64,000 bases of DNA from Eledone cirrhosa. Lineage: Eukaryota. Position 1 is the first letter of the stretch; every line of letters starts with the position of its first letter. A program made the translations under genes and the position numbers. The notes below the pieces were generated by a model that searched no databases, was not told where the DNA came from, and saw only the letters and a program-made list of their open reading frames with translations. The DNA is taken from positions 365,242,001-365,306,000 of the forward strand of contig OZ024742.1 in the NCBI GenBank assembly GCA_964016885.1, written 5' to 3'. This document shows, in pieces, positions 1 to 64,000 of the stretch.

Positions 1-202
1 CTCTCGCTCCAATCCACTCCCATTCTTATAATTAGTAAATTCACTCTCTTCACGTTTGCCAATCAGGCAATCGAGATAAACACATACTTCCACCCAGTTT
101 CGTTTTAGGTCGGTCTTCGCTCCCTCCCTCTGAATTCACTGTTTGACAGCCACCTCCAGCCATCTCTTTACCACTCTAGCGTAGTAGTGAACAAAAACAG
201 AA

Positions 203-266
<64 letters not shown>

Positions 267-267
267 G

Positions 268-456
268 GAACGAGTAGGACCCCGACGGCTGAGCTCAAGC
301 CGTTTCGACGGCTAATTCATGTCCAGAATTAGCCGTCGAAACGGCTTGAGCTCAGCCGTCGGGGTCCTACTCGTTCCTATCACCCACTCTACTACCCTAA
401 GTATTGAGTACTTTGGTGCGTTATGGTCCATCTGGTTCCTTACCACATTTCCATCG

Positions 457-458
<2 letters not shown>
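268..458 (+). mobile_element. Short Penelope-type pLTR insertion (family A): inverted arm + 3' end + tail, in (TA)n
   Basis: 268-318 is the reverse complement of about 326-377, followed by a ~78-nt tail. Near-identical layout at 3861-4053. Contains the 3' half of a hammerhead (GAAA-CGGCT..AGCCG-TC). Confidence 0.7.
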
Positions 459-490
<32 letters not shown>

Positions 491-782
491 GTTTATGTAT
501 TTGTTTTGTAAGATTATTAATATGAAATGGCGTATTGAAGTAATTGTTATATTTTGTGAAGCTGGTTTTGTCAATGTAATTTCGTCACTCACTGTCACCT
601 ATTCAATTACGATTTATATTCTCTGTCTCTACTCTTCTTTCTGCTCTAATTCTGTTTGAACCATCTTGTATGTCTGTGGAACGTTTTCGTGTCTGCGTCA
701 GCGTTTGAATTTGTGTTTGTATATGTGCCTGCCCTAAAGAAATGCACACACACACACACACGCAATATACACACACTCTCTA

Positions 783-1222
<440 letters not shown>

Positions 1223-1239
1223 TATACATGTATATATAT

Positions 1240-2600
1240 ATAATTTCAGGTTATCAATAATGTAGTGATAATATATCGTTACGTTAGAGATGAACAGCGT
1301 ACGTGTAGGTTTGCTCAACGAGTATAAATTATATTCCGGAGAAAATGTAGAAAAGATGAATATAAAATGAAAGTGCTTTTTTTAAAAAGGAATTTATTAG
1401 GTATTGACATATGTTTCTGTAACAGACGGAATACCTATGTATCGCTGCTTGCGTAATCATTCGATAGCAAATGTATAATCAGTTGTCACTTCTTCAGAGA
1501 TTTTGGATAAATTGGATAAAATCAGAAAAATTGAAGTATTTATATTAGTTGTAATAGAGGAAGAAGAGAGGGGAGAGTATATGACAGATGGTAATTCAAT
1601 TTACAGCTAAACAAGTATATAAAGGGTTTCTAATGAGAATACAATGAGTAAAAGGTTTATTTTATCTAAATAAGAATTTTTGGGAGTGCCTATTTTAATC
1701 TATACTTGAACAGTGGACAGGGCTGGTCATTTGGTGTAGTAGTATTAATTGTAAAGTGTCAATTGAGGAAGGGGGAGATTTCGACTGCTACTGAATAACA
1801 TAATGCTAGTAGCCAGCTGGTATATGCATTAGGGAATTGAATTAAGAAATCAGAAATCTCATTTTATCTATAGCAGTTTATATTAAATGGTAAATAATAG
1901 AAGAGTTGATAGAATTAAGACTAATAGAGAATGTTAATATGTGTTTTGACAATCAAACGGAGATGGAGACAGGCGTTCAATCCTGGTAGTATTTGTAATA
2001 TGAAAATGTAGATTTTAAGCGATGGTTACAGTATAACGATCGCTCTATTCTGTTTAACAGATCTATAGAGCTATAGATAAAATGAGATTTCTGATTTCTT
2101 AATTCAATTCCCTAATGCATATACCAGCTGGCTACTAGCATTATGTTATTCAGTAGCAGTCGAAATCTCCCCCTTCCTCAATTGACACTTTACAATTAAT
2201 ACTACTACACCAAATGACCAGCCCTGTCCACTGTTCAATTGGTCAAGTATAGATTAAAATAGGCACTCCCAAAAATTCTTATTTAGATAAAATAAACCTT
2301 TTTACTCATTGTATTCTCATTAGAAACCCTTTATATACTTGTTTAGGTGTAAATTGAATTACCATCTGTCATATACTCTCCCCTCTCTTCTTCCTCTATT
2401 ACAACTAATATAAATACTTCAATTTTTCTGATTTTATCCAATGTATCCAAAATCTCTGAAGAAGTGACAACTGATTATACATTTGCTATCGAATGATTAC
2501 GCAAGCAGCGATACATAGGTATTCCGTCTGTTACAGAAACATATGTCAATACCTAATAAATTCCTTTTTAAAAAAAGCACTTTCATTTTATATTCATCTT

Positions 2601-2605
<5 letters not shown>
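1240..2605 (-). mobile_element. 5'-truncated Penelope-like element (family F) with ~530-bp inverted arm
   Basis: About 1347-1875 is inverted relative to 2071-2605. Minus strand 2060-1977 reads LLNRIERSLYCNHRLKSTFSYYKYYQD*, matching the GIY-YIG C-terminus at 31495-31575 (LLNSKIERSMFCRNK). Confidence 0.75.
2441..2555 (+). ncRNA. Hammerhead-like motif (family F); inverted copy at 1398-1502 (-)
   Basis: CTGAAGA 2456-62, stem II GTGACA/TGTTAC, GAAA 2536-39, palindromic ACATATGT, GTC triplet. Proximal stem I pairs poorly. Confidence 0.55.
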
Positions 2606-2660
<55 letters not shown>

Positions 2661-3599
2661 GTATTTGGCCGTATCTTTTAACCTTGATATAAATGTGTGT
2701 GTGTGTGTGTGTGTATGTGTGTATGCTTGTGTCTGAGTGTGTGCGTAAGAGACTCAGCCAACTATAACTAACAAGTAGGAAAATGTCAGCCCATCACCAG
2801 AACATATACATATTTAGAAGTAACAAAAATTAAGAATGTTATTTGTGAACAGAATTCTCTGCAAAGTTTCTATCATTAAAAAAAGAAAGATAAACATACA
2901 TTACACTCAAATGCTCATTGATTTAATGCTTGAAAATGTTATCTTGGCTGGTATTTAAAACAGCCACTTGTTCTGTTACGTGAAAGTCACTTGAGTATTT
3001 TATACTTTAATGAATCTCTATAGCAAAGAAAAATTAGATTGGAAATAATAAAGAAAGCAAGAAATATTTTGTAGGTGTGAGCATTGAAATGTGTATTAAT
3101 GCATATTGTAGTAGTTGATTAGAGACGACATCCTGCAGCAGTTTGTAGAACACATCAGGGATGAAGTGAATAGAATTAATAGCAAGAATCTCAGGGGAAC
3201 TCTAATAGATTTGAACTGTTTAAAATGGATGCATTTCTAAATAATGTCGAACTCCTGAATGTCTTGGTGAGGAAGAGACCAAATGACGACTGCTTAATGA
3301 GTTCCTAAATAGAGTGTCAAGGTGTGACATGCAAGCATACACACGGACATACATACATATATATATATATATATACATATATATATGCATACATATATAT
3401 ATACATTTATATATAGATAGATAGAGAGAGGGAGAGAGAACAGTGAGCATATTCACACATACATATGTACATCTGTCTCTCTCTATATATACACACACTT
3501 TTGCAACAGAATATGGGCCAATCTTGGTCTGAATATAATTACATTTATATAAATGCGCACACTAAAACACAGACATTAAATATATATATATATATATAT

Positions 3600-3791
3600 A
3601 TAGTAATAATAATAAAATTGAAGACTAAAATCCAAAGAGGGCTCGATAAGGAAAATATATATCAAATATATAAGAACCGTAGAGCAACGTTTTTTGAAAT
3701 ATCCAGTTCTGCGTTTACAGATTGACTTTGTTAGTTTCAGAAGATCCCGTTAAGGGTGAAAGCAGCGATTCTTTGCTTAAACTTTAATCTG

Positions 3792-3794
<3 letters not shown>
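3600..3794. mobile_element. Short pLTR insertion (family G): minus-strand tail plus inverted hammerhead-bearing arm
   Basis: 3600-3685 is the reverse complement of 32620-32710. 3738-3792 matches 32551-32605. Another tail copy lies at 12985-13080. Confidence 0.65.
3715..3794 (+). ncRNA. Type I hammerhead ribozyme with variant core CAGAAGA (family G)
   Basis: Stem I AGTTT/AAACT plus distal TTACAGATTGA/TTAATCTGTAA; core CAGAAGA 3738-44; stem II CCC/GGG; GAAA 3758-61; stem III AGCA/TGCT; triplet CTT. Confidence 0.7.
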
Positions 3795-3860
<66 letters not shown>

Positions 3861-3862
<2 letters not shown>

Positions 3863-4053
3863 AACAAGTAAGACCCCGACGGCTGAGCTCAAGCCGTTTC
3901 GACGGCTAATTCTGGACTCCAGAATTAGCCGTCGAAACAGCTTGAGCTCAGCCGTCGGGGTCTTACTTGTTCCTATTACCCACTCTACTACCCTAAGTAT
4001 TGAGTACTTTGGTGCGTTATGGTCCACCTGGTTCCTTACCACATTTCCTTCGT
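3861..4053 (+). mobile_element. Family A pLTR insertion, second copy
   Basis: Near-perfect palindrome 3861-3973 with the same tail as 268-458; flanked by (TA)n. Confidence 0.7.
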
Positions 4054-4060
4054 TATATAT

Positions 4061-4106
<46 letters not shown>

Positions 4107-4124
4107 ATATACATGTATATATAC

Positions 4125-4180
<56 letters not shown>

Positions 4181-4648
4181 ATATACATATATTTTTTTAA
4201 AAAATTTTTTTTAAAAAGATATTTTCTTATTTTACGTCCTTTATATTATTGTTCTGCATTCTCCTGCATTGAACCACCTAGGTACTATGACATAACCTGT
4301 GTATTTGCTGGCATGGGCGTGCATCTGTGCGCTTATGTTAGTTGATATATTAAATTATCTATATTTATCTCCAAATCACTGATTTGTCGAGCAAACTTGT
4401 CAAAACCACTTCTAAAAAAATTTTTTTTTGGGGTGTTAGTAGGCGTCAGTCATCTTACCATCCCATTCCTTCTAACTAGCCTCTGTGTCACGTGATTGAT
4501 TCTTTAGAATCGGCCATTTGACTTGAAGCAGTGAGAATTTCGGTACATAGAATCCAGTCCTCGCAAGCTGTTCGATCTACCGAATTATTATTATTTTTAT
4601 ATGAGCCGCCAGTGTCCGCGCATTGCCTGGAGACTTAACTGAGAATAG

Positions 4649-4730
4649 ACTCCCTGATGACGCAATGAATTCTCGACAGTTGGATTACGTAACTGTCTTT
4701 ATCCCATTGCAGAAACTAATTAGTTGGAGT
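4649..4730 (+). ncRNA. Type I hammerhead ribozyme
   Basis: ACTCC-CTGATGA-C-GCAATG...CATTGC-A-GAAA-CTAATTAG-TT-GGAGT. Palindromic stem III ACTAATTAGT; inner helix GACAGTT/AACTGTC. Confidence 0.85.
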
Positions 4731-5209
4731 GAAAATTTAAGTAAGTAAAAAAATTTTTTTTAAAAATTTTTTTAAAAAGATATTTTCTTATTTTACGCCC
4801 TTTATATTATTGTTCTGCATTCTCCTGCATTGAACCACCTAGGTACTATGACATAACCTGTGTATTTGCTGGCATGGGCGTGCATCTGTGCGCTTATGTT
4901 AGTTGATATATTAAATTATCTATATTTATCTCCAAATCACTGATTTGTCGAGCAAACTTGTCAAAACCACTTCTAAAAAAATTTTTTTTTGGGGTGTTAG
5001 TAGGCGTCAGTCATCTTACCATCCCATTCCTTCTAACTAGCCTCTGTGTCACGTGATTGATTCTTTAGAATCGGCCATTTGACTTGAAGCAGTGAGAATT
5101 TCGGTATATAGAATCCAGTCCTCGCAAGCTGTTCGATCTACCGAATTATTATTATTTTTATATGAGCCGCCAGTGTCCGCGCATTGCCTGGAGACTTAAC
5201 TGAGAATAG

Positions 5210-5291
5210 ACTCCCTGATGACGCAATGAATTCTCGACAGTTGGATTACGTAACTGTCTTTATCCCATTGCAGAAACTAATTAGTTGGAGT
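5210..5291 (+). ncRNA. Type I hammerhead ribozyme (second tandem copy)
   Basis: Identical to 4649-4730. Confidence 0.85.
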
Positions 5292-5360
5292 GAAAATTTA
5301 AGTAAGTAAAAAAATTTTTTTTAAAAATTTTTTTAAAAAGATATTTTCTTATTTTACGTC

Positions 5361-5445
<85 letters not shown>

Positions 5446-5454
5446 GTATATATA

Positions 5455-5486
<32 letters not shown>

Positions 5487-5488
5487 AA

Positions 5489-5522
<34 letters not shown>

Positions 5523-5523
<1 letters not shown>

Positions 5524-5870
5524 TAGTAAAAGGAAAAGAAAATGCCGACAAATTTTTCCCAGTGAAAAATAGTTTAATTAGGAATAAGTATAAATTAGTA
5601 ATAAGTATTGGTTAGTATTCAGTTTTAGTTTTAAGTTTTTACCGGTTGCGCATTTCTAATGCTTTTCACACATAATTTTGAGATAGGGCGCTCGTGATGT
5701 TTGCTCTGCTTACTGTAGATATTACTGAAGTTCATAAACATCTCGGAGAAAATTTAAACTTCATGTGATAAACATTTTATTCACTTTGTACAGAAAAACT
5801 ATAAAATATTGCATTTATATATCTCATGACAAACTTGAAAATATGCCGATCTTAAGATCTCTCTCTCATA
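5523..5870 (-). mobile_element. Diverged pLTR fragment related to the element at 32724-35477
   Basis: 5525-5710 aligns by eye with 32765-32960. Confidence 0.55.
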
Positions 5871-5975
5871 TACACACTTTTACTCTTTTACCTGTACCAG
5901 CCGTCCGGCTGAGGCCATGATGTATATATATATATGTGTGTGTGTCTGTGTGTGTGTGAATGCTCGCGTATTGTA

Positions 5976-6059
<84 letters not shown>

Positions 6060-6356
6060 CACACACGCATATATATATATATCTACAATTATACATTTAT
6101 CTACACATCCATATATAAGAACATACGAAATCACACATACACATTATATATACATATGTATAAGACAAACACGTTCAATGAACTTTTTACTTTTAGAAAT
6201 AGAACAACGTGACAGGAATGGTAAAGAGAAACTACAGTAAAATAGTTTATACTTCAAAGAACGTATAAATCTTCAATAACACTATTTCGATGGTACTTCG
6301 AATAATCTTAACAATTATTTCGTTTGTGGAATACACAATCTAACCTTTAATATATA

Positions 6357-7209
6357 CTAGCTGACGTACCCAGCTTCGCCCGGGTAAACAGATGATAAGA
6401 GAAGACAGGTAAAAGAGAAAATGACTGTATTGGATGTCTGGTTAGAGTATGAGGCGAGTCCGTGGTGTCTGTGTGATACAAAAAAACAGTAAAAAAAATC
6501 TTCCAGATATACCAGATTCTTCGTTGTACCGTTTGTGCATAGCATATGAACATTTATAGGTGCTCCCACCTAGAATAGTGACCTCTAGGAGATGGTTCAT
6601 CTTCTGCCTGACTGTAAAACGTGTATCATTGCATAGACATGATTGTTCCACGTTTCTCAAAAGGATGATGGAAGTTCCAATCTTCTATATTATATGTAGA
6701 TATAGATATAGATAATTAATATAAAAGATGATGCTCAGCCAGTTCGTCTTCAACCATCGCAGCATGCCGTCGCTGCTTGGCGCCAGTGTTTCGTTGGCGT
6801 TGTTCAGCCAGCTCCTCTTCATTCATGGCGGCACGTCTTCGCCTCTGAAGTTCGGCGTTCCGATGGCGCTGTTCGGCCCTTTTTTCTTCATTCCTGGCTG
6901 CCCGCCGTCGCCGTCGCCGCTGTAGTTCACTGTTTGATAAAGTCGAATTGCTTTTACTTTCTGTGGAACGCTGCACACACACATAAACATACGCGCACGT
7001 ACATACACACGCACATATGGTAATAGTTACATCGTTCACTTTGCCTCTCTCTTTCTTACTCTCCCCTCTCACTCCCTCATTGGCATTATGCATATTAATA
7101 TAAGTTTGGCGTCGTTGAGGTGGGCGGAGTCGTTTGAAATCTATGAACCAATGATAATCGAGAATTATGGACACCCGGAATAATGACATTGTTGAAATTA
7201 ATATATAGA
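6357..7209 (-). mobile_element. Internally deleted Helitron
   Basis: Minus strand starts A|TC (7209) and ends with hairpin ACCC..GGGT then CTAG|T (6357). Remnants of RepHel helicase (RNVEQSCLCNDTRFTV..HLLEVTILGG; GTTKNLVYLEDF) and Arg/Glu-rich N-terminal repeats. Confidence 0.8.
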
Positions 7210-7395
7210 TTAGCTGAGCTGCTATCTGATTGGTTTGTTGGACCTTTTTACAGATGTCTTACTTGGCAATACATATATATATAGAGAGAGAGTGAAAGAG
7301 AGTGTGCGAGAGAAGCAAAGAACCACTGTAATAATTAGAGCGCATGCGCACACAACAGTTGTATATATATATGCTCATATATATGTATATGTGTT

Positions 7396-7446
<51 letters not shown>

Positions 7447-7587
7447 ATGTGTGTGTGCGTGTGGAAAAAATGAAATTTCATTTTCTCCATTTATCGTTTT
7501 CGGTACGCCCGGCCGACTAACTCACTCGATATGCAAATTAGGCTGCTCAGCCGTTAATATGCATAAGGAAAGTATATACTTTCAAAC

Positions 7588-7674
7588 GTTCAATCGACTG
7601 ACAGGAAGGTATACGGTGCTGATGACAGCTAATAAGCTAGAAACTAGTTCATCGTTCCTTTGTCAGTGTTGAAC
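7588..7674 (+). ncRNA. Type I hammerhead ribozyme (family K) within a ~310-bp insertion (7463-7772)
   Basis: ACGGTG-CTGATGA-C-AGCT(AATA)AGCT-A-GAAA-CTAG-TT-CATCGT. Extended stem I ACTGACA/TGTCAGT and GTTCAA/TTGAAC. Confidence 0.9.
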
Positions 7675-7878
7675 AAAAGGGCAACGATGTTGCCGAACAC
7701 TGCACGGCTCAATTCGGGCAGTTTGTTTACAAACAAACCGAACATTATAATAAAGTTTCGGTAAACCCATACTTTCATATATATATATATGTATGCATGT
7801 ATGTATGCATATACATACATTCATATACATATAAATACATATACATATACATACATACAAATACATACACACATACAT

Positions 7879-7919
<41 letters not shown>

Positions 7920-8217
7920 AACAGACATGCTATTGACGTCTGTTTAAAAGGTTTGCACAGAATTTAGGTTAACTTTTCACTCTTTCTTCGTTAATTTTGT
8001 CGAATGGAATAAAACACATGAAATATTTTTTCCATTCCTCAAATCACTTTCTTCCATTTTTTTTTCAAATCTCTGTTTTATGTAATACTATATTTTACTG
8101 TTTGTGAGCAGTATAATGAACCACTTTACTGAAATACAAACGTAGTAGCTTTCATTTATATATGTCTATTAATAAATACATAAACTTTTATAATTTTAGC
8201 CGCTGTTATCGGCATCG

Positions 8218-8330
8218 CCCGGTCTGGGAATCAAACTCACAACCTCGCAATCGCGAAGTTGTGAGTTTGATTCCCAGACTGGGTGATGCGTTGTGTCCTT
8301 GAGCAAGACATTTTATTTCACGTTGCTCCT
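8218..8330 (+). mobile_element. tRNA-derived SINE remnant with 5' fold-back
   Basis: B-box-like GAGTTTGATTCCC and core TGTGTCCTTGAGCAAGAC; 8218-8243 is inverted relative to 8258-8283. Confidence 0.55.
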
Positions 8331-8732
8331 TGTACCTGGAGTTGCGACCGATAGATAGTATTAGCAATTGGAAACACCAATGGAAACTTTGTTTCCTCGG
8401 TCCGATTTGACGAAAGTTGATCGTTTCTTTATTATCGGCAGTTGAGGTATAGAATACACAGTGTTGTTAGAAAGTCGGATAGAATGATTTGCGCTATTTC
8501 TTCTAACTCTGTATGGTCTCAATATTCACTGACGACAATGTTGCCCCACCTCAATTCGACGTCAATAAAACGTTACCAACAGACTACTGGGGTCGATTAT
8601 TTCAGCATAAATTTTCGTTTTTGTCTTACTTTCTCTCTCCTCAGACGAAAACAATTGGCTGTTCTGACCTTTAACAGACACAAAACACGGTGTATGTCAC
8701 TAGAGGTTCGCAATCATTCTATCTGGAGTTAG

Positions 8733-9652
8733 AAACCCAGCAGGATGGTATTCAACTCTTTCCACTTCGAGGGTATTCTTCCATCGTCCAGATAGTGTGT
8801 GAATCGCTCGGCGATGATTTTCCAGAGTTGCTCTCCGCCTGACTTCAACACCTCCGATGTTATGCCCTCTTACCCTGACGCCTTTCCGCTTTTCATCAAG
8901 CCGACGGCTCTTTCGACCTCACCGACAAGGATGGGTGGCACATTTTCTTCCTGTTGGAGTGACGGCAACGGCTGCACATACCCGGCAGACTTGAAGAGCT
9001 TGGTGTAGAAGTTTTCGCAAACCTTTTGCACCTCACTCTTGTCGCTGACCGGTACTCCAGCTGTGTTTTTCAGGATCGTCACCTCCGATCTGTACATTGT
9101 CATGTCCCTCTTGAATTTCTTGAGGCTCTTCTTTTCCTTTGCGGCCTTCAGGAGCTTCTCCATCCGGTATGCCTCGAAGTCTCTCTTCAGATGTTGACGT
9201 ATCACTCTGCTGAGAAGGGAATATTCGAGGTGATCTTCAGGTGTCCTCTTCATTTTCCTCCTCTTCTCAAGCAACATCATAGTTTCCTCCGAGACTCTTC
9301 CCTTCCGCTCCCTCGGGCACACACCCTTAGCCTTCCTCAAGCACTCCTTCAGTTTCCTTATCCAGCGTGAGGGACGTCATCACAGAATATATGCGCAGCA
9401 AGTTCAGATGGGCTGGCCACGTCGCCCGATTCACCGATAATCGGTGGACCCGCGCAGTTGTCGAGTGGTACCCGCGCGAGCGGAAACGACCACTCTGAAG
9501 GCCTCCAGGAAGGTGGAGTTACGATTTTAAGAATACGATTGGGACTACATGGATGAGGAAAGCACGATCCAGAGAGGAATGGACGGCGTGCTGTTACCAG
9601 GGGCGCTGAATGGACGCCCGACAGACTGGTCGGTCAAGGTAATCAAGGTGAT
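8733..9652. mobile_element. RTE-clade LINE fragment with 5' inversion
   Basis: 8733-9370 (-) encodes the region upstream of RT ([24 protein letters not shown]). 9372-9652 (+) encodes the C-terminus RWAGHVARFTDNRWTRAVVEWYPRERKRP, with a short CAAGGT repeat tail. Confidence 0.85.
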
Positions 9653-9706
9653 ATGTACATATATATTTATATGCAGGCATGCAAGTATACATGCTTACAT
9701 ATATAC

Positions 9707-9750
<44 letters not shown>

Positions 9751-9760
9751 TATACATACA

Positions 9761-9835
<75 letters not shown>

Positions 9836-9867
9836 AGATCAAAAGATGGTTAAAGGAGTTCAATATA

Positions 9868-9934
9868 TTTTATTATGCGCATTTCAAAAACAAACATCAT
9901 CAAACAATAATATTTGTGTTTTCATCAGATAAAA
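9868..9934 (-). ncRNA. Type I hammerhead ribozyme (family B, inverted arm)
   Basis: Reverse complement of 12758-12824. Confidence 0.85.
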
Positions 9935-11406
9935 CAGGAGAACATGATATGAAGGCTAAAAAAACACTTGTTGATAGTGCAGTTTTAAATCAACATATGA
10001 AAAGTGGTTTTAGATTGATGTGTGATATTGGGAAAAATATTTTATTTAGAGAGGGGGGGGAGAGAAAAGGATGAAAAGGGAAGGAGATGAGAGGGAGAGA
10101 TGGGTGATAGAGAGAAAGAGATAGTTTTTATAACTGAGAGGAGATATATTTTATATAGAGGGGTTGAAAACCGTTGGAAGATACTGTATAAATTAAAAAT
10201 TTTGAAAATTAACGAAGGGAGGATATGTGCGAGGAAAAAATATATTATATTTAGGGAGGGGGGGGGGTTGGAAAGGATGAAAAAAAGGGGAGGAGATGAG
10301 AGTGAAGGTGGAAAGGGAGAGATGGGTGATAGAGAGAAAGAGATAGTTTTTATAACTGAGAAAAAGATATAATGTTTTAATATAGAGAGGTTGGGAACCG
10401 TTGGAAGATAATGTATAAATTAAAGGAATTTGAAAATTAACGAAGGGAAATTATGTATGAAGATAGAGAGAAAAAATAATAATTGTGGGTGAATATTCTA
10501 ACGTCAAAAGAAGAAATGTAGGAATTTTAAAATTAGCAAAGAGAAAAAGTTTATGTGTAGAAGGATTTGAGAAAAATAATGTGAAGTTAAAGTTTGTATA
10601 TTGAATTCATATGTATTAATAATGAGTTCGTTGATGGGGAGAAAAAAATAATAATAAATTAAGGATGAAATTGAGATTAAAAAGATTTATGATAGAGAGA
10701 AAAAATAATAATGATTGCGGATGAATACTCAAAATGTCAAAAACAAATGTTATTGTTTTACGAGGAGATAGAATGAGGGTAATGAGTAAACGAGTATTAT
10801 AGAGTGTATAATGCCCTTTAAAGTAAGGTAGATGGGTATATTTTAAAGAATATATGAGTATATATTAAAAAAAATATATAATAATAAATTAAGGATGAAA
10901 TTGAGATTAAAAAGATTTATGATAGAGAGAAAAAATAATAATGATTGCGGATGAATATTCAAAATGTCAAAAACAAATGTTATTGTTTTACGAGAAGATA
11001 GAATGAGGGTAATGAGTAAACGAGTATTATAGAGTGTATAATGCCCTTTAAAGTAAGGTAGATGGGTATATTTTAAAGAGGTGTATGTATATGTGCCTTT
11101 GAGAAAAGATTCTAAATTGATAAAGAATTGAATATTAACTGTATACTTTGTGAAAAGTTCTATGGAATTTATGCAGGCAGATGGAAAACAAATCCGAGCG
11201 TCTATTTATTATGGATTCTAGGTTAGAGATAATGGTAAATTTTTCATTTAGGCAGAGATTACAGATTTTAGATAGAGAGCTGTTCAAGTACGAGGATGCA
11301 GAAGAAATCTTTTTCCAAAAGATGTTATATTTAATGTTTTTGTCTTTTAAGGAATTGGTGCTAGTTATAATTTTACATTCATAAATTTTACATTCATAAA
11401 TTAAGC

Positions 11407-11790
11407 CTCGATAAAAACTTAATTTATGAATGTAAAATTATAACTAGCACCAATTCCTTCACCTATTTTGGCTCCACTTCCACCTCTTTTAAAGCTCGTC
11501 TCTATAATCATCATTCATCTTTCAAATACAAACTTAAAAGAACTAACACTGCTCTCTCAGAACTCATATGGTCCTTAAAAGACAAAAACATTAAATATAA
11601 CATCTTTTGGAAAAAGATTTCTTCTGCATCCTCGTACTTGAACAGCTCTCTATCTAAAATCTGTAATCTCTGCCTAAATGAAAAATTTACCATTATCTCT
11701 AACCTAGAATCCATAATAAATAGACGCTCGGATTTGTTTTCCATCTGCCTGCATAAATTCCATAGAACTTTTCACAAAGTATACAGTTAA
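11407..11790 (+). pseudogene. GIY-YIG endonuclease domain of a Penelope-like element (Naiad-like Cys/His pattern); not in the ORF track
   Basis: Open frame LDKNLIYECK..TYFGSTSTSFKARLYNHHSSF..TALSELIWSLK..ICNLCLNEKFTII..INRRSDLFSICLHK..*; 5'-truncated. Confidence 0.9.
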
Positions 11791-12757
11791 TATTCAATTC
11801 TTTATCAATTTAGAATGTTTTCTCAAAGGCACATATACATACACCTCTTTAAAATATACCCATCTACCTTACTTTAAAGGGCATTATACACTCTATAATA
11901 CTCGTTTACTCATTACCCTCATTCTATCTTCTCGTAAAACAATAACATTTGTTTTTGACATTTTGAATATTCATCCGCAATCATTATTATTTTTTCTCTC
12001 TATCATAAATCTTTTTAATCTCAATTTCATCCTTAATTTATTATTATTTTTTTCTCCCCATCAACGAACTCATTATTAATACATATGAATTCAATATACA
12101 AACTTTAACTTCACATTATTTTTCTCAAATCCTTCTACACATAAACTTTTTCTCTTTGCTAATTTTAAAATTCCTACATTTCTTCTTTTGACGTTAGAAT
12201 ATTCACCCACAATTATTATTTTTTTCTCTCTATCTTCATACATAATTTCCCTTCGTTAATTTTCAAATTCCTTTAATTTATACATTATCTTCCAACGGTT
12301 CCCAACCTCTCTATATTAAAACATTATATCTTTTTCTCAGTTATAAAAACTATCTCTTTCTCTCTATCACCCATCTCTCCCTTTCCACCTTCACTCTCAT
12401 CTCCTCCCCTTTTTTTCATCCTTTCCACCCCCCCCTCCCTAAATATAATATATTTTTTCCTCGCACATATCCTCCCTTCGTTAATTTTCAAAATTTTTAA
12501 TTTATACAGTATCTTCCAACGGTTTTCAACCCCTCTATATAAAATATATCTCCTCTCAGTTATAAAAACTATCTCTTTCTCTCTATCACCCATCTCTCCC
12601 TCTCATCTCCTTCCCTTTTCATCCTTTTCTCTCCCCCCCTCTCTAAATAAAATATTTTTCCCAATATCACACATCAATCTAAAACCACTTTTCATATGTT
12701 GATTTAAAGCTGCACTATCAACAAGTGTTTTTTTAGCCTTCATATCATGTTCTCCTG

Positions 12758-12824
12758 TTTTATCTGATGAAAACACAAATATTATTGTTTGATGATGTTT
12801 GTTTTTGAAATGCGCATAATAAAA
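12758..12824 (+). ncRNA. Type I hammerhead ribozyme (family B)
   Basis: TTTTAT-CTGATGA-16-position stem II with several G-U pairs-GAAA-TGCGCA-TA-ATAAAA; palindromic ATGCGCAT. Confidence 0.9.
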
Positions 12825-12947
12825 TATATTGAACTCCTTTAACCATCTTTTGATCTTATATTATGCATACTCCAGTCCCACAAACTGTAGAGTGCTTCTT
12901 ATCCGATATCTGCATTGCTTTATTGTACTACAATAAAACTCACCTCC

Positions 12948-12986
<39 letters not shown>

Positions 12987-13097
12987 ATAATAATAATAAT
13001 AATAAATGTGAAGACTAAAATCCAAAGAGGGCTCGATAAGGATAAGTATATATCAAATATATAAGAACCCTTGAGCAAATATGTATATATATATATG

Positions 13098-13190
<93 letters not shown>

Positions 13191-13505
13191 TATCCAGACA
13201 CACTCACATATAGACAAACACACAAATATTTATGTTTGTTTATTTGCTTCCCGTGTTTTGTTTTTTTCCAATTTATCTCAGAGAAGATGATTGATAATAG
13301 AAGATATCGAACTGGGCGGACAAGTTTGTTAATCACTTGAAATGGATCAAAATAGAAATCAATAATCGATTAGATTAAAGATTTAGTTGAGACTGAGGCT
13401 ATTTGCATGTTCGCCATTATTATTATTACCAGTAATACACTGGGTAATTGCTGGCCTTGTGCCAAAAGTAGAAACAATTATTATTATTATTATTATTATT
13501 ATTGA

Positions 13506-13675
13506 AGGGCGGTGGATTGGCAGTATCGGTGGAGGGTCGGACGCCATGCTTTCAAGCATAGTTACGTCCCTTTACGATCTGAGTTCAAATCCCGCCGAGG
13601 TTGACTTTGCCTTTCATCCTTACGGGGTCGATCACATAAAGTACCATTGCTGGCCTTGTGCCTAAAGTAGAAACA
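13506..13675 (+). mobile_element. tRNA-derived SINE with (ATT)n tail; another 3'-end copy at 13434-13475
   Basis: A-box-like TGGCAGTATCGG, B-box GAGTTCAAATCCC (13581-93), 3' end GGCCTTGTGCC.AAAGTAGAAAC then (ATT)n. Confidence 0.75.
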
Positions 13676-13687
13676 ATTATTATTATT

Positions 13688-16600
13688 GTTCTTTGAGTCT
13701 CAGTCATTGATGTTAGTTAACTGGAAAGTTTGTTGAAAGGAATATCAAGCCGCTACCTGCAGCCTCAGATATTCAGGACGTATCGGAGGGTTCTTGCTGT
13801 TCTCAGCAAACACATGCCTTTTGAAGCGTTCCAAAAAGCGAGGGGGGGCCAACTTTCTTTAACCATTCCTGGAAACATTTTGAGATAGTACCTAGTGCGT
13901 CAATGACAATCGGGATCACTTTGACTTCATGGCAGTTCCAAATCCTTTTTACCTCCCACTTTAAGTCCTGGTATCGGTTAATTTTCTCCCTCTCCTTCTC
14001 TTGCACTCTCGTGTCGAATGGGCAGGCCACATCCACAATGAGGCACGATCTTTTTTCGTTGTCCAAAACCACCAGGTCAGGTCTATTGTGTTCCAGTTTC
14101 TTGTCCGTCTGTATCCTATAATCCCACAGCACCTTCACCTGATCGTTTTCTATCACCGACTCTGGCTTATGCTCATACCACTTCTCAGAATGTGGTAAAT
14201 TGTTTACTTTGCATAGGTGCCAGTGGATCACCCTGCCCATCACATCATGTCTCCAGCCCTTATAGTGAGTCTGGGCTAGGTGTTTACACTCGGATACAAT
14301 GTGAGCCACAGTCTCCTCTCTCTCTCCACAGATCCTGCACAGTGGGCTAGCCTCCTCATTGTAAATATGGTTTTTCTACCACTATGTTTTGAGGGCCTGC
14401 TCTTGCGCAGACATTAGCATTCCTTCTGTAGCCTTTTTAAGGTCTCCTCTTTTCAACCAGTTCCATGTCTGTGGATCTCTGAATTCAGTTTTCTCAAAGA
14501 AGGTACTATGAATGGATTTTTCATGAAGGCTGCTCTTTCTCCTTGTTGCTATTTCCTCCTTGGACATCCCCTGGTCTATTGTCCTCTCCTTCAGTACAGT
14601 TCTGAGCATTGGCTCCCTACTATCAGTCACGTATTTGTGTAGGTTGTTTTTCACCATCTGAACACAGTCCTCTATGCTGATAAGACCTCTTCCACCTTCA
14701 GATCTCCTTAAGTAGAGTCTATCGACATCACTCCTCTTGTGGAACATGTTGTAGATAGTCAATAGCTTCCTAGTCTTCCTATCCATTTCTTTTTGTTCAG
14801 CAACATTCCATCTCAGAATTCCCGCGCTGTACCTAATAATAGACACATCTCGGGAATTTACTGCACTTATGGCATTCATACTGTTCAGATGTGACTTTAA
14901 TACGCTCCTTACTCTCCGAATGTATTCAGATCTTATCAATTCCTTCATTTTTTTGTTCTTGATGTCATCAGCCTCCAGAACACCCAAATACTTGTATCTT
15001 TCTTCAGTGTCAATTTCCTTTATCATCTCACCTGTTGGTACCTGGATTCCGTTACTTCTGCTCAATTTACCACTCTTCATCACAAGGACTCCACACGTAT
15101 TAATACCAAATTGCATACATATATCGTTGCTGAAAATACGGACAGTGTCAACAAGCACACCCAACCCCTTCTCACTCTTCCCGAAGAGCTTAAGATCGTC
15201 CATGAAGAAGAGGTGATTGATGGTAAGCTCTCCATTTCCCAACTTGTATCCTGCTCTCACTTTTCTCAGTATAATGGTCAGGGACATCAGGGCAAGGACA
15301 AACAACACAGGGGACAGACTACCTCCCTGGAAGATACCTCTCTTGATCTTCACGTTTCCCAAGGATTCTCCAGCCGATGTTAACTCTGTTTTCCAGGACT
15401 TCATACTTTTGCCCAACAACTGTCTGATGTTATCTGCCACCCTGAAGATCTCTAGGCTTTTGGTGATCCAAGAATGAAGCACCATGTCAAATGCCTTTTT
15501 GTAGTCTATCCATCCCATGGCAAGACCAGTGTGTCTCCTCTTGTAATTCTTCATTACTATCTTATCAATAAGTAACTGGTCCTTTGTACCACGGGACTTC
15601 TTTCGGCATCCTTTCTCTTCGTCCGGTAACAAGTTGTTTGTGTGGAGGTGATGGTAGATTTCCTCAGACATAATGCTTGTCAACAGTTTCCACATTACGG
15701 ACAGACATGTGATAGGTCTATAGTTGGTAACATCATTACCCTTGATTCGGTCTTTCATTACCAGAACTGTGGTACCTTTCGTCAACCACTCTAGTACGTC
15801 AACTGACATCAAGCAGTCATTGAACATGGTTGTCAGTTTCGGGTGGAGGGATGTTATAGTTTTAATCCAATACCCCTACACACCATCTGGGCCTGGTGAT
15901 TTCCAGTCGGTTAGTTTTTTGGCCTGCCCCTTAAGAGTTTCAACTGTGATACTCAAATCAGTTTTTTGGTGTGCTTGTTCACTAATCTCCTTTTGTACTG
16001 TCTCAATCCACACTGCCTGGTCATTATGTTTAACATCCTGCTCCCATATTCCTCTCCAGAATGTCTTAGTTTGTTCCGCCTCAGAGATCAAGTCGTTGCC
16101 TCTTCCTTTCCCTTTAAGCTGTCCAAACAACATCTTCTGGTTGTTGTCAAACATGCGGTTCTGTCTATACTGACTGACTCTGCTCTCGTATCGCCTGATT
16201 TTTGCACTCTTTGCTACAATGCGTTGCTTCAGTTCCTCTATGATAATATTTACCTTTTTCCTCCTAGTTTTGTACTTTATTTCCAGTCTATTTTTAGTGT
16301 CTATGTTTTTTAGTGTCCCATTCAGTAGGGACTCAAGCTTTCCAATGTCATTTCTCATTTCCCTGATTTGACCATTCAGTCGTTTCTTCCACCAAGGTTC
16401 TGATCTTTCTTGTTTGATGTTTCCTCTCGCTTTTATGCCAAGTAATTTCCTCACCGCTTTTGCTGTTGCTTTGAGTATATTGTTGCACTGGTGAAGGCTC
16501 CTCGCCTCAAGGTATGGGATGACTTTGTTTACCTTAGATGTTGTTTCTTTTAACTTTTCCTGTCTACAAATCTTAGGTTCATAGGTTTCCCACTATGATT

Positions 16601-17290
16601 GTTCAATTCATCTACCACTATGTTTAGGATATCAACCAAATCTTGTCCTAGCCCGTCAGCATTCATGTGCTTAATGGCCGTATCTTTGTTCCAGGTATTA
16701 TTTATTTCAGCATTCAGATCATTGTCTGCTTCGGATGGTTACTCCGTTCTCTCAACCTCTTCACCTTCATTTCCCACTGGCTCGTTTGCCTGGCATACTC
16801 CACTCTCCATTTCCAACCTAATCTCTCTGCTCAGTTCCTCCAGTTCCAGCTCGCTTATCCACCCATTATTTCTTATTACCCGAGCCTGCCCGGCCAATTT
16901 TTGTTCATCTAATTTAAATAGACCAATCTCGTTCCAGATGTTATACATCCGTTTCCTATAGCCTTTCTCCTTGGGGTTACTCTTCAGGTAACATTGCATA
17001 ACAGTTCTATTCAATTCTTTTGTCCAGTTGGTTCTTGTCCCTTTCCTTCTTCTTCCTCCGACACCAGCACTATTTGGTTGACAGCCAGGTCCCTGCTGCT
17101 GAGCCAGGAAGCACCTGCTGGGTGAGAGTCTGTCACATGACATTCCAGTCTCCACTTCACCGTTATTCGAACTGTTTAGGTTTGACATTTAAACACTATT
17201 ATCGAGGATTGGTGAATGTATGGTTACATAACCACCGGTGATTTCATCACCTCCGGTGATTTTAGTCTGGCGCTATCACGCTTTAGACGA
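13688..17290 (-). mobile_element. R4/Dong-clade non-LTR retrotransposon (RT + CCHC + restriction-like endonuclease), frameshifted
   Basis: WKSPGPDG, NYRPITCL, GIFQGGSLSP, HLFFMDDLKL, CRIC..HIVSEC, HNRPDLVVLD..IVDVACP..EKINRY. The 3' end abuts (AAT)n. Confidence 0.92.
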
Positions 17291-17905
17291 ACATAAATAA
17301 ACAAACAAACAAATAGGTAAAAAAAAGAATAAGCATAAGTTTCATTGTAATCTAATGTTTGAATGTCTGACTTAGTTTTTCTGCTTGTCTGTCTGTCTGT
17401 TTGTTTTTCTTTTCTTTTTTCTTTTCTTTACGTTTTTCGTTGTTGCTGTGCTGTTTTGATTTTGATTTTTGGTTTTTTGATCTTTTGACCGGGTCATCAA
17501 TTCGGTCTATTTTTATCTTTTGATGCCTTCCTCTTTTAGTGGGGACACTACGATGCATGTCTTAGCAGGAGGTAGTGGGAGAGAATAGCGGCGGTAGCGA
17601 TAATGAGGCATTGGTGGTGGTGGTGGTGGTGCTGTGCTAGTAGTACTTAGCAGGAGGTAGTGGGAGATTATTATTATTATTATTATTATTATTATTGTTG
17701 GTGAAGCCACGCTTCTTATCGCCTCCAGTTTTTTCAACGTTTTACCTCGTTTTCAACCGTTCTAAACCTTTTATTCAAATTTTAAATTTGATAAAAGTTT
17801 AGAAGAAGTGAGCCACCTAATACAAGGGTACACTAGTAAATAATACGGCACCCCTTTACGGGGTGTCGTATTTGTGTAAAAATATTTTTTTTGTAAAATT
17901 TCAAC

Positions 17906-19438
17906 ATGGATAACACAAGAAAGAGAGAGAGCGCTGTCAGACAACACAGAGAGAGGGAGACTTTATCAGCATGTCAACAAGACAGCGTTCCAGCGGAGGT
18001 AAATATAAACGAAAATATTACAAAGGAAAAAAAGATTGTTACAGATTTAAAATTAACAAATATTTCTAACACAAACAACACCAACAATAACACCAACAAC
18101 AACACCAACACCATCAATAACAACGACAATAACAAAAATAACAGCGGTAAGGTCGAGCACGACAATAACAAAAATAACAGCGGTAAGGTCGAGAACGACA
18201 ATAACAATGACAATAACAACAGCCACAACAACAATAATAGTAGGAACAGTATCAACAAAAACAACAATAATAACAACAGCCACAATAACAGTAACAGCAG
18301 TAACAGTATCAACGAAAACAACAACAACAACACCAACAACTGTACCAACGAAAACAACAACAATGACACCGATACCTGTAATAGCGACCTCAGCACCACC
18401 AGCAAGACCAGTAGCGGCAACAATAGTGGTGCTGCTGAAAAAGGGCCCACTTCTTTTGCAGGTGTCGCCCGAAATATCGAGACAATGTTAGTCACAGAGG
18501 AGGAGATGGCAGTCGCAAGGGCCATGGTAACAAGAAGCGCAAATAGAGTTTCGCTGAAACCTCCACCCGATTTTTTCAAGGACCAGCAGCTACGGACGGT
18601 GACTTACCGCACCGTAAGCAAAATTTCACATCGAGTGAAGAGAGCCACGGAGGCTCAAATCCAAAAGGCCTTGGGGTGCGTCTGGGCACGCAAATCCCAC
18701 ATCACCCGAGGCAGAAAGTACGCCACAGTATACGTACTTTTCGCCAACCCCCAGGAAGCAAAGTCTCACTCTTTGGAAACCCTAAAGAGTGAGGAGTTAG
18801 TCTTGGTGCCCTCCTACTGCGGGCAGAAAATTGTGAGGGTCAAAGTGACCCAGGTCCCACCCGACGTGCCCATACCTTGGCTGGCCGCCTCTGTCCTTGC
18901 TGGAATCGAGAATAGGGCGACCATGCTGCAAGTAGAAAAAATAGGGAGAGAGAACTGGTCAGGTATAGGCATGCAAACGCTTATACAAACTGACCAGGAA
19001 TGTATCGACGCTATCCCCGATATCATAGACATCGAGGAAGGACTCCAACTCCCTATAAGTGTAGAAGGAAGACGGCCAAAATGTTATCTTTGTGGGTCGA
19101 AGGGTCACCTCAGGGCCTTTGGCCCGCAGAAGACAACGAAGAAGGCCCCTCTCCTTCCAATACCTGGTCCGCTGCTACCAAGAGCAGGGCAGGCAACAAA
19201 CGAAGAAGCCCCTTCCACGGTGAGTAGGAGGGCAACGTCCGTAGCACCCGTACCAAGGCCACGAACAACTAAAGCAGCATCATCAGTGGCGGAAACACCA
19301 ATAGCTACATTTGAAGTAGCTACACCAGCAACAAAATTGCCGAAGAGGGCTCCACTACCACCACCAACAGCCGTGGAGCACATACCCCTCCCAGACGCCA
19401 CAGAATCCGACATGGAGTTTGAGGCGGGAGTGAAGTAG
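17906..19438 (+). CDS. Tx1 ORF1 (Asn-rich N-terminus, degenerate zinc knuckle)
   Basis: 510-aa ORF with VEGRRPKCYLCGSKGHLRAF, upstream of ORF2. Confidence 0.75.
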   Translation: MDNTRKRESAVRQHRERETLSACQQDSVPAEVNINENITKEKKIVTDLKLTNISNTNNTNNNTNNNTNTINNNDNNKNNSGKVEHDNNKNNSGKVENDNNNDNNNSHNNNNSRNSINKNNNNNNSHNNSNSSNSINENNNNNTNNCTNENNNNDTDTCNSDLSTTSKTSSGNNSGAAEKGPTSFAGVARNIETMLVTEEEMAVARAMVTRSANRVSLKPPPDFFKDQQLRTVTYRTVSKISHRVKRATEAQIQKALGCVWARKSHITRGRKYATVYVLFANPQEAKSHSLETLKSEELVLVPSYCGQKIVRVKVTQVPPDVPIPWLAASVLAGIENRATMLQVEKIGRENWSGIGMQTLIQTDQECIDAIPDIIDIEEGLQLPISVEGRRPKCYLCGSKGHLRAFGPQKTTKKAPLLPIPGPLLPRAGQATNEEAPSTVSRRATSVAPVPRPRTTKAASSVAETPIATFEVATPATKLPKRAPLPPPTAVEHIPLPDATESDMEFEAGVK

Positions 19439-20022
19439 CAAACGGTCTGTCACAAAAAAACAAAAAACAAAAAAAACCTTAGATTCACCCTCCAAAAGCG
19501 AAGGCATACGAAGAGGGGTAAAAGCAGCAAGGAAACTTGCAGCAACACCACCACCATCACCACCACAAGTACCACTGACAACAACAACCACACCACCACC
19601 AGCATCACGAAAAATACCAACAACGCAAACACAAGACACACCAAACAGCAACAAGAAGAAAACAGCAACAAAATCACCCCTCCCCCCAAAAAGTACACAG
19701 CTATAAACATGGCAAAAAAAGAACTCATACAATATGTAAAGCAGCACACAGGCATCACAGAAAAAAAACTACTACACCCCACCAACACCAAGAACTCTCC
19801 CGACAAACATAAGCATCATCGAAATCTCAATAGAACAGTACAAACCTTGAAAACAAAAATTCAAAAACGCAGTTGGAGACTTCAGAGGGTCGGTTACGAA
19901 GAGGATATGCACTGACATCCTCTTGGAAACACCCATGACCAGCGAAAGGGACGGTTCTACTGACCCTTCACCACACGAACAAGGTAAGTAACCCTTTCTC
20001 ACTTGCCCCGTTTCCATCCAAC

Positions 20023-23000
20023 ATGGCTGTACTCAGAATAGGCAGTATAAATGCACGTGGCCTGGGGTTATCTTGGAAGCAGGGTCACCTGCTCAATGAC
20101 CTCAGGTCACTAAACATAGATGTGGTGGCCATCAGTGAAACCAGAATCTCCGAAGCACAAGCCTTCGCAGCGATCTTCGGCGGTTACGATGTATACGCAT
20201 CTCCTAGCCGTCCAGGATCGGGAGGAGGGGTTGCCGTCCCTTTTCGGAGAGGCTTGGATCTCGCGATACGGGCCATCTTCCTAGACCCAGAAGGTAAGTC
20301 GGTGGTGCTGGACGTGACCGGCAGCGAAGGCAATGCTTTCAGGCTAGTATCCGTCTACGCCCCAACAGGGGCAGGACGGCCAGATTTCTTCAGACGTCTA
20401 GAGACCTTTCTTGGAACGTCCCGCTCTTTAGTGTTAGTGGGCGACTGGAACGGTATCTTGGATGCACGCTGAGATCGTGTGGGGCTAGTGGATAAGGGAG
20501 GAGGGTGCAAGAGCCTCACCAACCTGCTCAGACGTTTTGAACTGTCTGACAGGTAACCACTGGATCACCCGAATGTGCCAATGTGGACATGGACAAACCG
20601 TATCGGGTCATCCAGATCGTATCTCGATAGGGTATTCTGCAGAGAACTAGATAAGGCTAGTATAAGTGTCCACAATTTAAAATAGTCGACTACACAGACC
20701 ACAAATTTGTGATCTGTGAGATCGACATACACAGACTTCATAGACAAGGGCCTGGTTACTGTAAGCTGAACGCGTCTTTCCCGGCGCGCAAAGCCTACAG
20801 AGATCGGATTAGCTTATTAGTTAAGCGGGCGTTGACGGGAGCGGTCGTCAACAACAGGTGGTGGTTCGACCTGGAAAGGGCAATTAAAGTAGAGTCGATT
20901 AGGTTTAGCAAAGGACTGGTGATAGAGGAAAATAGAGTAGAGGGAGAGCTAGTCAGAAAGCTAGAAGGGGCGTTTAGGACAGGCATCGCAACCGACGTGC
21001 TTGCGGCGAGATTGGCACTCGACCAATTCTTCAATGCAAAACACGAAGGCTGCGTTGTCAGAGCTAGAGCGCGTGCTCTGAAACACGAGGGGACAAAAGC
21101 CGTCCAATGGGCCCGGGTGGCAGAGGCGCGACGTGGCAACAAAGCCACAATTCGGTCTTTGTCTGACCAAAACGGGTGCGTGATGCTCGAACCCGAGCGG
21201 ATGTGTGAAGCTTTTCAGCAGCACTTTGCTGAACTGTTCGGGAGCGGCGGCGGCCCAGATCGGGGTATGGACTTCAGTGCATACCTCGACGGACTACCTC
21301 GGCTCTCGACGACCGCAACACAGTGTTGCGAAAAACCAATAACAGCCGGCGAAATACGGGAAGCGATGGCTAACTGCACAGGGGGTAAATCGCAAGGTTT
21401 AGATGGTCTGCCCTACGAGCTTTATGCATTTATGCCAGACTTGTTCGGTGACCTCTTGGCAGACGTCTACTGAAACTGGCAGCAGAACGGGAGCATTCCC
21501 AGTTTTGTGAGCCGGGGAGCAGTGGCACTGCTGAGAAAAGACCCGAACAAGTGGGATGTTATCGATAATTTCAGGCCCATAACCCTGCTAAACGCAGAGT
21601 TCAAGATTTTGGCCAAGGAGTTAGCAACGAGGTTGGCGCTTGTCGTCAAGGGTCTGGTGGGAGATGCGCAGACATGCGCCATTCCTGACAGATCCATATA
21701 CGACAACCACCACCTCATGCGATACATCATAGCGAGGGTGGTTAAGGAACCTGGCAAGGGTGGGGCCCTGATCAACTTGGATCAATCCAAAGCATTCGAT
21801 AGGGTCGACCATCGATACCTGGCGGCGGTCCTCGAGGCAGCCGGTTTCGGGCCCGTTTTCAGGGGTTGGATCGCAGCAATATACAGCGACATCTGCTCAG
21901 TTGTGAGGGTGAACGGTCATCTGTCGCAACCGTTCAGCATCATGTGCTCAGTCCGCCAGGTTTGTCCCCTCACGTCCCTCTGGTACGTATTGGTTCTCGA
22001 GCCGTTCTGCACAAACTGGGGGCGATGAGGGGCGTCCCACGCGAACTAGGATGCGGGAAATCCGAGTCGGCTTACGCTGACGACGTCACCGTGGCGGTGT
22101 CGAGCACCAGACACGTCCAGATGCTCGGCACCGCTCTCAAGGAATACGAAGCGGTGACAGGAGCAAAGATAAACCAGGAAAAGTCGGTGGGCTTGCAGCT
22201 CCGCACCAGGAGAGGCAAGTCCATGCCGTCCGACAGCGTCGTGGGGCGTTGGACGGACGGACCGGTTAAATTGCTCGGGGTCTGGTTCGGACCGGACCTC
22301 CAGATGGAGAAAAACTGGAACGAGGTGACGAGCAGGGTGGCCTCCCTCACCCAGAAATGGGCTGAGAGGAAGCTGTCCCTGAATGGCCGGGCGCAGGTGG
22401 AGAATGCGTACATCGCATCCGTCATCTGCTACCGCCTCACCGTCGTCCCTTGCTCCAGCCCAACTCTCACCAAAATGGAGCGCCTCCTCTTCCGCTTTTT
22501 GTGGAAGGGACGCGCTCCCTTGGTCAGACGATCTATCTGCTGTCAACACCCGTTGCGTGGAGGACAGGGCATGCCATGGCTGATGATGCGCAAACATGCG
22601 CTGAGGCTGCGCCATCTCTGGTGCTTCCTTGATGGTGAACGTGTGTGGTCGCCGTTCGCCAGGCACGTTTTCCCACAGCCCGTCTCCTTGACGGAGCTGC
22701 AGTCCTGGGTCAGAAAAACACCGAGGGATAGCGCTTGGAAACGGGAATGTCTCCAGGTGCTCACTGCTCTCTCCCAGCTGGGCACCAGTATCGGTGGAAC
22801 ATCCACCTCGGCGTTCTATAGAGGACTAGTGGAGGGGAAGAGCGACGACATTCAGGGAGAGATCCTGGGCGTCGAAGAAGATCAGCTGCTTGCTCTCTTC
22901 CGGAGAACTTTCAACCCGGGGCCTATGGATAACTTCCAAAAATGCCTGGCCTGGCAGTGCTACCGGGGAGCGCTGCCGGTTCGAGATAAGCTCTACAGGC

Positions 23001-23440
23001 GCGGAAGTGCCGTCAGCCGAACCTGTCCGAGATGCGCGCAGAGCGACGAAACCGTTGTGCACGCACTCGTTCAGTGCCCGAGCATTGCTGACTTGTGGAG
23101 CTATGTCGAACAGTTGCTGTCGCTTGTGGGACTGATCCGGTTGTCGACTGAGTCCATTGTGTAGATGGTCTCGCCGTCTTCCTTCGAGGAGGAGGGGCAG
23201 GCGGTTTCCATCTGCCTGGTGGCCATGGCGAAAGAGATTGTGTGGTGGACAAGGTTAAACGGATTAAAGACAAACACTTTCCTCTTCGGCGAATCCCTAA
23301 TTAACTTTTTCAAGTTTCACTTGAAGAAGAAAATCAGGGTGGAGAGGCAAGTGCTGTTTTCTAGCAAGTTTGTTGAAATGTGGGTGAATGTAGCGAGAAT
23401 GGTCCGAGTGAACGGGACCACTCTGAATATACGTCTGTAG
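20023..23440 (+). pseudogene. Tx1 ORF2 (AP endonuclease, RT, CCHC) with stops and frameshifts
   Basis: GSINARGL, ISET, VYAP, LVGDWN, TDHK, NFRPITLLN, DQSKAFDRVDH, AYADDV, CPRC..ETVVHALVQC. Confidence 0.92.
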
Positions 23441-23753
23441 TTTGAGAGATGGAAAAATTGAGAGAGGGCGCTTGCCCTGGTAGTCAGGGTGGCCGTGGTC
23501 TTTTTTGTGGTTTTCGCCACGAGTAACCCTCGGAGATTTCCTCCTATTGGGGAATTTTTCATTGTTTCAATTTTCATTTTATTGTTTATATATATATGTT
23601 TTATGTCTTTTTTCTTTTCTTATATAAATAATAAAAATATTTACACGCACAAAACCCACATCGTACCGTCCTGTTCCGTCTGTGATGTTTTTCTTGATGT
23701 CAGCCCTTGTGGCCAATAAAGAAATCATTATTATTATTATTATTATTATTATT

Positions 23754-26700
23754 ACAGTTGCATTTATCTTGCTTTATGTTCATACGAGTTATCACCAAGT
23801 CACAACCAGTGACCTCAAGAGACAACAAGGTCCGCCATGTTCAAGAAAGAACATACATACTCACACATGCATCTTTAGTGTTTAGACTTGTGATGTACTT
23901 ATATTGACAGAATCTTCCTTGGTGTATGGGCAGTTCCCATTAGTAATATCTTTTGTATTTCTCCTATACGCGGGTTTCCTGGGATTTGCGATAAGTAATC
24001 ATTAGACCCCTTAGGTATCATTCCCAGAGCGCCTACAACCACTGGTATTGTTTTAGTTCTCAATTTCCACATTTTTCAACTTTCTATCTCCAGGTCCTTA
24101 TACTTGCTCAATTTTTCAAATGTTTTTATAGATACATTCTTGTCTATTGGAACAGACATATCAATTAGCAGGCATACCTTCTTTTTAAAGTCCTTCACTA
24201 TTATATCAGGTCTATATGCATCTATTTTTCGGTCTGTTTGGATGCTAAAGTTCCACAAAATGTGATCTTTTTCAAGTATGGGAGGTGGTTGATGCTCCCA
24301 CCAATTCTTTTGATGGGGTAGGTCAAAATGCTTACACATTATCCAATGTATGTATTGTGCAGCTCTGTCATGCCTGTTTAGGTATTCGGTTGGAGCTATA
24401 GGACTGCACATTGAAATTATATGGTCAATGGTCTCTGGTTGTTTTTTGCACACACGGCATAATGGGCTGCATCCATTTTTTATTATGTTGGCTTGGTCAT
24501 TTTTTGTTGGCAGACACTGATCTTGTGCTGATATAATCAGTCCTTCAGTCTCCGATTTCAGTCCAGAGGATGCCAACCACTGATGGGTTAAAGTTTTGTC
24601 AATATCAGGATTGTTAGCTCGTTCTGGGTATTTTCCATACAGAGGCTTTTCTTGCCATTTCTTAGCCAGTTTCTGTAGCAGTTCTTTCTTTGCAGTTACT
24701 TTTACCTGCTTTGCTTTTTCTGTGTTTTCCATTTCAGCAGTAAATGGGACTTCTGAAATTTGTAGTCCATTACTGTATCTTTGTGCATCTTTTGTAATGG
24801 AATATGATCTTTTGATGCTTTCGTGTTTCAAAACGAGTTTGATCATCCAATCATGTGATTCCCTTAGATATGTAGATAATCCAATTGTTGCAGTTTTCAA
24901 CGCAATGTCTAACTGGACTAACCCACGACCTCCTTCTTTCCTAGGGAGATATATTCTATCTATATCTGCCTTAGGGTGATGCATTCTGTGCATGGTTAAG
25001 AATTTTCGAATTTTTGTATCGAGCCTACGGATCTCTGTGCTTGACCAGTTGATGACATTGTAACTGTAGGTTACTACTGGTATGGCAAGCGTGTTTATGG
25101 CATCGATCATATTCCTTGCATTCAATTCCGTTCTTAAGATTGCTCTTACTCTGCGGTAACATTCCTTCCTTATCCTTTCCCTCATTGTTGAGTGCTTGAT
25201 TCCGTCTCCTTCACAAACACCTAGATATTTGTAAGTTTTTTCTTGATCAAGTTCTCTTATCAGGTTCCCCCGATCAAGATTAATGTCTGAACTCTTCAGC
25301 AGCTTTCCTCTGGTGAACGTTGCTTTGGCGCATTTATCTAGTCCAAACTCCATTTTAATGTCATCACTGAACTGCTCCACAGTGGATAATAGCCCTTGCA
25401 ATTGTTCATCATTTTTTGCAAATAGTTTCAGGTCATCCATGTAGAACAAGTGATTAATGGTTTTGTCATAGACTTTATATCCATGTTTTGTTTCATTGAG
25501 CATTTTACTTAATGGTATAAGTGCGATGCAGAATAAAAGCGGTGATAAAGAGTCACCCTGAAAAATTCCACAATTAATATTAACTTCTCCAGCTTCCAGT
25601 GATTTTGTTTCACTATTCAAAAGGAGTGTCGTTTTCCATGTCTTCATACTGAATGACAAAAACCTCCTGACAACGGGGGATATTTTGAAAATCTCTAAAC
25701 ATTTTTCAATCCAACTGTGTGGCAAACTATCGAATGCTTTTTCATAATCTATCCAAGCAATCGATAGATTTTTGTGTCTATTATGACAATCTTCCAGTAT
25801 CATTTTGTTAACCAAAAGCTGATCCTTACAGCCATATGAGCCTCGTTTACACCCTTTCTGCTCAATGGGAAATAGGTCATTTGTTATATCAGGTGGTCAT
25901 ATGTGTATTCAGTTAGGACTGATGTTAAAATTTTATACATTGTGGTCAAGCAAGTTATCGGTCTGTAATTTTTGGGATTGTTTGTCTCATCATTCTTCGG
26001 AAGCAGGAATGTAATGCCGTTAACTAGCCATGATGGTATCTTTTCTGGCTCCTTAACTATTTCATTGTAAAGTTGGGCTAACAGCTCATGAGACTCTGTG
26101 AAGGCATTTATCCAAAAATTTTGTATTTTGTCTTTTCCTGGGGATTTCCATTTGCTGGTTTTTCTTAGAGCCAAGCGCAACTGTTCAACTGTTATGTTTT
26201 CCCATATTTGTTCCTCAAGGTGAGCTGTATCTTTCATGTGTCTGTCTATCCATGGGGCATGTATGTTATGAACTTTTTCTTCGGCCCGGATCTTTTCCCA
26301 GAATTCTTGCACTTCCTCCTTGGGTGGTATTGATTTAGCAGCTATTGTTGACTTACCAATTTTTCTGTAGAAGTTTCTTTGGTTGTTTTTTAACATATTA
26401 TTGTCCTTATAGAATCTAGATCGTTTTTCAAAGCGCCTTATACGAGCAGCTTTGGCCGACACTTTTTGCTTGATTATTTCTATCAGCATGTATATGTCAC
26501 TTGTTGATTTTATACTGTACTTTCTTTTCAATTTTCTAAGTTTAGTTTGTTTAACATGTTCACCTACTTTATAGTTTGTTAAAATTTCTATGTCAGATCG
26601 GAGAAGGTTTATTTGGCGATTGATGTTCTCTTGCCAAGTAGATTTCTTGTGGGAATTCCTTTGTTTTTTCATCTTCACTCCACATAAGTGAGTGGTGACT

Positions 26701-27426
26701 TTAGCCGATGCATAATAGAGATGATTTAAATCAGTAATGTTTAGTTTGTTTGTGATGATAATGTTTTTGAGAATTATGTTAGTCTTGTGTATTATCTTTT
26801 GGTTCTGTTTGGAGTTCTGGATCTTAGGGAGGGTGTCTCGTTGCCCCATGTCAGATTCTTTCATTTTCATCCATTCGATCATAATTTCATCCCTCAAGTT
26901 GGCAAGTTCATTCTCATTCATTTCTTTATCATTTACGATCTCATTATTTTCATTTGGAGTTTCATCTTGAGCATGCACTCCCTCCACTTTTTCGATCCTT
27001 TCTTTAATTTGTTCTGTTGCCAGTGATTCCGCCCCAACCCTGGGATTCGAAGTGTTACAATTTAACTCGTTTTCACTGACACATGCTTCATTTTCCCTTC
27101 GCTGACTTTGTGCTAATAGTTTGATCTGATCAATTTCTATATCAGTTAGTAACTTTTTTTTTACAATATTTCTTCGTATATTGGCTAGTTTGTTACTGTC
27201 AATATAGCCTCTGTTTTCGGGATGTTTCTTTTTCCAGTTGATATATGTCTGTTCTGTATTCGATGTATTTGATGGGTAGTACATGGCAGTGTAGAAAGCC
27301 TCAAGGACTTCTTTATTATCTTCCCTTGACCACTTTTCTCTCTTTTTCTTTGGATTTCTTGGTGGTGAGCATGGAGGGCCAACAGTAGGAGTATTCCGGT
27401 TATGGGAGGTCTCCAGCTCCGAAGTG
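23754..27426 (-). mobile_element. Second, distinct R4/Dong-clade element; nearly intact with about two lesions
   Basis: [65 protein letters not shown]. (AAT)n at both ends. Confidence 0.93.
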
Positions 27427-27445
27427 ATTATTATTATTATTATTA

Positions 27446-27532
<87 letters not shown>
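27427..27532. repeat. (ATT)n microsatellite
   Basis: About 35 units seen directly. Confidence 0.97.
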
Positions 27533-27536
<4 letters not shown>

Positions 27537-27779
27537 CAGATCTGTGATAAGGTTGATTGATTAAACTATGTATTGTATAGAATTGCCCAGTAATGTTTCT
27601 AACCAATCAAACAGTTACATTTTAATGCAAATTTTCATTTTAAAAATGGAATAAAAAATGTGTTAAATCTGGAAAAGAACATTAACATGAGATACTAATT
27701 GTTGAATTCTGTGGCTGCAGAATTTGAAATTTGATATTTCCCATTGTAAATGGAGAGTGGAATAGAGAGAGAGGCAGGT

Positions 27780-27879
<100 letters not shown>

Positions 27880-28377
27880 GTGGCATAGCGAGAAGGAGAG
27901 AGAGAGATCAGGAGGAATTTATTGGCAAAACCAATTTACAATCAATAACGATGCTTTCCAAACAATAAAATATAAGAGAAAGAAAGTCGGAACAGGATAC
28001 CAATGTTTCCTTGGCCTTCTCATTATTGATACTATCTGCCGGTTACAACTCTCCACAGTAATATCACTGCTTATGTATAAATAAATTAAAACAGCTGATC
28101 GTCAGATCGGACTAAGGGAACAAACGTTTCCATTGGATTTTCCAAAAATGTTCACAGAATACACGAACAAACATTTTTTTATATAATATTGATTGATATA
28201 TCAGTCGAAACCGGTAATAAGTGACAACATTTAAATTCATTTTATAGAACAGATATGAAATTATTCATTCTCTCGGATTAAAGGAAAGAATATTCTTTAA
28301 ATATACCGCTATGCCTTTTCAATCTATCAGCATATATTCGAAAACGACCTAAAGAAAAAATATATATATATATAATA

Positions 28378-28885
28378 GTTTTGCGAGGTTTTTTATATGA
28401 AATCGTGTGTCGAAACAAATATTGTTATACTTGGGGAGGGTCATATTTATAACAGAATTAATAACAGAACACACTCACTGTTTGGTTGGTTTTCGCTTCT
28501 GTGTCTTTTATATCGGTTAATTTAATTTATTCGGTCCTCAATGTTGCCATTGACTGACCAACGGTCAAAAATACAGATACAATATAGACACAAACACATA
28601 TATATATAGTCTATCAAAGTTCTTTCGTTGCACATCTGCAACATCGTCAGTGTTGCTATTATGTTTCCTCCTGTTGCATTGTATGCTTACGCCATCTTTA
28701 TTTAGTCTGTTTATTTATTTATTTGTTTATTTTGTGTCTTCTCTGCGCATGCGTTTGCGTGTGTGTATAGTGTTTTGTTTGGTGTGTGTTCTTGTTTGGG
28801 TGACTGTGTATTGGTTAATGTATTCTATCTTAGTTTACTAGTGTGTGTTTATATATGTTTGTTGTTATTGTGGTTGTGTATGTAT

Positions 28886-28916
<31 letters not shown>

Positions 28917-29130
28917 TACTCTTAGGTCAGTGTTGTTTGTTTGGGTGTTGTTGTCATTCCATTCATTGTGTTGTTGTTATTCCAACAACACCCAAACAAA
29001 CAACACTGACCTAAGAGAAGTATAAATAAATAAATAAATAAATAAATACATATACAAGCACAATAACAACAAACACATATAAACACACACTAGTAAACTA
29101 AGATAGAATACATTAACCAATACATAAATA
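28378..29130 (-). mobile_element. Family D pLTR/3'UTR copy with internal inversion
   Basis: 28650-28966 is homologous to 36957-37258; 28980-29122 is an inverted copy of about 28810-28955. Confidence 0.7.
28611..28656 (-). ncRNA. Hammerhead motif (family D)
   Basis: Minus strand GCAACA-CTGACGA-T-GTTGCA(GATG)TGCAAC-GAAA-GAAC-TT-TGATAG; stem I partly decayed. Confidence 0.65.
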
Positions 29131-29251
29131 AATGTTTTGACGTTATACTGAAAAAATCCCTCTTGCATTTTCTAGTGTATTTTTATACGTTTTACTATTT
29201 GTTCTAAATGTTGTGTTACTACTTCTACCAAACTCGCCCCATGGACAGTGT

Positions 29252-29381
<130 letters not shown>

Positions 29382-29619
29382 CATGCTCGTATATTGTTAT
29401 GGTGGTTAGGGACGTCACTTCCTAGCCATCGGGTTTGGGGTTCTGTCCCGCTGCGCGCCACGTTGCGCAAGTATATCCTATTATACCTTCATAAATGTAG
29501 TCTGAGAGGAATTTGCCCGCATTGCAACCTATTTTCTCTTAGAAATTTGCTTTTATCTGATGAAGAATTAATGTCCGATACGTTAAACATTTATCTTTAT
29601 CCCCAAGCGGAAATTAGTG

Positions 29620-29673
<54 letters not shown>

Positions 29674-29759
29674 TCACTTATCAATAAATCCAATGAAGGA
29701 ATAATCAATCGTCCTTTTTATCCTTTCTATATATCTATATATATATATATATATATATA

Positions 29760-30231
<472 letters not shown>

Positions 30232-30280
30232 AAGATTGAAGAATAACATGGTCGGCTGTACAACAAGGGGTTTTATTTCG

Positions 30281-30393
30281 AGCATTAACAATTGTTTCAT
30301 TGATCAGGTGAGTTTAAAGGCCGCTAATCTCTCGAAGTTGCGTCTCTCAACCTTAAATACAGTGTTTACCTCTGATCAAATCATCAGAATACT
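30281..30393 (-). ncRNA. Type I hammerhead ribozyme (family C, inverted arm)
   Basis: AGTATT-CTGATGA-T-TTGATCAG...CTGATCAA-T-GAAA-CAATTG-TT-AATGCT. Confidence 0.85.
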
Positions 30394-31149
30394 AGAGATT
30401 TCACATATGGCAATGGTATATATAGAGATACAACGTAGAATCAAAACAATAACATCAATAATAAAATATAATGATAAAGAGGTAAAAAAGTTACAGATGT
30501 AAAAAATAAGTAAAAATAAAATAAGTAAAAAAATATAAGTACAGAATACGAGTGCTGATAATAGTGGTGTTAGTGAGCAGTGAATGTATAAAGATGTGAG
30601 GGTGGAGGTAATACTAACATGAAAAGCAACATTAGATACATACATACATACGTGGTGGTCAAAGGGTTAGAGGTACAGAGTACGAGGTCGTAACAAATGA
30701 CAGATAAAAGATAAAAAATAATAAATTAAAAATTGAGTGAGAGATACTCGGATGAGACATAAGGGATAGAGCTAAGGACGGGGAAGGAGGATTTGTATTT
30801 GTGTGTGGTAAATGTTTAGCATGCTGATTGTCTTATCTTAATGTGGTTGATGTGGCTTTAGGGAGAGAGAGAGTGAAAGAAAGGTTAGGAGATTTATGAT
30901 GTTGATCTAATGACCAGCCGGTCAGTTGACAGCTAATAACAGTGGGGTGGTATGTAGTCAGTACATTAAAATCCTGGTGGTTCAGCTCGAATTTTGGGAT
31001 TGCTGGGTTAAATCATGTTGGTTTGAAATTTGTGAACTTGGTAGCTCATCAGGGCGCATCGCAACAAAGTATCAATACACCTAAATCTCAGCCCATCCAT
31101 AACAACATACAAACCGCAGCGGAGAACCTGCACATAGGAAGGCCTCCAA

Positions 31150-31575
31150 CTGTAACTCCTACCTGCCGGATAAGTGCCCACTACAAAATAGATGCCTCTG
31201 AATCAAGTATTGTGTACCAGTGTACTATAAATTCAGGCAACTTAACATGGCACTACATAGGTTCTACGGCAGGGAGTTAAAAAAAGATAGTACGTCCACA
31301 GACACTCTATGAAGAACCGTAGACTAGAGAACTCAACAACGCTGGCCAATAAAATCTGGCAGCTTAGGGGCACAAAACAGGAATATGGGATTAGCTGGTC
31401 AAAATTATCGGGAGCAAGGGCCTACAACAATGGAATGTCATACTGTGGGCTTTGCAATATGGAGCTATTCCACATTTTAAAATATGATAAGGTGCTGCTT
31501 AACAGCAAAATAGAAAGATCAATGTTCTGTAGGAACAAAGCAGCTACCAAGTTCACAAATTTCAAACCAACATGA
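31150..31575 (+). pseudogene. GIY-YIG endonuclease (same Cys pattern as 11407-11790), disrupted
   Basis: SIVYQC..YIGSTAGS, TTLANKIWQLR, YCGLCNMELFHI, LLNSKIERSMFC. Confidence 0.85.
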
Positions 31576-32196
31576 TTCGACCCAGCAATCCCAAAATTCG
31601 AGCTGAACCACCAGGATTTTAATGTACTGACTACATACCACCCCACTGTTATTAGCTGTCAACTGACCGACTGGTCACTAGATCAACATCATAAATCTCC
31701 TAACCTTTCTTTCACTCTCTCTCTCCCTAAAGCAACATGAACCACATTAAGATAAGACAATCAGCATGCTAAACATTTACCACACACAAATACAAATCCT
31801 CCTTGCTCGTCCTTAGCCCTATCCCTTATGTCTCATCCTAGTATCTCTCACTCAATTTTTAATTTATTATTTTTTATCCTTTATCTGTCATTTGTTACTA
31901 CTTTTTATTCTCTACTGCTAATCCTCTGAGATTTGAGCACCACGTATGTATGTATCTAATGTTACTTTTCATGTTAGTATTACCTCCACCCTCACATCTT
32001 TATACATTCACTGCTCACTAACACCACTATTATCAGCACTCGTATTCTGTACTTATATTTTTTTACTTATTTTATTTTACTTATTTTTTACATCTGTAAC
32101 TTTTTTACCTCTTTATCATTATATTTTATTATTGATGTTATTGTTTTGATTCTACGTTGTATCTCCATATATACCATTGCCATATGTGAAATCTCT

Positions 32197-32309
32197 AGTA
32201 TTCTGATGATTTGATCAGAGGTAAACACTGTATTTAAGGTCGAGTGACGCAACTTCGAGAGATTAGCGACCTTTAGACTCACCTTATCAATGAAACAATT
32301 GTTAATGCT
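32197..32309 (+). ncRNA. Type I hammerhead ribozyme (family C)
   Basis: CTGATGA 32203-09, ~80-nt stem II domain, GAAA 32292-95, palindrome ACAATTGT, GTT triplet, stem I AGTATT/AATGCT. Confidence 0.8.
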
Positions 32310-32546
32310 CGAAATAAAACCCCTTGTTGTGCAGCCGACCATGTTATTCTTCAATCTTTCAGTATTATTACTCCAAGTATAACCTGCATAGGAATTCTCG
32401 CGAACTAGCTACCTAACTAGGGAAACATTTTGTTGAGTCAAACAACGCCGTAGGTTAAAACTATCCACAATACAGAGTACTCACAACCTCTAACTGGATT
32501 ACCTATAACGATAACTTGTTATCCCATATATATATATATATATATA

Positions 32547-32710
32547 GGATCAGAAGATCCCGTTAAGGGTGAAAGCAGCGATTCTTTGCTTAAATTTTAA
32601 TCTGTTATTTTAATAAATATTTGCTCTACGGTTCTTATATATTTGATATATATTTATCCTTATCGAGCCCTCTTTGGATTTTAGTCTTCAAATTTATTAT
32701 TATTACTATA
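32547..32710 (+). mobile_element. Family G 3' fragment starting at the CAGAAGA hammerhead core
   Basis: Matches 3738-3792 and then continues into the tail; (TA)n flanks. Confidence 0.65.
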
Positions 32711-32723
32711 TATATATATATAT

Positions 32724-33251
32724 AGTTAAAAGAATAGAGGTGTAACACACAAGTTATTATATATTGGTAAACGGAATAGAAAATGCTGACAAATTGTTCA
32801 CAGTTGAAAAATGGTTTAATTAGGAATAAAAGAGTATTAGTGATTGTATGGGTTAGTATTCAGTTGTGGTTTTAAGTTAAGTTTTTACCGGTTGCGCATT
32901 TCTAAATGCTTTTCAAAAATAATTTTGAGATAGAGTGTCCGTGTTGTTTGCTCTGATCTGATTAGTTTTGGGAATTCTGCCTGTTTTTATGTTAAAAAAG
33001 TGGCTCCAGCGCTACTTTGGTGTTGCAAAAATTCTTGTGGTCAAAACAATTTTGATTGGTCGGTAGAGGTCATGTGAATGTAAAAAATTGATTTTGCGCC
33101 AAGACTGTTTTTATGTTAGAAAACTGGCTCCAGCGCTACTTGGTGTTTGCAAAAATTCTTGTGGTCAAAACAATTTTGATTGGTCGGTAGAGGTCATGTG
33201 AATAAAAAATTGATTTTGCGCCAAGACTGAGAAACGACTCTTTCACAACAA

Positions 33252-33323
<72 letters not shown>

Positions 33324-33395
33324 TAGTAGTATTAGTAAGGTGTTCGATGTTGTGATAATGGTTAGCAGGGATATGTGTCAAATGGCTATTAAGAT

Positions 33396-33441
<46 letters not shown>

Positions 33442-35476
33442 GTGTGCGTGTGTGTGTGTGTATAGCAGAGTAATTTGTGGTAGCAGGGATGGTCAGTAGA
33501 AATGTGTCTGTAAGCAGTGGGGGGTATTTTAGCATGTCAAAAAATGTTTTTCAGCTTTTGTCTTATACGGAGAAGTGTGTGTGTATGTATGTGTATAAGT
33601 CTCTTTGTATGTTAATGTACGCGTGTGTATGTGTGTGTGTGGGTGGACCAGTATTTTTTCCTCCTGGTAAAATGGTGTACATTATTCGATTTTTTCAGTA
33701 AAATCGGTTCTCTTAATAGAACATCAAAAATCTTAACAATAAAAGGTGTGAAATGATATTCACTATATATATATATATATATATACATACACATATATTC
33801 ACTACATACATATATATATATATATATATACACATATATTTTTTTGTGTTGCACCATAGAGCATGTGTGTTTACGTATGTCATTGTGTTTATATGTGGGT
33901 AGAGATGTGTGCTGATGTAGGTATGTATGTTGACGTGTGTATGTTGTGGGTTCGTCTTAGGGAGAAGTGTTTAGACGGAGTCCGTATTTGTTAATGAAGT
34001 AAGATTCCTTGCTGATGCGCTGGGTGTGGGTGGCATTATCTTTAAATTTGTAGAGGGGAAAGATTCTGAAGTTGGGATGATTTGGGGCGGCACAGGTATC
34101 AATGTGTTCACTCAGTGGTATTTTCCTGTATTCCCGTATTTTAATTTGGGATCTATGGACAGTCATGCGTTGGCGGAGGCTGTTTTTGGTCTGGCCTATG
34201 TATTGTTCTCGACAACCTGAGCAAGTTAATACATGTATTAGATTTTCCGATGCACATGTGAAATTGTGTTTTACTATAAAACGTTGTCCTTCTTTGAAAT
34301 AGAATTCCGAACCCTCTATTAGGTTGATGCAAATGCCACAGTTGGGTCTATCGCATTTTTTTACTGTGGGTTTCGTTGTTGTGGTTGGCAGTACTTTGGC
34401 ATGTGTTAGGATGTTTTTCATTGACTTGGATTGTCTTTTGCTCTTTATGATATCGTGTGTTCGTAGGATTTGGTTCATTCTATGGTCCTTTTTCAACACA
34501 GGGATGTTCTGAGGGATGGTCTCAAAGGCCTCATTGTTGAGGGGGTTGTGTTGGAGATGTATGGAAGAGCTTTTAGTTTCGGTTGATTTACTTTAGGTTG
34601 TCTAAGGTCCTGGGTACTGAGCTTTAGGGCACGTTGGATTCCATTGTCAATTAGTGATGCAGTGTAGTCCCTGCCTATGAGTGTGTCCTTTAGTTCTTGT
34701 AACCGTAAGTAGCAGGTGTTTTATTGGAGACTATAGTACAGATTCTCTTGGCTAAGTTGTAGGGAATATTAATTTTAACGTGTCTAGGGTGGCAAGAGTT
34801 GAAAGGGAGATATTGCTTGGAGTCTGTGGGCTTGTAGTATATGTCTGTTTCTATGAGGATGTCGAGGAAGGGGAGTTGTTGATGGCTGTATTCCATCGTG
34901 AAGTTAATATTCGTGTTGAGCCCATTTATAAGGGTGTGAAATTCTTTAAGTTTTTCGATGTTTTCGTGCCAAAGGATGAAGCAGTCATCTAGATATCGCT
35001 TCCAGTTCCTTTCAATGTGTAAGTGGAGGGTGTTTCCAAATTTGTTTAGGACTTTAGTGTAGAGGGTGATCTCCAGGTATCCCATGACTAGAAACACCAA
35101 GTAGCGCTGGAGCCACTTTTCTAACATAAAACGGTCTTGGCGCAAAATCAATTTTTTACATTCACATGACCTCTACTGACCAATCAAAATTGTTTTGACC
35201 ACAAGAATTTTTGCAACACCAAAGTAGCGCTGGAGCCACTTTTTTAACATAAAAACAGGTAGAATTCCCAAAACTAATCAGATCAGAGCAAACAACACGG
35301 ACACTCTATCTCAAAATTATTTTTGAAAAGCATTTAGAAATGCGCAACCGGTAAAAACTTAAAAACTTAACACCACAACTGAATACTAACCCATACAATT
35401 ACTAATACTCTTTTATTCCTAATTAAACCATTTTTCAACTGTGAACAATTTGTCAGCATTTTCTATTCCGTTTACC

Positions 35477-35477
<1 letters not shown>
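32724..35477 (-). mobile_element. 5'-truncated Neptune-like Penelope element (family E) with inverted pLTR
   Basis: RT WKRYLDDCF, LPFLD, YYKPTDSKQYL..SCHP (34690-35090); CDRPNCGIC finger and LIH..C..C..YIGQT..R..H GIY-YIG (33957-34499). 35092-35477 is inverted relative to 32766-33150. Confidence 0.9.
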
Positions 35478-35507
<30 letters not shown>

Positions 35508-35751
35508 TGTGTGTGTGTGTATGTTTTATCTATGTAGGCATGTATGTATGTGTGTATGTGTGCCTGTGTGTGGGTAGGGGCCTAAATCTTATCGTTTGTG
35601 ATCCAGCACAATACACCATTGCTATCATTAATCTTATACTGGAAATACAGTACCATAATATCAACCACTCAACCTAATAATTAAATACAACAATACAACA
35701 ATAAAAACAATCTACTCCTCAACAGAAAGCTAGATCATTACCAATATTAAC

Positions 35752-36054
35752 CTATCCACAGCCGATAGCAGACAGATGTCTGGTCGACTGTAAAATCAGC
35801 TTCAGTGTATCTATATTTTGATTATTTTTCATTTTACCCCGTATAAACACTTTCAAACGTTGCTCAAACGAATAAATGATCTTCCTTATCTGTAATATAA
35901 ATTGATTGAGAGCAGAGTACTTTATATATTCCTGTTGATAGCCACTTATCTTTCTGATAAAGTTAATCATTTCATCCATAAAGAAACTATATCCACTGTT
36001 CTGTAAATATGTACATACCCACGAGGAGAGAAAAAGTGTCGCCTGTCTCAACAA
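35752..36054 (-). CDS. Possible host exon or unrecognised coding remnant
   Basis: 100 stop-free codons of non-repetitive composition in AT-rich DNA; no motif recognised. Confidence 0.25.
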   Translation of the reverse strand: MLRQATLFLSSWVCTYLQNSGYSFFMDEMINFIRKISGYQQEYIKYSALNQFILQIRKIIYSFEQRLKVFIRGKMKNNQNIDTLKLILQSTRHLSAIGCG

Positions 36055-36667
36055 AAGTAAGTCTCACTATATATTTTAACTCATGTCAGTCGTTCTATGG
36101 TGTGCTTTGGACAAATATGGGATCGTCCATACTTAATTACATTAAGGAGGATCTTTAGAGACAAAGCTTTATAATCAGTACATTATTGATTATTTACCGA
36201 CATTGAAGGGATAAGATGAAATGTGAAACCCATTGGGATTTCTATACAAAACATAAATAGATTTAAATAAATGATTTTCGGTTCCCATTATTTCTCCCAG
36301 CAACAATATTTCCAGTTAGAATACTTATATATATTTATTAGTTGTGTAGCGCAGAAATAGATATTGTATTAGACCTTCAAAATGGCGTCTAAGTAACAAT
36401 ACCTGTTTATTGTAATAGTCGCCATTACTGCTTTAGCAAATGCGAGATGCAACACATACCCGCGTATAAATTACTGTTGCCCTCGAATGGATGAGGTAGA
36501 CGTGGAAATAAAAATAAGTATTATTGCCACTAATATGTATTATAGTTAGACCTAATTGTAGTTATATTACCTGCCTATAACAGTAACACAGAGCAGATGC
36601 AAGACTCTACCGATTAGATGTGGGGATTGCAAACACAAAGAAATGTATAATACAATGTTACATACAA

Positions 36668-36721
<54 letters not shown>

Positions 36722-36731
36722 AACAAGTATG

Positions 36732-36826
36732 ACTCCGACGGCAGAGCTCAAGCCGTTTCGACGGCTAATTCTGGACTAAATAAGAATGTTTAGCCTGGTA
36801 AATAAATTACCGACCTTTTCAGGGTT
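36732..36826 (-). ncRNA. Family A hammerhead-like motif, longest copy (core CTGAAAA, probably mutated)
   Basis: AACC-CTGAAAA-branched stem II-GAAA-CGGC..GCCG-TC-GGAGT; stem I weak. Confidence 0.5.
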
Positions 36827-36956
36827 AATTCCTTATATGGGAAGATAGTAATTGTCAAAAGGATTGGTTAAACATTTGTTGAAAAGACAAATGATTCTAT
36901 CATGGCATTTGGTGGGAGGTAGGGGTAGCTGAGCTTGTCGGTAGAACAAAGAGGGA

Positions 36957-38932
36957 GTGGTACTATTATGTTCCTCCTGTTGTATTGTATATCTACGCCA
37001 TTTTTATTTTATCTGTTTATTTATTTATTTATTTTTGTCTTCTCTGCGCATGCGTTTACGTGTGTGTATAGTGTTTGGTGTGTGTTCGCTTTTGGGTGAG
37101 TGTGTTTTGGTTATTGTATTCTATCTTAGTTTACTAGTGTTTGTTTATATGTGTTTGTTGTTATTGTGCTTGTGTATATATTTATTTACTTATTTATTTA
37201 TTTATATTTCTCTTAGGTCAGTGTTGTTTGTTTGGGTGTTGTTGTTATTCCATTCATTTATTCTGTTTAGCTTTGGCCTTCTAATTTCTATTTCACTGGC
37301 CTCTGTCATTTGCCTATCTGCTGGGTCATTTCTATGTTTAGATATTATTCTAATTTCTATGTTGTCTATGTTACCGTCGTGTTGTTGTCTGGCGTGTTCG
37401 TATAGTACTGAACCGTTTTTCGTCCTTTTAGTTCCCCCTAGTTTTGGTCTATCCTTTCTCCTATGCTACGAGCTGTCTCGCCTATGTATGTTGTTGTCAT
37501 GTTTCTGCAAGTACCCTCTGTACATCTTATACTATAGACTACGTTTCTAGTTTTACAGTTTATCCGAGGGTTTACTTTACATATAACACATATCCTATTA
37601 GTACAGTGGGTTTTCTTAAAAGGGTATGTTTTGTTGATCAGGGATTTTATGGTAGTTCCTGGCTTTTCTACCACCTTAATCTTTAAGTGGGTCTTTCTCA
37701 GGGCCTTTCTACACTGGCTAGCTAATTTCCGTCCGAGGGTAGCGTCCACGAACATGACACTCTGGTATCTCTGGTTGACGTACCATGAAGTGGCTTTTCC
37801 TATCTTATGGTTAGTCCTCTCTAAGCTATTCCATGATTTGCTCCTGTATAATGGGCAAATTCCTTTCATGTCCAGTTCTATGAGGGTCTTATACTTCTCC
37901 GTGGCTCTTTTGTATACTCTGATTCCGTCTCTTTGGTTGTGGCCAGAGAACTGCCTGCGGTTGATGAAGTGTTGGATGTATCTTTCCATTTCTGTTGGGT
38001 CGCACATGCGAGACACATTCTTCATCACTTGTACCAAGTCTGCGATCAGAATATTAAATTTAGCACTACTGGACATTGCTGAGTTTTTTAGTATCAGGTA
38101 TTTGGAGGCCATGGGTTTAGCGTAGTGTGAGTGGAGAATTTGGGCCCTCTCGTCTATAGTGTTATTCCAGAGTTCTGGGTCTATTACAGGTAGTCTACTT
38201 TTAGGGTGTTTGGAAGGGTAGTCGATAGTTACAGTTATAGTCTGGTGTATGGAGTTAGCTATTTGCTGGATGCTTTCCATTGTGCTACATTCTAAATCAT
38301 ACATATTAGTACTCTCTTGTGAGGGTATCCTTATTACTATATTAATATCTTCTACGTAACGAGAGTAAATGATTAGGTCTATGGAGCTCTCATCAAGGAG
38401 ATCTTTGAGTCTCCTTTCCCACCATACCATAAAAGGTTTGGCAACGTCACCAGCTATGCTGACGCCAATGGCTGCTCCCTCACTTTGGGTGTAGATCTTC
38501 TCGTTGAATTTGAATATGTGGCCCTTTAGGGTAGTTTTAATACTAGCCCATATTGCATGCGCGAGACCATTTTTCTTACCTCATCATTGTTTTGGGGTTC
38601 TGTATGGCTTTGGTCCACCCAACCCACCTTCCCATGGGAGTCTATTTTGCCATTGAGGTTATGGAGGTGGGTCTACCTCTTATGGGTCTACTGGGGCAGA
38701 AACGGCTAAGGTTATGGCTGTCTAGGTAGTCGGTGTCATAGGTAAGTCTAAGTAGGAGGCCCAGTTCATCTGTGTCGACGTCGCAGAACTCCACCTTACT
38801 CTCACTGATCATCACCACACATTTTTCCACAGCAAAATCAATGTTAATGGATGGGTATAGTGATACTACGTCCATACTGTCTATTATGCAGTTGGATAGG
38901 TTTTTGTATTTGTTGTATTCATTGATATGAGA
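36957..38932 (-). mobile_element. Decayed Penelope-like element (RT + GIY-YIG), coding parent of family D pLTRs
   Basis: SMDVVSLYPSI, GAAIG, YSRYVED, HYAKPMAS, C..C..C..C, NVVYSIRC..YIGETARSIGER. 3'UTR homologous to 28650-28966. Confidence 0.88.
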
Positions 38933-39101
38933 ATTGGTAACGTCGTTAGATCGTCTGATTTTATGCTTTGTGCTATTCCTCAAATTTGCATTTCATATTT
39001 TTGAGATCAATACAAAATGTCCCGTACTGCGGTCGATTCTTCTGCTATTTTTCTGTTTCATTTCCTCTCTGGTATGTATGTATATATATATATATATATA
39101 C

Positions 39102-39129
<28 letters not shown>

Positions 39130-39138
<9 letters not shown>

Positions 39139-39305
39139 GTGAGGTTTTTTTACAAAATAAGAAATAACCGAGGTGTCCTACACGAGTGAAAGTATAAAGA
39201 AAAAAAGATGAAATCGAAAATGCAACTGGAGTCTTATTTAAAAAAAATATATATATATTTATTTTAAAATAAGACTCCAGTGCATTTTCGATTTCATCTT
39301 TTTTT

Positions 39306-39310
<5 letters not shown>
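39130..39310 (-). mobile_element. Short inverted-arm insertion in (TA)n (family H)
   Basis: 39193-39243 is inverted relative to 39262-39311, with a unique ~60-nt tail. Confidence 0.45.
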
Positions 39311-39359
<49 letters not shown>

Positions 39360-39648
39360 CTCTTTTACCTGTTCCAGCTATCCGGCTGGGGTCATGCTGG
39401 GGCATATATATGATGTCTGATAGTCTACAGTTATATAACCGCTATAAATAAGTCAGTATATCAATATGATCAACCCTCCGAAACGATCGGCAAACAATGA
39501 TATGAATAGGTAAAATAACTTGACTTTGTTGTTATTATTTAATATCTAATATTTGACTCTGTATCGAAGGTATTAACTCAGCGGAACACGGAATCTTTCT
39601 ATGGATTTCACGAAGAGAAGACCACATCAAATATATACATATATATAC

Positions 39649-39832
<184 letters not shown>

Positions 39833-39841
39833 CATCATATA

Positions 39842-40355
39842 TCATCAAGCCGACGGCTCTTTCGACTTCACCGACAAGGATGGGTGGCACATTTTCTTCC
39901 TGTTGGAGTGACGGCAACCGCTGCACATTCCCGGCAGACTTGAAGAGCTTGGTGTAGAAGTTTTCGCAAACCTTTTCCACCTCACTCTTGTCGCTGACCG
40001 GTACTCCAGCTGTGTTTTTCAGGATCGTCACCTCCGATCTGTACATTGTCATGTCCCTCTCGAATTTCTTGAGGCTCTTCTTTTCCTTTGCGGCCTTCAG
40101 GAGCTTCTCCATCCGGTATGCCTCGAAAGACACCAGGGAAAGATGGCATAACATTGGAGGTTTGAAGTCAGGCGGAGAGCAGCTCTGGAAAATCCTCGCC
40201 GAGTGATTCACACACTATCTGGGTGAGGGAAGAATACCCTCACAGTGGAAAGAGTCGAATACCATCCTGCTATACAAAAAGGGCGATAGAGAAGATCTGA
40301 AGAACTACCGACCCATATGCCTGCTGTCTCACGTGTACAAGCTGTTCACGAAGAT
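39842..40355. mobile_element. RTE LINE fragments in inverted arrangement, same family as 8733-9370
   Basis: 39842-40126 is near-identical to 8893-9177; the plus segment encodes ILLYKKGDREDLKNYRPICLLSHVYKLFTKI. Confidence 0.85.
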
Positions 40356-40365
40356 ACCACTAATG

Positions 40366-40980
40366 TTTTAAAACATTAGTGGTATCTTATACCCTCGTAA
40401 TTTTAGACACGAAATTTACTGTGTTTATTTATCCATATATATTACTATATAATGCTCGGTATTTATACTTTCAGCTTGTTTTAATTGCAGGGTACCTATA
40501 TGAGTAAATACTTCTATATTTGATTTGTATTTCGGCTCCTTGAATGGGTGAGCTTATAAACTGAGTGGGATAAGGCTATTATTTCTAGCATAACTACTCA
40601 TACCACGTATAGCGTGCAGACCACGAGGAACATATCTTTGGTCCTCAAATTGCTGTTAGAGGTGTTTTGTTTCATTTGATCTAACCCTCGCTGATGATAG
40701 CCTACAGATTATCTGTTACAAACACAATTTTTCAGGGCGAAAAATCTGTCCGAGAGATGAAATGTTTTTGATACGGTCAGTATAAAATTACTATATCATA
40801 CTGTATGGTTAAGATTACATTTTTAAAACATTAGTGGTATCTTATACCCTCGTAATTTTAAGCACGAGATTTACTGCGTTTATGTATACATATATATTAC
40901 TATATAATGCTCGGTATTTATACTTTGAGCTTGTTTTAATTGCAGGGTACCTATATGAGTTAATAACTCTATATTTTATT

Positions 40981-40985
<5 letters not shown>
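40366..40985 (+). mobile_element. 455-bp partial-tandem unit with decayed hammerhead at 40687-40754 (family J)
   Basis: 40366-40530 is repeated at 40821-40985. CTCG-CTGATGA...GGC-GAAA-AATCT-GTC-CGAG. Confidence 0.65.
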
Positions 40986-41043
<58 letters not shown>

Positions 41044-41045
<2 letters not shown>

Positions 41046-43045
41046 AACTTTGATAACTTTGATAGGTTTCGGCCAGTATTGGCCCAGGCCATGTCTAACT
41101 TGATAGCACCACCTGGCGAAGTCTTACAAATCAGTGTTTGGGCACCATGGCCCACTCAAGCAGAGAGTTATTGTTTACGGGGGCGTATCCGGGTGTAGGA
41201 GGATTATCCGGGATTTCTTGAAGGAATTTATCCAAATACTTCTTGAACTTGGTGGGGTCTGTCTCTGCTTTGATGTGTTTTGGTGTAATGTGAAAGAGAG
41301 AAGGGCCAATTGAGGTGAAATAATTGTGCCGTATTGTTGTTATGTGATGCGAGTGAGACTTTTGTCGTGGGCGGATAGCACGGGGCCCAACCTTGGGTGT
41401 ACACTGAAGGTGATGCCAACATCATTTGGGCAAAGCTGCTGGAATATTTTCCACATCATACAGATAATGTAGTGCTCACGGCGACGTTGGAGAGAATAAA
41501 GTTTGCGCTTTTCTTATCGACTCCAATAGTCAAGGCCTGTCACCCCATCTATCTTTTTTGTAATTGACCTTTGGGGTGCTTCAACTTTCATGATACTTTG
41601 TTTCGTGTGGGGTGACCACAGTGGACAACAGTATTCAAGGTGGAGTCAGGCAAAAGTGGAGAAGAGAAGGACAACAGTGTGGATATCTCTCGACTGGAAA
41701 GTTCTGAGAATCCAGGAACACATTCTGCGGGCCATATCAACTTTGCTGTTTATATGAATGGCCCAGCTTATATAGTTGTCCACAATTACTCCCAGGTCTC
41801 TGATGTTATTGGATGCCACTAGAGTTTCACCCGAAGGAAGAGAGTATGGTAGTTTCAGGGCATTCTTTTTTCCAAAGTGGATTAATTCAAATTTATCCTC
41901 ATTCAACAGCATATTATTCATTTCTGCCCATTGGATAACAACCAGTAGGTCTGACTGAAGGCAAGTCCAGTCACCCACCTCATTGATGACCCTTTGGAGC
42001 TTGGAATCATCTGCGAAGATTCTGATGTTGCTGTGCTTGATGATGTCAGTAATGTCATTAATGTAGATGATGAAAAGAAGTGGGCCCAACACAGTGCCTT
42101 GTGGGACGCCACTGCTGATTTTGGCAGGGCGTGATTTTACTCCTTCTACTACAACATGCTGGGTTCTGTCTGTCAGGAAACATTTGATCCACTGTAGTAA
42201 CCTTCCAGAGACACCAACATTGGATAGTTTTTTTCAGTAGAATCTTATGATCAACCCTGTCGAAGGTCTTGCAAGGTAGATGACATCAGTGTTGGAGCCC
42301 TCTCCCAAATCTCTCAAAACATCGTCAAAGTGATGCAGGAGCTGCGTTAGGCAGTCCCTTCCATTACGGAACCCATGTTGGTTGGAGTTCAGGAGGCCAT
42401 TGCTTTCAAGAAAGTGGGTTATTCGTGATCTCAACACCCTCTCAAATATCTTGATAATATGAGATGTGAGTGAGATGGGACGGTAGTTCACTGCAAGGGA
42501 CTTATTTCCCTTTTGAAGCCTGGGACAGAAAGTTTTCAGGAATATAGCCAGTGTCCAGTGAGATCCTACACAGATTAGCAAGAGGAGATGCAAGTTAGTG
42601 TCGACACATCTTCAGGACACAAGCAGGGAACCTGTCAGGGCCTACTGCTGAATTGTGTTTAATTTCGTTTATTGCCGCTAAGACATCAGGGACGCCAAAC
42701 GTTATGTCTGATATAGTGTGTTGGGGGTTAACATCACTGATACGGCCCAGATCTGCCATATCAGGATTGCTAAAAACAGAGCAGTATTGTTTCTGCAGTA
42801 TCTCGCCCATGGTTTGGCATTGTCTTGGAGTGTGCCATTTTCATCAACTAGGGGCCAACAGTGGAGACGGTGACCTTGTGTTTTTTAGCAAATGAAAAGA
42901 ACACTTTGGGGTTGAGTTTGATTTTCTCAATGGCCCACCTCTCTTCAGCTATTCTCTGGTTATTGATGATGGTCATCATGCATTGCTGGAGGTTATATTT
43001 TTTTGTCTCAAGCAGGGTGATAGCCATTGAATGTGTCTGTTGCTG
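41044..43045 (-). mobile_element. CR1-group LINE, truncated and deleted
   Basis: NYRPISLTS, QHGFR, GVPQG.VLGPLLFIIYIND, IFADDSKL; short tandem 3' tail TATCAAAGT. Confidence 0.88.
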
Positions 43046-43079
<34 letters not shown>

Positions 43080-43115
43080 TTTGATATATTTATTTATATA
43101 TGTCAATGAATCATG

Positions 43116-43167
<52 letters not shown>

Positions 43168-43168
<1 letters not shown>

Positions 43169-43397
43169 TAGGGCGGGTAAAATTTCCGAGATCCATGGAC
43201 GAGTTCTCTCCAGCGGTCTCTGTCCATCATTATCGCTGCCATGTCCTGCGTCTCCAACAGACCAGTATCTGTCCTTAGGGCATCAACATACGTTAACCTT
43301 GGTCTTACTCTTCCAGTGTGTCCATGTAGGGGCTCCCACAGGAGCACTGAGTGCAATGTCAACTCTGGGTGGCGGTGAGCATATCCAGCTAACCTCA
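43168..43397 (-). mobile_element. RTE-X-like LINE 3' fragment; inverted twin at 43966-44182 (+)
   Basis: [36 protein letters not shown]. Confidence 0.7.
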
Positions 43398-43449
43398 TAT
43401 ACATATTTATATTTATTTATATGCATAAGGAAAGTATATACTTTCAGAC

Positions 43450-43536
43450 GTTCAACCATCTGGCAGGAAGGTATACGTTGCTGACGATAGCTAATAAGCT
43501 TGAAACTAGTACAGCGTTCCTTTTTCAGTGTTGAAC
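43450..43536 (+). ncRNA. Type I hammerhead ribozyme (family K, diverged copy)
   Basis: ACGTTG-CTGACGA-T-AGCT(AATA)AGCT-T-GAAA-CTAG-TA-CAGCGT. Confidence 0.88.
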
Positions 43537-43780
43537 AAATGAGCAACGATGGTTGTTAGACACTGTACGGCTTAATTCGGGATGTTTGTTTACAAACACA
43601 CCAAGCATTATAATAAATGTTCGGTGAATCCATACGTACATATATATATATATGTGTGCATGTATGTATATATACATACTACTGTACGTCTGTATACATA
43701 TATGTATGTACGTATACATACTTATATTTAAGTAACAGCCGTACCAAGAGTGAGAAATGAAATTTCGTTTCATTTTTTCC

Positions 43781-43894
<114 letters not shown>

Positions 43895-44183
43895 GTATAT
43901 ATATATATATATTAATAAATATAAATAAATATTTATATATATATGTATATATATAAATATATATATGAGGTTAGCTGGATATGCTCACCGTCACCCAGAG
44001 TTGACATTGCACTCAGTGCTCCTGTGTGAGCCCCTACATGGACACACTGGAAGAGGATGACCAAGGTTCATGTATGTTGATGCCCTAAGGACAGATACTG
44101 GTCTGTTGGAGACGCAGGACATGGCAGCGATAATGAGGGACAGAGACCGCTGGAAAGAACTCCTCCATGGATCTCGGGAATTT

Positions 44184-44760
44184 TATATTATGTAACTATA
44201 TTTATCCCATTACAGAAACTAATTAGTTGGAGTGAAAATTTTAGTAAGTAAGTTGATTTTTAATTTTTTTAATTTTCTTATTTTACGTCTTTCATATAAT
44301 TGTTCTGCATTCACCTGCATAGAACCACATAGGTACTAAGACATAACTTATATATTTGCTAGCATGAGTGTACATCTGTACACATATGTTGGTAGATGTA
44401 CTAATTTTCTATATTTAACTCCAAATTATTTGTTGAGCAAAACTTGCCAAAATTTACTGCTGTTTCATGGTAGTAGTAGGCTCTTGTCATAATACCACCC
44501 CTCTCCTAACTGATTAACCTCGGTGTCACGTGATTGATTCTTTAGAATCTGCCACTGACCAGAGGCAGTGAAATTTTTTCAGTGCTCCGGAATTTAGTCC
44601 TCGCTAGCTTCATTCAATCTACTGAATTATTATTTTTATATGGGTTCCTAGTGTCCGCGCATTGCCTGGGAACTTAGCTGAGAATAGACTACCTGATGAC
44701 GTAATGAATTCTCTATAGTTATATATATTATGTAACTATATTTATCCCATTACAGAAACT
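44184..44760 (+). mobile_element. Circularly permuted 540-bp relative of the 561-bp retrozyme-like unit
   Basis: 37-bp direct terminal repeat (44184-220 = 44724-760). The hammerhead is split across the ends, with CTGATGA at 44693. Confidence 0.8.
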
Positions 44761-44798
44761 GGGTAGGATATTAAAATTTAGGAAAAACATTTTAGGCA

Positions 44799-44887
<89 letters not shown>

Positions 44888-45708
44888 ATTTATATGAAAA
44901 GGAATATTGTATTTTTCTTGAGTGAGCGATAAACTAGGAATCTGAATCGAATCTCCAGACACAAATTGACCTTATTTTAACGAATGTTTAGATAATTGAG
45001 TCCATTAGGTTCCACCTAGGGCACATGTACCACTACAGAGAGAAGCTTTCAGACAATTCTACACCACTTCCAGTTTCTACATCAATCAGAAACGGAAAAT
45101 TGGAAACTTCTGACATGCTTGACATGTCCCAAGAGCTCCAGTAAAGTGTTTGTGTATGAGTGTGTGTGTGTGTATATGTATGTATGTGTGTGTATGTGCG
45201 TTTGTCCGTGTGTGCGTATCTATATGTGTGAAAGAGTGTGTGTGTGCCCGAGTATGTGTATCTATGTGTGTGAGAGTCTGTTGTATCTCAGTCGGTTCCG
45301 ACGATGGTGGCACCAGTTGCTCGATCAACTGAGCAGCTAGTTGAGGAAGAAGATATGCAAGTGGCTGAGCATTCCACATGAAAATGTGCCGAGTCCATCA
45401 ATAGTCCAGAGTCCATGCTTTGTTCATGGCGTTAACTGATGAGATTGTTTATATTGATGTTAATGTTTGCAGGAAATGTCAATGTAGAGCTGGTGGTTTA
45501 TCGGTTCTGGAAAACCAATTGAGACATGATTTTTTATCGTTAAGTCAAGAGGAGTTGTAGTGCAGATAACCTCTTTCGCGGCACCCGAGTCAGCTGACAT
45601 AGAAGCGGGTGGTCATCATTCTAGCAGTTGTTGTCTATCAAATTTCAATCCTAAGGTGTGGTTCAACACATGCCCTGAACTCGAAACCACAGGATTGTGG
45701 ATCAAATT

Positions 45709-48700
45709 CCTACCCGATACTGCTGTATATGTACCTACCCGACACTGCTGTGTATGTACCACCTGACACTGCTGTGTATGTACCTACCCGACACTTCTGT
45801 ATATGTACCTACCCGACACTTCTGTATATGTACCTACTCGACACTGCTGTATATGTACCTACCCGACACTGCTGTGTATGTACCTACCCGACACTGCTGT
45901 ATATGTACCTACCCGACACTTCTGTATATGTACCTACCCGACACTGCTGTATATGTACCTACCCGACACTTCTGTATATGTACCTACTCGACACTTCTGT
46001 ATATGTACCTACCCGACACTGCTGTGTATGTACCTACCCGACACTGCTGTATATGTACCTACGCGACACTTCTGTATATGTACCTACCGACACTGCTGAA
46101 TATGTACCTACCCGACACTAATGTGTATTACCTACCCGACACTGCTGTATATGTACCTACCCGAGACTACTGTGTATGTAGCTACCAGACACTAATGTGT
46201 ATGTACCTACCGACACTGCTGTGTATGTACCTACCCGACACTGCTGTATATGTACCTACCCGACACTGCTGTGTATGTACCTACCCTACACTGCTGTGTA
46301 TGTAGCTACCCGACACTACTGTGTATGTACCTACCCGACACTGCTGTATATGTACCTACATGACACTGCTGTGTATGTACCTACCCGACACTGCTGTGTA
46401 TGTACCTACCCGACACTGCTGTATATGTACCTACCCGACACTGCTGTGTATGTACCTACCCTACACTGCTGTGTATGTACCTACCCGACACTGCTGTGTA
46501 TGTACCTACCCGACACTGCTGTGTATGTACCTACCCGACACTGCTGTATATGTACCTACCCGACACTTCTGTGTATGTACCTACCTGACACTGCTGTCTA
46601 TGTACCTACCGACACTGCTGTGTATGTACCTACCCGACACTGCTGTGTATGTACCTACCCGACACTGCTGTATATGTACCTACCCGACACTTCTGTGTAT
46701 GTACCTACCTGACACTGCTGTGTATGTACTTACCCGACACTGCTGTGTATGTACCTACCCGACACTGCTGTGTATGTACCTACCCGACACTGCTGTATAT
46801 GTACCTACCCGACACTGCTGTGTATGTACCAACCCGACACTGCTGTATATGTACCTACCCGAGACTGCTGTATATGTACCTACTGACACTGCTGTATATG
46901 TACCTACCCGACACTGCTGTGTATGTACCTACCCGACACTGCTGTGTATGTACCACCAGACACTGCTGTGTATGTACCTACCCGACACTGCTGTATATGT
47001 ACCTACCCGACACTGCTGTGTATGTACCTACCCTACACTGCTGTGTATGTACCTACCCGACACTACTGTGTATGTACCTACCCGACACTGCTGTATATGT
47101 ACCTACCTGACACTGCTGTGTATGTACCTACCCGACACTGCTGTGTATGTACCTACCCGACACTGCTGTGTATGTACCTACCGACACTGCAGTATATGTA
47201 CCTACCCGACACTGCTGTATATGTACCTACCCGACACTGCTGTGTATGTACCTACCGACACTGCTGTGTATGTACCTACCCGACACTGCTGTGTATGTAC
47301 CTACACGACACTGCTGTGTATGTACCTACCAGACACTGCTGTGTATGTACCTACCCGACACTGCTGTGTATGTACCTACCCGACACTGCTGTATATGTAC
47401 CTACCCGACACTTCTGTGTATGTACCTACCTGACACTGCTGTCTATGTACCTACCGACACTGCTGTGTATGTACCTACCCGACACTGCTGTGTATGTACC
47501 TACCCGACACTGCTGTATATGTACCTACCCGAGACTACTGTGTATGTAGCTACCAGACACTAATGTGTATGTACCTACCGACACTGCTGTGTATGTACCT
47601 ACCCGACACTGCTGTATATGTACCTACCCTACACTGCTGTGTATGTAGCTACCCGACACTACTGTGTATGTACCTACCCGACACTGCTGTATATGTACCT
47701 ACATGACACTGCTGTGTATGTACCTACCCGACACTGCTGTGTATGTACCTACCCGACACTGCTGTATATGTTCCTACCCGACACTGCTGTGTATGTACCT
47801 ACCCTACACTGCTGTGTATGTACCTACCCGACACTGCTGTGTATGTACCTACCCGACACTGCTGTGTATGTACCTACCCGACACTGCTGTATATGTACCT
47901 ACCCGACACTTCTGTGTATGTACCTACCTGACACTGCTGTCTATGTACCTACCGACACTGCTGTGTATGTACCTACCCGACACTGCTGTGTATGTACCTA
48001 CCCGACACTGCTGTATATGTACCTACCCGACACTTCTGTGTATGTACCTACCTGACACTGCTGTGTATGTACCTACCGACACTGCAGTGTATGTACCTAC
48101 CCGACACTGCTGTGTATGTACCTACCCGACACTGCTGTGTATGTACCTACCCGACACTGCTGTATATGTACCTACCCGACACTGCTGTGTATGTACCAAC
48201 CCGACACTGCTGTATATGTACCTACCCGAGACTGCTGTATATGTACCTACTGACACTGCTGTATATGTACCTACCCGACACTGCTGTGTATGTACCTACC
48301 CGACACTGCTGTGTATGTACCACCAGACACTGCTGTGTATGTACCTACCCGACACTGCTGTATATGTACCTACCCGACACTGCTGTGTATGTACCTACCC
48401 TACACTGCTGTGTATGTACCTACCCGACACTACTGTGTATGTACCTACCCGACACTGCTGTATATGTACCTACCTGACACTGCTGTGTATGTACCTACCC
48501 GACACTGCTGTGTATGTACCTACCCGACACTGCTGTGTATGTACCTACCGACACTGCAGTATATGTACCTACCCGACACTGCTGTATATGTACCTACCCG
48601 ACACTGCTGTGTATGTACCTACCGACACTGCTGTGTATGTACCTACCCGACACTGCTGTGTATGTACCTACACGACACTGCTGTGTATGTACCTACCAGA

Positions 48701-51700
48701 CACTGCTGTGTATGTACCTACCCGACACTGCTGTGTATGTACCTACCCGACACTGCTGTATATGTACCTACCCGACACTTCTGTGTATGTACCTACCTGA
48801 CACTGCTGTCTATGTACCTACCGACACTGCTGTGTATGTACCTACCCGACACTGCTGTGTATGTACCTACCCGACACTGCTGTATATGTACCTACCCGAG
48901 ACTACTGTGTATGTAGCTACCAGACACTAATGTGTATGTACCTACCGACACTGCTGTGTATGTACCTACCCGACACTGCTGTATATGTACCTACCCTACA
49001 CTGCTGTGTATGTAGCTACCCGACACTACTGTGTATGTACCTACCCGACACTGCTGTATATGTACCTACATGACACTGCTGTGTATGTACCTACCCGACA
49101 CTGCTGTGTATGTACCTACCCGACACTGCTGTATATGTTCCTACCCGACACTGCTGTGTATGTACCTACCCTACACTGCTGTGTATGTACCTACCCGACA
49201 CTGCTGTGTATGTACCTACCCGACACTGCTGTGTATGTACCTACCCGACACTGCTGTATATGTACCTACCCGACACTTCTGTGTATGTACCTACCTGACA
49301 CTGCTGTCTATGTACCTACCGACACTGCTGTGTATGTACCTACCCGACACTGCTGTGTATGTACCTACCCGACACTGCTGTATATGTACCTACCCGACAC
49401 TTCTGTGTATGTACCTACCTGACACTGCTGTGTATGTACCTACCGACACTGCAGTGTATGTACCTACCCGACACTGCTGTGTATGTACCTACCCGACACT
49501 GCTGTATATGTACCTACCCGACACTGCTGTGTATGTACCAACCCGACACTGCTGTATATGTACCTACCCGAGACTGCTGTATATGTACCTACTGACACTG
49601 CTGTATACGTACCTACCCGACACTGCTGTGTATGTACCTACCCGACACTGCTGTGTATGTACCACCAGACACTGCTGTGTATGTACCTACCCGACACTGC
49701 TGTATATGTACCTACCCGACACTGCTGTGTATGTACCTACCGACACTGCTGTGTATGTACCTACCCGACACTGCTGTGTATGTACCTACACGACACTGCT
49801 GTGTATGTACCTACCAGACACTGCTGTGTATGTACCTACCCGACACTGCTGTGTATGTACCTACCTGACACTGCTGTGTATGTACCTACCCGACATTGCT
49901 GTATATGTACCTACATGACACTGCTGTATATGTACCTACATGATACTGCTGTGTATGTACCTACCCGACACTGCTGTGTATGTACCTACCCGACACTGCT
50001 GCGTATGTACCTACCCGACACTGCTGTATATGTAGCACCAGACACTAATGTGTATGTACCTACCGGCTCTGCTGTGTATGTACCTACCCGACACTAATGT
50101 GTATGTACCTACCCGACACTGCTGTGTATGTACCTACCCGACACTGCTGTATATGTAGCACCAGACACTGCTGTGTATGTACCTACCGGCTCTGCTGTGT
50201 ATGTACCTACCCGACACTAATGTGTATGTACCTACCCGACACTGCTGTGTATCTACCTACCCGACACTGCTGTATATGTAGCACCAGACACTAATGTGTA
50301 TGTACCTACCGGCTCTGCTGTGTATGTACCTACCCGACACTAATGTGTATGTACCTACCCGACACTGCTGTGTATGTACCTACCCGACACTGCTGTGTAT
50401 GTACCTACCCGACACTGCTGTGTATGTACCTACCCGACACTTCTGTATATGTACCTACCCGACACTGCTGTATATGTACCTACCCGACACTTCTGTATAT
50501 GTACCTACTCGACACTTCTGTATATGTACCTACCCGACACTGCTGTGTATGTACCTACCCGACACTGCTGTATATGTACCTACGCGACACTTCTGTATAT
50601 GTACCTACCGACACTGCTGAATATGTACCTACCCGACACTAATGTGTATTACCTACCCGACACTGCTGTATATGTACCTACCCGAGACTACTGTGTATGT
50701 AGCTACCAGACACTAATGTGTATGTACCTACCGACACTGCTGTGTATGTACCTACCCGACACTGCTGTATATGTACCTACCCGACACTGCTGTGTATGTA
50801 CCTACCCTACACTGCTGTGTATGTAGCTACCCGACACTACTGTGTATGTACCTACCCGACACTGCTGTATATGTACCTACATGACACTGCTGTGTATGTA
50901 CCTACCCGACACTGCTGTGTATGTACCTACCCGACACTGCTGTATATGTACCTACCCGACACTGCTGTGTATGTACCTACCCTACACTGCTGTGTATGTA
51001 CCTACCCGACACTGCTGTGTATGTACCTACCCGACACTGCTGTGTATGTACCTACCCGACACTGCTGTATATGTACCTACCCGACACTTCTGTGTATGTA
51101 CCTACCTGACACTGCTGTGTATGTACTTACCGACACTGCTGTGTATGTACCTACCCGACACTGCTGTGTATGTACCTACCCGACACTGCTGTATATGTAC
51201 CTACCCGACACTGCTGTGTATGTACCAACCCGACACTGCTGTATATGTACCTACCCGAGACTGCTGTATATGTACCTACTGACACTGCTGTATATGTACC
51301 TACCCGACACTGCTGTGTATGTACCTACCCGACACTGCTGTGTATGTACCACCAGACACTGCTGTGTATGTACCTACCCGACACTGCTGTATATGTACCT
51401 ACCCGACACTGCTGTGTATGTACCTACCCTACACTGCTGTGTATGTACCTACCCGACACTACTGTGTATGTACCTACCCGACACTGCTGTATATGTACCT
51501 ACCTGACACTGCTGTGTATGTACCTACCCGACACTGCTGTGTATGTACCTACCCGACACTGCTGTGTATGTACCTACCGACACTGCAGTATATGTACCTA
51601 CCCGACACTGCTGTATATGTACCTACCCGACACTGCTGTGTATGTACCTACCGCCACTGCTGTGTATGTACCTACACGACACTGCTGTGTATGTACCTAC

Positions 51701-54700
51701 CAGACACTGCTGTGTATGTACCTACCCGACACTGCTGTGTATGTACCTACCCGACACTGCTGTATATGTACCTACCCGACACTTCTGTGTATGTACCTAC
51801 CTGACACTGCTGTCTATGTACCTACCGACACTGCTGTGTATGTACCTACCCGACACTGCTGTGTATGTACCTACCCGACACTGCTGTATATGTACCTACC
51901 CGAGACTACTGTGTATGTAGCTACCAGACACTAATGTGTATGTACCTACCGACACTGCTGTGTATGTACCTACCCGACACTGCTGTATATGTACCTACCC
52001 TACACTGCTGTGTATGTAGCTACCCGACACTACTGTGTATGTACCTACCCGACACTGCTGTATATGTACCTACATGACACTGCTGTGTATGTACCTACCC
52101 GACACTGCTGTGTATGTACCTACCCGACACTGCTGTATATGTTCCTACCCGACACTGCTGTGTATGTACCTACCCTACACTGCTGTGTATGTACCTACCC
52201 GACACTGCTGTGTATGTACCTACCCGACACTGCTGTGTATGTACCTACCCGACACTGCTGTATATGTACCTACCCGACACTTCTGTGTATGTACCTACCT
52301 GACACTGCTGTCTATGTACCTACCGACACTGCTGTGTATGTACCTACCCGACACTGCTGTGTATGTACCTACCCGACACTGCTGTATATGTACCTACCCG
52401 ACACTTCTGTGTATGTACCTACCTGACACTGCTGTGTATGTACCTACCGACACTGCTGTGTATGTACCTACCCGACACTGCTGTGTATGTACCTACCCGA
52501 CACTGCTGTATATGTACCTACCCGACACTGCTGTGTATGTACCAACCCGACACTGCTGTATATGTACCTACCCGAGACTGCTGTATATGTACCTACTGAC
52601 ACTGCTGTATACGTACCTACCCGACACTGCTGTGTATGTACCTACCCGACACTGCTGTGTATGTACCACCAGACACTGCTGTGTATGTACCTACCCGACA
52701 CTGCTGTATATGTACCTACCCGACACTGCTGTGTATGTACCTACCCTACACTGCTGTGTATGTACCTACCCGACACTGCTGTGTATGTACCTACCGACAC
52801 TGCTGTGTATGTACCTACCCGACACTGCTGTGTATGTACCTACACGACACTGCTGTGTATGTACCTACCAGACACTGCTGTGTATGTACCTACCCGACAC
52901 TGCTGTGTATGTACCTACCTGACACTGCTGTGTATGTACCTACCCGACATTGCTGTATATGTACCTACATGACACTGCTGTATATGTACCTACATGACAC
53001 TGCTGTGTATGTACCTACCCGACACTGCTGTGTATGTACCTACCCGACACTGCTGCGTATGTACCTACCCGACACTGCTGTATATGTAGCACCAGACACT
53101 AATGTGTATGTACCTACCGGCTCTGCTGTGTATGTACCTACCCGACACTAATGTGTATGTACCTACCCGACACTGCTGTGTATGTACCTACCCGACACTG
53201 CTGTATATGTAGCACCAGACACTAATGTGTATGTACCTACCGGCTCTGCTGTGTATGTACCTACCCGACACTAATGTGTATGTACCTACCCGACACTGCT
53301 GTGTATGTACCTACCCGACACTGCTGTATATGTAGCACCAGACACTAATGTGTATGTACCTACCGGCTCTGCTGTGTATGTACCTACCCGACACTAATGT
53401 GTATGTACCTACCCGACACTGCTGTGTATGTACCTACCCGACACTGCTGTATATGTACCACCAGACACTAATGTGTATGTACCTACCCGACACTGCTGTG
53501 TATGTACCTACCCGACACTGCTGTATATGTACCACCAGACACTAATGTGTATGTACCTACCGACCCTGCTGTGTATGTACCTACCCGACACTGCTGTATA
53601 TGTACCTACTGACACTGCTGTATATGTACCTACCCGACACTGCTGTGTATGTACCTACCCGACTCTGCTGTGTATGTACCTTCCCGACACTGCTGTATAT
53701 GTACCTACCCGACACTGCTGTGTATGTACCAACCCGACACTGCTGTATATGTACCTACCCGAGACTGCTGTATATGTACCTACTGACACTGCTGTATATG
53801 TACCTACCCGACACTGCTGTGTATGTACCTACCCGACACTGCTGTATATGTACCACCAGACACTAATGTGTATGTACCTACCAGACACTGCTGTATATGT
53901 ACCACCAGACACTAATGTGTATGTACCTACCCGACACTGCTGTATATGTACCTACCCGACACTGCTGTGTATGTACCTACCCGACACTGCTGTATATGTA
54001 CCTACCAACACTGCTGTGTATGTACCTACCCTACACTGATGTATATGTACCTACCCGACACTGTTGTATATGTACCTACCCGACACTGCTGTATATGTAC
54101 CTACCCGACACTGCTGTGTATGTACCTACCGACACTGCTGAATATGTACCTACCAATACTGCTGTGTATGTACCTACCAGACACTTCTGTATATGTACCT
54201 ACCAACACTGCTGTATATGTACCTACCTGACACTGCAGTATATGTACCTACCCGAGACTGCTGTATATGTACCACCAGACACTAATGTGTATGTACCTAC
54301 CCGACACTGCTGTATATGTACCTACCCGACACTGCTGTGTATGTACCTACCCGACACTGCTGTATATGTGCCTACCCGACACTGCCGTGTATGTACCTAC
54401 CCGACACTGCTGTGTATGTACCTACCCGACACTGCAGTATATGTACCTACCCGACACTGATGTGTATGTACCTACTGACACTGCTGTGTATGTACCTACC
54501 CGACACTCCTGTATATGTACCTACCCGACACTGCTGTGTATGTACGACCTGGCACTTCTGTATATGTACCTACCCGACACTGCTGTGTATGTACCTACCC
54601 AACACTGCTGTATATGTACCTACCCGACACTGCTGTATATGTACCTACCCGACACTGCTGTGTATGTACCTACCGACACTGCTGTGTATGTACCTACCCG

Positions 54701-56396
54701 ACACTGCTGTATATGTACCTACCCGACACTGCTGTATATGTACCTACCCGACACTGCTGTGTATGTACCTACCCGACACTGCTGTGTATGTACCTACCGA
54801 CACTGCTGTGTATGTACCTACCCGACACTGCTGTGTATGTACCTACCCGACACTGCTGTGTATGTTTCTACCGACACTTCTGTGTATGTACCTACCCGAC
54901 ACTGCAGTATATGTACCTACCCGACACTGCTGTATATGTACCTACCCGACACTGCTGTGTATGTACCTACCGACACTGCTGTGTATGTACCTACCGACAC
55001 TTCTGTGTATGTACCTACCCGACACTGCTGTGTATGTACCTACCCGACACTGCTGTGTATGTTTCTACCGACACTTCTGTGTATGTACCTACCTGACACT
55101 GATGTGTATGTACCTACTGACACTGCTGTATATGTACCTACCGACACTTCTGTGTATGTACCTACCTGACACTGCTGTGTATGTACCTACTGACACTGCT
55201 GTGTATGTACCTACCCGACACTGCTGTATATGTACCTACCCGGCACTGCTGTGTATGTACCACCTGACACTGCTGTATATGTACCTACCCGACACTGCTG
55301 TGTATGTACCACCTGACACTGCTGTGTATGTACCTACCGACACTTCTGTGTATGTACCTACCCGACACTGCTGTATATGTACCTACCGACACTGCTGTGT
55401 ATGTACCTACCCGACACTGCTGTGTATGTACCTACCCGACACTGCTGTATATGTACCTACCCGACACTGCTGTGTATGTACAACCTGACACTGCTGTGTG
55501 TGTACCTACCCGACACTGCTGTGTATGTACCTACCCGACACTGCTGTGTGTGTACCTACCCGACACTGCTGTATATGTACCTACCGACACTGCTGTATAT
55601 GTACCTACCCGACTCTGCTGTGTATGTACCTACCAACACTGCTGTGTATGTACCTACCCGACACTGCTGTATATGTACCTACTGACACTGCTGTATATGT
55701 ACCTACCCGACACTGCTGTGAATGTACCTACCCTACACTGCTGTGTATGTACCTACCCGACACTGCTGTATATGTACCTACCGACACTGCTGTATATGTA
55801 CCTACCCGACACTGCTGTGTATGTACCTACTGACCCTGCTGTGTATGTACCTACCCGACACTGCTGTATATGTACCTACCTGACACTGCTGTGTATGTAC
55901 CTACCCGACACTGCTGTGTGTGTACCTACCCGACACTGCTGTATATGTAATTACCTGACACTGCTGTATATGTACCTACCGACACTGCTGTATATGTACC
56001 TACCCGACACTGCTGTGTATGTACCACCTGACACTGCTGTGTATGTACCTACCCGACACTGCTCTATATGTACCTACTGACACTGCTGTATATGTACCTA
56101 CCCGACACTGCTGTATATGTACCTACTGACCCTGCTGTGTATGTACCTACGCGACACTGCTGTATATGTACCTACCCGACACTGATGTATATGTACCTAC
56201 TGACACTGCTGTGTATGTACCTACCCGACACTGCTGTGTATGTTCCACCTGACACTGCTGTGTATGTACCTACTGACACTGCTGTATATGTACCTACCCG
56301 ACACTGCTGTATATGTACCTACCCGACACTGCTGTATATGTACCTACCCGTCACTGCTGTATATGTACCTACCCGACACTGCTGTATATGTACCTA
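45709..56396. repeat. 25-bp satellite/minisatellite CCTACCCGACACTGCTGTRTATGTA, about 430 units, with higher-order repeats
   Basis: Read directly; includes 24-bp variants; blocks recur at offsets of 1367, 3004 and 4521 bp. Confidence 0.98.
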
Positions 56397-56474
56397 TAGA
56401 TTTAAAATAATTCGAGCTTCGAAAACTTATTGCAATGAGTATAATATTCTTCAGCATTTTAATTGTTTTGTTAC

Positions 56475-56738
56475 AAAACTACATGTAACTACATCTAGAT
56501 CTACACTACAAGACCACATGTTACTATAGTTCTACACTACAAGACCACATGTTACTATAGTTCTACACTACAAGATCACATGTTACTATAGTTCTACATT
56601 ACAAAACCACAGGTTACTATAGTTCTACATTACAAAACCACATGTAACTATAGTTGTACACTACAAAACCACATGTTACTATATCTAGTTCCACACTACA
56701 AAACCACATGTTACTACATCTAGTTCTACGCTACAAAA
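56475..56738. repeat. 31-bp tandem repeat (CTACACTACAAGACCACATGTTACTATAGTT), about 8 copies
   Basis: Read directly. Confidence 0.9.
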
Positions 56739-56954
56739 CTCTTTGATTTTATATCTTTTATATTTAGCTAAAATCTTTCCATCATTATTTCATGAAAGAA
56801 CCTTGTAACCTTGTAACCTTATGTCGCCTACAACACAGTCATGATGAGAAAGTTAGTTTAACAGGGTCAGCATAAAGTCTTTCCTGATTGTAGACTTTTA
56901 TTATACAAAACACAAAAACTGACAATTTTATTTCATAGGTACCATTTTGTTACT

Positions 56955-57071
56955 GAAAATTACAACTACTTCCTGTAGAAGAGAAAATTACAACTACTTC
57001 CTGTAGAAGAGAAAATTACAACTACTTCCTGTAGTGGAGAAAATTACATCTACTTCCTGTAGAAGAGAAAA
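56955..57071. repeat. 28-bp tandem repeat (GAAAATTACAACTACTTCCTGTAGAAGA), 4 copies
   Basis: Read directly. Confidence 0.9.
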
Positions 57072-57925
57072 TATAAAACATGTTCAGAAAAATCGTTACA
57101 CTTGAAATTTATAGATTAAAACAACGAAAAAGTAAAATCTCAAATAGTATCCGAGATTTGGTATTTTATAATCAGGGGAAGACTTTGTGCTCACCCTGTC
57201 TAACTATCTTTCTAATCACTTGAATATTTTCAAAGTTATTTGAAAGTAAAAGGTAGCGACGTTTATAAGAAAAAAAAAGGACACGAAAGGGTTAGATCCA
57301 AATGACCTTTGAATTCCTTTTTAATTTTTGATTATTTTCAAACTTATTTGAAAATCGTAGGCAACGTATTTCATTATAATATGGTTAGGAAATACTCAGA
57401 AGGAACGTTTATAACCACCTCAGAATTCTTGATTATTTTCAAAAAACGATGTTTAATTACTGGCCATGATTGTCTTTAGAAATATGGTAACGAAATGGTT
57501 TGACCGAATTACTGTAAATTCTTGATTAATTTCAAATATATTTGAAAATCAGAAGCACTGACTTTATTTGGAAATATGGTAAGGAAGGGTTAAGTGATGT
57601 TAAAAGTTGAAAAATATATATCTGTAATGTAGTGAAAACATTCTGGCATTACCATTACTCTGCAAATGTGTCTTGTTTGAAGAAGCCAATTATTGATTAT
57701 TTGATTTGTTATTGATGTTGTTGGTCTTGTGATTGTAAATATCCTTTTATCTTCATGGAACTAAGAAATTGCAAGGTTTCAAGAGAGCTACAACGCTCTA
57801 ATGTTTATTTGGCGATTAATTATGAAACTAAATTCCACAATATAACAGTTGTATTTCTTTATGTATATATATATTGATACATAAATGCATACATGTATAC
57901 ACACAGATATACATATTGCATGCAT

Positions 57926-58049
<124 letters not shown>

Positions 58050-58382
58050 GTGTGTGTAGAGAGAGAGAAAGAGAGAAATATATAATAAATACATGTATAC
58101 ATATACACACGTACAATACATATATATGCATTCAAATATATATATATATAATTTCATATTACACACATGCATATATATATATATATATATGTAATGTGTG
58201 TGTGTGTCTGTGTGTGTTTATGTGTGAATTTATACATTATTTTATTTGGCTTCTGTTTCGAGAACTAATTAAAAATAATTCTATTATTATTAATCAATTA
58301 TCATATCCAATAAAACTGATATTGGAAGTGTTGCCATAGATTTAACGATAGAAATGTTGGGAGCTTATATATATTATTATAT

Positions 58383-58419
<37 letters not shown>

Positions 58420-58428
58420 TTATTATAT

Positions 58429-58465
<37 letters not shown>

Positions 58466-58474
58466 TTATTATAT

Positions 58475-58519
<45 letters not shown>

Positions 58520-58526
<7 letters not shown>

Positions 58527-58932
58527 AGATCAAAAGATGGTTAAAGGAGTTCAATATATTTTATTATGCGCATTTCAAAAACGAACATCATCAAACAATA
58601 ATATTTGTGTTTTCATCAGATAAAACAGGAGAACATGATATGAAGGCTAAAAAAAACACTTGTTGATAGTGCAGTTTTAAATCAACAAAACTGCACTATC
58701 AACAAGTGTTTTTTTTAGCCTTCATATCATGTTCTCCTGTTTTATCTGATGAAAACACAAATATTATTGTTTGATGATGTTTGTTTTTGAAATGCGCATA
58801 ATAAAATATATTGAACTCCTTTAACCATCTTTTGATCTTATATTATGCATACTCCAGTCCCACAAACTGTAGAGTGCTTCTTATCCGATATCTGCATTGC
58901 TTTATTGTACTACAATAAAACTCACCTCCTAC
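58520..58932 (+). mobile_element. Short family B insertion: palindrome with hammerheads at 58559-58625 (-) and 58740-58806 (+), plus tail
   Basis: Near-identical to the ends of 9830-12948, with the same arm start and the same tail. Confidence 0.88.
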
Positions 58933-58935
58933 ATA

Positions 58936-59096
<161 letters not shown>

Positions 59097-59098
59097 GT

Positions 59099-59350
59099 GA
59101 CGATAAATTAACGGAGCCATAGACTCTCGTTATTCCCTGTCAATAATGTGCTCAAAGGAGAAGAAATCCTGAGCCCTATATAATACAATATGTTGAAACG
59201 GTAACACACTAGAGATATACAGTGCGCCATCAATAAAACAGGGAAAACTCACCAGTGTATAGATTCCATACACTGGTGGTTTTCCCTGTTTTATTGATAG
59301 CGCACTGTCTCTCTCTAGTGTGTTACCGTTTCAACATATTGTATTATATA
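59099..59350 (-). mobile_element. Short inverted-arm insertion in (TA)n (family I)
   Basis: 59177-59260 is inverted relative to 59268-59350, with a ~78-nt tail. Confidence 0.5.
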
Positions 59351-59384
59351 TATATGGATGTGTATGTATATGCGTGTGTATATG

Positions 59385-62300
59385 CCTGGGGTGTCAGGGA
59401 GGAGCATATACCTCTAGGGGGGGGGGGGGCTGGCCATGCCTTTTTCAGGACAGCTCGTCCTGCATTGGGTCCCACCTGACACTCAGCTCTCACCTGTGGC
59501 CGCAAAAGCTGTCGCATGCGACAGCGGCCACACCCTTGTAAACTGCCTTGGCTGGCGGGCTGAACCAGGTTGAGGGTAGCCGGACGGGTCTGAAACCCCC
59601 CAGTGAGTTAGATAGGGGATTCTGCCCATGCATGCAAAGACTGGACCCGGCGGAGTGAGTGGAGCAGGACAACATCGTCCCAAGAGTCACGAAGGCGGCG
59701 ACAGCAAGCGGTGTGGTGCACTAGGGCCCTGCAAGGCACTACAGACGTCGTGGCTATCCACTGCAACCAACGAAGTCCCTGGTCGTGACGGTCCTCCGTA
59801 CCACCGGATTCTGGCTTCTGCGGCCGAGTGAATGGGACCTTCACTGTGCACTGGCCTTCCCACTATAAACCTTTCCCGAACAGGTTTCTTCTTTAGCGTG
59901 CACTCCCAAAGCCTTGCGGCGATGGGCGAGAGGCAGAGGTAACAGGTGGAGGTAACCTCTGGGAGTTGACAGTTCAAACCCACACTTGGGCGGCGTGGAT
60001 GCGCAAATCGTTCTCCTCCTGATCCTGGGATGAGAGAGGAGATCAGGCATTACACCGGGCGACTGAGCAGCCCTTTTCAGGGGAGCACTGCTCACAATCA
60101 CACGAGGGGAGGAACGATAAAAGGAGCCCTAATCAAATGCTCGTCCCACACAAAGCCGACCAGTCGAGCGCGGCTGGCGGTTTTACCCTTGCAAGCGGTC
60201 GAAACCAATATAATAGAAAGTAGAACTTGATTCTTGGCGCATGGTATGTGCGCACCCTCAAGGATAAGGAAACCTCCTTGAGGCCAGAGAGAAGAACTGC
60301 CCTCATAGCAAGGGAATTAGCTCGTTACCGGATCGACATAGCCGCCCTCACATAGATTAGACTTGAGGAAGAAGGATCAGTAGCAAAACCGAAAGGATGC
60401 TTCACCTTCTTCTGGAAGGATAATGCAAAGGACGAGGACAGAATCCACGGGGTAGGCCTGGCCATCAGGACTTCACTCTGCAAGCAGCTACCAGACCTCT
60501 CAACACCTGTGAGTGAGCGGCTGATGAAGCTCCGCTTCACCCTCGATCCATCTAGGCATGTTACAGTCATCAGCGCGTACGCCCCCACTCTCACCAGCAG
60601 CGATGAAGCAAAGGACGCTTTCTACGGGGAACTCAACATACTCGTGAAGGGCGTACCCCCAAGCGAAAAACTCATACTACTGGGGGACTTCAACGCAAGA
60701 GTCGGGTCTGACAGCAGCAACTGGAGAGGCGTACTGGGACCTCACGGCACAGGGAAGCGGAACTCTAACGGCCTCATACTGTTGAGTTTCTGCGCCGAGA
60801 ACGACATCACCATCACCAGCACACTGTTCCGCCAGGCAGACAAATTCAAGACGACGTGGATGCACCCCAAATCCAAACAGTGGCATCTGATTGACTTTGC
60901 CATGTGCCGCAGGAGGGACATCCGTGACGTCAGAATCACCAGGGCCATGCGTGGTGCAGAGTGTTGGACCGACCATCACCTGGTCAGGACCATCCTGTCA
61001 CTGCATATCAGCCCAATATATCGCAAGTTTCCGAAAGTCTGTAGGACAGCTTTCGACGTCGCACGATCAAGCAGCCAGAGCATCGTGATGCGTTCGCGGA
61101 AGACCTGAACGGCCAGCTGACTGCCCATGGCCACTGACCGGACCCTCAACTCAACAGTGGGACCAGTTCAGGTCGCTGGTGACAGAGTCAGCCAAGGCAA
61201 CCATCGGGCCGAGGAAGAGAGTCCACCAACCTGGTTTGATGAAAACGATGAGCGCATCAGACAACTCCTGGACAAGAACAGGAGGGCTTTCATTGAGTGG
61301 CAGAATGACAGCTCCTCCATCTCGAAGAGCGACCGCTTTTAGCAACTCCAGAGGCAGACCCAAGCAGTGCTACGCAGAATGCAGGACAAGTGGTGGGGAA
61401 AAAAGGCCGGAGAAGTCGAGAAATACGCTGAAACAAAGAACTCCAAGATGTTCTTCAGCGCCATCGGGTACGTCTACGGACCCCCAAAGCCTGTCACCAC
61501 ACTGCTGCTGTCACACACTGCTGACGGCTCGATCCTGCTGAAGAAGAAGAGCAGCATCAACTTGAGGTGGAGAGAACACTTCAGCAACCTGCTCAATAGG
61601 CCGTCCACTGTCGACCCTGCCGCCCTCGACCGGGTCCCACAGAAGCCCGTAGTCGACAGCCTCGACCCCCCTCCCCCCACGTTGGATGAAGTCACGAAGG
61701 CAATCAACCAGGCCAGCTCAGAAAGGCCCGTGGGAAGGACAGTATCCTGCCGAGATCTTCAAGTCGGCCGGTCCGGCTACCCTGGGACCTTCAACACCCT
61801 CCTCGTCAGCATATGGGAGGAAGAGGTACCCAAAGACTTCAGGGATGCCACAGTTGTCTCGCTTTTTAAGAACAAAGGCAGCAAAACTGACTGTGGAAAC
61901 TATCGGGGCATTTCTCTCCTGTCCATCGCTGGGAAGGTTCTGGCTCGGGTCATGCTCAACCGCCTCATTGCCAATATCTCGGAGGACAACATGCCTGAGG
62001 CCCAGTGTAGGTTCCGCCCAAACCGCAGCATGATCCACATGGTCTTCTCTGTACGCCAGGTGCAGGAGAAGTGTGTCGAGCAGAATATGATCCCCTTTGC
62101 CGCCTTCATAGACTTAACGAAGGCATTCGACACTGTCAACAGGGAGGCCCTCTGGTCGATCATGCCGAAGTTTGGGTGCCTGACAAAATTTGTGAACCTG
62201 ATACGGAAATTCCATGTCAACATGACCGGGCAGGTGCGCTCGGGCGGAGAGGCATCGGAGCCGTTCGGAATCACCAACGGCGTCAAGCAAGGAATCGTGC

Positions 62301-63412
62301 TAGCTCCCGTCCTCTTCAACCTGTTCTTCACCTGTGTGCTCAATCATGCCGCCAGGGACCTCGATCACGGAGTGTATCTGCGATACAGGCTGCGATACGG
62401 CCAAGATAAGGACCCTGCAGAGGATCGTCCTGGAGGCACTTTTTGCTGACGACTGTGCCCTCATGGTCCACAGGGAGTCTGACCTCCAACTCATCGTCAA
62501 CAAGTTCGCGGAGACCTCCTGCCTCTTCGGTCTCACAATTAGCCTTGGCAAGACTGAGGTCTTGTTCCAGCCTGCACCTGCCTCCGTCGCCCACCCTCCT
62601 TCCATCTCCATCGGAGGCACCCAACTAAAGACGGTGGACGACTTCAAGTACCTCGGCAGTGTCATCAGCAACGATGGAAGCCTCGACGAGGAGATAAACG
62701 CCAGAATCTGCAAGGCCAGTCAAGCCCTCGGTCGCCTGAGGACACGCGTCCTGAACCAGCACAACATCAGGCAGGCTACCAAGCTCAAGATGTACAGGGC
62801 CGTTGTTCTCACCAGCCTCCTCTACAGATGTGCGACATGGACCCTGTACAGAAGGCACCTGAAGCAGCTGGAACGGTTCCACATGCACAGCCTGCGGTCA
62901 ATCATGAACATCAAATGGCAGGACAAGGTCTCCGACATCGAAGTTCTTGACATGGCTGAGACAACCAGCGTCGAAGCTATGATACTGATGAGCCGACTCC
63001 GATGGGTGGGACAGGTCATCCGGATAGACGATCACAGGCTTCCGAAGCAACTGATGTATGGGGAACTCTGTTCGGGGAAACGAAAGAGGCGCAGGCCTCT
63101 CAAGAGGTTCAAAGACTGCGTGAAGTCCAGTATCAACAACACTGGAATCGCGCGAAGACTGAGTGGCGAACCCTTACCAGACGCGCCAAACACTCTTTTG
63201 AAGAGAAAAGACGGGTAGAGGTCACTGAGGCCCGTGAAAGGAGGAGAAAGGCATCAGTAGCTGCCCCAAGCGACTCCGGTCTCTTCTCCTTCCCCCACTG
63301 TCCCCGGACCTGCAAGTCAAGGATCGGACTCCACAGCCACCTTCGTGCCCATGGCAGACGGGAACTAAAATAAACATGATGTCATCATCGTTTACGATGG
63401 ACAACCAAGAGA
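59385..63412 (+). mobile_element. RTE (BovB-like) LINE, apparently full length, ORF disrupted
   Basis: RPERRTALIARELARY, SAYAPT, LLGDFNARVG, WTDH, NYRGISLL, DLTKAFD, GVKQG, LFADDCAL, C-terminal CPRTCKSRIGLHSHLRAH; 3' hairpin CATCGTTTACGATG. Confidence 0.93.
59388..59576 (+). ncRNA. HDV-like ribozyme fold at the RTE 5' end, probably partly decayed
   Basis: P1 GGGGTG/CACCCT, P2 CTCTCACCTG/CAGGTTGAGGG, P3 TGG/CCA, P4 CTGCC/GGCGG, J4/2 GCTGAA; the P1.1 GG appears mutated to TG. Confidence 0.65.
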
Positions 63413-63440
63413 TGTATATATATATATATATATACATACA

Positions 63441-63508
<68 letters not shown>

Positions 63509-63509
<1 letters not shown>

Positions 63510-64000
63510 TAGCAGAAGTGCCCGGCGTTGCTCGGGGCCGAATTGCTTGAAAGTACGATTATTCAGGCAAAGATTGATATAAGTTTACGCCGAATGAATC
63601 TATTTGTAAGTGTATAGAAAGCTCTGTAAAGGGGTTCCTACCCCCTCGTAGAATGGTGTAAGAATTGAATGTGAGGTTGCCTTGAAAAGGGCCATGTTAT
63701 TGTTCTCATAATTGTAAGAATTTGATAGTCATGGAAGGGGGTGTAAAACGTTCGCAGGTAAATAGGGCCTCTTCGTTTTCCACGAACGGCAGCGGATGTG
63801 CTGTTACAAAACTTCATGGTGTGTTAAAAGAGAATCGATGCCCTATGTAGGCAAGAGGGGAATTAAGTATGGGTAAGTAAATACGGATAATTTATAAAAT
63901 CTAGAACAATAGCATCTACTCTCCATATGTCAGACTGGCAAGACTGTAGTGGTGCTGAATAGATGAATCACAACACGTCTGTGGTGGAGATGTTGTTTTC
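63509..64000 (-). mobile_element. Helitron 3' end (element runs off the window)
   Basis: Minus strand CCCGAGCAACGCCGGG hairpin, then CTAG|T into (TA)n. Confidence 0.7.

What the first reader, a model, noticed from the sequence alone, without database searches (positions are those of the whole stretch)
44184..44760. Circularly permuted, covarying relative of the 561-bp unit
Seen: this 540-bp copy starts and ends inside the ribozyme with a 37-bp terminal redundancy, a different phase from 4191. It has three compensatory pair changes in stem II: GCAATG/CATTGC becomes GTAATG/CATTAC, and GACAGTT/AACTGTC becomes TATAGTT/AACTATA. Inference: the RNA structure is under selection, and the copy was reverse-transcribed from a circular or multimeric template.
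Basis: partly seen in the sequence, partly recalled or inferred. Interest (0 to 1): 0.75.

Follow-up and report, generated by a model that had tools for sequence, protein, structure and literature searches.

The report
Truncated Hydra-Penelope-type hammerhead retrozyme copy
This is one clipped copy of a protein-free repeat family with thousands of copies in this animal genome; its predicted self-cutting RNA fold keeps its base pairs through matched changes, and most copies end at two fixed points beside a small predicted hairpin also seen in Hydra-type Penelope retrotransposons, which likely copy it, while the odd start and end of this one copy are likely later damage rather than proof of a circular RNA.

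Summary
In detail: a 577-bp insert with a 540-bp period, an exact 37-bp end repeat and three compensatory stem II pairs. The insert belongs to a multi-copy subfamily (B), in which the three pair changes are fixed (28-29 of 29 units). The wider family has at least 5,345 intact cores, and stem II covaries across subfamilies. The phase argument fails. In 68 unselected loci, 102 of 116 arms end at one of two fixed 3' sites, and 5' ends are scattered. Head-to-head insertions pair one short and one long end (77 against 2). Ends at the ribozyme, like this copy's, are background-rare. Each fixed end lies about 6 nt before a bulged hairpin. Similar hairpins follow the ends of two Hydra-type Penelope families here, so these are the likely mobilisers. 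Locus-private variants shared by both arms favour a single-unit, possibly circular, template, but this is unproven. The hammerhead is non-canonical and untested. This scan reported this family and architecture before on other DNA of the same genome.

The parts
44184..44760 (+). Subfamily B retrozyme-like insert, 1.07 units (unit positions 496-540, then 1-532), truncated at both ends
   Evidence: 95-98% identical to 29 B units
44184..44233 (+). 3' half of the first hammerhead-like motif (stem II 3' strand, GAAA, palindromic stem III, predicted cleavage after GUU at 44228, stem I 3' strand); its 5' half is missing
   Evidence: sequence; model match 76 bits
44297..44298 (+). Family 'short' (S) 3' end site, read through in this copy
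   Evidence: 51 of 116 unselected arms end here
44303..44324 (+). Bulged hairpin 1 (YTC, 4 bp, loop, 4 bp, 2-nt bulge, GAR), about 6 nt after the S site; predicted initiation signal
   Evidence: 11 of 13 representatives; chance 3.6e-5 per base in shuffles; fold z -1.9
44355..44396 (+). Long hairpin inside the 'tail' between the two end sites
   Evidence: fold z -5.4, 0 of 200 shuffles; paired variants visible across subfamilies
44410..44413 (+). Family 'long' (L) 3' end site, read through in this copy
   Evidence: 51 of 116 unselected arms end in this window
44419..44437 (+). Bulged hairpin 2, about 6 nt after the L site; predicted initiation signal
   Evidence: 13 of 13 representatives; not the minimum-energy fold of this copy alone, z -0.1
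44688..44760 (+). 5' part of the second hammerhead-like motif: stem I 5' strand with the C-to-A change at 44691, CUGAUGA (44693-99), C 44700, stem IIa (44701-06/44748-53), internal loop, stem IIb (44714-20/44734-40), A 44754, GAAAC (44755-59); stem III and cleavage site missing
43967..44185 (+). LINE-like 3' fragment that has lost its usual last 11 or so bases and its repeat tail at the junction (2-nt overlap with the insert)
   Evidence: 8 of 8 other distinct full-end copies held continue with the usual LINE end; the LINE label is recalled from the translated motif, no Pfam hit
44761..44801 (+). Unique right flank, followed by (TA)n at 44802-44882
   Evidence: 1 match in the genome at up to 2 mismatches for its first 28 bases
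4191..5365 (+). Subfamily A array, 2.1 units of 561 bp, single arm with a standard S end, set in (TA)n
11153..12960 (.). Head-to-head remnant of a Hydra-like Penelope family whose short end is followed by the same bulged hairpin (about 12870-12893)
   Evidence: tblastn to the Hydra-type ORF, 39%; motif scan; fold

Best explanation
The stretch is a doubly truncated copy of one subfamily of an abundant non-coding tandem element with a covarying hammerhead-like fold, likely mobilised in trans by a Hydra-clade Penelope-like retrotransposon, and its unusual phase is likely a by-product of truncation. Shown: thousands of copies; at least 11 subfamilies at 70-91% identity; head-to-head arms; two fixed 3' ends about 115 nt apart, one per arm; scattered 5' ends; (TA)n at the ends; a bulged hairpin about 6 nt past each end; stem II covariation. 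Inferred: a Hydra-type enzyme cuts both strands of a (TA)n site and primes reverse transcription internally on the element's RNA at the two hairpin-marked sites, one per strand. The two 5'-truncated cDNAs are then joined back to back. The template is likely a single unit read repeatedly (circle) or a uniform multimer. For this copy, the likeliest history (about 0.55) is an ordinary insertion into the LINE's TA tail followed by deletions that removed the LINE end and the standard 3' end. It can no longer form a complete ribozyme in the usual order.
For: At least 5,345 exact cores, control 0. Subfamilies. 102 of 116 arms end in 22 of 540 positions; 5' ends in 60-nt bins are not different from uniform, p=0.14. 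Short-plus-long pairs against same-end pairs: 34:1, 26:1 and 17:0. 108 of 108 short ends are followed by (TA)n. Hairpin motif in 11 of 13 and 13 of 13 representatives, chance about 5e-4 per 15-nt window. The same motif follows the short end of one Hydra-like family; a related form (same closing pairs and bulge, different upper stem, read by eye) follows both ends of a second family. The ORF of the second family has RWR, DKT and CxCX5C, matching the Hydra features in PMC8557442 section 11. A Neptune-like family here also has two ends but gave no motif in 3 of 3 copies scanned. Two internal start sites bounding a 'tail' are shown in vitro for an anole Penelope element (PMC11167929). Only 5 of 19 filter-passing copies really stop at the ribozyme, among more than 6,500 cores.
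Against: No autonomous element with a terminal repeat homologous to this unit was found. The best alignments to 30 Hydra-type and 31 Neptune-type loci were short and AT-rich, so the partner rests on a small motif. The strict motif detector missed the second Hydra family. Hairpin 2 is not the favoured fold of this copy in isolation, and both small stems are invariant, so they show conservation and not covariation. The hammerhead has a C.A mismatch at the base of stem II and a GUU site, and no Rfam hammerhead matched. Two separate deletions are needed for this copy. The hairpin lead came from earlier scan notes and was then checked here.
Confidence: 0.72

Rival explanations
1. One reading: this copy was reverse-transcribed from a circular or multimeric RNA at a free phase, so its ends are primary.
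For: The copy spans a unit junction and ends 8 nt before the predicted cleavage site. One other B copy runs from position 12 to 535 (L043). Family-level data favour uniform multi-unit templates: within-locus differences 0.37 (same arm) and 0.61 (other arm) against 3.28 between loci.
Against: 3' phases are fixed in 88% of arms. Ends at the ribozyme are about 10 in more than 6,500 after allowing for the filter, no more than the roughly 0.2% expected from scattered atypical ends. The left junction also deleted the end of the neighbouring LINE-like fragment.
Confidence: 0.12
2. This copy is a break-repair patch: a DNA break at the LINE end was filled from another genomic array or from a cDNA, without the endonuclease, giving two random ends and a target deletion in one event.
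For: Both ends are non-standard; neither junction is a TA run; there is a 2-nt overlap on the left and loss of target sequence. One event explains both ends.
Against: A non-TA 5' flank is common anyway: 22 of 47 single-arm loci. 14 of 116 arms have other 3' ends, several visibly from deletions. No donor locus was identified (best match 98%).
Confidence: 0.3
3. The family template is linear read-through RNA from tandem arrays, and long arrays grow after insertion by unequal exchange. No circle is involved, and the ribozyme is weak or dispensable.
For: In two loci a variant sits in just one unit of each arm (L065, L089). Period-2 or period-3 patterns occur within single arms (L067, L064, L063). 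Unselected arms are short: median about 500 nt, 5 of 116 over 1,100 nt. Hammerhead cleavage was not needed for insertion in vitro in PMC11167929. 8 of 9 Xenopus dimers did not cleave in the 2026 preprint.
Against: Locus-private variants occupy every covered unit of both arms in L063, L170, L068 and L089, which requires a single-unit bottleneck. The core, stem I and stem III stay nearly invariant across subfamilies that differ by 9-30%.
Confidence: 0.4
4. The compensatory pairs arise by template-switch correction in an inverted repeat, not by selection on RNA structure.
For: The stems are short inverted repeats. The B loop has drifted to a TA-rich palindrome. The shuffle control ignores relatedness.
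Against: The asymmetric internal loops and the C.A mismatch are kept rather than perfected. The unpaired core is conserved. G-U one-sided changes are frequent in stem IIb (18 and 12 sequences at two pairs), which fits RNA pairing.
Confidence: 0.1

Closest known systems
Metazoan non-LTR retrozymes (Cervera and de la Pena 2020, PMC7229834, passages read; Li, Clavereau and Pollet 2026, 10.64898/2026.07.22.740005, parts 1-3 of 5 read)
   Same: Non-coding, low-GC tandem units with one type I hammerhead-like motif each; thousands of dispersed copies; short palindromic stem III; proposed dependence on Penelope-like elements. The axolotl HHR_Amex2 motif also has a mismatch at the base of helix II.
   Different: Units of 510-561 bp against about 170-400 nt in the 2020 paper (the preprint lists families up to 972 bp). 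Stem II is about 50 nt with an internal loop. The two-armed layout with paired short and long ends and the twin hairpins are not described in the parts read. Cleavage and circles are untested here.
Hydra-clade Penelope-like elements (Craig et al. 2021, PMC8557442; passages and section 11 read)
   Same: Partial tandems, 5' truncation, an inverted 5'-truncated partner, a tail at one end only, and insertion into (TA)n.
   Different: No ORF. The tail is 112-122 nt against 30-40 bp. No alignable terminal repeat with the Hydra-like families seen here.
Anole Poseidon element PAc (Frangieh et al. 2024, PMC11167929; parts 1-2 of 4 read)
   Same: Two internal reverse-transcription start sites bound the tail; both target strands are extended; the target is AT-rich.
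   Different: That element is autonomous and of a different clade, and its start lies in an AC-rich stem-loop. Here each site precedes a bulged hairpin, and the two sites are used almost strictly one per arm.

Membership tests
Type I hammerhead ribozyme | Core CUGANGA and GAAA with the A15.1-U16.1 pair and three stems, stem I open | tested here: met
   Family consensus form; in this copy the halves are split and incomplete
Type I hammerhead ribozyme | Purine-pyrimidine pair closing stem II next to the core (definition recalled) | tested here: not met
   C.A opposite each other in 139 of 140 locus-type counts, T.A in 1; it could also be read as one extra base on each side of a G-C pair
Type I hammerhead ribozyme | NUH cleavage triplet | tested here: met
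   GUU; listed as a cleavable NUH site in PMC3138052 (passages); that it is a weaker site is recalled
Type I hammerhead ribozyme | Match to an Rfam hammerhead model | tested here: not met
   0 matches at gathering score in the window; none at E up to 10 in 4500-4900
Type I hammerhead ribozyme | Self-cleavage | not testable with these tools
   Needs in vitro transcription
Non-LTR retrozyme | Non-coding tandem units with one hammerhead each, dispersed at high copy number | tested here: met
   no ORF of 170 aa or more from the unit in the loci scanned
Non-LTR retrozyme | Expressed as linear and circular monomer RNA | not testable with these tools
   No RNA run was listed; this says nothing either way
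Non-autonomous Penelope-like element | Partial tandems, 5' truncation, inverted partner, tail at one end, (TA)n target | tested here: met
   for the family; this copy lacks the standard 3' end
Non-autonomous Penelope-like element | Terminal repeat homologous to an autonomous partner | tested here: inconclusive
   No homology to the 1 Neptune-like and 1 Hydra-like family sampled in depth; other Hydra-like families were seen only as fragments; only the hairpin motif is shared

The most novel reading that the evidence does not exclude
A Hydra-type Penelope enzyme recognises two bulged hairpins on one small circular RNA and primes rolling-circle reverse transcription from both strands of a cut (TA)n site, one strand at each hairpin. 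A non-canonical, oversized hammerhead, possibly activated by a loop-loop contact (GAGAA with UUCUC) or by protein, makes the circle. The twin hairpin would then be a portable signal that lets unrelated non-coding RNAs hijack the enzyme, and slippage at the long start site would seed new (TC)n microsatellites.
Probability: 0.3. Interest if true: 0.75.

Novelty: new variant of a known kind. Interest (0 to 1): 0.45.

Why it matters
How animal retrozymes are copied into DNA is proposed but not shown in the papers read. This family gives exact, testable start sites, a candidate RNA signal, a candidate enzyme clade with near-full-length frames in the same genome, and a naturally covarying hammerhead variant that standard models miss. 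The single copy flagged adds little on its own: it is a damaged outlier, and the family was already reported by this scan.

Tried and rejected
Rfam: no family at gathering score, and only a chance-level H/ACA match (E 0.46) on the ribozyme. The idea that the 42-bp right flank continues a variant ribozyme was rejected: it can pair with stem I in a fold, but it lacks the U of the cleavage pair and is unique in the genome. The Neptune-like family was considered as partner and rejected for lack of homology and of the motif. Enrichment of 5' ends just after the cleavage site appeared in the top-scoring B set (p=9e-5), but that set is selected for full units in that phase; it was not significant in the unselected set (20 of 116 in the first bin, p=0.14). 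A fixed offset between arms was suggested by 2 loci only and was not confirmed, because the other shared columns were homopolymer misalignments. No RNA holder was listed. Laying four unlabelled contig sets on the locus gave no piece bridging the junctions and no empty allele. A Pfam accession recalled for a Penelope domain was not in the library. Literature searches listed no paper on this family, on strict short/long arm pairing or on a twin-hairpin signal. The library lacks most subscription papers and Repbase, and the supplements of the 2026 preprint and of Craig 2021 were not read; they may list related elements.

Full report
Observation. The window holds an exact 37-bp repeat at 44184 and 44724, so the insert is 577 bp with a 540-bp period. 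It is 77% identical to the 561-bp array at 4191-5365. The three double changes in stem II are in the sequence. Unit positions below are counted from the base after the predicted GUU cleavage site, in the numbering of the 540-bp unit. The insert runs from position 496 through one junction to position 532; the 4191 array runs from 28 to 69 over 2.1 units.

The insert is not a lone variant. The genome (G000, 3.0 Gb) gave 194 matches to the 561-bp unit and 161 to the 540-bp unit among only 40 scored candidates each. An exact core pattern matched 5,345 places, with 0 for the reversed control. Clustering 230 full units gave 12 clusters. One was a unit interrupted by a foreign insertion and was dropped, leaving 11 subfamilies at 70-91% identity. 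The three pair changes are fixed in subfamily B (29, 28 and 29 of 29 units). The window copy differs from the B majority at 11 positions, one of which breaks a stem I pair.

Covariation. Anchored on the invariant core without alignment, stem IIa occurs in four fully paired versions in 64, 31, 23 and 9 loci. Thirteen other versions are singletons, 10 of them with a broken pair (130 loci with a core). On a covariance-model alignment of 131 matches (119 distinct) from 67 loci plus the window, 94.6% of cells pair and 8 of 19 pairs change on both sides. The covariation score is 0.236 against 0.106 for shuffles (0 of 500) and at most 0.067 for slid partners. These counts lean towards the model and ignore relatedness, so they support selection without proving it. 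The motif is hammerhead-like but non-canonical: a C.A mismatch at the base of stem II, a GUU site, a palindromic stem III, a stem II of about 50 nt, and no Rfam match. Catalysis is untested.

Phase map. I mapped 141 loci: all 68 loci holding the first 100 listed core matches (contig C1, first 65.5 Mb; selected only for an intact core and cleavage flank), 36 of the 40 top A loci, and 37 of the 40 top B loci. The four A loci left out and one B locus were held only in overlapping pieces, one B locus was counted in the first set, and one was not fetched. In the unselected set, 51 of 116 arms end at positions 66-73 (short), 51 at 180-193 (long) and 14 elsewhere. The 5' ends do not differ from uniform (p=0.14). 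Head-to-head insertions pair a short with a long end 34 times against 1 same-end pair; the top sets give 26:1 and 17:0. All 108 short ends are followed by (TA)n. This is the Penelope footprint: partial tandems, an inverted truncated partner and a tail at one end (PMC8557442, passages). In an anole element the tail equals the stretch between two internal reverse-transcription start sites (PMC11167929).

This copy is an outlier. It has neither standard end. A filter for copies that deviate right after GAAAC found 19 places. Fourteen are small internal deletions or duplications and 5, including this one, really stop. The filter should pass about half of random flanks (my estimate), giving about 10 among more than 6,500 cores. 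That is no more than the background of scattered ends. On the left, the insert is fused to a LINE-like fragment that lacks the end seen in 8 of 8 other distinct full-end copies held. On the right lie 41 unique bases and a TA tract. Deletion after a normal insertion (about 0.55) or a break-repair patch (about 0.3) is likelier than priming at a ribozyme-cut end or a free phase (about 0.12). The 37-bp redundancy is simply what a 1.07-unit piece of a tandem array looks like.

Template. In family A, full units differ by 0.37 substitutions within an arm, 0.61 between arms of one locus and 3.28 between loci (118 units, homopolymers masked). Variants private to a locus fill every covered unit of both arms in L063, L170, L068 and L089. 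That implies a single-unit bottleneck and fits rolling-circle copying of a monomer. Against it, two loci carry a variant in just one unit per arm, three arms show period-2 or period-3 patterns, and unselected arms are mostly under two units. I put a circular template at about even odds.

Mobiliser. Earlier scan notes suggested a hairpin signal shared with Hydra-type elements, which I then tested. A bulged hairpin begins about 6 nt after the short end in 11 of 13 representatives and after the long end in 13 of 13, against 3.6e-5 per base in 600 shuffles. The same motif follows the short end of a Hydra-like family in this window. A related form, read by eye and missed by the strict detector, follows both ends of an abundant family whose ORF has the RWR, DKT and CxCX5C features of the Hydra clade. 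A young Neptune-like family also has two ends but gave no motif in 3 copies. No partner with a homologous terminal repeat was found.

Verdict. This is a new variant of the known retrozyme and Penelope relationship (PMC7229834, passages; preprint 10.64898/2026.07.22.740005, parts 1-3 of 5). The covariation is real, the phase of this copy is uninformative, and the interest lies in the family's paired ends and start signal, which this scan has reported before elsewhere in the genome.

Noticed in passing
long ends of mapped arms (L032-L176): Long ends carry a (TC)n run before the TA tract in 26 of 31 B-type arms but in 0 of 20 arms of the main A cluster and 0 of 17 arms of three older subfamilies. 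This tracks the presence of a short TCTC seed at the start site and suggests slippage during priming or seeded microsatellite growth.
   Followed up: partly
window 43178-43395 and 43967-44185: Two inverted, 95%-identical copies of the same LINE-like 3' fragment with the same 5' truncation point and similar upstream flank: probably a local inverted duplication older than the insert.
   Followed up: partly
window 45709-56396: 10.7-kb satellite of a 25-bp unit, 431 copies.
   Followed up: no
window 3861-3973: A long inverted repeat of about 55-bp arms just upstream of the 4191 array, seen by eye.
   Followed up: no
window 11153-12960 and 31203-31572: Remnants of Hydra-like Penelope elements; the first is head-to-head and its family has its own hammerhead-like core with a long stem II.
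   Followed up: partly
L178-L207: Young, very abundant Neptune-like family (96-98% identical copies) with its own hammerhead-like motif and two fixed ends about 58 nt apart; L183/L184 form a short-plus-long head-to-head pair.
   Followed up: partly
L050, L125, L136: Independent subfamily copies lie within 100 bases of each other, consistent with repeated targeting of the same TA tracts.
   Followed up: no
window 44679-44686 and 44707-44713: GAGAA upstream of stem I is complementary to UUCUC in the stem II internal loop and both are conserved across subfamilies: a possible base-paired tertiary contact, with no covariation evidence.
   Followed up: no
window 44243-44252: Conserved GTAAGT just after the ribozyme resembles a splice donor; Penelope 5' regions are reported to hold an intron.
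   Followed up: no
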